A DNA stretch of 23,907 nt from a virus (lineage: Duplodnaviria; Heunggongvirae; Uroviricota; Caudoviricetes). Under the pieces are notes generated by a model that searched no databases, was not told the DNA's origin, and saw only the letters and a program-made list of their open reading frames with translations. Positions within the stretch are counted from its first letter, which is position 1, and every line of letters starts with the position of its first letter. This document shows positions 1-23,907 of this stretch, piece after piece. The DNA lies in IMG/VR virus record IMGVR_UViG_2711768040_000013. One strand, 5' to 3'. The translations under genes were made by a program, and so were the position numbers.

Positions 1-981
1 TTATAACGTCACTCCGCCTTTTAGTGGATTCAGAGCGACGGCATTTTGCAGGTAGTCAGGCGCAAGGTGCGCATAGGCCATCGTCTGCTGAATGCTCGCA
101 TGTCCCAGAATCTGTTGCAGTGCGATTATATTGCCCCCGTTCATCATGAAATGGCTTGCGAATGTATGCCGCAGGATGTGGGTTGCCTGATTGGGTGGTA
201 TATCAGGTTTCACTCTGCGTAAAATCCCGCAAAATTTCTCATAATCAACTTTGAATAATTTGGCGCTTGCCTCCTCTTTAACTTTTTTCTCCAGTTCCTC
301 AGAAATCGGCACGGTTCGCTTTTTACCGTTTTTGGTTTTCAGGAAGGTAACCCTGCAATTTGTAATCTGTGCTGGTTTTAGCGTGGCAACTTCCGTCCAT
401 CTTCCTCCAGTGCTCAGACATAAAAGCGCGACAAGTAAGTCATCACCAGCCAAAACATTTAACAGTTTTTCGATTTCTGCTTTTTCCAGGAACGTCATTT
501 CAGGGTTGGCCTCCGCCAGTGGCGGCAGTCCGTGAATTGGGTGTTGCCCGGAAAATTCATCCAATTGAATTAATTTTGTGAACATGCCGGATAATCGGTA
601 CATGTCACGGTTTATCGTTGCGGCACTGATACCATCACGTAGTCGTATGGAACGATAATCCATCAAAGCCCTTTTGCTCATCCGGCTCACTGGTATATCA
701 CCTATGCCGCTGATGGTTTTGAGTAGATGATTAAACTCTTTTGTTCCATGCTCGTGGTTTTGCCCGTGATATTTCCACCAGATGTCCAGCAACTCACTCA
801 AAGTTCGGCGGTCTGCTCGCTGGCCTCCCCATTCTTTCTGACTGGCATTGGCGATTGTGTATCGCTCAAATGCTAGTGCTTCAGCTTTTCTTTCGAATTT
901 CCTGCGGATGCGTTTTCCGTCGCGACCGCGAGGTCTAATGTCCACTTCATAGCGACCATCATCGAGCTTCTTAATTGCCAT
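1..981 (-). CDS. int: Tyrosine integrase (P2 Int-like)
   Basis: Track ORF 1..1011; protein from MAIKKLDDGRYEVDIRP resembles P2 Int as recalled, with C-terminal catalytic region (HILRHTFASH...AYAHL). ATG at 981 has a GGAGGG Shine-Dalgarno 7 nt upstream, the ATG at 1011 has none, so 981 is preferred; 1011 remains possible. Confidence 0.88.
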   Translation of the reverse strand: MAIKKLDDGRYEVDIRPRGRDGKRIRRKFERKAEALAFERYTIANASQKEWGGQRADRRTLSELLDIWWKYHGQNHEHGTKEFNHLLKTISGIGDIPVSRMSKRALMDYRSIRLRDGISAATINRDMYRLSGMFTKLIQLDEFSGQHPIHGLPPLAEANPEMTFLEKAEIEKLLNVLAGDDLLVALLCLSTGGRWTEVATLKPAQITNCRVTFLKTKNGKKRTVPISEELEKKVKEEASAKLFKVDYEKFCGILRRVKPDIPPNQATHILRHTFASHFMMNGGNIIALQQILGHASIQQTMAYAHLAPDYLQNAVALNPLKGGVTL

Positions 982-1050
982 AAGAAAGCCCTCCGGCGCT
1001 GTATTCACCATCTTGGTAGCAAATGGTGAAAATGTAATCTTTATATAGAG

Positions 1051-1344
1051 TTAGCCAATCCTTTTCGCGGAGTGGTTGGACTCTGTTGACTCTGGCCCAA
1101 TGTGCGCGAGAGCCGGTGCGATTTGTCCTGCGTCCGGCGCGGTTTTATCTGTCATAAGCCATAGAGCATATTTTTGGAATGTGGGATGCATAGTGATTTT
1201 TAGCAAAGCTGTGCCACCGGGTTCAAAGTTTCCTCCTTCATATTTTTTAAGTGTGCTTAGCGGTAACTCTATGATTTCACAGAATTTTGATTGGCTTAGC
1301 CCTTCAGCCTCACGCAAGGCCTTAATCTTTTCGCTTAATTTCAT
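1051..1344 (-). CDS. Immunity repressor, P2 C-like (XRE-type HTH)
   Basis: 97 aa, immediately upstream of and co-oriented with int and divergent from cox; C-terminal half (FQKYALWLMTDKTAPDAGQIAPALAHIG) resembles P2 C as recalled, N-terminal DNA-binding half differs. Confidence 0.75.
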   Translation of the reverse strand: MKLSEKIKALREAEGLSQSKFCEIIELPLSTLKKYEGGNFEPGGTALLKITMHPTFQKYALWLMTDKTAPDAGQIAPALAHIGPESTESNHSAKRIG

Positions 1345-1355
1345 TTGACATGGTG

Positions 1356-1403
1356 CCTATATAGGGACTAAATTCCCTCAAAACTGGAACCTATATAGGT
1401 TCC
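1356..1403. promoter_or_regulatory. Candidate operator/early promoter region: two direct copies of palindromic CCTATATAGG (1356-1365 and 1391-1400), the second inside a perfect 18-bp palindrome GGAACCTATATAGGTTCC (1386-1403)
   Basis: Read directly; lies between divergent repressor and cox starts; TATATA cores could double as -10 elements; P2 C is known to bind direct repeats. Confidence 0.5.
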
Positions 1404-1480
1404 ATTGATTTGAGAATAAACCAGCGTCTAAACGGTTTTGAGTGGTTTAGAAAGGGCTGGATCCTATGAGGGTACCATAT

Positions 1481-1753
1481 ATGGACGCTGAAAATTATGT
1501 GATTCAGTATCCGCTTGATGCGGTTCATGTGGATAAATTTGCTGATTTATTAGGGAAGCCAAAGACAGCCGTCAGTGAAATGGTGAAGGCAAATAAATTA
1601 CCAATTATTGAATTGCGTGATCCTTGCAAACCGAAGGCTCGTGCCGGTGAAAAATGGGTTTTCATTCCTGAGTTTAATCGCGCTGTACGTGAGGCGTTTT
1701 ATAACCGACCGGTTGAACAGCGTGATGCATGGCTTTTGTGGATGGGGTTGTGA
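1481..1753 (+). CDS. cox: Cox-like excisionase / early transcriptional repressor
   Basis: C-terminal part (PIIELRDP...RAGEKWVFIPEFN...RPVEQRDAWLLWMGL) resembles P2 Cox as recalled; GAGGG Shine-Dalgarno 7 nt before ATG 1481; in-frame ATG at 1466 is an alternative. Confidence 0.7.
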   Translation: MDAENYVIQYPLDAVHVDKFADLLGKPKTAVSEMVKANKLPIIELRDPCKPKARAGEKWVFIPEFNRAVREAFYNRPVEQRDAWLLWMGL

Positions 1754-1755
1754 TT

Positions 1756-1926
1756 ATGAATGAGCCGCGTTGTATTGCTCAGTTACTGCGTAACGAAAGC
1801 CCCAGGGCGATTGACTTCACCATCACCCACGGGAAGGGGCGCAAGGGAATCATTATCCGCACCAAAAAACAGAGTCCGTTAAAGAAGGCTCTGACCTTTC
1901 TGAAAAGCCGGAGGGTATGGAAATGA
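1756..1926 (+). CDS. Hypothetical small early protein (56 aa)
   Basis: ATG 3 nt after cox stop; its stop overlaps the next start (ATGA at 1923-1926); no recognised domain. Confidence 0.4.
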   Translation: MNEPRCIAQLLRNESPRAIDFTITHGKGRKGIIIRTKKQSPLKKALTFLKSRRVWK

Positions 1927-2423
1927 CAGTGATGACGCTTAATCTCGTTGAGAAACAGCCAGCAGCTATGCGCCGGATAATTGGTAAGCATCTTGCCGTC
2001 CCTCGCTGGCAGGATACATGTGATTATTATAATCAGATGATGGAGCGCGAACGGTTAACGGTTTGCTTTCATGCGCAGTTAAAACAGCGTCACGCAACGA
2101 TGCGTTTTGAAGAAATGAACGACGTCGAACGTGAACGGCTGGTTTGTGCAATTGATGAATTGCGTGGGGCATTCTCAAAACGCCGTCAGGTTGGCGCAAG
2201 TGAGTATGCATATATTAGTTTTTTAACAGTCAGTCAGCGTCGTACTTTATTTATGCATGCCGGATTGACTGAAAAAGAATTCAACCAGCCATACTGGCGA
2301 ATTAATGAAGAATCATGTTACTGGCGTGATGCTTTATTCCGTGCATTACGTGAATTATTCAGTCTGTTTGAGTATGCACCGACAATTCTGACGTCGGTAA
2401 AACCAGAGCAATATCTGCATTAA
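1923..2423 (+). CDS. P2 B-like replication protein (putative helicase-loading function)
   Basis: 166 aa from ATG 1923 (GGAGGG Shine-Dalgarno 7 nt upstream), same length and position as P2 gene B; assignment by synteny and length, not by recognised sequence. Confidence 0.5.
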   Translation: MTVMTLNLVEKQPAAMRRIIGKHLAVPRWQDTCDYYNQMMERERLTVCFHAQLKQRHATMRFEEMNDVERERLVCAIDELRGAFSKRRQVGASEYAYISFLTVSQRRTLFMHAGLTEKEFNQPYWRINEESCYWRDALFRALRELFSLFEYAPTILTSVKPEQYLH

Positions 2424-2486
2424 GTAATTAACCAGAGTTTTTAACGCACTTAATTGTGCGGGGCTTCTTTTTGCCTGGAGAAAGTC

Positions 2487-2711
2487 ATGCATACAGTTTC
2501 TGAAAATCAGTGCGGTAAATACGCATTACTGCTGCAACAGGCCAGAGCCGAAGCACAGGCCGACGCAGCGACGCGCTTTTCTTCTCATCTTGACGCCATG
2601 ATTCGCCACATCACAAAGGCGGAGTTATCCCGCGTGGAGATAGTCGAGCTGCTCAGTCAGGAGTCGGAAAAATTTCACAACATCGGATTGTCTCGCGGGG
2701 AGGTGCTTTGA
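2487..2711 (+). CDS. Hypothetical early protein (74 aa)
   Basis: ATG 2487 with GGAG Shine-Dalgarno; stop overlaps next start (TGATG); position equivalent to P2 orf80. Confidence 0.5.
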
Positions 2712-3013
2712 TGTCCTGTTCTCATTCAGTTGTATTACTGAACAATGCCTTAAAAATCGCCGTTATGAAAAATGGCGATTTGTCTCTTATTCAACTTGGT
2801 CTTGATAAAGAAAAACGCGAAATAACTGAATCTGTTTTCGCGATTTATCAGAACGAATTAAATCTCCTGTCTGATGTGGTCAATTTACTTGTTAAACGCG
2901 CTGTATTTCATAAGCAAATTTCATCCGTGGATGAACTGACAAAATTAACGACAGAAATCGCCAGCTATTGCGCTGATGAATTTAAGAAGCTGAACGACAA
3001 AAGGAGCTGGTAA
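2711..3013 (+). CDS. Hypothetical early protein (100 aa)
   Basis: ATG 2711 with GGGGAGG Shine-Dalgarno; translationally coupled to neighbours; position equivalent to P2 orf81. Confidence 0.5.
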   Translation: MSCSHSVVLLNNALKIAVMKNGDLSLIQLGLDKEKREITESVFAIYQNELNLLSDVVNLLVKRAVFHKQISSVDELTKLTTEIASYCADEFKKLNDKRSW

Positions 3014-3237
3014 TGCCGGACAACGTAGATTTTATTCAGGAACAACAGGCTGAATTACTGGAGCGCCAGATTAACGCGGCAAGGGTAAAGCATTGCGGTG
3101 TTTCTGCGCTGGTTTGCGAAGAGTGTGACGCGCCAATACCTGCTGCCCGTCGTGCGGCTTATCCGTCAGTCACGCGTTGTGTTTCCTGCCAGTCAGTCTT
3201 TGAAGCAAAAAACAAGCATTACCGGAGAATGGCATGA
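3013..3237 (+). CDS. TraR/DksA-family C4 zinc-finger protein
   Basis: 74 aa with CxxC...CxxC (CEECDAPIP...CVSCQ); AAGGAG Shine-Dalgarno 6 nt upstream; position equivalent to P2 orf82. Confidence 0.7.
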   Translation: MPDNVDFIQEQQAELLERQINAARVKHCGVSALVCEECDAPIPAARRAAYPSVTRCVSCQSVFEAKNKHYRRMA

Positions 3238-3509
3238 GTATTCGTATTGAAATTGGCGAACGTTATGTCGTTACCAGTGACAGCTTTCAGTTTATTCTCC
3301 ACGAGAAAAAGAGAGCTGAAAGTGGTAAAAACGCCGGTCAGGAATGGCTGGCGGTGGTTGGTTATTACCCGAAATTAAGCCAGCTCGTTTCCGGCATGAT
3401 GCATCACGATATTCTGACCGGAAGCGCAAAGTCTTTTGCTGATTTAAACGCGCAGGTTGAGCAACTCAGCAAGCGTTGTTCAGAGGCTTTTGGCTCACAT
3501 GGCCGTTAA
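3234..3509 (+). CDS. Hypothetical early protein (91 aa)
   Basis: ATG 3234 overlapping previous stop (ATGA); position equivalent to P2 orf83. Confidence 0.5.
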   Translation: MSIRIEIGERYVVTSDSFQFILHEKKRAESGKNAGQEWLAVVGYYPKLSQLVSGMMHHDILTGSAKSFADLNAQVEQLSKRCSEAFGSHGR

Positions 3510-5775
3510 AGCCTCCGGGCATTTTGTCCCTCCGTCAGCATTTGCCGCAGGCACCGGTAAGACGTTTACCGGTGCTTATGCATGGAACGCGCCACGCGAG
3601 GCCGTCGGGCGCGAAAGACCCCTTACACGTGACGAGATGCGTCAGGTGCAAGGTGTTTTATCCACGATTAACCGCCTGCCTTACTTTTTGCGCTCGCTGT
3701 TTACTTCACGCTATGACTACATCCGGCGCAATAAAAGCCCGGTGCACGGGTTTTATTTCCTCACATCCACTTTTCAGCGTCGTTTATGGCCGCGCATTGA
3801 GCGCGTGAATCAGCGCCATGAAATGAACACCGACGCGTCGTTGCTGTTTCTGGCAGAGCGCGACCATTATGCGCGCCTGCCGGGGATGAATGACAAGGAG
3901 CTGAAAAAGTTTGCCGCCCGTATCTCATCACAGCTTTTCATGATGTATGAGGAACTCTGCGATGCCTGGGTGGATGCGCATGGCGAGAAAGAATCGCTGT
4001 TTACGGATGAGGCGCAGGCTCACCTCTATGGTCATGTTGCTGGCGCTGCACGTGCTTTCAATATTTCCCCTCTCTACTGGAAAAAATACCGTAAAGGACA
4101 GATGACCACGAGGCAGGCATATTCTGCCATTGCCCGCCTGTTTAACGATGAGTGGTGGACTCATCAGCTTAAAGGCCAGCGTATGCGCTGGCATGAGGCG
4201 TTACTGATTGCTGTCGGGGAGGTCAATAAAGACCGTTCTCCTTATGCCAGTAAACATGCCATTCGTGATGTGCGTGCGCGCCGCCAGGCAAATCTGGAGT
4301 TTCTTAAATCGTGTGACCTTGAGAACAGGGAAACCGGCGAGCGCATCGACCTTATCAGTAAGGTGATGGGCAGTATTTCTAATCCTGAAATTCGCCGGAT
4401 GGAGCTGATGAACACCATTGCCGGTATTGAGCGTTACGCCGCTGCAGAGGGTGACGTGGGGATGTTTATCACGCTGACCGCGCCGTCAAAGTATCACCCG
4501 ACACGTCAGGTCGGAAAAGGCGAAAGTAAAACCGTGCAGCTTAATCACGGCTGGAACGATGAGGCATTTAATCCAAAGGATGCGCAGCGTTATCTCTGCC
4601 GTATCTGGAGCCTGATGCGCACGGCATTCAAGGATAATGATTTACAGGTCTACGGTTTGCGTGTCGTCGAGCCACACCACGACGGAACGCCGCACTGGCA
4701 TATGATGCTTTTTTGTAATCCACGCCAGCGTAACCAGATTATTGAAATCATGCGTCGCTACGCGCTCAAAGAGGATGGAGACGAAAGAGGAGCCGCGCGA
4801 AACCGTTTTCAGGCAAAACATCTTAACCGGGGCGGTGCTGCGGGGTATATCGCGAAATACATCTCAAAAAATATCGACGGCTATGCACTGGATGGTCAGC
4901 TCGATAATGATACCGGCAGACCGCTGAAAGATACTGCCGCGGCTGTTACCGCATGGGCGTCAACGTGGCGCATCCCGCAATTTAAAACGGTTGGTCTGCC
5001 GACAATGGGGGCTTACCGTGAACTACGCAAATTGCCTCGCGGCGTCAGCATTGCTGATGAGTTTGACGAGCGCGTCGAGGCTGCACGCGCCGCTGCAGAC
5101 AGTGGTGATTTTGCGTTGTATATCAGCGCGCAGGGCGGGGCAAATGTCCCGCGCGATTGTCAGACTGTCAGGGTCGCCCGTAGCCCGTCGGATGACGTTA
5201 ACGAGTACGAGGAAGAAGTCGAGAGAGTGGTCGGCATTTACGCGCCGCATCTCGGCGCGCGTCATATTCATATCACCAGAACCACGGACTGGCGCATTGT
5301 GCCGAAAGTGCCGGTCGTTGAGCCTTTGACTTTAAAAAGCGGCATCGCCGCGCCTCGGAGTCCTGTCAATAACTGTGGAAAGCTCACCGGTGGTGATACT
5401 TCGTTACCGGCTCCCACACCTTCTGAACACGCCGCAGCAGTGCTTAATCTGGTTGATGACGGTGTTATCGAATGGAATGACCCGGAGGTCGTGAGGGCGC
5501 TCAGGGGCGCATTAAAATACGGGCTGAGAACACCAAATCGTCAGCAGAGAAACGGAAGCCCGTTAAAACCACATGAAATTGCACCATCGGCCAGACTGAC
5601 CCGGTCGGAAAGAATGCAAATTACCCGTATCCGCGTTGACCTTGCTCAGAACGGTATCAGGCCGCAGCGATGGGAGCTTGAGGCGCTGGCGCGTGGCGCG
5701 ACCGTAAATTATGACGGGAAACCTTTCACTTATCAGGTCGCTGATGATTGGCCGGGATTTTTGTTACCCATTTGA
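3499..5775 (+). CDS. A: Rolling-circle replication initiator endonuclease (P2 gpA-like)
   Basis: Protein from MAVKASGHFVPPSAFAAGTGK resembles P2 A as recalled; HUH-type metal-binding motif HWHMMLF and tyrosine motif YIAKYISKN present; track start 3457 would add 14 residues and a longer overlap. Confidence 0.88.
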   Translation: MAVKASGHFVPPSAFAAGTGKTFTGAYAWNAPREAVGRERPLTRDEMRQVQGVLSTINRLPYFLRSLFTSRYDYIRRNKSPVHGFYFLTSTFQRRLWPRIERVNQRHEMNTDASLLFLAERDHYARLPGMNDKELKKFAARISSQLFMMYEELCDAWVDAHGEKESLFTDEAQAHLYGHVAGAARAFNISPLYWKKYRKGQMTTRQAYSAIARLFNDEWWTHQLKGQRMRWHEALLIAVGEVNKDRSPYASKHAIRDVRARRQANLEFLKSCDLENRETGERIDLISKVMGSISNPEIRRMELMNTIAGIERYAAAEGDVGMFITLTAPSKYHPTRQVGKGESKTVQLNHGWNDEAFNPKDAQRYLCRIWSLMRTAFKDNDLQVYGLRVVEPHHDGTPHWHMMLFCNPRQRNQIIEIMRRYALKEDGDERGAARNRFQAKHLNRGGAAGYIAKYISKNIDGYALDGQLDNDTGRPLKDTAAAVTAWASTWRIPQFKTVGLPTMGAYRELRKLPRGVSIADEFDERVEAARAAADSGDFALYISAQGGANVPRDCQTVRVARSPSDDVNEYEEEVERVVGIYAPHLGARHIHITRTTDWRIVPKVPVVEPLTLKSGIAAPRSPVNNCGKLTGGDTSLPAPTPSEHAAAVLNLVDDGVIEWNDPEVVRALRGALKYGLRTPNRQQRNGSPLKPHEIAPSARLTRSERMQITRIRVDLAQNGIRPQRWELEALARGATVNYDGKPFTYQVADDWPGFLLPI

Positions 5776-6035
5776 GTAAAAATACAGCGTGATTTTATAT
5801 GTCTTTGAATGGATTATGCGAAGCACCTCTAAGGTAGATGAGGAGCAATAGCGTGTTGAATCAGAAGGCTAAATTGTATTGAATCGTTAGCATGTAATTG
5901 AAGGCAGCTATTTGATTCGAGTCATAAAAGAGCATCTATTTCGGTTAATAAAACCATTGCGAGTGACTTTATGTCGAAGCATAATTCATCTCGAGCGAAG
6001 TCTTGCTAGTCTTTCATCGGATTGATGACGGGCGC

Positions 6036-6066
6036 AAAAAAACCACCCTGGCAGGTGGTTTTTTTG
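6036..6066. terminator. Bidirectional rho-independent terminator
   Basis: AAAAAAACCACC-CTGGCA-GGTGGTTTTTTT: perfect GC-containing stem flanked by A-tract and T-tract; about 260 bp after the gene A stop. Confidence 0.75.
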
Positions 6067-6077
6067 TTTGAAGCATA

Positions 6078-6191
6078 CTAAAGAAAAATACTTACATGGA
6101 TATTACTGACGTTTACTGACAAACCACTCGGACTACCATATGGATAGCCAAAGAGGGCCAGAACGAGAATGCAGTAATAGCACTTCTTCAT
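6078..6191 (-). CDS. Small hydrophobic peptide (37 aa, MKKCYYCILVLALFGYPYGSPSGLSVNVSNIHVSIFL), function unknown
   Basis: ATG at 6191 with AGGAGG 4 nt upstream on the minus strand; stop about 12 nt before the bidirectional terminator; below the 60-aa track cut-off; hand translation. Confidence 0.3.
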   Translation of the reverse strand: MKKCYYCILVLALFGYPYGSPSGLSVNVSNIHVSIFL

Positions 6192-6847
6192 ATCGCCTCC
6201 TGTAAGCAGAGGGCAATTTCCGCCGATATATGCGCTTCTAAGGCGGAGTGACTATTGAGCGAAGTCTTGCCCTGAAATAATGCTCTGTTTAAACGCAAAG
6301 TGATCTGGCATATCACTGAACAGAGAACCTGAACAACACAACATATAGTATGTCGTTGTTTCTGGTTGCATTTTATGTTGTGTAATACTGGTTTTGCATC
6401 AAGGATGTTTGAGCTTTTTTTGATATAGCTCAAAGTAAAAAGCAGAGACTACGGATGATAAGGTCTTGAAAGCAATGTAAATTTTTTAAAGTTGTGAGTG
6501 GCTAGAAATGCACAGTTTCAATATGGCGGATTTAAACAAGTAATTAAAAATAGCGCCATAAATTCCAATAAAATCATTATGTTGCGTTTTCTGTGGAAAC
6601 TGCGGTGACTCTGAAATTTTCTTTTAGTGTCGCTGAGGTTTAACAACTCGCTGCGCAAGTAGTTAGTGTTTTTTTAACTCAATATCCTGATTTATAAGGT
6701 TTTTTATAAATCGTTGGCTGATTGCGCGTATTCATCTCGTGTTATCAGCAAAGATAAGCGCTATATGCAAAACTGAATGCATATATGATGTCGAAAATGT
6801 TATGGGAAAACGTGGATTAGTGTTATAGTAATGGCTGAAAAACAGCC

Positions 6848-6876
6848 TTGACATAAAATAACAACTGTGATATGGC
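6848..6876 (+). promoter_or_regulatory. Candidate sigma70 promoter for the peptidase gene (perfect -35 TTGACA, weak -10 near TATGGC)
   Basis: TTGACA at 6848-6853 with a poor -10 about 17 bp downstream, roughly 40 bp before the ATG at 6913. Confidence 0.3.
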
Positions 6877-6912
6877 TGTGCATACTTAACTTTTTTAACG
6901 TAGGAGGCAACC

Positions 6913-7398
6913 ATGAGCTATGCAGCTAAAAAACTGCTTGACCGCTATTGGGATCGCCGACTACCTGTCGATCCGTTTAAGCTTGCTAAAGCGTGGGGTG
7001 CTCGTGTTGAAGCACTTGAGGAATCGGCTTATAACAACGATGGGTTAAGCGGTCTGGCTGTCATCAAAAAGGGTGTCCATAGGATTTATTTTGATTCTAG
7101 TGAACATTCTAATCGTCAACGTTTTACTGTTGCACACGAGTTAGGTCATCATGTGCTGGGGCATACCCAGGACGGAGAGTACCATCGGGATAATGTCGGG
7201 AATTATTCAACAGGTGCTCGTGATTACCGTGAGGTTGAAGCAAACAAGTTTGCTGCTGAGTTGTTAATGCCTGAGTCTGCTATACGTCAATTGGTATCCA
7301 GAGAAGGTATTGATAGCACTTTGAGATTAGCAAGCATCTTTAATGTATCAGAAGCCGCTATGCATTGGCGCTTAAAGAGCTTAGGAATGGCTTATTAA
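6913..7398 (+). CDS. ImmA/IrrE-family (COG2856-like) zinc metallopeptidase, standalone
   Basis: HEXXH motif HELGH at 7135-7149 within FTVAHELGHHVLGH, followed by EVEANKFAAELLMPE as in ImmA/IrrE peptidases; AGGAGG Shine-Dalgarno 5 nt before the ATG; no HTH domain in the protein or in an adjacent ORF. Confidence 0.7.
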   Translation: MSYAAKKLLDRYWDRRLPVDPFKLAKAWGARVEALEESAYNNDGLSGLAVIKKGVHRIYFDSSEHSNRQRFTVAHELGHHVLGHTQDGEYHRDNVGNYSTGARDYREVEANKFAAELLMPESAIRQLVSREGIDSTLRLASIFNVSEAAMHWRLKSLGMAY

Positions 7399-7424
7399 TT
7401 AGCCTTTAACTTTTAACCTGTTTA

Positions 7425-7464
7425 AAATCACCTTTACGTTTGTACATGTAAGGGTGATTTTTTT
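7425..7464 (+). terminator. Hairpin plus T7 tract (terminator-like) directly abutting the next start codon
   Basis: AAATCACCTTTAC pairs with GTAAGGGTGATTT (13-bp stem, one U-G wobble), then TTTTTTT 7458-7464; the ATG of the next ORF starts at 7465 and its GGGTGA ribosome-binding site lies in the 3' arm. Confidence 0.55.
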
Positions 7465-8064
7465 ATGGCTGATATTGATTTATCTGGACAGTCCCCAGAG
7501 CAAGGAACCACTCCTAAGGGCGATTTAGATCCTGATATCCTTATAAGGCGAGATCGACGCGATGGTATAGAGCGTAGAAGTATGCGATTAGTGCTCTCTG
7601 CCGTTGTGCTTTGTTTTGCTTGTACATTTCTATGGCAGGGGCTTAACTTTGCTTTGGCTGTTGGAAATGGCTTGCTGGAAGCGAAAAGCAGTATTGCCAC
7701 AGCGATAACACAAAAAGTAGATGCACAAACTTGTGTTTCAGCAGAAAAATGTTCTGCTTTATCTGCGGATCCGAAGATGGCTGATGAGAGGATAACACCA
7801 TCTTCAGACACTAATAAAGTTAGAAAATCTATTTCTGGTTTATCCACCGATTGGTTATCGGCCAGTTCTCTAATAGCTATTGTTGCATTCATCCTTGGTG
7901 TGGGTTTAACTTTGCTTTTGACTCTTCTTAAATCAGCATTTCAACACCCGACAGATAAAGACTTTAGAACAAAGTCGACATCTAATACTATTGAGTTGGC
8001 CACGCCAATCAGTGAATTAATAATTGGTGTTCTGAATATAATTAAAGACAAACTATCTAAGTAA
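7465..8064 (+). CDS. Membrane protein with two predicted transmembrane segments (199 aa), function unknown
   Basis: Hydrophobic stretches LVLSAVVLCFACTFLWQGLNFALAV and LIAIVAFILGVGLTLLLTLL; basic N-terminus (RRDRRDGIERR); start uncertain (internal ATG at 7582 possible). Confidence 0.55.
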   Translation: MADIDLSGQSPEQGTTPKGDLDPDILIRRDRRDGIERRSMRLVLSAVVLCFACTFLWQGLNFALAVGNGLLEAKSSIATAITQKVDAQTCVSAEKCSALSADPKMADERITPSSDTNKVRKSISGLSTDWLSASSLIAIVAFILGVGLTLLLTLLKSAFQHPTDKDFRTKSTSNTIELATPISELIIGVLNIIKDKLSK

Positions 8065-8106
8065 AGCATTAGTTGTGATTTTTTATTGGTTTTAGTGATA
8101 ATACAT

Positions 8107-8140
8107 CTCCAGTACTTATTGCTACTGGAGAGTATTTTTA
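8107..8140 (+). terminator. Hairpin CTCCAGTA-N8-TACTGGAG plus T-rich tail between convergent genes
   Basis: Perfect 8-bp inverted repeat 8107-8114 / 8123-8130 followed by AGTATTTTTA. Confidence 0.45.
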
Positions 8141-8146
8141 GTCGTT

Positions 8147-9088
8147 TTATATTTTTAATGTTAGTGAATGATATTCACGAGAGTTCACGTTCGATGTGAT
8201 GTAATCGGGGGCGTTAACACCAAGAATCGCAACGAGCAATCGGCAAATTAAAGCCTGCATTTGTTGTAATATGTCATCTCCATATTGATAATTGTTAATA
8301 GTGGTAAAGCCAAGTGGTTGACCATGAAACATAGCTTCATGAAAGTTTTCATTGCGGATGTTTGTAATGTTTTTTTTGCCTGTAACCCATGATGGTCGTG
8401 GTATGCCATAAGTTTTGCAGATCCACTTCAAGCGCCTGGAGTGATTTAGAGTCTTTTCTGTACACTTGTTCTTTTCTGCCCATGTTAAAGCAAAGCAACT
8501 ATCCAGTGCCATATAAAGATACTGGAATTTTTCGAAGCTAAGGTATTGTGGGTTTTGGGATAAAAATAGTGCATGCACTATTGCTGCTATATTTATTGGT
8601 GCGTGTTTGGTTTTTTTCTCGCTAGACATGTATTTGAGTGCTAATTCTATAACCTCTTTTTCAGAGCACTTGACCAGAATAAAGTCAGTTAATTTGCTGG
8701 GTTTTATTGGGGTTGCGTCTAAAAAACCGGCATCAGTAGTTGTTAATCTTATCCCTTTGAAAAAAGACAGACACCACACAGCAAAATTGAGAGTTTCTAG
8801 TGAAGATGTATTTTTTAATTTTAGTGAGTGTGTTTTGGGTAAGCCAAATACTCGTTGGCTAAAAGGCATTGTGGATATGCCTCCATTGAGGTTATATACT
8901 TCTTGGTTTCCTGGGTATATCCAACCGTTAATAACATTTCTGTGATTGTTTATAAGATTTGTTTTTTCCGCTAGACCGGGTAAAGTAAGTAAAGAAAAAT
9001 CATCAGTTTCAACGTTAACCTCTACTGGATAGTATCCAAACTCAGCTTCAATATCATTGGATTGCTGTTCGTCAACTTTACCTTGCAT
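8147..9088 (-). CDS. Hypothetical 313-aa protein with C-terminal HEPN-like RNxxxH motif (candidate abortive-infection RNase)
   Basis: Long ORF in visibly AT-rich DNA; GGAG Shine-Dalgarno 6 nt before the ATG at 9088; R245-N-E-N-F-H250 encoded at 8339-8356 fits the Rx4-6H HEPN signature; no P-loop; otherwise not recognised. Confidence 0.6.
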   Translation of the reverse strand: MQGKVDEQQSNDIEAEFGYYPVEVNVETDDFSLLTLPGLAEKTNLINNHRNVINGWIYPGNQEVYNLNGGISTMPFSQRVFGLPKTHSLKLKNTSSLETLNFAVWCLSFFKGIRLTTTDAGFLDATPIKPSKLTDFILVKCSEKEVIELALKYMSSEKKTKHAPINIAAIVHALFLSQNPQYLSFEKFQYLYMALDSCFALTWAEKNKCTEKTLNHSRRLKWICKTYGIPRPSWVTGKKNITNIRNENFHEAMFHGQPLGFTTINNYQYGDDILQQMQALICRLLVAILGVNAPDYITSNVNSREYHSLTLKI

Positions 9089-9202
9089 ACATTGCTCCGG
9101 TCAAAAATAGGCTCGATAATTCTCGTAAGCCTATCATGTTCGCAAAGTATCCATACCTGTGGATTTTGTAAATTTAAGTTGATTTGTCATTAAATAAGCC
9201 GT

Positions 9203-9231
9203 GCATGCAACAAGTGAATGTTTTTGCATGC
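9203..9231. promoter_or_regulatory. Inverted repeat GCATGCAA-N13-TTGCATGC upstream of the 313-aa gene
   Basis: Read directly; about 115 bp upstream of the 313-aa gene start, in its likely promoter region. Confidence 0.3.
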
Positions 9232-9325
9232 GTCGGGGATGCCCGTTCCGGCTGCTTGCGGTCAGAGCTGGTGCGGATCCATAGTATCTAAGCAACTGCA
9301 TTAAAACCGCCCTATGAAGCGGGCG

Positions 9326-9344
9326 GGCGAGGCGGGGAAAGCAC
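9326..9344. other. cos site: 19-nt P2-type cohesive-end sequence GGCGAGGCGGGGAAAGCAC
   Basis: Exact match to the P2 cohesive end as I recall it, in the expected position downstream of Q, inside a GC-rich non-coding stretch. Confidence 0.7.
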
Positions 9345-9486
9345 TGCGCGCTGGCGGTGGTGCTGATTTTATTTTTTCAGCGTCTGAGCGCGTCGTGACG
9401 GCGCTTAGTCTGCCCGTTGAGGCGTTGGTGTGTCTGCGGGGTGTTTTGTGCGGTGGTGAGCGTGTGAGGGCGTGATGACGAGGTGT

Positions 9487-9510
9487 AAAAAAGCCGCCCG
9501 CAGGCGGCGA
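9487..9510 (-). terminator. Rho-independent terminator after portal gene Q (minus strand)
   Basis: On the minus strand GCCGCC-TGCG-GGCGGC followed by TTTTTT, immediately 3' of the Q stop. Confidence 0.6.
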
Positions 9511-9513
9511 TGT

Positions 9514-10548
9514 TCAGCCGTTGTCAGTGTCCAGTGAGTAGTTTTTAAAGCGGATGACCTCCTGACCGAGCCAGCCGTTTATCTCGCGGATCCTGTCCTG
9601 TAACGGGATAAGCTCATTGCGGACAAAGACCTTTGCCACTTTCTCAATATCTCCCAGTGACCCGACGTTCTCCGGCTTGCCGCCCATCAACTGAAAGGGG
9701 ATGCGGTGTGCGTCCAGCAGGTCTGCGGCGCTGGCTTTTTTGATATTAAAAAAATCGTCCTTCGTCGCCACTTCACTGAGCGGGATAATTTTAATGCCGT
9801 CGGCTTTCCCTTGCGGGGCATAGAGAAACAGATTTTTAAAGTTGTTGCGGCCTTTCGACTTCACCATGTTTTCGCGGAGCATTTCGATATCGTTGCGATC
9901 CTGCACGGCATCGGTGACGTACATGATGTATCCGGCATGTGCGCCGTTTTCGTAATACTTGCGGCGGAACAGCGTGGCCGACTCATTCAGCCAGGCAGAG
10001 TTAAGGGCGCTGAGATATTCCGGCAGGCCGTACAGCTCCTGATTAATATCCGGCTCCAGCAGGTGAAACACGGAGCCGGGCGCGAAAGGTGTCGGCTCAT
10101 GGAAGGACGGCACCCACCAGTAAACATCCTCTTCCACGCCACGGCGGGTATATTTTGCCGGTGAGGTTTCCAGTCTGATGACCTTACCGGTGGTGCTGTA
10201 ACGCTTTTCCAGAAACGCATTACCGAACACCAGAAAATCCAGCACAAAGCGGCTGAAATCCTGCTGAGAAAGCCACGGGTGCGGGATAAACGTTGAAGCC
10301 AGAATATTGCGTTTGACGTAAATCGGTGAGCTGTGATGCACGGCAGCACGCAGGCTTTTTGCCAGACCGGTAAAGCTGACCGGTGGCTCATACCATCTGC
10401 CGTTACTGATGCACTCGACGTAATCCAGAATGTCACGGCGGTCGAGTACCGGCACCGGCTCACCAAAGGTGAATGCCTCCATTTTCGGGGCGCTGGCGGT
10501 CATTTTTTTTGCCGCAGGTTGCGGTGTTTTCCCTTTTTTCTTGCTCAT
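9514..10548 (-). CDS. Q: Portal protein (P2 gpQ-like)
   Basis: 344 aa, same length as P2 Q; position and orientation next to terminase as in P2. Confidence 0.88.
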   Translation of the reverse strand: MSKKKGKTPQPAAKKMTASAPKMEAFTFGEPVPVLDRRDILDYVECISNGRWYEPPVSFTGLAKSLRAAVHHSSPIYVKRNILASTFIPHPWLSQQDFSRFVLDFLVFGNAFLEKRYSTTGKVIRLETSPAKYTRRGVEEDVYWWVPSFHEPTPFAPGSVFHLLEPDINQELYGLPEYLSALNSAWLNESATLFRRKYYENGAHAGYIMYVTDAVQDRNDIEMLRENMVKSKGRNNFKNLFLYAPQGKADGIKIIPLSEVATKDDFFNIKKASAADLLDAHRIPFQLMGGKPENVGSLGDIEKVAKVFVRNELIPLQDRIREINGWLGQEVIRFKNYSLDTDNG

Positions 10549-12320
10549 CAGTAAAACTCCAGAATGGTGGATGTCAGCGGGGTGCTGATACCGGCGGTGA
10601 GTGGCTCATTTAACAGGGCGTGCATGGTCGCCCAGGCGAGGTCGGCGTGGCTGGCTTCCTCGCTGCGGCTGGCCTCATAGGTGGCACTGCGTCCGCTGCT
10701 GGTCATGGTCTTGCGGATAGCCATAAACGAGCTGGTGATGTCGGTGGCGCTGACGTCGTATTCCAGACAGCCACGGCGGATGACGTCTTTTGCCTTGAGC
10801 ACCATTGCGGTTTTCATTTCCGGCGTGTAGCGGATGTCGCGCGCGGCGGGATAGAACGAGCGCACGAGCTGGAACACGCCGACACCGAGGCCGGTGGCAT
10901 CAATACCGATGTATTCGACGTTGTATTTTTCGGTGAGTTTGCGGATGGATTCCGCCTGAGTGGCAAAGTCCATGCCTTTCCACTGGTGACGCTCAAGTAT
11001 TCTGAATTTGCCACCGGCCACCACCGGCGGTGCCAGCACCACGCATCCGGCACTGTCGCCACGGTGTGACGGGTCGTAACCAATCCAGACCGGGCGGGAG
11101 CCGAACGGATTCGCGGCAAACGGCGCATAGTCTTCCCATTCTTCCAGCGTGTCGACCATGCAGCGTTGCAGCTCCTCGAACGGGAATACCGACGCCTTGT
11201 CGTCAACAAATTCACACATGAACAGGTTTTTAAAATCGTCGGCGCTGTTTTCACGTTTGAGCTGCTCAATGTCGAACAGCGTGCAGCCACCTTTCAGGGC
11301 GTCCTCAATGGTGACAATCTGCCGCCACTGGCCGTCCGCACAGAGAAGCCCACCGGCAAGGGCGTTATGACTGACGTCGATTTCCACGCGTTCGGCGGCG
11401 CTGGCGCGTCCCCGGTTGAACAGTTCACCTGACCAGAACGGGTAGGCGTCGTGCGCCAGCGTGGACGGGGTGGAGAAATAGGTCGAACGCAGGTGACTCT
11501 GTGAGGCCATACCTGATGCCACCTTACGCAGTACCTGAAAATTCGGGATCCAGAAAATCTCGTCGACGTACAGGTCGCCGTTATGGCTCTGTGCGGTGTT
11601 GGAGTTGGTGCCGAGAAAAATCAGTTTTGCGCCGTTATTGCCCAGGACAATCGGGTCACCGGTCAGGTCAACGTCAACCAGCCGGGCAAAGGCGATGATG
11701 TATTCACGGAACACATACGCCTGCGTTTTACTGGCCGACAGAAAAATCTGGTTATGGCCGGTTTTCAGGGCGCGCAGCAGCGCCTCGCGGGAAAAATAAA
11801 ACGTTGCGCCAATCTGGCGGGATTTCAGGATATCGCGGATGCGGTGCTCAAGCCCGGCGCGATACCAGTGCAACTGATAGTCGAAAGACTGCTCAAAGAA
11901 AATCTGCTCCAGCTTTTCGATGGCCTCGTCACTGAAAAAATTCTTTTTCGGTTTGCGACGCCCGCCTTTGTTGCGGTTAGCGAAGTTCGGATTAAGGTCT
12001 GCCTCGTTGCCGGTCTGACTGTAGCGGTTGACCCGTGCCAGTCGTTCAATCTGGCGTCCCAGCAGGTCAATTTCCTTGAAGTCACCGCCGGTTTTCTGCG
12101 GTTTGATGATGAGCTGGGTCAGCCGCGCTTCCAGACTCATTTCGACACGGCTGATGGGGGCAACGCTGTCCCAGCCGTCGCGCTGTTTCCAGCTCTGCAC
12201 CGTCGGGCGTTTCATCTGCAACATGGCGGCAATCTGCGGCACGGAAAACCCCTGCCAGTACAGCAGCGCCGCCTGACGACGCGGGTCGTGTAAAAGAGTG
12301 GTGTCTGTGGTGATGGTCAT
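10548..12320 (-). CDS. P: Terminase large (ATPase) subunit (P2 gpP-like)
   Basis: 590 aa from MTITTDTT (GAGG Shine-Dalgarno upstream of ATG 12320), same length as P2 P; track start 12350 adds 10 residues. Confidence 0.88.
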   Translation of the reverse strand: MTITTDTTLLHDPRRQAALLYWQGFSVPQIAAMLQMKRPTVQSWKQRDGWDSVAPISRVEMSLEARLTQLIIKPQKTGGDFKEIDLLGRQIERLARVNRYSQTGNEADLNPNFANRNKGGRRKPKKNFFSDEAIEKLEQIFFEQSFDYQLHWYRAGLEHRIRDILKSRQIGATFYFSREALLRALKTGHNQIFLSASKTQAYVFREYIIAFARLVDVDLTGDPIVLGNNGAKLIFLGTNSNTAQSHNGDLYVDEIFWIPNFQVLRKVASGMASQSHLRSTYFSTPSTLAHDAYPFWSGELFNRGRASAAERVEIDVSHNALAGGLLCADGQWRQIVTIEDALKGGCTLFDIEQLKRENSADDFKNLFMCEFVDDKASVFPFEELQRCMVDTLEEWEDYAPFAANPFGSRPVWIGYDPSHRGDSAGCVVLAPPVVAGGKFRILERHQWKGMDFATQAESIRKLTEKYNVEYIGIDATGLGVGVFQLVRSFYPAARDIRYTPEMKTAMVLKAKDVIRRGCLEYDVSATDITSSFMAIRKTMTSSGRSATYEASRSEEASHADLAWATMHALLNEPLTAGISTPLTSTILEFY

Positions 12321-12493
12321 GAATACCTCGCCGTGATGAATACACGGCAAGGCTACTGAGTCGCGTCCCGCGATTCGCTAAGGTGCTGTTGTGTCAGTGA
12401 TAAGCCATCCGGGACTGATGGCGGAGGATGCGCATCGTCGGGAAACTGATGCCGACATGTGACTCCTCTAATCACTATTCAGGACTCCTGACA
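12321..12493. promoter_or_regulatory. Divergent late-promoter region between P and O (includes palindrome CCGTG-N7-CACGG at 12331-12347)
   Basis: 173-bp intergenic gap between divergently transcribed late operons, as in P2; I could not identify a specific activator-binding element by eye. Confidence 0.4.
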
Positions 12494-13348
12494 ATGGCAA
12501 AAAAAGTCTCAAAATTCTTTCGTATCGGCGTTGAAGGTGACACCTGTGACGGGCGTGTCATCAGTGCGCAGGATATTCAGGAAATGGCCGAAACCTTTGA
12601 CCCGCGTGTCTATGGTTGCCGTATTAACCTGGAACATCTGCGCGGCATCCTGCCTGACGGTATTTTTAAGCGTTATGGCGATGTGGCCGAACTGAAGGCC
12701 GAAAAGATTGACGATGATTCGGCGCTGAAAGGCAAATGGGCGCTGTTTGCGAAAATCACCCCGACCGATGACCTTATCGCGATGAACAAGGCCGCGCAGA
12801 AGGTCTACACCTCAATGGAAATTCAGCCGAACTTTGCCAACACCGGCAAATGTTATCTGGTGGGTCTGGCCGTCACCGATGACCCGGCAAGCCTCGGCAC
12901 GGAATACCTGGAATTCTGCCGCACGGCAAAACACAACCCCCTGAACCGCTTCAAATTAAGCCCTGAAAACCTGATTTCAGTGGCAACGCCTGTTGAGCTG
13001 GAATTTGAAGACCTGCCTGAAACCGTGTTCACCGCCCTGACCGAAAAGGTGAAGTCCATTTTTGGCCGCAAACAGGCCAGCGATGACGCCCGTCTGAATG
13101 ACGTGCATGAAGCGGTGACCGCTGTTGCTGAACATGTGCAGGAAAAACTGAGCGCCACTGAGCAGCGCCTCGCTGAGATGGAAACCGCCTTTTCCGCACT
13201 TAAGCAGGAGGTGACTGACAGGGCGGATGAAACCAGCCAGGCATTCAGCCGCCTGAAAAACAGTCTCGACAACACCGAAAGTCTGACCCAGCAGCGCCGC
13301 AGCAAGGCCACCGGCGGTGGCGGTGACGCCCTGATGACGAACTGCTGA
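12494..13348 (+). CDS. O: Capsid scaffolding protein (P2 gpO-like)
   Basis: 284 aa from MAKKVSKFFRIGVEGDTCDGRV, resembling P2 O as recalled; track ORF begins 22 codons upstream. Confidence 0.88.
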   Translation: MAKKVSKFFRIGVEGDTCDGRVISAQDIQEMAETFDPRVYGCRINLEHLRGILPDGIFKRYGDVAELKAEKIDDDSALKGKWALFAKITPTDDLIAMNKAAQKVYTSMEIQPNFANTGKCYLVGLAVTDDPASLGTEYLEFCRTAKHNPLNRFKLSPENLISVATPVELEFEDLPETVFTALTEKVKSIFGRKQASDDARLNDVHEAVTAVAEHVQEKLSATEQRLAEMETAFSALKQEVTDRADETSQAFSRLKNSLDNTESLTQQRRSKATGGGGDALMTNC

Positions 13349-13406
13349 CCGGCGTCAGCCAGTCCGGGAAAACCTTCACGATTAACCCTTAATTTCAGGA
13401 AAAACT

Positions 13407-14480
13407 ATGCGCCAGGAAACCCGCTTTAAATTTAATGCCTACCTGTCCCGTGTTGCCGAACTGAACGGCATCGACGCCGGTGATGTGTCGAAAAAATTCA
13501 CCGTTGAACCGTCGGTCACCCAGACCCTGATGAACACCATGCAGGAGTCCTCTGACTTTCTGACCCGCATCAACATTGTGCCGGTCAGCGAAATGAAAGG
13601 GGAAAAAATTGGTATTGGTGTCACCGGCTCCATCGCCAGCACCACCGACACCGCCGGTGGCACCGAGCGTCAGCCGAAGGACTTCTCGAAGCTGGCGTCC
13701 AGTAAGTACGAATGCGACCAGATTAACTTCGATTTTTATATCCGCTACAAAACGCTGGACCTGTGGGCGCGTTATCAGGATTTCCAGCTCCGTATCCGTA
13801 ACGCCATTATCAAACGCCAGTCCCTTGATTTCATCATGGCCGGTTTTAACGGCGTGAAGCGTGCCGAAACCTCTGACCGCAACAGCAATCCGATGTTGCA
13901 GGATGTGGCGGTCGGCTGGCTGCAGAAATACCGCAATGAAGCCCCGGCGCGCGTGATGAGCAAGGTCACTGACGAGGAAGGCCGCACCACCTCTGAGGTT
14001 ATCCGCGTGGGTAAGGGCGGTGATTATGCCAGCCTTGATGCACTGGTGATGGATGCGACCAACAACCTGATTGAGCCGTGGTATCAGGAAGACCCTGACC
14101 TTGTGGTGATTGTGGGGCGTCAGCTACTGGCGGACAAGTATTTCCCCATCGTCAACAGGGAGCAGGACAACAGCGAAATGCTGGCCGCTGACGTCATCAT
14201 CAGCCAGAAACGCATCGGTAACCTGCCGGCGGTACGCGTCCCGTACTTCCCGGCGGATGCGATGCTCATCACGAAGCTGGAAAACCTGTCCATCTACTAC
14301 ATGGATGACAGCCATCGCCGCGTGATTGAGGAAAACCCGAAACTCGACCGCGTGGAGAACTACGAGTCAATGAACATTGATTACGTGGTGGAAGACTACG
14401 CCGCCGGTTGTCTGGTGGAAAAAATTAAGGTCGGTGATTTCTCCACACTGGCTAAAGCGACCGCAGAGCCGGGAGCGTAA
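13407..14480 (+). CDS. N: Major capsid protein (P2 gpN-like)
   Basis: 357 aa, same length and position as P2 N. Confidence 0.88.
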   Translation: MRQETRFKFNAYLSRVAELNGIDAGDVSKKFTVEPSVTQTLMNTMQESSDFLTRINIVPVSEMKGEKIGIGVTGSIASTTDTAGGTERQPKDFSKLASSKYECDQINFDFYIRYKTLDLWARYQDFQLRIRNAIIKRQSLDFIMAGFNGVKRAETSDRNSNPMLQDVAVGWLQKYRNEAPARVMSKVTDEEGRTTSEVIRVGKGGDYASLDALVMDATNNLIEPWYQEDPDLVVIVGRQLLADKYFPIVNREQDNSEMLAADVIISQKRIGNLPAVRVPYFPADAMLITKLENLSIYYMDDSHRRVIEENPKLDRVENYESMNIDYVVEDYAAGCLVEKIKVGDFSTLAKATAEPGA

Positions 14481-14483
14481 CCG

Positions 14484-15227
14484 ATGACGAGTCCCGCACA
14501 GCGCCACATGATGCGGGTCTCGGCAGCGATGACCGCGCAGCGGGAAGCCGCCCCGCTGCGACATGCAACTGTCTATGAGCAGATGCTGGTTAAGCTCGCC
14601 GCAGACCAGCGCACACTGAAAGCGATTTATTCAAAAGAGCTGAAGGCCGCGAAAAAACGCGAACTGCTGCCGTTCTGGTTGCCGTGGGTGAACGGCGTGC
14701 TGGAGCAGGGCAAAGGTGCACAGGATGACATTCTGATGACGGTCATGCTGTGGCGTCTGGATACCGGCGATATTGCCGGTGCGCTGGAGATTGCCCGTTA
14801 TGCCCTGAAGTACGGTCTGACCATGCCGGGTAAACACCGCCGTACCCCGCCGTACATGTTCACCGAGGAGGTGGCGCTTGCGGCCATGCGCGCTCACGCT
14901 GCCGGTGAGTCTGTGGATACCCGCCTGCTGACGGAGACCCTTGAACTGACCGCCACGGCTGACATGCCTGATGAAGTGCGCGCAAAGCTGCACAAAATTA
15001 CCGGTCTGTTTCTGCGTGACGGTGGTGATGCCGCCGGTGCGCTGGCTCACCTGCAACGTGCGACACAGCTCGACTGTCAGGCAGGCGTCAAAAAAGAGAT
15101 TGAACGACTGGAGCGGGAGCTGAAACCGAAGCCGGAGCCGCAGCCCAAAGCGGCCACCCGCGCCCCGCGTAAGACCCGGAGCGTGACACCGGCAAAACGT
15201 GGACGCCCGAAAAAGAAAGCCAGTTAA
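14484..15227 (+). CDS. M: Terminase small (endonuclease) subunit (P2 gpM-like)
   Basis: 247 aa, same length and position as P2 M; basic C-terminal tail. Confidence 0.85.
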   Translation: MTSPAQRHMMRVSAAMTAQREAAPLRHATVYEQMLVKLAADQRTLKAIYSKELKAAKKRELLPFWLPWVNGVLEQGKGAQDDILMTVMLWRLDTGDIAGALEIARYALKYGLTMPGKHRRTPPYMFTEEVALAAMRAHAAGESVDTRLLTETLELTATADMPDEVRAKLHKITGLFLRDGGDAAGALAHLQRATQLDCQAGVKKEIERLERELKPKPEPQPKAATRAPRKTRSVTPAKRGRPKKKAS

Positions 15228-15326
15228 CAACCGAATGCGCCCCGCGCCAGGGCGGCACGCCGGTCAGTGAGGGTGAATCACCTGACACTGCACCGGCGTC
15301 CACCGCCCGACTTTTCAGAGGTAGTC

Positions 15327-15836
15327 ATGATGACGCTGATTATTCCGCGAAAGGAGGCTCCCGTGTCCGGTGAGGGTACGGTGGTCATCCCGCAACCGGC
15401 AGGCGACGAGCCGGTGATTAAAAACACGTTCTTTTTTCCCGATATCGACCCGAAGCGCGTCCGGGAACGTATGCGCCTTGAGCAGACCGTCGCCCCCGCC
15501 CGTCTGCGTGAGGCCATCAAGTCAGGCATGGCGGAGACGAATGCGGAGCTGTACGAGTACCGCGAACAGAAAATTGCCGCCGGTTTTACGCGTCTGGCGG
15601 ACGTCCCGGCGGACGACATCGACGGTGAAAGCATCAAAGTTTTTTACTACGAGCGCGCCGTGTGTGCGATGGCGACCGCGTCGCTTTATGAACGTTATCG
15701 CGGTGTGGATGCCAGTGCGAAAGGCGACAAGAAGGCCGACAGCATTGACAGCACCATTGATGAGCTGTGGCGGGATATGCGCTGGGCAGTGGCGCGCATC
15801 CAGGACAAGCCGCGCTGCATCGTGAGTCAAATCTGA
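15327..15836 (+). CDS. L: Head completion/stabilisation protein (P2 gpL-like)
   Basis: 169 aa from MMTLIIPRK with GAGG Shine-Dalgarno; track ORF begins 20 codons upstream. Confidence 0.85.
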   Translation: MMTLIIPRKEAPVSGEGTVVIPQPAGDEPVIKNTFFFPDIDPKRVRERMRLEQTVAPARLREAIKSGMAETNAELYEYREQKIAAGFTRLADVPADDIDGESIKVFYYERAVCAMATASLYERYRGVDASAKGDKKADSIDSTIDELWRDMRWAVARIQDKPRCIVSQI

Positions 15837-16039
15837 TGAAGACCTTTGCGCTACAGGGCGACACGCTCGACGCCATTTGTGTCCGGTATTACGGGCGCAC
15901 TGAGGGCGTGGTTGAGACCGTGCTCGCCGCAAATCCGGGACTGGCTGAACTGGGTGCGGTGCTGCCACACGGCACCGCCGTCGAACTGCCCGACGTTCAG
16001 ACCGCGCCCGTGGCTGAAACTGTCAATCTGTGGGAGTAA
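15836..16039 (+). CDS. X: Tail protein X (P2 gpX-like)
   Basis: 67 aa from MKTFALQGDTLDAI; start overlaps the L stop (TGATG). Confidence 0.8.
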   Translation: MKTFALQGDTLDAICVRYYGRTEGVVETVLAANPGLAELGAVLPHGTAVELPDVQTAPVAETVNLWE

Positions 16040-16042
16040 CGC

Positions 16043-16324
16043 ATGACAGCAGAAGAAAAAAGCGTCCTGTCGCTTTTCATGATTGGGGTGCTGATTGTTG
16101 TCGGCAAGGTGCTTGCCGGTGGTGAACCCATCACCCCGCGTCTGTTTATCGGGCGCATGTTGCTCGGTGGTTTTGTCTCGATGGTTGCCGGTGTTGTTCT
16201 GGTGCAGTTTCCTGACCTGTCACTGCCTGCGGTGTGCGGTATCGGCTCCATGCTGGGTATCGCCGGTTATCAGGTGATTGAGATTGCCATTCAGCGCCGC
16301 TTTAAGGGCAGGGGGAAACCGTAA
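16043..16324 (+). CDS. Y: Holin (P2 gpY-like)
   Basis: 93 aa with hydrophobic transmembrane segments; first gene of the lysis cassette as in P2. Confidence 0.85.
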   Translation: MTAEEKSVLSLFMIGVLIVVGKVLAGGEPITPRLFIGRMLLGGFVSMVAGVVLVQFPDLSLPAVCGIGSMLGIAGYQVIEIAIQRRFKGRGKP

Positions 16325-16821
16325 TGCCGGTTATTAACACGCATCAGAATATCGCCGCCTTTCTCGACATGCTGGCCGTGTCCGAAGGGACGGCAAACCA
16401 TCCGCTGACGAAAAACCGGGGCTATGACGTGATAGTCACCGGACTGGACGGGAAGCCGGAAATTTTCACCGACTACAGTGACCACCCGTTCGCGCATGGC
16501 CGACCGGCGAAGGTGTTTAACCGTCGCGGTGAAAAATCCACGGCCTCCGGTCGCTATCAGCAGCTTTACCTGTTCTGGCCGCACTACCGCAAACAGCTTG
16601 CCCTGCCGGATTTCAGTCCGTTGTCACAGGACAGACTTGCCATTCAGTTGATCCGCGAACGCGGTGCACTGGATGACATCCGGGCGGGACGCATTGAACG
16701 CGCCATTTCACGCTGTCGCAATATCTGGGCGTCCCTGCCGGGTGCCGGTTACGGTCAGCGTGAGCATTCACTGGAAAAACTGGTCACCGTCTGGCGTACC
16801 GCCGGCGGCGTACCGGCTTAA
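16324..16821 (+). CDS. K: Endolysin (P2 gpK-like)
   Basis: 165 aa, same length and position as P2 K. Confidence 0.85.
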   Translation: MPVINTHQNIAAFLDMLAVSEGTANHPLTKNRGYDVIVTGLDGKPEIFTDYSDHPFAHGRPAKVFNRRGEKSTASGRYQQLYLFWPHYRKQLALPDFSPLSQDRLAIQLIRERGALDDIRAGRIERAISRCRNIWASLPGAGYGQREHSLEKLVTVWRTAGGVPA

Positions 16822-16835
16822 ACGGAGTAAACACC

Positions 16836-17261
16836 ATGAAGAAATTATCCCTTTCACTGATGCTGAACGTGTCGCTGGCGATGATGCTGGCACTGTCCCT
16901 GATTTACCCGCAGAGCGTGGCCGTCAGTTTTGTCGCCACCTGGGCGATTCTGGCGACGGTTATCTGTGTGGTTGCCGGTGGTGTCGGCGTGTATGCCACG
17001 GAGTATGTACTGGAACGCTACGGGCGGGAGCTGCCGCCGGAATCGCTGGCCGTGAAGATTGTCACGTCGCTGTTTTTGCAGCCGGTGCCGTGGCGCAGAC
17101 GGGCAGTAGCTCTGGTGGTGATGGTGGCGACATTTATCTCGCTGGTTGCCGCCGGGTGGATTTTTACTGCGCTGATTTACCTCGTGGTGTCGGTGTTCTT
17201 CCGGCTGATACGTACGGCCTGCCGTCAGCGTTTTGAGGGGCGGGAACCATGTCAAGGCTGA
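16836..17261 (+). CDS. lysA: Lysis timing protein LysA (membrane protein)
   Basis: 141 aa, multiple hydrophobic segments, same length and position as P2 LysA. Confidence 0.8.
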   Translation: MKKLSLSLMLNVSLAMMLALSLIYPQSVAVSFVATWAILATVICVVAGGVGVYATEYVLERYGRELPPESLAVKIVTSLFLQPVPWRRRAVALVVMVATFISLVAAGWIFTALIYLVVSVFFRLIRTACRQRFEGREPCQG

Positions 17262-17674
17262 TGATTGTGCTGGTTGTGTTGTTATCGCTGGCGGTGGCCG
17301 GTCTGTTTCTGGTGAAACACAAAAATGCCAGCCTGCGCGCCTCGCTGGACAGGGCGAACAACGTTGCCAGCGGGCAGCAGACGACCATCACCATGCTGAA
17401 AAATCAGCTTCATGTTGCGCTCACCAGGGCAGACAAAAACGAGCTGGCGCAGGTGGCACTGCGTCAGGAGCTGGAGAACGCCGCGAAGCGTGAAGCACAG
17501 CGCGAGAAAACCATCACGAGGTTACTGAATGAAAACGAGGATTTTCGCCGCTGGTATGGCGCTGACCTGCCTGATGCTGTGCGCCGGTTGCACCAGCGTC
17601 CGGCCTGCACTGACGCCAGTGATTGTCGCCAACGCCTGCCCGAAAGTGAGCCTTTGCCCGATGCCGGGCAGTGA
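17249..17674 (+). CDS. lysB: Spanin inner-membrane component LysB (Rz-like)
   Basis: 141 aa with N-terminal transmembrane segment and coiled-coil-like remainder; same length and position as P2 LysB. Confidence 0.8.
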   Translation: MSRLMIVLVVLLSLAVAGLFLVKHKNASLRASLDRANNVASGQQTTITMLKNQLHVALTRADKNELAQVALRQELENAAKREAQREKTITRLLNENEDFRRWYGADLPDAVRRLHQRPACTDASDCRQRLPESEPLPDAGQ

Positions 17675-17819
17675 CCCGCAGACGAACGGCGATTTAAGTG
17701 CCGATATCCGGCAGCTTGAGAACGCGCTGGCACGCTGTGCCAGCCAGGTAAAAATGATTAAACACTGTCAGGACGAAAACGATGCTCAAACCCGACAGCC
17801 TGCGCAGGGCACTGACTGA
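17529..17819 (+). CDS. lysC: Spanin outer-membrane lipoprotein LysC (Rz1-like), begins inside lysB in another frame
   Basis: 96 aa, signal peptide ending in LCAGC (lipoprotein Cys); starts within lysB and runs into the start of R, as P2 LysC does. Confidence 0.7.
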   Translation: MKTRIFAAGMALTCLMLCAGCTSVRPALTPVIVANACPKVSLCPMPGSDPQTNGDLSADIRQLENALARCASQVKMIKHCQDENDAQTRQPAQGTD

Positions 17820-18249
17820 TGCCGTCACGGTGCTGAAAACCAGCCCCGAGATGCTGCGGATATTCGTGGATAACGGGAGTATTGCCTCCACACTGGCGAC
17901 GTCGCTGTCATTCGAAAAGCGTTACACGCTCAATGTCATTGTGACCGACTTTACCGGTGATTTTGACCTGCTCATCGTGCCGGTGCTGGCGTGGCTGCGG
18001 GAAAATCAGCCCGACATCATGACCACCGACGAAGGCCAGAAAAAGGGCTTCACGTTTTATGCAGACATCAACAATGACAGCAGCTTTGATATCAGCATCA
18101 GCCTGATGCTGACCGAGCGCACGCTGGTCAGTGAGGTGGACGGCGCACTGCATGTGAAGAATATCCCGGAACCTCTGCCGCCGGAGCCGGTCACCCGCCC
18201 GATGGAGCTGTATATCAATGGCGAACTGGTGAGCAAGTGGGATGAATGA
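17782..18249 (+). CDS. R: Tail completion protein R
   Basis: 155 aa, resembles P2 R as recalled. Confidence 0.85.
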   Translation: MLKPDSLRRALTDAVTVLKTSPEMLRIFVDNGSIASTLATSLSFEKRYTLNVIVTDFTGDFDLLIVPVLAWLRENQPDIMTTDEGQKKGFTFYADINNDSSFDISISLMLTERTLVSEVDGALHVKNIPEPLPPEPVTRPMELYINGELVSKWDE

Positions 18250-18694
18250 GTTTAAGCGTTTTGAAGACCGGCTGACCGGACTGATTGAATCGCTGTCACC
18301 ATCAGGGCGTCGGCGACTGAGCACCGAACTGGCGAAACGTCTGCGGCAGAGCCAGCAGCGTCGGGTGATGGCACAGAAAGCCCCGGACGGCACACCCTAC
18401 GCGCCACGCCAGCAGCAGAGCGCCAGAAAAAAGACCGGTCGCGTTAAGCGAAAAATGTTTGCGAAACTTATCACCAGTCGTTTTTTGCATATCCGCGCCA
18501 GCCCGGAACAGGCGGCAATGGAATTTTACGGCGGGAAATCACCGAAAATCGCCAGTGTGCATCAGTTTGGTCTGTCGGAAGAAACCCGGAAAGACGGTAA
18601 GAAAATTGATTATCCGGCGCGCCCTCTGCTCGGCTTCACCGGTGAGGATGTGCAGATGATTGAAGAGATTATTCTGGCGCACCTCGACCGTTAG
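18242..18694 (+). CDS. S: Tail completion protein S
   Basis: 150 aa, same length and position as P2 S. Confidence 0.85.
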   Translation: MNEFKRFEDRLTGLIESLSPSGRRRLSTELAKRLRQSQQRRVMAQKAPDGTPYAPRQQQSARKKTGRVKRKMFAKLITSRFLHIRASPEQAAMEFYGGKSPKIASVHQFGLSEETRKDGKKIDYPARPLLGFTGEDVQMIEEIILAHLDR

Positions 18695-18760
18695 TTGTGC
18701 CATTCCCGACACCTCATCGTCACATTGCCGCCGGTATGACCCGGCGGCATCCTTCCCGTT

Positions 18761-19396
18761 ATGAACACTCTCGCAAATATTCAGGAACTCGCGCGCGCAC
18801 TGCGCAACATGATACGCACCGGCATTATCGTCGAAACCGACCTTAACGCCGGTCGCTGCCGTGTGCAGACCGGCGGCATGTGCACCGACTGGCTTCAGTG
18901 GCTGACCCATCGCGCCGGACGTTCGCGCACGTGGTGGGCACCTTCCGAGGGGGAACAGGTGCTGATTCTGGCCGTGGGCGGTGAACTCGACACAGCGTTC
19001 GTTCTGCCGGGGATTTATTCCGGTGATAACCCCGCGCCGTCTGCGTCGGCGGATGCCCTGCATATCCGTTTCCCTGACGGGGCGGTGATTGAGTATGAAC
19101 CCGAAACCAGTGCACTCACGGTAAGCGGAATTAAAACGGCCAGCGTGACGGCTTCTGATTCTGTTACTGCCACGGTGCCGGTGGTCACGGTGAAAGCATC
19201 AACCCGCGTTACCCTGGACACACCGGAGGTGGTCTGCACCAACAGGCTGATTACCGGCACGCTGGAAGTGCAGAAGGGCGGGACGATGCGCGGCAACATT
19301 GAACACACCGGCGGTGAACTCTCATCAAACGGGAAGGTACTGCATACCCATAAACACCCCGGCGACAGCGGCGGCACAACCGGGGGACCTCTATGA
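18761..19396 (+). CDS. V: Baseplate spike/assembly protein V
   Basis: 211 aa, same length and position as P2 V. Confidence 0.85.
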   Translation: MNTLANIQELARALRNMIRTGIIVETDLNAGRCRVQTGGMCTDWLQWLTHRAGRSRTWWAPSEGEQVLILAVGGELDTAFVLPGIYSGDNPAPSASADALHIRFPDGAVIEYEPETSALTVSGIKTASVTASDSVTATVPVVTVKASTRVTLDTPEVVCTNRLITGTLEVQKGGTMRGNIEHTGGELSSNGKVLHTHKHPGDSGGTTGGPL

Positions 19397-19740
19397 CTGC
19401 GCGTTATCTCGGAATGAATCGCAGTGATGGCCTGACTGTCACTGACCTTGAGCATATCAGCCAGAGTATCGGCGATATCCTGCGCACACCGGTCGGCTCG
19501 CGGGTAATGCGTCGTGATTACGGCTCGTTGCTGGCGTCAATGATTGACCAGCCGCAGACTCCGGCGCTTGAGTTGCAGATTAAGGTCGCCTGTTACATGG
19601 CAGTGCTGAAATGGGAACCCCGCGTCACCCTGTCATCCGTCACCACTGAGCGCAGTTTTGACGGGCGAATGACGGTCACGTTAACCGGTCAGCACAACGA
19701 CACCGGCCAGCCACTTTCGTTAACCATTCCTGTGAGTTGA
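19393..19740 (+). CDS. W: Baseplate protein W (gp25-like)
   Basis: 115 aa, same length and position as P2 W. Confidence 0.85.
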   Translation: MTARYLGMNRSDGLTVTDLEHISQSIGDILRTPVGSRVMRRDYGSLLASMIDQPQTPALELQIKVACYMAVLKWEPRVTLSSVTTERSFDGRMTVTLTGQHNDTGQPLSLTIPVS

Positions 19741-19744
19741 AACC

Positions 19745-20653
19745 ATGCCGATTATCGACCTGAACCAGCTACCCGCACCGGATGTGGTCGAGGAGCTGGA
19801 CTTTGAAACCATTCTCGCCGAACGCAAGGCGACACTGATTTCCCTTTACCCGGAAGACCAGCAGGAGGCGGTCGCCCGTACCCTGACGCTGGAATCTGAG
19901 CCTCTCGTCAAACTGCTGGAGGAAAATGCTTATCGTGAGCTTATCTGGCGTCAGCGTGTGAATGAGGCCGCACGGGCGGTGATGCTGGCCTGTGCCGCCG
20001 GTAATGACCTTGATGTGATTGGTGCCAATTACAACACCACGCGCCTGATTATCACCCCGGCAGATGATTCGACCCTCCCGCCGACACCGGCAGTGATGGA
20101 GTCTGACACCGATTATCGTCTGCGTATTCAGCAGGCGTTTGAGGGCTTAAGCGTCGCCGGGTCGGTGGGAGCCTATCAGTATCATGGTCGCAGTGCCGAC
20201 GGGCGTGTCGCGGATATCTCTGTCACCAGTCCGTCTCCGGCCTGCGTCACCATCTCTGTGCTGTCACGTGAAAATAACGGTGTGGCATCCGAAGACCTGC
20301 TGGCGGTGGTGCGCAACGCCCTTAATGGTGAGGACGTCAGGCCGGTGGCCGACCGCGTGACCGTGCAGTCTGCCGCCATCGTTGAATACCAGATAAACGC
20401 CACGCTTTACCTTTACCCTGGTCCCGAAAGCGAACCCATCCGCGCCGCCGCCGTGAAAAAACTGGAAGCGTACATCACGGCACAGCACCGGCTGGGGCGC
20501 GACATCCGTCTGTCTGCCATTTATGCCGCTTTGCATGTGGAAGGCGTGCAGCGTGTCGAACTGGCTGCACCACTGGCCGACATCGTGCTCAACAGTACGC
20601 AGGCGTCTTTCTGTACCGAATACCGCGTCGTGACCGGAGGCTCGGATGAGTGA
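19745..20653 (+). CDS. J: Baseplate protein J
   Basis: 302 aa, same length and position as P2 J. Confidence 0.85.
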   Translation: MPIIDLNQLPAPDVVEELDFETILAERKATLISLYPEDQQEAVARTLTLESEPLVKLLEENAYRELIWRQRVNEAARAVMLACAAGNDLDVIGANYNTTRLIITPADDSTLPPTPAVMESDTDYRLRIQQAFEGLSVAGSVGAYQYHGRSADGRVADISVTSPSPACVTISVLSRENNGVASEDLLAVVRNALNGEDVRPVADRVTVQSAAIVEYQINATLYLYPGPESEPIRAAAVKKLEAYITAQHRLGRDIRLSAIYAALHVEGVQRVELAAPLADIVLNSTQASFCTEYRVVTGGSDE

Positions 20654-21257
20654 TTCGCGCCTGCTGCCGACCGGCTCATCACTGCTTGAAGTCGCTGCCG
20701 CAAAAGCCTGTGCGGAAATTGAAAAAACACCGGTCAGTATTCGTGAGCTGTGGAACCCGGACACCTGTCCGGCAAATCTGTTGCCGTGGCTGGCGTGGGC
20801 GTTTTCGGTTGACCGCTGGGATGATAAGTGGCCGGAAGTGACAAAACGCGCTGTTATCCGCGATGCGTATTTCATTCACTGCCATAAGGGCACTATTGGT
20901 GCGATTCGCCGTGTGGTGGAGCCGCTCGGCTATCTGATTGAGGTGAGGGAGTGGTGGCAGCTCAACGAGGAGCCGGGGACGTTCCGCATCGTTGTTGGCG
21001 TGCTTGAGCAGGGTATTACCGAGGAAATGTATCAGGAGCTGGAGCGTCTCGTTGCTGATGCAAAACCTGCAAGCCGCCATCTGACGGGACTGGCTATCAG
21101 TTTAAGTACAACCGGCAACATTTTTGCCGGTGCGGGATGCTATCACGGTGACGCCCTGACGGTTTATCCCTACACCCCGGAGGCCATTATTGTCGGAGGG
21201 GATTATTTCCCGGCCTCGGCCATTCATTTAATTGATAACCTGAGAGTAAACGCATGA
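20646..21257 (+). CDS. I: Baseplate/tail-fibre attachment protein I
   Basis: 203 aa; N-terminal two-thirds resemble P2 I as recalled, C-terminal part differs and is longer than my recollection of P2 I. Confidence 0.8.
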   Translation: MSDSRLLPTGSSLLEVAAAKACAEIEKTPVSIRELWNPDTCPANLLPWLAWAFSVDRWDDKWPEVTKRAVIRDAYFIHCHKGTIGAIRRVVEPLGYLIEVREWWQLNEEPGTFRIVVGVLEQGITEEMYQELERLVADAKPASRHLTGLAISLSTTGNIFAGAGCYHGDALTVYPYTPEAIIVGGDYFPASAIHLIDNLRVNA

Positions 21258-22390
21258 CAGTGAAATACTACGCCATTCTGACTAATCAGGGCGCAGCACG
21301 GCTGGCTAACGCGACGATGCTCGGCAGTAAGCTGAATCTGACGCAAATGGCCGTTGGTGATGCGAATGGTGTCTTGCCGACACCAGACCCGGCACAGACA
21401 AAACTGATTAACCAGAAACGCATTGCGCCGCTGAATCTTCTGAGTGTTGACCCGAACAACCAGAGCCAGATTATTGCGGAGCAAATCATCCCTGAGAACG
21501 AGGGCGGATTCTGGATCCGTGAGATTGGGCTTTATGATGATGAAGGCGTACTCATTGCGGTGGCGAACTGCCCGGAAACGTACAAACCGCAGTTGCAGGA
21601 AGGCAGTGGTCGTACCCAGACTATCCGCATGATTCTGGTTGTCACGAATACCGAAGCTATCACGCTGAAAATCGACCCGTCGGTGGTACTGGCGACCCGT
21701 AAATACGTGGATGATGAAGTCCTGGAATTAAGGCTGTATGTGGATGACCAGATGAGAAACCACATTGCCGCACAGGATCCTCATACCCAGTATGCGCAGA
21801 AACATAATCCGACATTTACCGGAGAACCAAAAGCGCCGACGCCTGCCGCAGGAAATAACACCACGCGGATTGCGACCACTGCGTTTGTTCAGGCTGCTAT
21901 TACCGCTATGATTAACGGTGCGCCTGCCACGCTGGATACACTGAAAGAAATTGCCGCAGCCATTAACAATGACCCGAAATTCAGCACCACCATTAACAAT
22001 GCGCTGTCAGGTAAGCAGCCACTGGATGAGACGCTGACTCATTTGAGTGGAAAGGATGTTGCCGGTCTTCTCGCATACCTTGGTTTGGGAGAAGCGGCAA
22101 AACGGGATGTGGGGACAGGGGAAAATCAGATACCGGACATGGCTTCTTTTGCCAGTGGTGATGGATGGATGAAATTACCCAACGGGAAAATCCTGCAATA
22201 TGGTCGTGGTGCGGTTACGCCGACATTATCGACGCAAACAATGAGAATTACATTCAGCATCCCTTTCCCCAAAAAAGCGGACTGCGCCATGCTTACTCAT
22301 TCTGGTGATGGCGGTGCGCCTTTAGGCGCTGGGCGAGGGTTCGTGATGACTGCAGAAGGCCCAACGTTAACCGGCTTTGTTGGTGAGTAA
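21254..22390 (+). CDS. H: Tail fibre protein H (conserved N-terminal part plus currently expressed variable C-terminus)
   Basis: 378 aa; N-terminus resembles P2 H as recalled up to about ...LAYLGLGE, then diverges and is much shorter than P2 H. Confidence 0.85.
   Translation: MTVKYYAILTNQGAARLANATMLGSKLNLTQMAVGDANGVLPTPDPAQTKLINQKRIAPLNLLSVDPNNQSQIIAEQIIPENEGGFWIREIGLYDDEGVLIAVANCPETYKPQLQEGSGRTQTIRMILVVTNTEAITLKIDPSVVLATRKYVDDEVLELRLYVDDQMRNHIAAQDPHTQYAQKHNPTFTGEPKAPTPAAGNNTTRIATTAFVQAAITAMINGAPATLDTLKEIAAAINNDPKFSTTINNALSGKQPLDETLTHLSGKDVAGLLAYLGLGEAAKRDVGTGENQIPDMASFASGDGWMKLPNGKILQYGRGAVTPTLSTQTMRITFSIPFPKKADCAMLTHSGDGGAPLGAGRGFVMTAEGPTLTGFVGE
22068..22093. repeat. Candidate 26-bp serine-invertase crossover site inside H: TTCTCGCATACC-TT-GGTTTGGGAGAA
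   Basis: Near-palindromic half-sites around a central TT; centre ACCTTGGTTT resembles hix/gix/cix-type sites as recalled; the right half-site is repeated inverted at the window end. Confidence 0.55.
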
Positions 22391-22410
22391 TTTTATTCAG
22401 GGTGATTTAT

Positions 22411-22854
22411 ATGAACGAATATGTTTATAGCGCAAGGCATAATGCTTTTTTCCCTGTGGATATGATTGATAAATATAAATCAGAGGGATGGGATTTATCA
22501 GACGCTAAGGAAGTAAATCAAAATATTATCAGTGAGTTTATGGCTGAACCGCCACAAGGAAAAATCCGTATTGCCGGAGATGATGGGCTGCCTGCGTGGG
22601 CAGATATTCCTCCACCCACGCATGAAGAGCTTATTGAAATTACTGAATCAGAAAGACAGCTACTAATTAACCAGGCCAACGAATACATGAACAGTAAGCA
22701 ATGGCCCGGTAAAGCCGCTATTGGTCGTCTGAAAGGTGAGGAACTGGCGCAATATAATTTGTGGCTGGATTATCTGGATGCACTGGAGCTGGTTGATACC
22801 TCCAGTGCGCCAGATATTGAATGGCCTACGCCTCCGGCAGTTCAGGCCAGATGA
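22411..22854 (+). CDS. Tail fibre assembly chaperone (Tfa/gpG/U-like)
   Basis: About 147 aa from ATG 22411 (track starts at an upstream GTG 22402); C-terminal motif ...LWLDYLDALELVDTSSAPDIEWP is shared with the oppositely oriented tfa copy. Confidence 0.8.
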   Translation: MNEYVYSARHNAFFPVDMIDKYKSEGWDLSDAKEVNQNIISEFMAEPPQGKIRIAGDDGLPAWADIPPPTHEELIEITESERQLLINQANEYMNSKQWPGKAAIGRLKGEELAQYNLWLDYLDALELVDTSSAPDIEWPTPPAVQAR

Positions 22855-23428
22855 CATCCGGCGCGGTGCTGGTATCTGTTGCCGTCACCGCGTCAATGTA
22901 ATCCAGCACAGCGTTAAGTCTGGTTGTTTCTGCCTGCGTCAGTTTACGTCCGGCCTGCAATTTCAGTTGAATCAGACTGATGGAAGCCATTGCTGCATCA
23001 ATCAGTGACTGGCGCTGTGCTTCTGCCGATTCTACTGCGGCACCGTGTTGTGCCTCAGTATCTGTCACCCATTTTTCACCATCCCATTTATCGTATGGCG
23101 TTAACGGGGCGATAGTGGTTGTATTTTCGGGATAGTCGCCTAGTGCTGTTATTTCTTTGGCATCTCCCGTTTCGGTGTTATAGATGATTTCACCGCGATT
23201 GTCTGACACATATTCCCATGATTTTAAATCCACAGAACGGCAAATTGTATAACCAGCCTTAGATGTACCAGGAGCGTCTAAACAGGAATATGCTGGAATA
23301 CCGACACCCACTGCAAGATATTCAGTTGATGCAGAAATATATTCCCGCGTCTCACCATCATAGTTATAGACGGTAATATTCCCCGCCTTCGTGGCAATAA
23401 GCTCGCTATTTAATACGGCGTTATCCAT
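22826..23428 (-). CDS. Tail fibre assembly chaperone, alternative copy (U'-like) on the opposite strand
   Basis: 200 aa; C-terminal motif ...LNAVLDYIDAVTATDTSTAPDVIWP matches the plus-strand tfa; 3' ends of the two tfa genes overlap tail-to-tail by 29 bp. Confidence 0.8.
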   Translation of the reverse strand: MDNAVLNSELIATKAGNITVYNYDGETREYISASTEYLAVGVGIPAYSCLDAPGTSKAGYTICRSVDLKSWEYVSDNRGEIIYNTETGDAKEITALGDYPENTTTIAPLTPYDKWDGEKWVTDTEAQHGAAVESAEAQRQSLIDAAMASISLIQLKLQAGRKLTQAETTRLNAVLDYIDAVTATDTSTAPDVIWPELPEA

Positions 23429-23907
23429 TATGCAGCCCTCACGATAAAGTTAAATGCAATATTTCGTGGACGGGTTTCACTCCCGCCAGTATTACCGATA
23501 CTCCCTCGTGAATGAAGTGTCGGTGATGGGATCAGGCTCCCTCCTGTATTTGTGGCATCAAGTCCTCGCCCTTGTGTGTATGTTTTTTTGAAAATCGTAG
23601 CCAGTTCCCATTCATCTTTCGTGTCGTAACCATCATTGGCAACAACAATATGACGGTGTTTTTCCAGCATTCCTGCCTGAATACTCAATAAAACACGTCC
23701 TGCATCAATACCGCGCCCGTCATCCCAGCCACGAATAAATTCACCTCGTAAATCAGGCAATTTATTTGTCGGGTAAGCCTTTGCCAGTTCCGGGTATTCT
23801 TCAGCAGAAAAAGCCGCACCGTTGCATTTCAGCCAGCCTGTTGGAGGTGTCTCTGAAGGCCACGGAACAGGCGCACCAACAGGTAATGCAGAACCTTCTC
23901 CCAAACC
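23428..23907 (-). CDS. Alternative tail-fibre C-terminal receptor-binding segment (Sv'-like), 5' end outside window, no start of its own
   Basis: Open frame to the window edge; ends ...RNIAFNFIVRAA, like the Mu S / P1 S fibre C-terminus as recalled; its stop overlaps the tfa' start (TAATG); its first in-window codons (L-G-E) are encoded by the inverted repeat. Confidence 0.7.
   Translation of the reverse strand, partial: GLGEGSALPVGAPVPWPSETPPTGWLKCNGAAFSAEEYPELAKAYPTNKLPDLRGEFIRGWDDGRGIDAGRVLLSIQAGMLEKHRHIVVANDGYDTKDEWELATIFKKTYTQGRGLDATNTGGSLIPSPTLHSRGSIGNTGGSETRPRNIAFNFIVRAA
23895..23907. repeat. Partial right crossover site (reverse complement of GGTTTGGGAGAAG), truncated by the window end
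   Basis: Plus-strand 23895-23907 CTTCTCCCAAACC is the exact reverse complement of 22082-22094. Confidence 0.55.

What the first reader, a model, noticed from the sequence alone, without database searches (positions are those of the whole stretch)
6067..9325. Low-GC cargo island at the gene A-cos hotspot (where P2 has tin/old) with three unrecognised genes: candidate undescribed defence system
Everything flanking this interval is P2-like backbone. The interval between the terminator after gene A and the cos site is visibly AT-rich and encodes three proteins: a standalone ImmA/IrrE-like zinc peptidase (6913-7398), a two-transmembrane-segment protein (7465-8064) and a convergent 313-aa protein with a HEPN-like RNxxxH motif (8147-9088). 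None matches tin or old as I recall them. This position in P2-like prophages is an established hotspot for anti-phage cargo. A protease, a membrane protein and a putative RNase together look like a sensor/regulator plus effector arrangement, but this exact combination is not a system I recognise.
Basis: partly seen in the sequence, partly recalled or inferred. Interest (0 to 1): 0.88.

Follow-up and report, generated by a model that had tools for sequence, protein, structure and literature searches.

The report
Mosaic cargo island in P2 prophage
The AT-rich island between gene A and cos of this P2-like E. coli prophage is real, but it is a patchwork of independent, already catalogued cargo modules (a protease plus membrane-protein pair, a solitary HEPN-type RNase, and a small-peptide gene), not one new three-gene defence system.

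Summary
A low-GC island (0.39 against 0.49 and 0.56 in the flanks) fills the gpA-cos hotspot of a P2-like prophage, with the three ORFs at the stated coordinates. The one-system reading does not hold.

ImmA (161 aa) plus the 2TM protein is a self-contained two-gene cassette with its own conserved promoter. It occurs without ORF313 in other P2-like phages, other prophages, plasmids and chromosomes. ORF313 is a solitary gene: 37 of 46 viral loci carrying it lack the pair, and in three loci it is the only sizeable hotspot ORF.

Rousset et al. 2022 already list the two as separate P2-hotspot entries, no. 21 (148 loci) and no. 11 (218 loci). They cloned a related pair (pFR104), which is listed among the tested but unvalidated systems.

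ORF313 belongs to a large family with no Pfam or PADLOC match. It has an invariant Rx4H motif and a HEPN-like C-terminal fold.

My best reading is a RosmerTA-like protease-controlled membrane toxin plus an ApeA/DARNA-like single-protein HEPN abortive nuclease. Both functions are inferred.

A third, unnoticed unit lies at 6036-6489 on the minus strand: a 37-aa ORF with a structured leader and an nrdD-like FNR promoter.

The parts
5776..6035 (.). AT-rich segment directly after the gpA stop codon; left edge of the cargo island, with no convincing ORF
   Evidence: GC is 0.388. Only ORFs of 37 aa or fewer occur here. The segment is conserved only in the window-type and TA280-type P2 phages.
6036..6066 (.). 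Bidirectional intrinsic terminator (AAAAAAACCACC-CTGGCA-GGTGGTTTTTTT). It ends the gpA transcript on the + strand and the small-ORF transcript on the - strand.
   Evidence: The sequence was read. The stem and T-run are nearly invariant in the Klebsiella and Enterobacter plasmid homologues of the small-ORF unit.
6078..6191 (-). Unannotated 37-aa ORF (MKKCYYCILVLALFGYPYGSPSGLSVNVSNIHVSIFL) with an AGGAGG Shine-Dalgarno sequence
   Evidence: Found. Full-length homologues at about 55-65% identity sit in unannotated stretches of 392 plasmids, mostly Klebsiella. The ORF is 97% identical in the TA280-type P2 phage.
6192..6392 (-). About 200-nt conserved leader of the small ORF. Predicted stem-loops include one that pairs the Shine-Dalgarno sequence.
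   Evidence: The leader is at least as conserved as the ORF between the prophage and the plasmids. The RNAalifold consensus is -47.7 kcal/mol with the SD sequestered, but there is almost no covariation with only 4 sequences. No Rfam family matches.
6393..6489 (-). Promoter region of the small-ORF unit. It is homologous to the E. coli treC-nrdD intergenic region and carries FNR-type boxes (TTGAGCTATATCAA and TTGATGCAAAACCA on the - strand).
   Evidence: It is 84-86% identical to a site present in 5426 of 5426 E. coli genomes. That site lies between treC and nrdD; alignments are. The same promoter layout occurs in the plasmid copies. The FNR reading of the boxes rests on the known consensus TTGAT-N4-ATCAA.
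6794..6912 (+). The ImmA-2TM cassette's own regulatory region: a conserved 50-bp block (6797-6846), a -35 TTGACA (6849-6854) and an AGGAGG ribosome-binding site
   Evidence: This is the only part of the 1.1-kb spacer conserved in every pair-bearing lineage, including Pectobacterium.
6913..7398 (+). Short ImmA/IrrE-type zinc metallopeptidase, 161 aa. It consists of the peptidase domain only, with no HTH, no GAF domain and no cysteine.
   Evidence: Pfam Peptidase_M78 scores 3.8e-21. PADLOC capP scores 1e-30 but covers only profile positions 8-153 of 242, and the RmrA hits cover only the peptidase part. phrog_87 matches. The closest solved structure is CapP 7T5T, matched over the core only. Invariant residues are H75, E76, H79, H80, H84, H91, R92, D93, E107 and N111.
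7465..8064 (+). 199-aa inner-membrane protein. It has an N-terminal cytoplasmic tail with a conserved DLSG motif and an Arg-rich stretch, then TM1 (about 41-63), a variable loop with two Cys, a highly conserved TM2 (about 137-160, AFILGVGLTLLLTLLK) and a C-terminal amphipathic helix.
   Evidence: phrog_8096 matches, but there are no Pfam, PADLOC or NCBIfam hits. The homologue search found 51 proteins, aligned in A2. The AF2 model is a helical hairpin of moderate confidence, pLDDT 66.5. An ImmA gene lies immediately upstream in every locus examined.
8106..8131 (.). Bidirectional terminator between the convergent 2TM gene and ORF313
   Evidence: Found in the terminator scan, with 9 pairs. The sequence was read.
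8147..9088 (-). ORF313: a solitary 313-aa protein with an N-terminal alpha/beta domain (about 10-160) and a C-terminal HEPN-like helical domain (about 163-300) carrying an invariant Rx4H motif (R245, H250)
   Evidence: - It has 603 homologues and 657 cluster representatives at 50% identity.
- R245 and H250 are invariant down to 26% identity.
- The AF2 model has pLDDT 82.7 and pTM 0.83.
- Pfam, PADLOC and NCBIfam give no hits, including for divergent members.
9089..9290 (-). ORF313 upstream region with candidate promoters; right edge of the cargo
   Evidence: Promoter-like sites lie at 9190-9163 and 9104-9075. Homology with the P2-EC67 ORF313 module extends to about 9298, and backbone homology starts at about 9262-9292.
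9326..9344 (.). P2-type cos core (GGCGAGGCGGGGAAAGCAC); a backbone landmark, not cargo
   Evidence: It is an exact single match in the window. The same core occurs in the P4 and P2 constructs listed by Rousset et al..

Best explanation
The island is a mosaic of three independently mobile accessory units parked in the P2 gpA-cos hotspot.

1. ImmA-2TM cassette (6794-8135, + strand).
   - Shown: it is a conserved two-gene operon with its own promoter.
   - Inferred: it works like a RosmerTA-type toxin-antitoxin defence. The 2TM protein is a pore-forming or depolarising membrane toxin. The cytoplasmic ImmA-type zinc peptidase controls it, most likely by cleaving one of its cytoplasmic tails or by holding it inactive. 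A phage cue that changes peptidase activity would then release membrane damage and abort infection.

2. ORF313 (8147-9290, - strand).
   - Shown: it is a solitary gene whose C-terminal half is a HEPN-type domain with an invariant Rx4H motif.
   - Inferred: it works like the single-protein HEPN defence nucleases ApeA and DARNA. It would dimerise through HEPN, stay auto-inhibited by its N-terminal domain, and cut tRNA or mRNA once that domain senses infection.

3. Small-ORF unit (6036-6489, - strand).
   - Shown: a 37-aa hydrophobic peptide gene with a long structured leader and an nrdD-like promoter, shared with Klebsiella plasmids.
   - Inferred: it is an FNR-controlled small membrane peptide, possibly a type I toxin.

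None of the three units needs the others.
For: Modularity:
- The pair occurs without ORF313 in the following places:
  - a P2-like phage of the TA280 type;
  - 7 of 16 viral loci;
  - a Serratia chromosome, an Enterobacter plasmid, a Vibrio island, a Pectobacterium prophage and another phage.
- ImmA lies directly upstream of the 2TM gene in 16 of 16 viral loci.
- The 120 bp upstream of ImmA are conserved in all pair-bearing lineages.
- ORF313 occurs without the pair in 37 of 46 viral loci. It is the only sizeable hotspot ORF in L068, L070 and L071.
- ORF313 homologues in Pseudomonas, Acinetobacter and Aeromonas have no conserved partner. Two sit beside an OLD-TOPRIM/AAA_15 gene or a DUF4238 gene.
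- Rousset et al. list the two as separate entries, 11 and 21.

Generality of the pair:
- Among 80 viral loci with short ImmA homologues (35-100% identity), the next gene encodes a 97-239 aa protein with two predicted TM segments in 55 of 66 distinct cases. The two genes often overlap by 1-14 nt.
- Several of these downstream proteins are detectably homologous to the window protein.

Mechanistic analogy for the pair:
- The peptidase matches the PADLOC RmrA and capP profiles.
- ImmA-protease antitoxins pair with many different toxins. The RosmerTA toxin of Gordonia phage Kita is membrane-depolarising, and that system gives very narrow-spectrum defence (PMC10440598).
- 2TM-ImmA-Beta arrangements link this peptidase clade to gop-beta-cII and PD-lambda-2.

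ORF313 as HEPN:
- R245 and H250 are invariant across sequences 26-79% identical to the query.
- ApeA has the same N-terminal-unknown plus C-terminal-HEPN logic, and DARNA is also a single HEPN protein. Both cleave tRNA.
Against: - No function was tested here. Toxicity, proteolysis, RNase activity and phage protection are all inferred.
- The closest tested relative of the pair is pFR104, which also contained the small-ORF unit. Rousset et al. list it only among tested but unvalidated systems, against their eight-phage panel.
- The peptidase lacks the HTH of RmrA and the GAF/HTH domains of CapP, so its input signal and its substrate are unknown.
- The pair and ORF313 co-occur again in a second, divergent lineage (L069/L087: 88%, 63% and 50% identity). 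In complete E. coli genomes the window alleles are almost always together (46 and 47 genomes). A functional link is therefore unlikely but not excluded.
Confidence: 0.6

Rival explanations
1. One reading: protease, membrane protein and HEPN protein form one integrated three-gene defence system, with a sensor/regulator and two effectors.
For: - The three genes are adjacent in 46 complete E. coli genomes.
- The same three-gene layout recurs in a divergent lineage, UViG_3300009092_000028, with 88%, 63% and 50% protein identity.
Against: - 37 of 46 ORF313 loci lack the pair, and 7 of 16 pair loci lack ORF313.
- ORF313 is the sole hotspot gene in L068, L070 and L071.
- Outside P2 the two are never seen together.
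- The genes are convergent, separated by a terminator, and have separate promoters.
- The curated catalogue lists them as separate entries.
Confidence: 0.07
2. The ImmA-2TM pair is a signalling or regulatory device rather than a toxin module. The membrane protein anchors or gates the peptidase. The real substrate would be a DNA-binding repressor encoded elsewhere, such as a prophage repressor of the host phage or of a rival, as in ImmA/ImmR, IrrE/DdrO, CapP/CapH or BlaR1/BlaI.
For: - All characterised ImmA/IrrE/CapP peptidases cleave HTH repressors (PMC13228613; PMC10440598).
- A 50-bp block upstream of the cassette promoter is unusually conserved and could be an operator.
- TM2 is highly conserved while the loop is not.
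Against: - No HTH gene accompanies the cassette in any context, whether prophage, plasmid or chromosome. A fixed external substrate is therefore unlikely.
- In remote homologues the loop between the TM segments shrinks to a few residues, which argues against an extracytoplasmic sensor.
- Translational coupling with a small 2TM protein is the usual layout of a toxin-antitoxin pair.
Confidence: 0.15
3. One or more of the modules are not anti-phage defence at all. They could be selfish addiction modules, superinfection-exclusion or lysogenic-conversion genes, or host-fitness cargo. ORF313 could even be an anti-defence RNase or ring nuclease that serves the prophage.
For: - The related pair gave no validated protection.
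- Rousset et al. note that the hotspot also carries partition systems and toxins unrelated to defence.
- Only 3 of the 8 additional P2 hotspot systems they cloned were active.
- The small-ORF unit is mainly a plasmid element.
- HEPN enzymes can also degrade signalling nucleotides.
Against: - Six of eight random unknown P4 hotspot loci protected when tested on 28 phages (PMC13586616).
- ORF313 homologues sit beside known defence genes.
- RosmerTA-type defence can be extremely narrow, which makes an eight-phage negative result weak evidence.
Confidence: 0.2

Closest known systems
RosmerTA (RmrT/RmrA) toxin-antitoxin defence, including the Gordonia phage Kita system
   Same: - An ImmA/IrrE zinc-peptidase protein is encoded next to, and co-transcribed with, a small unannotated toxin-like protein.
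- The Kita toxin is membrane-localised and depolarising.
- The systems are phage- and plasmid-borne, and their defence is narrow-spectrum.
- The window peptidase hits 14 PADLOC RmrA profiles with E from 6e-17 to 5e-7 (PMC10440598).
   Different: - RmrA proteins are about 360-400 aa with an N-terminal XRE HTH. The window protein is 161 aa and matches only the peptidase part.
- The 2TM protein matches no RmrT or other PADLOC profile.
- Toxicity and neutralisation are untested.
CapP/CapH, IrrE/DdrO and ImmA/ImmR protease-repressor switches
   Same: - The metallopeptidase core is the same, and CapP 7T5T is the best solved match (E 8e-7).
- The HExxH motif plus the downstream Glu are conserved.
- The size is close to B. 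subtilis ImmA, about 169 aa from my own knowledge.
   Different: - There is no partner HTH repressor.
- There is no GAF/HTH ssDNA-binding groove, and no cysteine switch because the protein contains no cysteine.
- The invariable neighbour is a 2TM membrane protein instead.
gop-beta-cII (P4) and PD-lambda-2
   Same: - These are hotspot-borne validated systems that combine a small 2TM protein (Gop) or a toxin with a Beta protein and, in variants, an M78 peptidase.
- Relatives of the window peptidase at 35-42% identity occur in 2TM-ImmA-Beta operons.
   Different: - No Beta protein is encoded here.
- The window 2TM protein has a different layout from Gop and hits no gop or PD-lambda-2 profile.
Single-protein HEPN abortive-infection nucleases: ApeA, DARNA (PD-T7-3), PD-T4-2, AbiD/F-type
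   Same: - ORF313 is one polypeptide with a non-catalytic domain plus a HEPN domain carrying Rx4H.
- It is a solitary gene in prophage hotspots and defence neighbourhoods.
- ApeA likewise has an unannotated N-terminal region and a C-terminal HEPN domain.
   Different: - ORF313 is only 313 aa. The catalytic Arg of Ec2ApeA is R502, and DARNA is 456 aa with its HEPN domain at the N-terminus.
- It matches neither Pfam HEPN_Apea nor any PADLOC profile.
- Its N-terminal alpha/beta domain has no recognisable relative.
- Its substrate and activator are unknown.
Rousset et al. 2022 P2-hotspot catalogue, entries 11 and 21, and construct pFR104
   Same: - ORF313 is sequence-identical to entry 11 (218 loci).
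- The peptidase is identical to protein 1 of entry 21 (148 loci), and the 2TM protein is identical from M41 onwards.
- pFR104 is the TA280 variant of the pair.
   Different: - The catalogue gives no function and no HEPN call for entry 11.
- It uses a shorter start for the 2TM protein.
- It does not note the small-ORF unit, or how widely the ImmA-2TM cassette occurs outside P2.

Membership tests
ImmA/IrrE (Peptidase_M78, PF06114) | Zinc-metallopeptidase core with HExxH and a downstream Glu ligand | tested here: met
   Pfam scores 75.6 bits against a cut-off of 22. H75, E76, H79 and E107 are invariant in cassette homologues. The core aligns to CapP and IrrE structures.
CapP/CapH | C-terminal GAF and central HTH domains that form the ssDNA-binding groove | tested here: not met
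   The 161-aa protein covers only capP profile positions 8-153 of 242. It aligns only to residues 75-155 of the 291-aa CapP. The domain requirement is described in PMC13228613.
CapP/CapH | Adjacent HTH repressor substrate (CapH/ImmR/DdrO-like) | tested here: not met
   No HTH ORF lies next to the peptidase in the window. None was seen in the other cassette contexts either.
RosmerTA | RmrA antitoxin consisting of an N-terminal XRE HTH fused to the ImmA peptidase | tested here: not met
   Matches to the RmrA profiles begin at profile positions 141-215 of 357-400, so only the peptidase part is present.
RosmerTA | Conserved two-gene operon of a peptidase protein plus a variable toxin | tested here: met
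   ImmA lies directly upstream of the 2TM gene in 16 of 16 viral loci and in 5 non-P2 contexts. In the wider clade, 55 of 66 distinct downstream proteins have two predicted TM segments.
RosmerTA | The toxin is toxic, the peptidase protein neutralises it, and the system protects against phage | not testable with these tools
   This needs expression and plaque assays. The related pFR104 construct was not validated on eight phages.
gop-beta-cII / PD-lambda-2 | Presence of a Beta protein (PD-lambda-2_C-like) | tested here: not met
   None of the three island proteins hits a beta or PD-lambda-2_C profile. Such proteins occur only in more distant ImmA loci: L162, L163 and L165-L167 by size and position, with L162 and L165 confirmed by PADLOC beta hits.
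HEPN superfamily | Conserved Rx4-6H motif | tested here: met
   R245 and H250 are invariant and N246 is at least 90% conserved in two alignments. The sequences are 26-79% identical to the query.
HEPN superfamily | All-alpha HEPN fold | tested here: inconclusive
HEPN superfamily | Metal-independent RNase activity from a dimeric composite site | not testable with these tools
   This needs biochemistry.
ApeA (HEPN_Apea) | Match to the HEPN_Apea model and the three-domain N/Mid/HEPN architecture | tested here: not met
   No Pfam hit at E up to 1 was found for the query, for the 33 other members of the first alignment, or for 10 divergent representatives. ORF313 is 313 aa with two domains, whereas ApeA has three domains with its catalytic Arg at 502.
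HEPN-MNT (HepT/MntA) toxin-antitoxin | Adjacent MNT nucleotidyltransferase antitoxin | tested here: not met
   No partner gene is conserved next to ORF313 in any context.
P2 Old / Tin | Old: ABC-ATPase plus TOPRIM nuclease. Tin: the specific P2 protein. | tested here: not met
   The island proteins have no ATPase or TOPRIM domain. The island DNA shares only backbone stretches with most other P2-like phage records.

The most novel reading that the evidence does not exclude
The short ImmA peptidase plus 2TM protein cassette is a widespread, so far uncharacterised class of protease-gated membrane effector. It would be an HTH-less relative of RosmerTA that phages, plasmids and islands carry as an abortive-infection or exclusion module. 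ORF313 would found a new family of compact single-protein HEPN defence nucleases with a novel sensor domain. The island would also carry an FNR-controlled type I toxin-like peptide gene. One 3.5-kb hotspot would then hold three distinct untested conflict modules.
Probability: 0.3. Interest if true: 0.65.

Novelty: new variant of a known kind. Interest (0 to 1): 0.45.

Why it matters
The work replaces a tempting three-gene-system story with testable single modules.

- **ImmA-2TM cassette.** It recurs in dozens of phage lineages, with 55 of 66 distinct neighbours being 2TM proteins. It could show how an ImmA-type protease controls a membrane toxin without any repressor. That would extend the RosmerTA and CapP paradigms.
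- **ORF313.** It is the eleventh most common entry at the P2 hotspot and has 657 cluster representatives at 50% identity across bacteria. It lies outside Pfam and PADLOC, so current defence finders miss it. If it is an active HEPN nuclease, its N-terminal domain would be a new infection sensor.
- **Limits.** The hotspot and both entries were already catalogued, and one relative already failed a small phage panel. This is a useful refinement rather than a surprise.

Tried and rejected
- Pfam, NCBIfam, PADLOC and PHROGs on the three proteins: only the peptidase is recognised. PHROGs gives unnamed families for the other two.
- Foldseek of the ORF313 model against the PDB and BFVD: no match at E of 0.001 or better. 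The afdb50 library was unavailable.
- Profile search of the ORF313 family against PDB sequences: only a marginal hit to the NrdB N-terminus (E 0.015). I treat it as chance.
- Pfam and PADLOC on 10 divergent ORF313 representatives: nothing.
- Two genome-contig scans for the 2TM family, by alignment and by degenerate DNA pattern: only chance matches in unrelated phyla. The family appears absent from species-representative genomes at that stringency.
- Rfam at E of 1 or better over 5600-9600: only sub-threshold hits such as RNAI and Phe_leader. No known RNA family matches.
- Literature searches by WP accession, ORF313 and P2-EC67: nothing relevant. The PD-lambda-2/gop search was uninformative. 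The 2026 NAR paper on P2/P4 hotspots cloned and tested P4 loci only, and no supplements are held for it.
- The idea that the 1.1-kb spacer is a decayed gene: no ORF or protein similarity supports it. Instead, part of the spacer is the small-ORF unit.
- The AF2 model of the 2TM protein has pLDDT 66.5, too low for a meaningful fold search.
- I considered and rejected membership of CapP, RmrA, gop-beta-cII, ApeA and HEPN-MNT, because defining features are missing (see the membership table).

Full report
**Setting and observation**

The window is a P2-like (Peduovirus) prophage of E. coli. The replication gene A ends at 5775 (Pfam Phage_GPA, E 3e-124). The portal gene Q occupies 9514-10548 on the minus strand. 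The P2 cos core GGCGAGGCGGGGAAAGCAC is at 9326-9344.

Between these landmarks lies a 3.5-kb stretch with GC 0.388, against 0.489 on the left and 0.557 on the right. No backbone window of the same size falls below 0.456.

The low-GC cargo begins right after the gpA stop at 5776, not at 6067. Homology to other P2 backbones resumes at about 9262-9292. The identical island is present in 46 of 5426 complete E. coli genomes, where RefSeq annotates an ImmA/IrrE family metallo-endopeptidase and two hypothetical proteins.

**Prior knowledge**

Rousset et al. 2022 (PMC9122126) defined this gpA-gpQ locus as a hotspot, with 1,650 arrangements in 18,150 loci.

- Table S5B lists ORF313, with identical sequence, as a single-gene entry 11 with 218 occurrences.
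- It lists the Peptidase_M78 plus 2TM pair as a separate entry 21 with 148 occurrences. The peptidase is identical, and the 2TM protein is identical from M41 onwards.
- Table S5A also lists a two-gene arrangement with this same peptidase and no ORF313.
- Table S2B of additional tested systems contains pFR104, 'Peptidase + TM', from E. coli TA280. It was cloned from just after gpA to the gpQ end, and so carries its native upstream DNA.
- The paper reports activity for only three of the eight additional P2 systems, and pFR104 is not among the validated ones.
- The window proteins are 88% (peptidase) and 54% (2TM) identical to that pair.
- No ORF313 relative appears among the tested constructs.
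- A 2026 follow-up (PMC13586616) cloned and tested P4 loci only.

**The three genes are not one system**

*The pair without ORF313.* The TA280-type pair sits alone in the hotspot of a sequenced P2-like phage, OU784750. Distant homologues of the 2TM protein were examined in five other settings:

- a Serratia chromosome;
- an Enterobacter plasmid;
- a Vibrio island;
- a Pectobacterium prophage end;
- another phage.

Each is preceded, 30-75 bp upstream, by a 161-164 aa Peptidase_M78 gene, and none has ORF313 nearby. In IMG/VR, 16 of 16 loci with a 2TM relative have ImmA directly upstream, and 7 of the 16 lack ORF313.

*ORF313 without the pair.* Of 46 viral loci with an ORF313 relative, 37 lack the pair. 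In L068, L070 and L071, ORF313 is the only sizeable ORF between gpA and gpQ. Elsewhere it sits with unrelated partners, such as ORF226 plus a DUF2158 protein in P2-EC67. Homologues in Pseudomonas, Acinetobacter and Aeromonas are solitary genes with no conserved neighbour. Two sit beside an OLD-TOPRIM/AAA_15 gene or a DUF4238 gene, and DUF4238 is itself a validated P2-hotspot defence gene.

*Separate expression signals.* The two modules are convergent and separated by a bidirectional terminator at 8106-8131. The pair has its own promoter region at 6794-6912. That region is the only part of the upstream 1.1 kb conserved in every pair-bearing lineage.

*Caveat.* In complete E. coli genomes the window alleles almost always travel together (46 and 47 genomes). 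I read this as one successful prophage lineage. However, a second, divergent lineage (L069/L087) repeats the same three-gene layout. I therefore leave 7% on an integrated system.

**The ImmA-2TM cassette**

*The peptidase.* It is a bare M78 domain. HExxH (H75, E76, H79) and the downstream Glu are invariant. It has no cysteine, no HTH and no GAF domain.

- It matches only positions 8-153 of the 242-position capP profile.
- It matches only the peptidase part of the RmrA profiles.
- It matches only the core of the CapP and IrrE structures.

It therefore fails the defining features of CapP, namely the GAF/HTH ssDNA groove and a CapH partner (PMC13228613). It also fails those of RmrA, which carries an HTH fusion.

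*The 2TM protein.*

- It has a cytoplasmic N-terminal tail with a conserved DLSG motif and an Arg-rich stretch before TM1.
- The loop is variable and contains two Cys.
- TM2 is almost invariant (AFILGVGLTLLLTLLK).
- A C-terminal amphipathic helix follows.
- The AF2 model is a helical hairpin of moderate confidence.

*Wider distribution.* I looked at 80 viral loci with short ImmA homologues at 35-100% identity. The next gene, often overlapping by 1-14 nt, encodes a 97-239 aa protein with two predicted TM segments in 55 of 66 distinct cases. Many share the DLS motif and the C-terminal helix, and several are detectably homologous. Five loci (L162, L163, L165-L167) instead carry a 350-370 aa gene downstream of ImmA, and in three of them (L165-L167) a small 2TM protein lies upstream, giving a 2TM-ImmA-Beta order. 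The two downstream proteins that I scanned, from L162 and L165, match the PADLOC beta profile. This ties the clade to gop-beta-cII and PD-lambda-2.

*Interpretation.* ImmA-protease proteins are an established hub antitoxin domain. The RosmerTA system of Gordonia phage Kita pairs one with a membrane-depolarising toxin, and it protects against only two BASEL phages (PMC10440598). On this basis I infer a protease-controlled membrane toxin. A negative result on an eight-phage panel is weak evidence against that. Which protein is toxin and which is regulator, and what the trigger is, remain unshown.

**ORF313**

The family is large and of fixed length.

- The homologue search found 603 proteins.
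- An exhaustive profile search found 657 cluster representatives at 50% identity.
- Members occur mainly in Gammaproteobacteria.
- Neither the query nor divergent members match any Pfam, NCBIfam or PADLOC model.

Across sequences 26-79% identical to the query, R245 and H250 of the RNENFH motif are invariant. So are H87, G112, E186, G260 and R283.

By architecture ORF313 resembles the single-protein HEPN defence nucleases ApeA and DARNA/PD-T7-3, which cleave tRNA anticodon loops once a ligand or ssDNA activates them. It is much smaller, fails the HEPN_Apea model, and has an N-terminal domain with no recognisable relative. It works like these nucleases but is not a member of either family.

**A third unit inside the interval**

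The 1.1 kb between gpA and ImmA is not empty. The stretch 6031-6500 is about 96% identical between the window-type and TA280-type phages, while the whole spacer is 87% identical. On the minus strand this stretch holds four elements:

- a promoter region at 6393-6489;
- a leader of about 200 nt;
- a 37-aa ORF (6191-6078) behind a perfect AGGAGG;
- the terminator at 6066-6036.

The whole unit is conserved in unannotated stretches of 392 plasmids, mostly from Klebsiella. The leader and terminator are at least as conserved as the ORF. A consensus fold sequesters the ribosome-binding site, although four sequences give almost no covariation.

The promoter is 84-86% identical to the treC-nrdD intergenic region, which is present in all 5426 E. 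coli genomes. It carries two FNR-type boxes. The layout is reminiscent of a type I toxin locus under anaerobic control, but this is conjecture. The pFR104 construct included this unit as well.

**Verdict**

The island is genuine hotspot cargo, and the domain guesses were good. It is nevertheless a mosaic of independent modules, two of them already catalogued and one relative already tested without success.

What is new here:

- the demonstration of modularity;
- the breadth of the HTH-less ImmA-2TM cassette;
- the HEPN assignment for entry 11, and its absence from current defence databases;
- the small-ORF unit.

All functions remain inferred. I rate this a new variant of known kinds, with interest 0.45.

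Noticed in passing
window 6036-6489 (- strand): An unannotated, conserved unit of about 430 nt. It comprises an FNR-box promoter, a structured leader of about 200 nt that pairs the Shine-Dalgarno sequence, a 37-aa hydrophobic ORF (6078-6191) and a terminator. Homologous units lie in unannotated stretches of 392 plasmids, mostly from Klebsiella. It looks like a type I toxin-like small-peptide gene.
   Followed up: partly
window 6393-6489; L092 1501-1597: This stretch is 84-86% identical to the treC-nrdD intergenic region, the nrdDG promoter area, found in 5426 of 5426 E. coli genomes. The small-ORF unit therefore uses, or shares ancestry with, an nrdD-type anaerobic promoter.
   Followed up: partly
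window 6797-6846: A 50-bp block just upstream of the -35 of the ImmA cassette is about 90% conserved between lineages whose 2TM proteins are only 55-63% identical. It could be an operator for an unknown regulator.
   Followed up: no
L005/L006 7463-9246 (Serratia): About 1.8 kb downstream of the ImmA-2TM pair lies a 223-aa ORF followed by a 371-aa HTH_3 plus Peptidase_M78 protein. This is a canonical RosmerTA-like pair. Both sit next to nrdG-nrdD, so two ImmA-type modules share one small island.
   Followed up: no
L069 / L087 (IMGVR_UViG_3300009092_000028): A divergent P2-like lineage repeats the ImmA, 2TM, convergent-ORF313 layout at 88%, 63% and 50% protein identity, without the 1.1-kb spacer. 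This is either an old shared arrangement or a repeated co-assembly.
   Followed up: partly
L162, L163, L165-L167: Short ImmA homologues at 35-42% identity are followed here by a 350-370 aa gene. In L165-L167 a small 2TM protein also lies upstream, giving a 2TM-ImmA-Beta order. The L162 and L165 downstream proteins match the PADLOC beta and PD-lambda-2_C profiles. This links the peptidase clade to gop-beta-cII-type systems.
   Followed up: partly
window 8147-9088, ORF313 residues about 240-280: The family profile shows a marginal similarity (E 0.015) between the Rx4H region (ISxxRNDxxHEAxFFxxPLGF) and the N-terminus of E. coli NrdB (FSQTKNDQLKEPMFFGQPV). It is probably chance.
   Followed up: no
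window 7465-7584: Rousset et al. start the 2TM protein at M41 (7585). The upstream 40 codons are conserved in homologues, with the MA..DLSG and ERR motifs, so the longer RefSeq start at 7465 is likely correct.
   Followed up: yes
ORF313 residue H87 (N-terminal domain, PKTH motif): An invariant histidine outside the HEPN domain is conserved down to 26% identity, together with E186 and R283. It could belong to a second site or to a composite active or sensor site.
   Followed up: no

Follow-up and report, generated by a model that had tools for sequence, protein, structure and literature searches.

A metallopeptidase and two-transmembrane protein gene pair in an Escherichia coli P2-type prophage as a probable RosmerTA-like module

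The analysed window, a 23,907-nt stretch of DNA from the caudovirus record IMGVR_UViG_2711768040_000013, carries two co-oriented ORFs, of 161 and 199 codons, that were both present as the sequence-only reading had described them (Table 1). In RefSeq the first is labelled 'ImmA/IrrE family metallo-endopeptidase' and the second 'hypothetical protein'. The peptidase and the two-transmembrane (two-TM) protein form a module that is cargo in the replicase-portal hotspot of an E. coli P2-type prophage, and in P2 this hotspot houses tin/old and many defence systems (PMC9519451; PMC9122126). The convergent 313-aa gene was considered as a third component and rejected, because it is absent from locus L002 and from every other locus of the pair and is present elsewhere without it.

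Table 1. Features of the two-gene module and its surroundings (positions in the window)
Feature	Position	Strand	Details
Putative sigma-70 promoter of the two-gene operon	6848..6876	+	TTGACA at 6848-6853, then TG-n-TATGGC, an extended -10, at 6868-6876; function inferred
AGGAGG, strong Shine-Dalgarno of the peptidase gene	6902..6907	+	5 nt upstream of the ATG
Standalone M78 (ImmA/IrrE/RmrA-type) zinc metallopeptidase, 161 aa	6913..7398	+	PF06114, 3.8e-21; proposed antitoxin/regulator
Intrinsic-terminator-like hairpin with T7 run	7424..7464	+	5' arm 7424-7439, loop 7440-7445 (6 nt), 3' arm 7446-7461, T-run 7458-7464
Two-TM inner-membrane protein, 199 aa, phrog_8096	7465..8064	+	Alignment, hydropathy, AlphaFold; proposed toxin/effector
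Bidirectional terminator-like hairpin closing the operon	8106..8131	.	Terminator scan, both strands; common to the convergent 313-aa gene
Convergent 313-aa gene, outside the module	8147-9088	-	Occurs without the pair in P2-EC67 and Yersinia P2-like phages

The putative promoter was not flagged by a consensus scan because its -10 element is weak. Its -35 hexamer, spacing and TG-n-TA(A/T)GGC element are kept in 7 diverged loci, in which the sequence further upstream is not kept. The sequence GTAGGAGGC(A/T)ACCATG is found in 11 enterobacterial loci, also where the remaining upstream region is unrelated, with L002 lacking the variable base. A search for a LexA box at the operon promoter found none.

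Peptidase_M78 (PF06114) was the sole Pfam domain of the peptidase, and its HEXXH...E site (H75, E76, H79, E107) does not vary across 31 homologues. The best PADLOC score was for capP (1.1e-30), where residues 4-157 aligned to positions 8-153 of 242, and the PADLOC RmrA models matched with values down to 6e-17 through their peptidase half alone (positions ~146-267 of 363). The NCBIfam model antitox_spr1629 matched at 7.6e-9 over positions 203-295 of 377, with a score of 35 that is far under the cutoff of 335. The closest solved structures were CapP (7t5t) and IrrE (3dte), with residues 81-182 of the 301 in IrrE covered. The peptidase has no sensor domain, because the protein stops at residue 161 and the peptidase fold takes up its whole length. 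The suggestion that it senses damage is thus not supported, given the lack of both a LexA box at the promoter and a sensor domain.

The peptidase was confirmed to stand alone, as the sequence-only reading had it. Pfam detected no HTH domain in the protein, whose 161 aa all align to the peptidase domain; within 1.1 kb upstream there are no ORFs longer than 81 aa, and those present matched nothing in Pfam at a threshold as loose as E<=10; and at none of the related loci is the pair next to an HTH gene. Checking the upstream and neighbouring ORFs, we also found no cognate Xre antitoxin gene, which an Xre-COG2856 type II toxin-antitoxin system would carry in its operon. Within the window, the HTH protein closest to the pair is the P2-type C repressor (HTH_3; 1051-1344), at a distance of ~5.5 kb. 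At 19 distant loci the 119 neighbouring ORFs gave one HTH_3 and one HTH_31 (XRE-type) match, possibly to the same ORF, and no recurrent family. The absence of an HTH partner is not the exception that it had been taken for: standalone peptidases of ~160 aa followed by a two-TM partner occur in Proteobacteria, Actinobacteria and CPR bacteria, and the validated RmrA of Gordonia phage Kita is HTH-less as well. An N-terminal XRE HTH is 'often' present on RosmerTA antitoxins (Ernits et al. 2023, PMC10440598), and since Kita RmrA is without one, the domain is typical of these antitoxins and not obligatory.

The two-TM protein had no match in Pfam, PADLOC or NCBIfam. Neither Foldseek, run with an AlphaFold model of moderate confidence (pLDDT 65), nor a sequence search returned anything meaningful from the PDB, and a first search of the genome contigs with a profile of the membrane protein gave no match. 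From the N-terminus, the protein comprises a disordered tail with a D-L-S-G motif at residues 5-8, TM1 (~41-65), a variable loop with two Cys, a highly conserved TM2 (~133-155; invariant A141, L144, G145, G147, L148, T149, L150, L152 and T153), a linker and an amphipathic helix (182-197); the helices of the model span residues 25-88, 116-159 and 182-197. A D-[LFY]-[SAG]-x-[GP...] motif lies at residues 4-20 in 30 of 51 two-TM partners, the tails of which are otherwise hypervariable. The segment from TM2 to the C-terminus is homologous to short two-TM partners of other standalone peptidases (A1 to A6, hhalign 94%). Decay of a toxin gene was considered for the 'truncated' two-TM homologues and dismissed, as in the Klebsiella example (L032-L034) the DNA is identical and the called start alone differs. 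The hypervariable periplasmic loop could equally point to a sensor or an exclusion protein.

Between the two genes lies a terminator-like hairpin, for which the sequence-only reading had given a 13-bp stem, a T7 run ending at the ATG of the membrane gene and a GGGTGA Shine-Dalgarno in the 3' arm. The last two points held, with GGGTGA at 7452-7457, the T-run serving as the spacer between it and the ATG, and the ATG at 7465; the stem length did not, as it is 16 bp with the four A:U pairs that involve the first Ts of the T-run and 12 bp without them. The segment 7399-7480 (82 nt), in which a 6-bp outer helix adds to the hairpin, has a folding energy of -23.6 kcal/mol (z = -5.3), with none of 200 shuffles folding as well; for the hairpin region by itself the value is -18.4 kcal/mol. 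A stable stem-loop stands directly before a U-run of at least 5, as in an intrinsic terminator, and all hairpin-bearing homologues have the same design. The hairpin was missing from the output of a simple terminator scan, presumably because its closing A:U pairs use part of the T-run. The stem is A/U-rich, a property that was counted against the explanation favoured below. An Rfam scan of 5600-9600 gave sub-threshold matches only.

The geometry of the hairpin and ribosome-binding site proved to be real, and it is conserved through compensatory changes and on stems of unrelated sequence. In a sample of 209 distinct ATG ORF starts from the window and from enterobacterial and Vibrio loci, we looked for a stem of at least 9 bp ending at most 5 nt before the ATG, with at least 5 U among the last 8 nt. 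This arrangement was present at 11 of the 11 genes of the membrane-protein family and at none of the 198 other starts. The layout of hairpin, U-run and ATG is kept in all Enterobacterales, Aeromonas, Vibrio and Pseudoalteromonas homologues, where it is built on five unrelated stem cores. Among 12 enteric sequences, compensatory double changes were found at 4 pairs, and the covariation score was 0.177 vs 0.086 for shuffles, a value reached by 0 of 500. When a covariance model was made from the enteric hairpins, it detected those of Klebsiella, Aeromonas and Pseudoalteromonas only weakly (E 0.65-9.4), so that conservation across lineages rests on the folding of each sequence. Two other roles were judged unlikely from the sequence: leaderless transcription from within the hairpin, for which there is no plausible -10, and an RNA thermometer, given stems of -13 to -20 kcal/mol. 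In vivo the hairpin would stop transcription and occlude the Shine-Dalgarno.

An asymmetry of expression is encoded in the DNA and conserved, with AGGAGG for the peptidase against a terminator and a hairpin-buried Shine-Dalgarno for the two-TM gene. This bears on which of the two proteins could be harmful. COG2856 peptidases elsewhere have been predicted to be or treated as toxins, one source calls the homologue P0081 a 'toxin', and for Xre-COG2856 type II modules such a role has been proposed; the membrane protein would then be the immunity protein or antitoxin. We regard these reversed roles as highly improbable, since a strong ribosome-binding site on the peptidase and a throttled partner are the opposite of what an antitoxin needs, and since in the Kita pair, which has been validated, it is the peptidase that serves as antitoxin. 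The same asymmetry weighs on a reading in which the two-TM protein is not toxic and serves as an envelope sensor or anchor that controls the peptidase, which in turn cleaves a cytoplasmic target such as a regulator encoded elsewhere. The periplasmic loop, hypervariable in both length and sequence beside a conserved TM2 and conserved cytoplasmic tails, would suit a sensor, the catalytic site is invariant, and M78 peptidases characteristically cleave regulators (ImmR, DdrO and CapH). A stoichiometric regulator is however not expected behind a terminator and a buried Shine-Dalgarno while its partner has AGGAGG, the short-loop relatives, including the validated toxin RmrT, are nearly without a periplasmic loop, and no common target gene travels with the pair, which leaves a sensor-protease pair unlikely.

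The two genes were adjacent, in the same order (the peptidase first) and co-oriented in 28 of the 28 loci that were fetched. Over the related loci their identities fall in parallel, from 100 to 42% for the peptidase and from 100 to 25% for the two-TM protein. At 99% identity or more, the pair is found in 47 of 5426 complete E. coli genomes (~1%); both genes are annotated in every listed E. coli record, and no partial copy was found. It occurs in at least 13 unrelated contexts across P2-, HK97-, Mu- and lambda-like prophages, plasmids and islands. In P. aeruginosa prophages it lies directly downstream of an S24 CI-type repressor, the position that rexAB occupies in lambda, and in Mu-like prophages it lies between Mor and the lysis genes, being directly upstream of the endolysin in those of Aeromonas. 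In plasmid or island regions it lies next to Zeta, CbtA/CbeA and anti-restriction genes. The contexts of the pair are accessory or defence slots. Behind more remotely related standalone peptidases, the next gene encodes a short two-TM protein (at 19 loci when hydropathy is judged strictly), an SbcB-like exonuclease or a P4 Beta-protein homologue, and such swapping of partners is typical of hubs of this kind.

This distribution also bears on the possibility that the peptidase is an anti-repressor, cleaving in trans an XRE-type repressor, either the element's own C or that of a competitor, with the membrane protein as an accessory. ImmA, IrrE and CapP provide a precedent, the C repressor in the window is an HTH_3 protein, and the homologue of the peptidase in the Pseudoalteromonas P2-like phage ACA1 is annotated 'antirepressor', ACA1 gp1 having been claimed as an antirepressor of the 186 Tum type (PMC10612066). 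The homology to 186 Tum failed in our comparison, however, for the peptidase as for ACA1 gp1 (hhalign 0.2%), and the promoter has no LexA box. Cleavage of the element's own C repressor, which had been put forward from the sequence, does not fit because the elements among which the pair shuttles (P2-, HK97-, Mu- and lambda-like prophages, plasmids and islands) have no repressor in common. Their immunity systems are unrelated, the plasmids and islands have none nearby, and the strict linkage to the two-TM gene would be left unexplained. We consider an anti-repressor role very unlikely.

A role in superinfection exclusion or lysis timing would place the activity at the envelope, the two-TM protein blocking DNA entry or acting like a holin and the peptidase merely processing or maturing it. 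The module is prophage cargo and precedes the endolysin in the Aeromonas Mu-like prophages, and the predicted N-in/C-in topology of the two-TM protein resembles that of class II holins. The SOS operon of phage 186 offers a parallel in the same replicase-to-cos slot, with a small regulator (tum), a partial terminator (t95a) and an infection-blocking product (orf97, which 'blocks 186 infection'). Tum is, however, DinI-like and LexA-controlled, whereas the window module has no LexA box, and homology of the two-TM protein to Orf97 was rejected (hhalign 1.9%). Furthermore, the module is also carried by plasmids and non-phage islands, 199 aa with a long loop is unlike holins, and a constitutive exclusion protein would need no double expression lock. 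The P2 lysis cassette consists of Y, K and lysA/B, and the P2 backbone here should have its own elsewhere. An exclusion or lysis function is accordingly quite unlikely.

On balance, the pair is probably a Kita-type (HTH-less) RosmerTA-like toxin-antitoxin/defence module carried as P2 replicase-portal cargo. As the criteria of RosmerTA have it, it combines an M78 domain with an intact active site and a conserved two-gene operon whose members diverge together. The picture given by the sequence-only reading, in which the peptidase controls a possibly toxic membrane effector whose expression is tightly restricted, matches the closest relative studied by experiment, Kita RmrA/RmrT. For the window pair, we infer toxicity, proteolytic neutralisation, a trigger and anti-phage activity as follows. 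Both genes would be driven by one promoter, and the cytoplasmic zinc peptidase would be efficiently translated from AGGAGG. The hairpin and U-run would halt most transcripts a few bases ahead of the start codon of the membrane gene, and in read-through transcripts the same hairpin would bury its Shine-Dalgarno; with termination and burial combined, synthesis of the two-TM protein would reach only a small fraction of that of the peptidase. The two-TM protein may be a toxic effector that depolarises the membrane or forms pores via its conserved TM2. Catalytically active peptidase would keep leaked toxin harmless by acting on a cytoplasmic tail of the toxin, and the strongest candidate for its recognition site is the conserved D-L-S-x-G motif at the N-terminus. 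Infection or loss of the element would upset this balance, letting the toxin act and abort or exclude the infection.

In a more specific version, which we put forward as speculation and consider unlikely, the antitoxin is proteolytic, reads the D-L-S-x-G tail and continuously destroys leaked toxin, and the hairpin, besides dividing the dosage, is an infection-responsive switch whose read-through, unwinding or cleavage gives a toxin burst. If true, this would be a mechanistically new class of toxin-antitoxin control with the first defined substrate motif of an RmrA-type peptidase, and in these lineages a cis-RNA lock would take the place of the autoregulation that canonical RmrA exerts through its HTH.

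Pairs of an HTH-less peptidase and a two-TM protein constitute a widespread and coherent family. The E. coli/P2 variant offers a tractable native host for studying how a RosmerTA peptidase neutralises its toxin and what the trigger is (PMC12795458), together with a candidate toxin recognition motif (D-L-S-x-G) and a conserved, mutable RNA element that would set the antitoxin:toxin ratio. With it, a type of cargo in the P2 defence hotspot that had no annotation gains a probable function; PADLOC models gave no match for the proposed toxin component.

Compared with known systems, the window peptidase has in common with ImmA/ImmR, IrrE/DdrO and CapP/CapH the M78 fold and the HEXXH...E site. Those systems have an adjacent or fused XRE substrate, whereas the window peptidase has none adjacent; it is also without the C-terminal GAF-like sensor domain of IrrE and CapP, and the CBASS or DNA-repair regulon context of the CapP/IrrE systems is absent around the pair. 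Canonical RosmerTA (Millman et al. 2022) and spr1629/RipB-type systems, like the window pair as proposed here, join a zinc-peptidase antitoxin with a variable toxin of unknown fold. Canonical RmrA is however ~360-400 aa long with an N-terminal XRE HTH, against 161 aa and no HTH here, and its gene order is often toxin first, whereas here the peptidase comes first.

The closest counterpart is the RmrA/RmrT pair (RmrA_D25/RmrT_D5) of Gordonia phage Kita, for which toxicity, partial neutralisation, membrane depolarisation and defence against Bas54 and Bas59 were reported in E. coli (Ernits et al. 2023, PMC10440598). Its antitoxin neutralised the toxin only partly, and the complex could not be modelled (PMC10440598). 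Kita RmrA (178 aa, M78 only, HTH-less) is 38% identical to the window peptidase over its full length (residues 4-160 of the latter), and both pairs gave the same database pattern of capP, then the peptidase half of RmrA, and nothing for the partner. Both are phage or prophage cargo, and in both the gene directly behind the peptidase, on the same strand, encodes a two-TM protein whose N-terminal tail is acidic and disordered. The Kita genes, in contrast, overlap by 4 nt without a hairpin, and Kita RmrT (119 aa, with a tight TM hairpin at the C-terminus) has neither the long periplasmic loop nor the C-terminal amphipathic helix of the window protein. Sequence comparison detected no direct homology between the two-TM protein and Kita RmrT or the family of the latter (hhalign 0.8-2.8%), RmrT being sequence-diverse by definition, and the two are linked indirectly by a chain from A1 to A6 and from A6 to the Kita-type family (hhalign 61% for the second step). 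The module closely resembles the peptidase-toxin defence pair already validated in Kita.

The window was identified as a P2-like prophage of E. coli from the ORF table, Pfam matches and the way an identical locus is annotated in RefSeq. Between gene A and the portal gene, a low-GC island (about 34–45%) contains an ORF-poor stretch, the peptidase gene, the membrane-protein gene and a convergent 313-aa gene. This slot is occupied by tin/old in P2 and is a documented defence hotspot (PMC9519451; PMC9122126). The whole island was present in 46 complete E. coli genomes. The peptidase and membrane-protein pair was found at an identity of at least 99% in 47 and as a 73% variant in three more; both genes were annotated in all of the listed E. 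coli records, and no record among the listed complete genomes had one gene of the pair alone.

Features of the prophage and its cargo (window coordinates)
Feature	Position	Strand	Basis or remark
Long ORF, presumed integrase	1–1011	−	by position only
XRE-type C repressor	1051–1344	−	ORF table, Pfam, RefSeq
cox	1466–1753		ORF table, Pfam, RefSeq
Replication endonuclease A	3457–5775		ORF table, Pfam, RefSeq
ORF-poor stretch of the island	5776–6912
Conserved part of this stretch	5776–~6500		immediately 3′ of gene A stop; unannotated in RefSeq
Terminator-like hairpin (GCGCAAAAAAACCACCCTGGCAGGTGGTTTTTTTG)	about 6031–6065		perfect, bidirectional
81-aa ORF	6188–6433	−	TTG start
M78 peptidase gene	6913–7398	+
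Hairpin	7424–7461		16-bp stem counting A:U closing pairs, 6-nt loop
GGGTGA	7452–7457		within 3′ arm of hairpin
T7 run	7458–7464		ends at membrane-gene ATG (7465)
Membrane-protein gene	7465–8064	+	199 aa
313-aa gene (phrog_5937)	8147–9088	−	convergent with module, terminator in common
Portal	9514–10548	−	ORF table, Pfam, RefSeq
Terminase	10548–12350	−	late genes beyond
Tail-fibre gene	21254–22390
Assembly gene	22402–22854
Second Caudo_TAP gene	22826–23428	opposite to tail fibre
Collar-domain ORF	23428–23904	opposite to tail fibre	to within 3 nt of window end

The sequence-only reading had described a standalone peptidase without an HTH partner, followed by a hairpin, T7 run, buried Shine-Dalgarno (SD) sequence and ATG. 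All of these elements were present, and the observation as a whole was confirmed and strengthened. The peptidase is a 161-aa protein with an M78 domain alone (Pfam, PADLOC), in which H75, E76, H79 and E107 were invariant across 31 homologues, and the 1.1 kb preceding its gene contained no HTH ORF by the ORF table or Pfam. In contrast to the membrane gene with its buried SD, the peptidase gene has a conserved AGGAGG site and a conserved predicted promoter (TTGACA/extended −10).

Loci were collected from homologues of the membrane protein first and then from those of the peptidase. In every locus, a peptidase of 161–170 aa was encoded immediately 5′ of a two-TM gene in the same orientation, the two proteins lost identity in parallel, and no conserved HTH neighbour was found in any locus collected for the pair. 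The two genes are thus one unit across otherwise unrelated host contexts, which included other P2-like prophages (L002, L016–L021), an HK97-like prophage of Pectobacterium, a chromosomal island of Serratia, Enterobacter contigs beside a Zeta toxin (the protein labelled plasmid-borne by one source), an island beside CbtA/CbeA and anti-restriction genes, a Vibrio harveyi island, a phage region adjoining a tape-measure gene, P2/HP1-like prophages of Klebsiella, Mu-like prophages of Aeromonas (between Mor and endolysin), P. aeruginosa prophages and Maridesulfovibrio. In the P. aeruginosa prophages (L029–L031, 2507–4434), the peptidase and a 135-aa two-TM protein were encoded directly 3′ of an S24 (CI/LexA-type) repressor and co-oriented with it, suggesting that the pair is expressed in the lysogen along with the repressor; rexA-rexB of lambda occupies the same place after cI. 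In the Serratia island (L005/L006), a canonical 371-aa HTH_3 and Peptidase_M78 fusion resembling RmrA, the peptidase antitoxin of RosmerTA, was found at 8131–9246, preceded by a 223-aa gene and about 2.5 kb downstream of the HTH-less pair, so that two peptidase-based modules of different architecture lie side by side.

All of the enterobacterial homologues retained AAATCACC...GGTGATTTTTTT-ATG before the membrane gene. Across 12 sequences, the inner stem showed compensatory changes with 4 pairs altered on both sides; 90.6% of cells were paired, compared with 33–65% when partners were slid, and the covariation score was 0.177, whereas shuffles gave 0.086 and none of 500 reached the observed value. 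We considered it more telling that unrelated stems with the same geometry were found in Klebsiella (AAAGCCACC...GGTGGCTTTTTTT-ATG), Aeromonas (AAAGCCACCT...AGGTGGCTTTTTTT-ATG), Vibrio (AAGCCCTCA...TGAGGGCTTTTTA-ATG), locus L022 (AACCCTCTG...CAGAGGGTTTTTT-ATG) and Pseudoalteromonas phage ACA1 (AGCCCTT...AAGGGCTTTTTT-ATG). In each of them, the 3′ arm contains an SD-like, purine-rich stretch (GGUG or GAGG), which the U-run separates from the AUG as a spacer. This geometry occurred at 11 of 209 ORF starts, all belonging to genes of this membrane-protein family. The hairpin was not found in P. aeruginosa, Desulfovibrio-like loci, Gordonia phage Kita or the majority of distant lineages, where the genes abut or overlap; it is therefore a conserved but lineage-specific device. 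We infer that it would stop most transcripts just 5′ of the AUG and occlude the SD in the remaining ones, which would yield a high ratio of peptidase to membrane protein. The same Klebsiella DNA (4059–4769) was called as a 236-aa protein in L032 and a 160-aa protein in L033 and L034; the true start, behind the hairpin with its buried SD, was evidently missed by gene callers, and judging from this one checked example some other 'short' database homologues may also be start-site artefacts.

The membrane protein matched no Pfam, PADLOC or NCBIfam family, phrog_8096 (function unknown) being its sole assignment, and its family amounts to a small number of clusters (57 at 50% identity) in a set of 1.84 billion proteins. 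Judged from the alignment, from hydropathy and from an AlphaFold model (pLDDT 65), the protein begins with an N-terminal tail that is disordered, and an Arg-rich juxtamembrane segment leads into TM1. A hypervariable loop containing two Cys, probably periplasmic by the positive-inside rule, connects TM1 to TM2, which is nearly invariant ((A)FILGVGLTL(L/I)LTLLK); a linker and a C-terminal amphipathic helix follow. The part from TM2 to the C-terminus was homologous (hhalign 94%, E 1.3e-7) to two-TM proteins with short loops that accompany other standalone peptidases. In 30 of 51 two-TM partners, including Pseudomonas and beta-proteobacterial ones, residues 4–20 contained a motif D-(L/F/Y)-(S/A/G)-x-(G/P...) within otherwise unalignable tails, a candidate recognition site for the peptidase.

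ALTERNATIVES not favoured were a trans-acting anti-repressor, SOS control and a three-gene system. The first is contradicted by the spread of the pair across elements whose immunity systems are unrelated and by the obligate linkage of the peptidase to the two-TM gene, which also make the earlier suggestion of C-repressor cleavage unlikely. For SOS control, a LexA box was looked for at the promoter and was absent. The 313-aa neighbour, without a match in Pfam, PADLOC or NCBIfam, is independent cargo rather than a third component: homologous DNA occurs without the pair in Yersinia P2-like phages and in the 2.6-kb P2-EC67 record, presumably the retron Ec67 locus, making it an independent candidate hotspot gene. 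In P2-like phage ACA1 (L121, 277–1520), gp1/gp2 are the same module with its own hairpin, U-run and ATG. ACA1 gp1 is annotated 'antirepressor' and described as homologous to 186 Tum (PMC10612066), a homology unsupported by profile comparison (probability 0.2%); the equivalent position of phage 186 has an analogous layout of tum, a partial terminator and orf97.

Two other regions of the window were also noted. The stretch following gene A was conserved in four P2-like prophages with different cargo, where alignment columns averaged 93% identity and long runs showed almost no variation. It was found in 150 of the 5426 complete E. coli genomes and formed most of the 'empty' hotspot of NCTC9040 (A, 1082 gene-less nt, portal). 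Its 81-aa ORF had no Pfam match and differed from that of L002, another P2-like prophage, at 5 of 81 amino acids; we suspect that it is non-coding. Rfam gave sub-threshold matches only, and the P2 backbone may have here an ncRNA or a cis element that has so far escaped characterisation. The tail-fibre end of the window is laid out like an invertible segment that would determine host range by offering alternative fibre ends.

Distant standalone M78 peptidases (35–41% identity) were followed by proteins other than a two-TM partner: SbcB-like exonucleases (RNase_T and Exonuc_X-T_C, about 450–470 aa; Pfam-confirmed in L059, L060, L064 and L080, presumed from size only in L061 and L078), shorter RNase_T-only proteins (L055, L057) or homologues of phage P4 Beta protein (PF14350; L071, L106). 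Such partner swapping is expected of a defence/TA hub, and these pairings appear not to have been described previously.

PADLOC models of RmrA, which serves RosmerTA as its zinc-peptidase antitoxin (Millman 2022 preprint; Ernits 2023, PMC10440598), matched the window peptidase via the peptidase half alone. By sequence comparison, the decisive link to known systems is Gordonia phage Kita, whose RmrA (YP_009301393) is also M78-only, shares 38% identity over window residues 4–160 and has an identical database match pattern. Kita RmrT (YP_009301394) is toxic, depolarising and permeabilising the membrane, is neutralised in part by RmrA, and with it defends E. coli against Bas54 and Bas59 (Ernits 2023, PMC10440598). 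The combination of an HTH-less peptidase and a two-TM partner has hence already been validated, and the missing HTH partner, earlier taken as exceptional, is normal for this sub-family. What stood of that interpretation, and what we consider the best reading, is a membrane effector that is probably toxic, locked in its expression and controlled by the peptidase. Direct homology between the window two-TM protein and Kita RmrT, a 119-aa two-TM protein, was not detectable by hhalign; an intermediate family linked the two partner types at 61%, a suggestive bridge and no more. We rate the module as a putative Kita-type RosmerTA, the window pair being probably a gamma-proteobacterial relative of the Kita pair. 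The module matters for its conserved hairpin, a proposed terminator/SD double lock, and for the candidate toxin motif, through which the mechanism of RmrA could become open to tests in E. coli. Compared with the Kita pair, whose genes have no hairpin, the window pair has a longer partner from another putative family of toxins and, in addition, the proposed RNA lock.

Follow-up and report, generated by a model that had tools for sequence, protein, structure and literature searches.

ORF313, a cos-proximal cargo gene of a P2-like prophage, as a candidate abortive-infection effector with a divergent HEPN-like domain

Members of the HEPN superfamily share a conserved Rx4-6H motif in which the arginine is usually followed by a polar residue. 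In HEPN enzymes, the arginine and histidine of two subunits form a composite active site, and the RNase activity is metal-independent. How single-protein HEPN effectors sense infection is only now being solved, for HepS and for ApeA. HepS, from the Gifsy-1 prophage of Salmonella, takes a tail tip protein as its cue and carries out anticodon-type tRNA cleavage (Sargen et al., Nature 2026, PMC13043305). ApeA takes up its activating ligand in a conserved pocket that lies between its N-terminal domain and its HEPN domain (Gao et al. 2020; Juozapaitis et al. 2026, 10.64898/2026.01.26.701840); the latter study describes an all-helical protein of ~580 aa, with N-terminal, Mid and split HEPN domains, that forms decamers or dodecamers, takes deoxydinucleotides as its cue and cleaves tRNA anticodons. 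Phage exclusion is also encoded by P2 itself, whose old and tin genes are expressed from the prophage and occupy the gpA-cos-gpQ slot, an interval experimentally shown to be a hotspot of anti-phage systems (Rousset 2022). OLD is reported in a 2026 preprint to be an abortive tRNase.

Here we describe ORF313, a gene from the same slot of a P2-like prophage. On balance, and with modest confidence, we favour the reading that it encodes an autonomous, single-polypeptide effector of the abortive-infection type with a divergent HEPN RNase domain, carried as cos-proximal hotspot cargo. Of this reading, the analysis shows motif conservation, a HEPN-like predicted fold, a location in a hotspot and in defence islands, and the autonomy of the gene.

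The gene and its prophage setting

The window, by which we mean the whole stretch of 23,907 nucleotides that was analysed, comes from a P2-like prophage. The features discussed here are collected in Table 1. An earlier note, made from the window alone, had described a minus-strand, AT-rich gene of 313 codons with an RNENFH motif. The gene is as it described, with an ATG start and a GC content of 36.8%, against 53% for the portal gene. E. coli WP3-S18-ESBL-09 carries ORF313 at 100% identity over the gene, within a prophage that adjoins cpxP and has the gene order integrase, C, cox and gpA, then three cargo genes, then portal (gpQ), terminase (gpP), capsid, lysis and tail genes. ORF313 lies in the gpA-gpQ interval, adjoining cos; the interval with cos is the tin/old locus. 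The plus-strand sequence GGCGAGGCGGGGAAAGCAC (9326-9344) is the P2 cos sequence. Since linear P2-like phage records end at 9325 and 9344, the 19-nt cos can be placed at 9326-9344, which puts the ORF313 start codon 237 bp from cos and makes ORF313 the terminal gene on one side of the packaged genome.

Table 1. Coordinates of ORF313 and associated features in the window
Feature	Position	Strand	Remark
ORF313 coding sequence, 313 aa and stop	8147..9088	-	phrog_5937 member; RefSeq WP_001517496.1, 'hypothetical protein'
N-terminal alpha/beta domain, ~residues 1-140	8669..9088	-	no fold assigned; holds the most conserved block: R79, T86, H87, G112, R114, D124, D135
C-terminal all-helical HEPN-like domain, ~residues 141-313	8150..8668	-	predicted
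R245-N-E-N-F-H250 codons, candidate HEPN Rx4H catalytic motif	8339..8356	-	motif scan, family alignment
Bidirectional terminator-like hairpin, 9 bp, between ORF313 and the convergent 199-aa gene	8106..8131	.	
Shine-Dalgarno GGAG, 6 nt before ATG	9095..9098	-	RBS also annotated for P2-EC67 ORF313
5' leader hairpin (9106-9135), then T-run (9101-9105); terminator- or attenuator-like	9101..9135	-	
Sigma-70-like promoter candidate, weak (ATGACA, 16 nt, CAAAAT)	9163..9190	-	9/12 matches
Inverted repeat built from GCATGC palindromes, next to the promoter candidate on its upstream side	9203..9231	.	
P2 cos cohesive-end site, edge of the cargo hotspot (context, outside the gene)	9326..9344	.	linear P2-like phage records end at 9325 and 9344

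The protein has been catalogued before, in that Table S5 of Rousset 2022 lists WP_001517496 with both of its neighbours as 'hypothetical + hypothetical + Peptidase_M78'. Our literature search found no mention of WP_001517496 or of P2-EC67 ORF313, and no experimental report on WP_001517496 or its motifs. ORF313 was not found in the accessible part of the DefensePredictor supplement, and a 311-aa hit of that method, WP_097419291, proved to be unrelated.

ORF313 is convergent with two other cargo genes (6913-7398 and 7465-8064, both on the plus strand), as the earlier note had it, and a hairpin lies between. The Shine-Dalgarno sequence that the note had assigned to the gene is present, and so is the upstream inverted repeat, whose arms (9203-9213 and 9221-9231) are 11 nt long and 91% complementary; it really consists of two to three copies of GCATGC. 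The ~240 bp from cos to the ATG, inverted repeat included, travel with ORF313 in the E. coli, P2-EC67, Enterobacter and Salmonella loci. In all four of these P2-type loci, which are too few for covariation, a hairpin is kept at the same position before the Shine-Dalgarno sequence despite sequence changes; its role may be that of an attenuator or of a terminator that insulates. Sigma-70-like sites in the region do not exceed the number expected from shuffles, and the site at 9163-9190 is a candidate only. The conserved inverted repeat, the promoter candidate and the leader hairpin suggest, as far as sequence can, that ORF313 is an independently, perhaps tightly, controlled transcription unit.

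Motif conservation and predicted structure

R245-N-E-N-F-H250 is the sole Rx4-6H match in ORF313. The earlier note had cautioned that such a motif may arise by chance, and composition-preserving shuffles of ORF313 bear this out: Rx4H appears in 21% of them and Rx4-6H in 50%, so that the motif in a single sequence is not evidence (the narrower forms R[NHD]x3H and RNx3HE appear in 3.2% and 0.15%, respectively). What takes the motif beyond chance is its near-invariance across the ORF313 family. In alignment A2, which holds 79 family sequences down to 26% identity, H250 is present in all 79, R245 in 78, N246 in 75 and E251 in 74, with aspartate in four more; near-invariance of this kind implies strong purifying selection on the motif. 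The family in this alignment thus carries the superfamily motif, with the consensus R-N-x-x-hydrophobic-H-[ED]-[AG]-x-[FY]-x3-P-L-G-[FY]. E186, R283, G112 and G260 are also invariant in the 79 sequences, H216, R219, T86 and H87 are nearly so, and the strongest conservation of all falls at residues 81-130, N-terminal of the motif. A 90%-clustered collection holds 603 homologues, and at 50% identity there are 653 representatives. Almost all of them are full-length, at ~300 aa, and they come from Gamma-, Beta- and Alphaproteobacteria, with one further homologue in a Bryobacterales MAG.

Pfam gave no significant match to ORF313 or to the 79 family members. More broadly, no model matched ORF313 in Pfam, NCBIfam and PADLOC scans, curated HEPN profiles included, and scans of the same three collections with 36 and 79 family members and with the family consensus yielded no significant family. 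The only PHROGs matches were to phrog_5937 and phrog_34836, neither of which has a known function. At the level of sequence, the links to HEPN proteins are only hints: the family consensus aligned with PADLOC CARF_HEPN models (E 0.002-0.009), the aligned part ending at the motif, and sub-threshold Pfam matches were seen in one member each of the 79, to HEPN_RiboL-PSP (E 0.074) and HEPN_Apea (E 0.15). A sequence search of the PDB with ORF313 alone and with two profiles returned no HEPN chain. Its only matches were weak: one, at E 0.01, was to the N-terminus of NrdB, the R2 subunit of ribonucleotide reductase in E. coli, and the others, at E 0.0065-0.7, were to RyR-domain proteins of bacteria. 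Both were judged to be chance or uninterpretable; those of the family profiles fall at ORF313 residues ~243-283 and ~3-57 and are probably chance.

An AlphaFold2 model was built from 36 sequences without templates (mean pLDDT 83, pTM 0.84). It shows two domains, an N-terminal one that is rich in beta structure and reaches to about residue 140, and a C-terminal one that is helical. The figures tabulated in the structural analysis are 7.7 for Csm6, 7.2 for the HEPN-domain protein 4nqf, 7.1 for the sacsin HEPN domain and 6.7 for AbiA, followed in the lower rows by HepT at 6.6 and YutE and AF0298 at 6.5 each. In a Foldseek search of the model against the PDB, the best E-value was 0.4 and no HEPN entry was among the matches; the N-terminal domain gave no significant fold match. 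The C-terminal domain is predicted to be helical and HEPN-like; pLDDT falls to 50-64 at residues 241-270, the stretch that holds the motif.

In one alternative, the C-terminal domain would have no HEPN-type RNase catalysis. The conserved arginine, asparagine, histidine and glutamate, together with the central block (R79, T86-H87, R114, D124, D135), would then have another function, such as binding a ligand or nucleic acid, hydrolysis of a different kind, or helping the phage in regulation or against host defences. The near-invariant motif, the HEPN-like predicted fold and the position in a defence hotspot speak for the HEPN RNase, and we consider this alternative unlikely. What the earlier note had proposed, a HEPN abortive-infection RNase, is partly supported and survives the checks that were run.

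Genomic settings and proposed function

The family is found on prophages, ICEs and plasmids, and its settings are those usual for cargo of mobile elements and for defence islands. Besides the P2 gpA-gpQ hotspot, these include an island of P. aeruginosa in which the ORF313 homologue lies 3 kb from Gabija, and loci in which the gene next to the homologue codes for a resolvase, a KAP NTPase, an AbiU2-like HEPN protein or a REase-like protein. Other homologues are ICE cargo, lie between AlpA and Trb conjugation genes, or are carried by conjugative plasmids. The P. aeruginosa loci (L047-L050) have the Gabija-like pair, an OLD-like TOPRIM ATPase and a UvrD helicase, downstream of the homologue at 9984-12960, and the island also holds DUF932 and ParB_N genes. 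In three sphingomonad loci (L026, L027 and L032; ~7148-8870), two genes come after the homologue on its strand, a conserved one of 199 aa and one of ~371 aa with a weak AbiU2-type HEPN match (E 4e-4), which is possibly a lineage-specific multi-gene arrangement.

We infer the RNase activity of ORF313, its substrate, its dimerisation or oligomeric state, its trigger and an abortive outcome along the following lines. The C-terminal helical domain would be a divergent HEPN RNase domain, and, as HEPN enzymes do elsewhere, two subunits would pair, with R245 and H250, together with N246 and E251, making up a composite active site. A highly conserved linker (residues ~75-136) and the alpha/beta domain at the N-terminus would pack against the HEPN domain and most likely keep the nuclease off until a cue derived from the phage, be it a protein or a small molecule, is bound. 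Once active, ORF313 would cut host RNA, most plausibly the anticodon loops of tRNA by analogy with HepS, ApeA and PrrC, and translation and phage production would stop. The P2-like phage that carries the gene would itself have to avoid triggering it.

Tentatively, and with less assurance than we attach to the effector reading as a whole, we suggest that ORF313 founds an unnamed family of self-contained immune sensor-effectors. In these, a novel alpha/beta domain and the invariant linker (R79, T86-H87, R114, D124, D135) would provide a sensing pocket or surface on a highly divergent HEPN domain, an anticodon-type RNase would be switched on by a cue unlike the tail tip protein of HepS or the deoxydinucleotides of ApeA, and the carrier phage would have evolved to be non-triggering.

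A HEPN RNase need not have been selected for defence. ORF313 could instead be an addiction or toxin module, or an RNase of the P2-like life cycle that acts in host shut-off or RNA processing, and its homologues on prophages, ICEs and plasmids, as well as its carriage by plaque-forming P2-like phages, would suit such roles. No antitoxin candidate, however, adjoins ORF313: neither an MNT gene nor a conserved small ORF lies nearby, the upstream 55-aa ORF (9134-9301) being frame-broken or shortened in relatives, and neither a tandem repeat within 5700-9520, and thus no repeat RNA array, nor an Rfam family at the gathering score was found. Because ORF313 is missing from most P2-like phages (it is found in only 7 of 50,697 phage records), a life-cycle function does not fit either, and the locus is a documented defence hotspot. 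We regard a role outside defence as improbable.

The neighbouring genes raise the question of whether ORF313 acts by itself. The first of them encodes an ImmA/IrrE metallopeptidase of 161 aa with an HExxH motif (Peptidase_M78, E 4e-21; PADLOC capP, E 1e-30), and the second a 199-aa membrane protein that belongs to phrog_8096. The peptidase resembles CapP of CBASS, yet no HTH repressor gene adjoins its gene. Between gpA and the peptidase gene lies an AT-rich stretch of 1.1 kb (5776-6912) with no ORF of more than 81 aa, which is 87% conserved beside an ImmA homologue in the P2-like phage OU784750, where ORF313 is lacking. It contains a perfect 13-bp hairpin (6035-6066) and a sub-threshold, RNAI-like Rfam match (6034-6144, minus strand, E 0.028), and could encode a non-coding RNA or be regulatory DNA of the ImmA module.

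That ORF313 works only as a three-gene system with these two neighbours, in which the CapP-like protease might activate or license the RNase, is in our view very improbable and was dropped as a main reading. In its favour, a search for ORF313 and one for the other pair each listed 47 complete E. coli genomes, and wherever a genome was on both lists the three genes adjoined one another; Rousset 2022 catalogues one joint arrangement, and CapP is a protease that regulates CBASS. Against it, identity among the E. coli copies is 99% or higher, so that they represent one clonal cassette that says little on functional linkage, and both partners are missing at the Salmonella, Yersinia phage and P2-EC67 loci and 39 others. 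Moreover, OU784750 has the ImmA module and the 1.1 kb upstream of it but no ORF313, Rousset's table also has the pair without ORF313, and ORF313 is a convergent, separate unit with a bidirectional terminator-like hairpin between and its own 5' region. The peptidase and membrane protein may instead form a separate two-gene hotspot module.

The relatives in question show how independent the gene is. Salmonella 186-like prophages carry a homologue of 78% identity between the portal gene and DinI/gpA, with no further cargo there apart from DinI and an ORF of 60 aa. In Yersinia phage vB_YpM_46, the homologue adjoins cos, and only a 68-aa ORF and a DUF3850 gene come before gpA; in P2-EC67, the neighbours are ORF73 and ORF226. 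An all-against-all BLAST of crude gene calls at 39 loci found no neighbour family common to them, except within one ICE lineage.

ORF313 as a single-protein HEPN effector remains a prediction, and one that is plausible rather than surprising. If it is confirmed, a widespread family (~650 clusters at 50% identity) would join a small set of single-protein HEPN immune effectors, and a function would be assigned to a recurrent 'hypothetical protein' of P2 hotspots that escapes PADLOC 2.0, Pfam and NCBIfam and is still hypothetical in RefSeq. It would also help to explain how prophages avoid self-targeting. With sensor and effector in 313 residues and no partner, ORF313 would be a compact system for studying how HEPN nucleases are silenced and triggered. 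Its value, as we see it, lies in offering experimenters a compact and widespread candidate that has yet to be named.

Comparison with known systems

Several described systems share one element or another with ORF313. The lactococcal single-gene HEPN Abi proteins (AbiD/AbiF of Abi_2, AbiJ, AbiU2, AbiV and the C-terminal domain of AbiA) belong to Firmicutes, whereas ORF313 is proteobacterial; it has no Pfam match to any of them and no reverse-transcriptase domain. The CARF-HEPN RNases Csm6 and Csx1 differ in their CARF domain and CRISPR context, neither of which ORF313 has. As to the toxins of toxin-antitoxin systems, hhalign of the ORF313 family against E. coli RnlA gave a probability of 0.1, and no gene lies downstream of ORF313 before the terminator that might correspond to the antitoxin of RnlA/LsoA. 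The type VII system HepT-MntA pairs its toxin with an adjoining nucleotidyltransferase antitoxin, but ORF313 has no MNT neighbour, no neighbour is conserved across the 39 loci, and the neighbours in the window are the ImmA and membrane-protein genes. The repeats of a type III, ToxIN-like system are likewise lacking in the region scanned above, as is any Rfam family.

PrrC-type anticodon nucleases have an N-terminal ABC/P-loop NTPase. The earlier note had reported no NTPase motif in ORF313, and rightly so, as its translation has no Walker A motif (GxxxxGK[ST]) and it gives no Pfam NTPase match. The same difference separates it from OLD, an ABC ATPase with a TOPRIM nuclease, which shares the slot in P2 and is an unrelated protein.

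The likeness to ApeA is closer. The Rousset 2022 table has a HEPN_Apea entry, so that ApeA-type genes also occur in P2 hotspots, and UniRef gives one homologue of ORF313 the name 'Apea-like HEPN'. ORF313, however, has 313 aa and a beta-rich N-terminal domain, in contrast to the ~580-aa, all-helical, three-domain architecture of ApeA; no PADLOC ApeA model matched it, and HEPN_Apea of Pfam matched only the one family member noted above. HepS is carried by a siphovirus, Gifsy-1, and ORF313 by a P2-like myovirus. HepS homologues are stand-alone HEPN proteins of <250 aa with no extra domain and with the motif near residue 100 (R100-H105), whereas ORF313 adds an N-terminal alpha/beta domain of ~140 residues and has its motif at 245-250; the searches of PDB sequences detected no relative of ORF313. 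By analogy, then, ORF313 would be most like HepS and ApeA in the way it works, while being a member of neither family.

Follow-up and report, generated by a model that had tools for sequence, protein, structure and literature searches.

The tail-fibre locus at the right end of the window, by which is meant the whole stretch of 23,907 nucleotides that was analysed, raises the question of whether a P2-like phage exchanges the tip of its fibre by DNA inversion. A sequence-only reading had proposed an invertible host-range segment here, from a short repeat present in the fibre gene H and, inverted, in the last bases of the window. The region is very probably a Din-type (Hin/Gin/Cin/Pin) site-specific inversion switch with two states, set among the tail-fibre genes of a complete P2-like E. 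coli prophage.

The P2-like assignment is based on the RefSeq annotation of a near-identical prophage, on comparison with P2 (NC_001895) and on the 94.6% identity of the fibre region to the Peduovirus pro483. The prophage is complete from int to ogr and is inserted between cpxP and fieF. Its genes follow the order int, C, cox ... A, then Q, P, O, N, M, L, X, Y, K, lysABC, R, S, V, W, J, I, H ... FI, FII, E, E', T, U, D, ogr. In canonical P2, H is followed by G, a terminator, fun(Z) and FI. The comparison with NC_001895 revealed no invertase in canonical P2, and no Din-type site was detected there by the same consensus scan as was applied to the window locus (see below). The idea of a module swapped into a P2 backbone, as opposed to the fixed H-G pair of P2 itself, thus holds.

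Crossover sites and coding modules of the segment

The sequence GGTTTGGGAGAAG at 22082-22094 recurs as its exact reverse complement at 23895-23907 (inverted pair I22), just as had been claimed. These are the only two copies of the 13-mer in the window, where 0.01 matches would be expected and none of 100 shuffles reached two. A repeat of 13 nt is by itself unremarkable in length, since 55 inverted pairs were listed in 4.9 kb; its weight lies in its position and content. The full repeat measures 15 nt (TTGGTTTGGGAGAAG). Both copies translate in frame as G-L-G-E, and the translations of the open reading frames bear out that two different C-terminal domains follow on the two strands.

The left copy forms the inner half of a 26-bp pixL-like site at 22068-22093, TTCTCGCATACC-TT-GGTTTGGGAGAA, whose central TT occupies 22080-22081. 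This site agrees with the Din-type consensus at 19 of the 20 specified positions, a quality for which about 0.085 matches are expected per shuffled window, and it is identical to the published pixL at 23 of 26 bases. It codes for L-A-Y-L-G-L-G-E, in keeping with the [N/Y]LGLxE motif common to Mu S, P1 S and e14 StfP; the annotated P1 crossover lies between the two central T's of the equivalent P1 site. On the right, the window stops inside the site, as had been supposed, just after the inner half-site TTCTCCCAAACC (23896-23907). The remainder, AA-CGTTTATGAAAA, was found past the window end in a near-identical chromosome. There the full site TTCTCCCAAACC-AA-CGTTTATGAAAA (positions 8705-8730 of locus L001) reads TTCTCCCAAACCAACGTTTATGAAAA, ends 14 nt beyond the window and puts the right crossover dinucleotide at virtual positions 23908-23909. 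It matches the Din consensus at 18 of 20 positions and agrees with the published e14 pixR at all 26 bases. The resemblance to hix/gix sites that had been proposed for the site in H is that of a true Din-type site, as judged by the consensus scan and the match of the pair to pixL and pixR. As is usual for Din systems, each site has 12-bp half-sites on either side of a 2-bp core. The core dinucleotides, TT on the left and AA on the right, are complementary, and the two sites are in inverted orientation. Exactly two sites at the locus reached the scan threshold of at least 15 of the 20 consensus positions; the same scan also picked up the gix sites of Mu, cixL of P1 and the pix sites of e14. With only these two sites at or above the threshold, a shufflon-like arrangement of three or more was rejected.

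The invertible segment (22082-23907) extends from the inner half-site of the left site to that of the right site. To its left, the constant part of H (21254-22081, plus strand) covers the first 276 aa, as far as the crossover dinucleotide. Pfam detects a Phage_tail_fib N-terminal domain in it (E 1.9e-62). This part shares 41% identity with the N-terminal portion of P2 H and 61-73% with repeats in the constant region of P1 S, and it is collinear in genomes of either orientation. As now oriented, H continues beyond G-L-G-E with AAKRDVG... into tip A (22082-22390, plus strand), a variable C-terminal part with a Gp53-like_C domain. Its cognate tail fibre assembly chaperone A (22411-22854, plus strand; 147 aa; Pfam Caudo_TAP, E 1.9e-31) shares 54% identity with e14 TfaP across the C-terminal 106 aa. 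The minus strand encodes tip B (23428-23907; Pfam Collar, E 8e-16), a silent alternative C-terminal fibre tip that has no N-terminus of its own, continues beyond G-L-G-E with GSALPVGAPVPWP..., ends in NIAFNFIVRAA and is 36% identical to the C-terminus of lambda Stf. The cognate, TfaE-like chaperone B (22826-23428, minus strand; 200 aa; Caudo_TAP, E 4.9e-32) starts at the stop codon of tip B and is named tfaE in some RefSeq genomes. The two chaperone genes, recognized from the outset as a tail-to-tail tfa pair, are both Caudo_TAP members and converge with an overlap of 29 nt.

When the segment was inverted in silico, H formed an open frame of 436 aa with tip B, followed directly by TfaB. In this flipped state, the constant part of H would run into GGTTCTGCATTACC..., and the right flank CGTTTATGAAAATGCAG would adjoin the reverse complement of tip A. 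An equivalent 439-aa protein of the flipped H is present in the annotation of TW14359. Inversion thus gives an in-frame H with its own chaperone next to it, and the exchange of tip and chaperone that had been claimed is confirmed at the level of the reading frames. Pfam places the two tips in different folds (Gp53-like_C for tip A, Collar for tip B), which makes it likely that they use different receptors.

The invertase and the state of the source strain

A serine recombinase of the Gin/Cin/Pin/Hin family had been expected close by, and it was found past the window end in the near-identical chromosome NZ_AP022036.1, which differs from the window by one mismatch, one 63-bp deletion and one 1-nt indel. 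The gene (L001 8786-9379, virtual window positions 23977-24570) is intact and encodes 197 aa, within the range of about 185-200 aa that is usual for Din-family invertases. It starts 55 bp past the right site and 69 nt past the window end, upstream of the tail sheath gene FI. The protein contains the Pfam domains Resolvase (E 7.8e-53) and HTH_7 (E 5.4e-13), aligns with the Mu Gin structures 3UJ3 and 4M6F (E 5e-94) with Ser9 in register, in the motif MLIGYVRVS(9)TNDQ, and is 78-80% identical to Gin and Cin. With NCBIfam profiles, the invertase matched only below threshold and the fibre parts not at all. In the source assembly, the contig stops at the crossover repeat, 2 nt past the window, so that the invertase is known from the near-identical genome. 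The adjoining contig of the source assembly (GCA_001269005.1) would be expected to start with (CTTCTCCCAAACCAA)CGTTTATGAAAATGCAGAG.

Tip A, the expressed tip of the window, carries a 63-bp in-frame deletion at about 22378. It is short by 21 aa in its C-terminal domain: of the 84 positions of the Gp53-like_C profile, the window matches 1-47, whereas the near-identical record matches 1-83. With these residues gone, one of the two switch states may not work in the source strain. The deletion is absent from all 12 of the best-matching complete E. coli genomes listed, the 473 remaining records being outside this count, and the exact deletion junction had no matches in GTDB representative genomes.

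These observations bear on whether the architecture could be a fossil, i.e. an invertible layout that no longer flips in the source strain because the invertase was lost or inactivated or the element is decaying, with the minus-strand genes as a silent remnant. The uniqueness of the tip A deletion with respect to the 12 genomes hints at relaxed selection, and the source contig stops before the invertase. Nevertheless, the rest of the 23.9-kb window is one mismatch away from NZ_AP022036.1, with its intact invertase, catalytic serine and both sites; the prophage retains the full P2 gene set, and tip B, TfaB and TfaA are intact ORFs. Moreover, if both orientations were present in the culture that was sequenced, the assembly could break at precisely this repeat. 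Loss of switching is accordingly considered very improbable, and the switch is presumably active in the source strain as well.

In the working switch that is favored here, the invertase encoded to the right of the segment would bind the two inverted 26-bp sites, one in H and the other at the start of the silent tip, make 2-bp staggered cuts at the central TT/AA and rotate the segment of roughly 1.83 kb. The late operon V-W-J-I-H would read the constant part of H with tip A (Gp53-like) and TfaA in one state, and the constant part of H with tip B (tail collar, StfE-like) and TfaB (TfaE-like) in the other. The late promoter would be the sole source of expression of the segment. A lysogen population would then release phage of two receptor specificities, and inversion would be expected to change the host range. 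This would amount to a standard bet-hedging device, with two receptor-binding tips on P2-like virions from one lysogen.

The switch may also depend on Fis and a recombinational enhancer, which in Din-family systems acts in cis, contains two Fis sites and typically lies within the 5' part of the invertase gene. In an ungapped alignment, nucleotides 19-90 of the invertase gene are 78% identical to the annotated P1 enhancer, whereas the remainder of the gene reaches 67%, a difference that coding constraint can explain; the same comparison for pinE gives 85% against 78%. No clear excess of third-codon-position identity over the gene background was seen in the putative enhancer region. As the identity, overall and at third positions, is not clearly above background, the enhancer stays putative. 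A promoter and terminator scan of the segment and the right flank was uninformative, with two promoter-like sites against 3.6 expected.

The right flank also holds a short leader ORF of 13 aa (MPVARYLCIFINV-GLGE; ATG at L001 8755) whose start lies outside the segment, both in the window element and in e14. The switch might mainly serve the lysogen rather than the phage: the tip on the invertase side would be expressed from the right flank and would mask a receptor against superinfecting phages, like e14 StfE2. In e14, a chimeric protein made by inversion is reported to block T2 adsorption (NAR 2025 study), and the identity of the sites would let the host PinE or PinQ flip the window segment too. 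The 13-aa leader, however, differs from that of e14 at 4 residues, the scan placed no promoter-like site on the right flank, and fibre switching is a straightforward role for a complete, apparently functional P2-like phage. Such a lysogenic function is thus given only a slim chance. The same holds for an extended version in which, on the ground of identity with the e14 pix sites, any invertase would flip any segment in a cross-talk network with host PinE, PinQ and e14, and lysogens would express the parked tip from the conserved short leader as a receptor-masking superinfection-exclusion factor; this, too, seems rather far-fetched. If superinfection exclusion were the function, the 21-aa deletion in tip A would leave one state of the source strain non-infective and perhaps specialized in defence.

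Natural inversion in related genomes

Both orientations occur in complete genomes of close relatives, with breakpoints in the site. Among 5,426 complete, mostly long-read E. coli genomes, 79 show the state of the window and 87 the flipped state. The ST2747 isolates CP007393 and CP007394 are 99.95% identical and differ by a clean inversion of exactly the 22082-23907 block, with breakpoints inside the 15-bp repeat. In this pair, a G/A SNP within the inner half-site is carried along by the inverted segment; the exchange therefore took place within TTGGTTTG, 8 bp that hold the central TT. Likewise, the same block is reverse-complemented between O157:H7 SS52 and TW14359, again with breakpoints inside the repeat.

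Two orientations might in principle result from RecA-dependent homologous recombination or from faulty assembly, with no dedicated invertase at work: inverted repeats can be misassembled, and draft contigs do break at this repeat. Nevertheless, the shared repeat measures only 15 bp, far short of what RecA recombines efficiently. Its position is that of a 26-bp Din site equal to pixR, next to a PinE/Gin homologue; the near 1:1 ratio of orientations was observed in complete, mostly long-read genomes; and the SNP confines the exchange to 8 bp around the central dinucleotide. In addition, inversion of the e14 P segment at the same repeat (TTGGTTTGGGAGAAGG) is measurable and depends on PinE and PinQ, with pinE pinQ mutants being locked (PMC12529663). 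An origin in homologous recombination or assembly error is therefore extremely improbable, and site-specific inversion by the neighbouring invertase is retained.

Two side observations concern the handling of such loci: short-read assemblies break at the crossover site, and PGAP wrongly calls one orientation a pseudogene. The switch is of relevance for host-range prediction, phage typing, phage therapy and genome annotation, and the 13-nt repeat combined with the logic of the reading frames sufficed to spot a truncated invertible host-range cassette from sequence alone.

Relation to known inversion systems

The locus had been likened to Mu G, P1 C and e14 P. This likeness stands for mechanism and layout, with the qualification that e14 P/PinE is closer than either Mu or P1. 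That system, the P segment of the cryptic prophage e14 of E. coli K-12 together with PinE, was described by Plasterk and van de Putte in 1985 (cited in PMC4272514). Its right site (pixR) is identical to that of the window element at all 26 positions, as are the inner half-site GGTTTGGGAGAA and the central TT. Identity is 86% between the invertase and PinE, 86% between TfaB and TfaE, and 60% between tip B and StfE. Both elements share the order fibre N-terminus, tip, tfa, convergent tfa', tip', invertase, and the segments are similar in size (1,797 bp in e14, about 1,828 bp in the window element). However, e14 is a defective lambdoid element whereas the backbone of the window is that of a complete P2-like myovirus. 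The constant fibre part of the window is P2 H-like, unlike that of e14, nothing in e14 StfP corresponds to the Gp53-like tip A, and the invertase is 13 aa longer at the C-terminus.

Mu G/Gin and P1 C/Cin display the same layout, with a constant S N-terminus and alternative Sv/U and Sv'/U' modules. As in the window locus, their invertase lies outside the segment and their 26-bp sites are located within the [N/Y]LGLxE coding motif. Their tips and chaperones, however, are unrelated in sequence to those of the window, and the phage backbones differ. The repeats are of 34 bp in Mu and about 0.6 kb in P1, against 15 bp in the window element. A Mu or P1 cassette transplanted into P2 was rejected, as tblastn searches of the G segment of Mu and the C segment of P1 with the tips and chaperones yielded no matches.

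In the p15B Min system and the IncI shufflons, inversion likewise yields alternative C-termini of adhesins or fibres. The Min sites belong to the same Din family as those of the window, while the IncI shufflons use a tyrosine recombinase. Both systems contain many sites and segments, in contrast with the two sites of the window locus.

Invertible fibre switches in P2-like prophages are already known and well documented, and the present switch opens no new question. In the P2-like pro483, Fels-2 (Fin), the EPEC E2348/69 prophages and an O157:H7 prophage, the cassette is likewise located between H and FI, with the invertase in the fun(Z) slot as in the window locus. An invertase is frequent in this P2 hotspot (bioRxiv 10.1101/2024.10.15.618418). 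The fibre region of the Peduovirus pro483 is 94.6% identical to that of the window (2,654-nt query, window 21254-23907) and has an annotated 'DNA invertase'. Tail-fibre inversion in Fels-2 is credited to fin (PMC7953296), and phase variation by inversion was demonstrated by WGS and PCR in the EPEC P2-like prophages (PMC4272514). One EPEC prophage has three repeats and produces four variants in a shufflon-like manner, whereas the window locus has two sites. Overall, the P2-like relatives differ from the window element by alleles only, the window copy being set apart by its 63-bp deletion in tip A.

Two fibre tips and their chaperones between inverted repeats

The 13-mer GGTTTGGGAGAAG at 22082-22094 recurs as its exact reverse complement at 23895-23907, at the very end of the window. 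It has no further copy in the window, 0.01 matches being expected, and two copies were found in none of 100 shuffles. Since 55 inverted pairs were listed within 4.9 kb, an exact inverted pair of 13 nt is unremarkable by length alone and its significance comes from its context. The left copy is held by the plus-strand tail fibre gene H (21254-22390, 378 residues, reading ...LAYLGLGEAAKRDVG), which combines a P2-type Phage_tail_fib N-terminal domain with a Gp53-like C-terminal tip, tip A (Pfam). The right copy opens a minus-strand ORF (23428-23904(+)) that reads (G)LGEGSALPVGAPVPWP...NIAFNFIVRAA and encodes tip B, with a tail-collar domain (Pfam). Two genes coding for Caudo_TAP tail-fibre assembly proteins (Pfam) are convergent and overlap by 29 nt: tfaA on the plus strand (22411-22854) and tfaB on the minus strand (22826-23428). 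The sequence-only reading had directly observed the repeat, both frames and the tail-to-tail tfa genes, all correctly. Its claim that inversion swaps both tip and chaperone is borne out by an in-silico flip, after which H is an open frame of 436 residues joining its constant N-terminal part (H-constant), GLGE and tip B, with a 200-residue chaperone directly after.

The expressed tip A carries a 63-bp in-frame deletion at 22378, within its Gp53-like C-terminal domain, relative to the near-identical record NZ_AP022036.1 and to phage pro483. The deletion takes out 21 residues (NSAYRTSSTSDTVSMNYSWWA) and the Gp53-like_C profile is matched over positions 1-47 of 84 with it versus 1-83 of 84 without it. 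A 1-nt T insertion lies nearby, at about 22391-22394. The deletion is absent from the 12 best complete Escherichia coli genomes listed and its junction occurs in no GTDB representative. Judging from the shortened domain, tip A may be defective in the source strain. Where the locus has the window orientation, RefSeq/PGAP splits an intact 399-residue H into an 'incomplete' pseudogene (390 nt) and a 'gp53-like domain-containing protein'; for flipped genomes the annotation gives one H protein of 439-441 residues. The pseudogene call is an orientation-dependent annotation artefact.

Crossover sites and invertase gene

The full extent of the exact inverted repeat is 15 nt (TTGGTTTGGGAGAAG). The left crossover site (22068-22093) is TTCTCGCATACC-TT-GGTTTGGGAGAA. 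The window is a P2-like E. coli prophage. Over its full length it matches the chromosome of E. coli WP3-S18-ESBL-09 (NZ_AP022036.1), the differences being one mismatch (within the initial 15,360 nt), the 63-bp deletion and one 1-nt indel. This chromosome reads on as CTTCTCCCAAACC/AACGTTTATGAAAATGCAG..., which completes a right site of 26 bp, TTCTCCCAAACC-AA-CGTTTATGAAAA. The left core dinucleotide is TT and the right one AA, as needed for inversion.

The locus was searched for matches to a Din-type consensus, at a threshold of at least 15 of 20 positions. Left and right sites score 19 and 18 of 20 and no other site in the locus reaches 15; chance would give 0.085 matches per shuffled window. 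The scan is validated by its exact recovery of the annotated Mu G-segment boundaries, P1 cixL and both e14 sites, and by the lack of any site in P2. The right site is identical to e14 pixR, listed as TTCTCCCAAACC AA CGTTTATGAAAA in a Din-family site table (PMC3241671), and the left site is identical to pixL at 23 of 26 positions. The proposed resemblance to hix/gix-type sites is therefore confirmed. The e14 P segment is reported with the same repeat TTGGTTTGGGAGAAG as here (PMC12529663). The site-encoded peptide is also conserved: LAYLGLGE here, LENLGLGE in e14 StfP, IQNLGLQE in Mu S and IQYLGLRE in P1 S.

Extension of the sequence, which had been suggested as a check, yielded the invertase along with the rest of the right site. 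In NZ_AP022036.1 a gene of 594 nt, with the annotation 'recombinase family protein', begins 55 bp past the right site and is followed by the tail sheath gene FI. Its product contains Resolvase and HTH_7 domains, matches Mu Gin crystal-structure sequences (E 5e-94, Ser9 aligned) and shares 86% identity with e14 PinE and 78-80% with Gin and Cin. The prophage is complete from int to ogr, between cpxP and fieF. Canonical P2 has at this position H, G, a terminator, fun(Z) and FI, with neither invertase nor Din-type site; the locus was therefore rightly read as a module swap in a P2 backbone.

Other cargo was observed in the old/tin-type P2 hotspot that separates replication gene A from portal gene Q (6913-9088) and contains three ORFs: a CapP-like ImmA/IrrE M78 peptidase of 161 residues (PADLOC capP E 1e-30, Pfam Peptidase_M78), a 199-residue ORF (7465-8064) whose membrane-protein look is judged only from hydrophobic stretches, and a convergent 313-residue ORF. 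Neither of the two larger ORFs is matched in Pfam or PADLOC. These ORFs may be uncharacterised defence or regulatory cargo. The preceding 1.1 kb or so (5776-6912), from the replication endonuclease gene to the peptidase gene, has no gene annotated in NZ_AP022036.1.

Natural inversion in related genomes

Queries of 2,654 nt were compared with 5,426 complete E. coli genomes, counting collinear matches that cover at least 80% of the query. The window orientation was found in 79 genomes and the flipped one in 87. Two genome pairs were compared base by base. O157:H7 strains SS52 and TW14359 have collinear flanks and a reverse-complemented interior, and their alignment blocks overlap only within the 15-nt repeat. 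The ST2747 isolates CP007393 and CP007394 are 99.95-99.97% identical and differ by the same clean inversion. In this pair a G/A polymorphism of the inner half-site (GGTTTGAGAGAA versus GGTTTGGGAGAA) switches sides along with the segment, which maps the exchange within TTGGTTTG, 8 bp holding the central TT. In P1, the annotation of the equivalent cix site puts the crossover point between its two central T's. Judging from these genome comparisons, which cover relatives of the source strain, the crossover sites are in use at the population level.

Two opposite-state copies of the P2-like fibre locus coexist in NZ_CP007392.1 (at 2.98 Mb and 4.98 Mb) and likewise in TUM11352, with one copy on the chromosome and the other on an 88-kb record. 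In the ST2747 prophage (NZ_CP007393.1, stretch L005 5240-5890, and the corresponding region of L006), roughly 600 bp of additional AT-rich DNA, with a minus-strand hypothetical ORF of 105 residues, separate the right site from the invertase gene; the outer half-site is also different (CGTTTTATGGAA). This DNA resembles a cargo insertion at the P2 fun(Z) hotspot. The source contig, CXXD01000016.1 (GCA_001269005.1), stops 2 nt past the window, at position 91226, which is the outer end of the 15-nt repeat CTTCTCCCAAACCAA. The crossover site is therefore where the draft assembly was interrupted, an effect that could stem from both orientations being present in the sequenced culture or from another, related prophage.

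As is established for Hin, Gin, Cin and Pin, dimers of the invertase would bind both sites and assemble a synaptic complex, aided by an enhancer to which Fis binds within the 5' portion of the invertase gene. Ser9 would then cut both strands of the core with a 2-bp stagger, and a 180-degree subunit rotation would invert the segment. Nucleotides 19-90 of the invertase gene are 78% identical to the annotated P1 enhancer, versus 67% over the remainder of the gene, which weakly suggests such an enhancer; third codon positions give no clear signal. A promoter scan was uninformative, and the P2 late operon would presumably express solely the module fused to H.

Relationship to known switches

Just past the window end (8717-8755 of the NZ_AP022036.1 stretch L001), a short leader whose ATG lies outside the segment reads MPVARYLCIFINV then GLGE and supplies the annotated ORF start of the silent tip. 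The same ATG exists in e14, with the leader MPFACYFFIFINV, and an e14 chimeric protein starting there was claimed to block phage T2 adsorption (2025 NAR paper). It is highly improbable that the present switch would act in defence, as e14 StfE2 does, and also take part in cross-talk between invertases.

The DNA that spans the tfa genes and extends to the end of the invertase gene is 86-88% identical to the tfaP/tfaE/stfE/pinE region of e14. The closest matches are e14 TfaE for TfaB (86% identity), StfE for tip B (60%) and the C-terminal part of TfaP for TfaA (54%); a counterpart of tip A was found in none of e14, Mu and P1. Tip B is a member of the broad tail-collar tip family, with 36% identity to the lambda Stf C-terminus and about 25% to T4-type short fibres. 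H-constant is 41% identical to P2 H and 61-73% identical to repeats in the P1 S constant region. The cassette is thus an e14-like switch of the Pin type, carried by a P2 chassis.

The locus of phage pro483 is the same, 94.6% identical and including a gene annotated 'DNA invertase', and invertase homologues occur in many Peduoviridae, among them Fels-2, whose fin is held responsible for tail-fibre inversion (PMC7953296). Two P2-like prophages of EPEC E2348/69, one with three repeats, were shown by WGS and PCR to phase-vary at such loci (Goldberg et al. 2014; PMC4272514), and a 2024 preprint describes DNA invertases accompanied by inversion of neighbouring genes as frequent at this P2 hotspot (10.1101/2024.10.15.618418). 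Given these reports, the finding is therefore the correct recognition of a known system and not a discovery.
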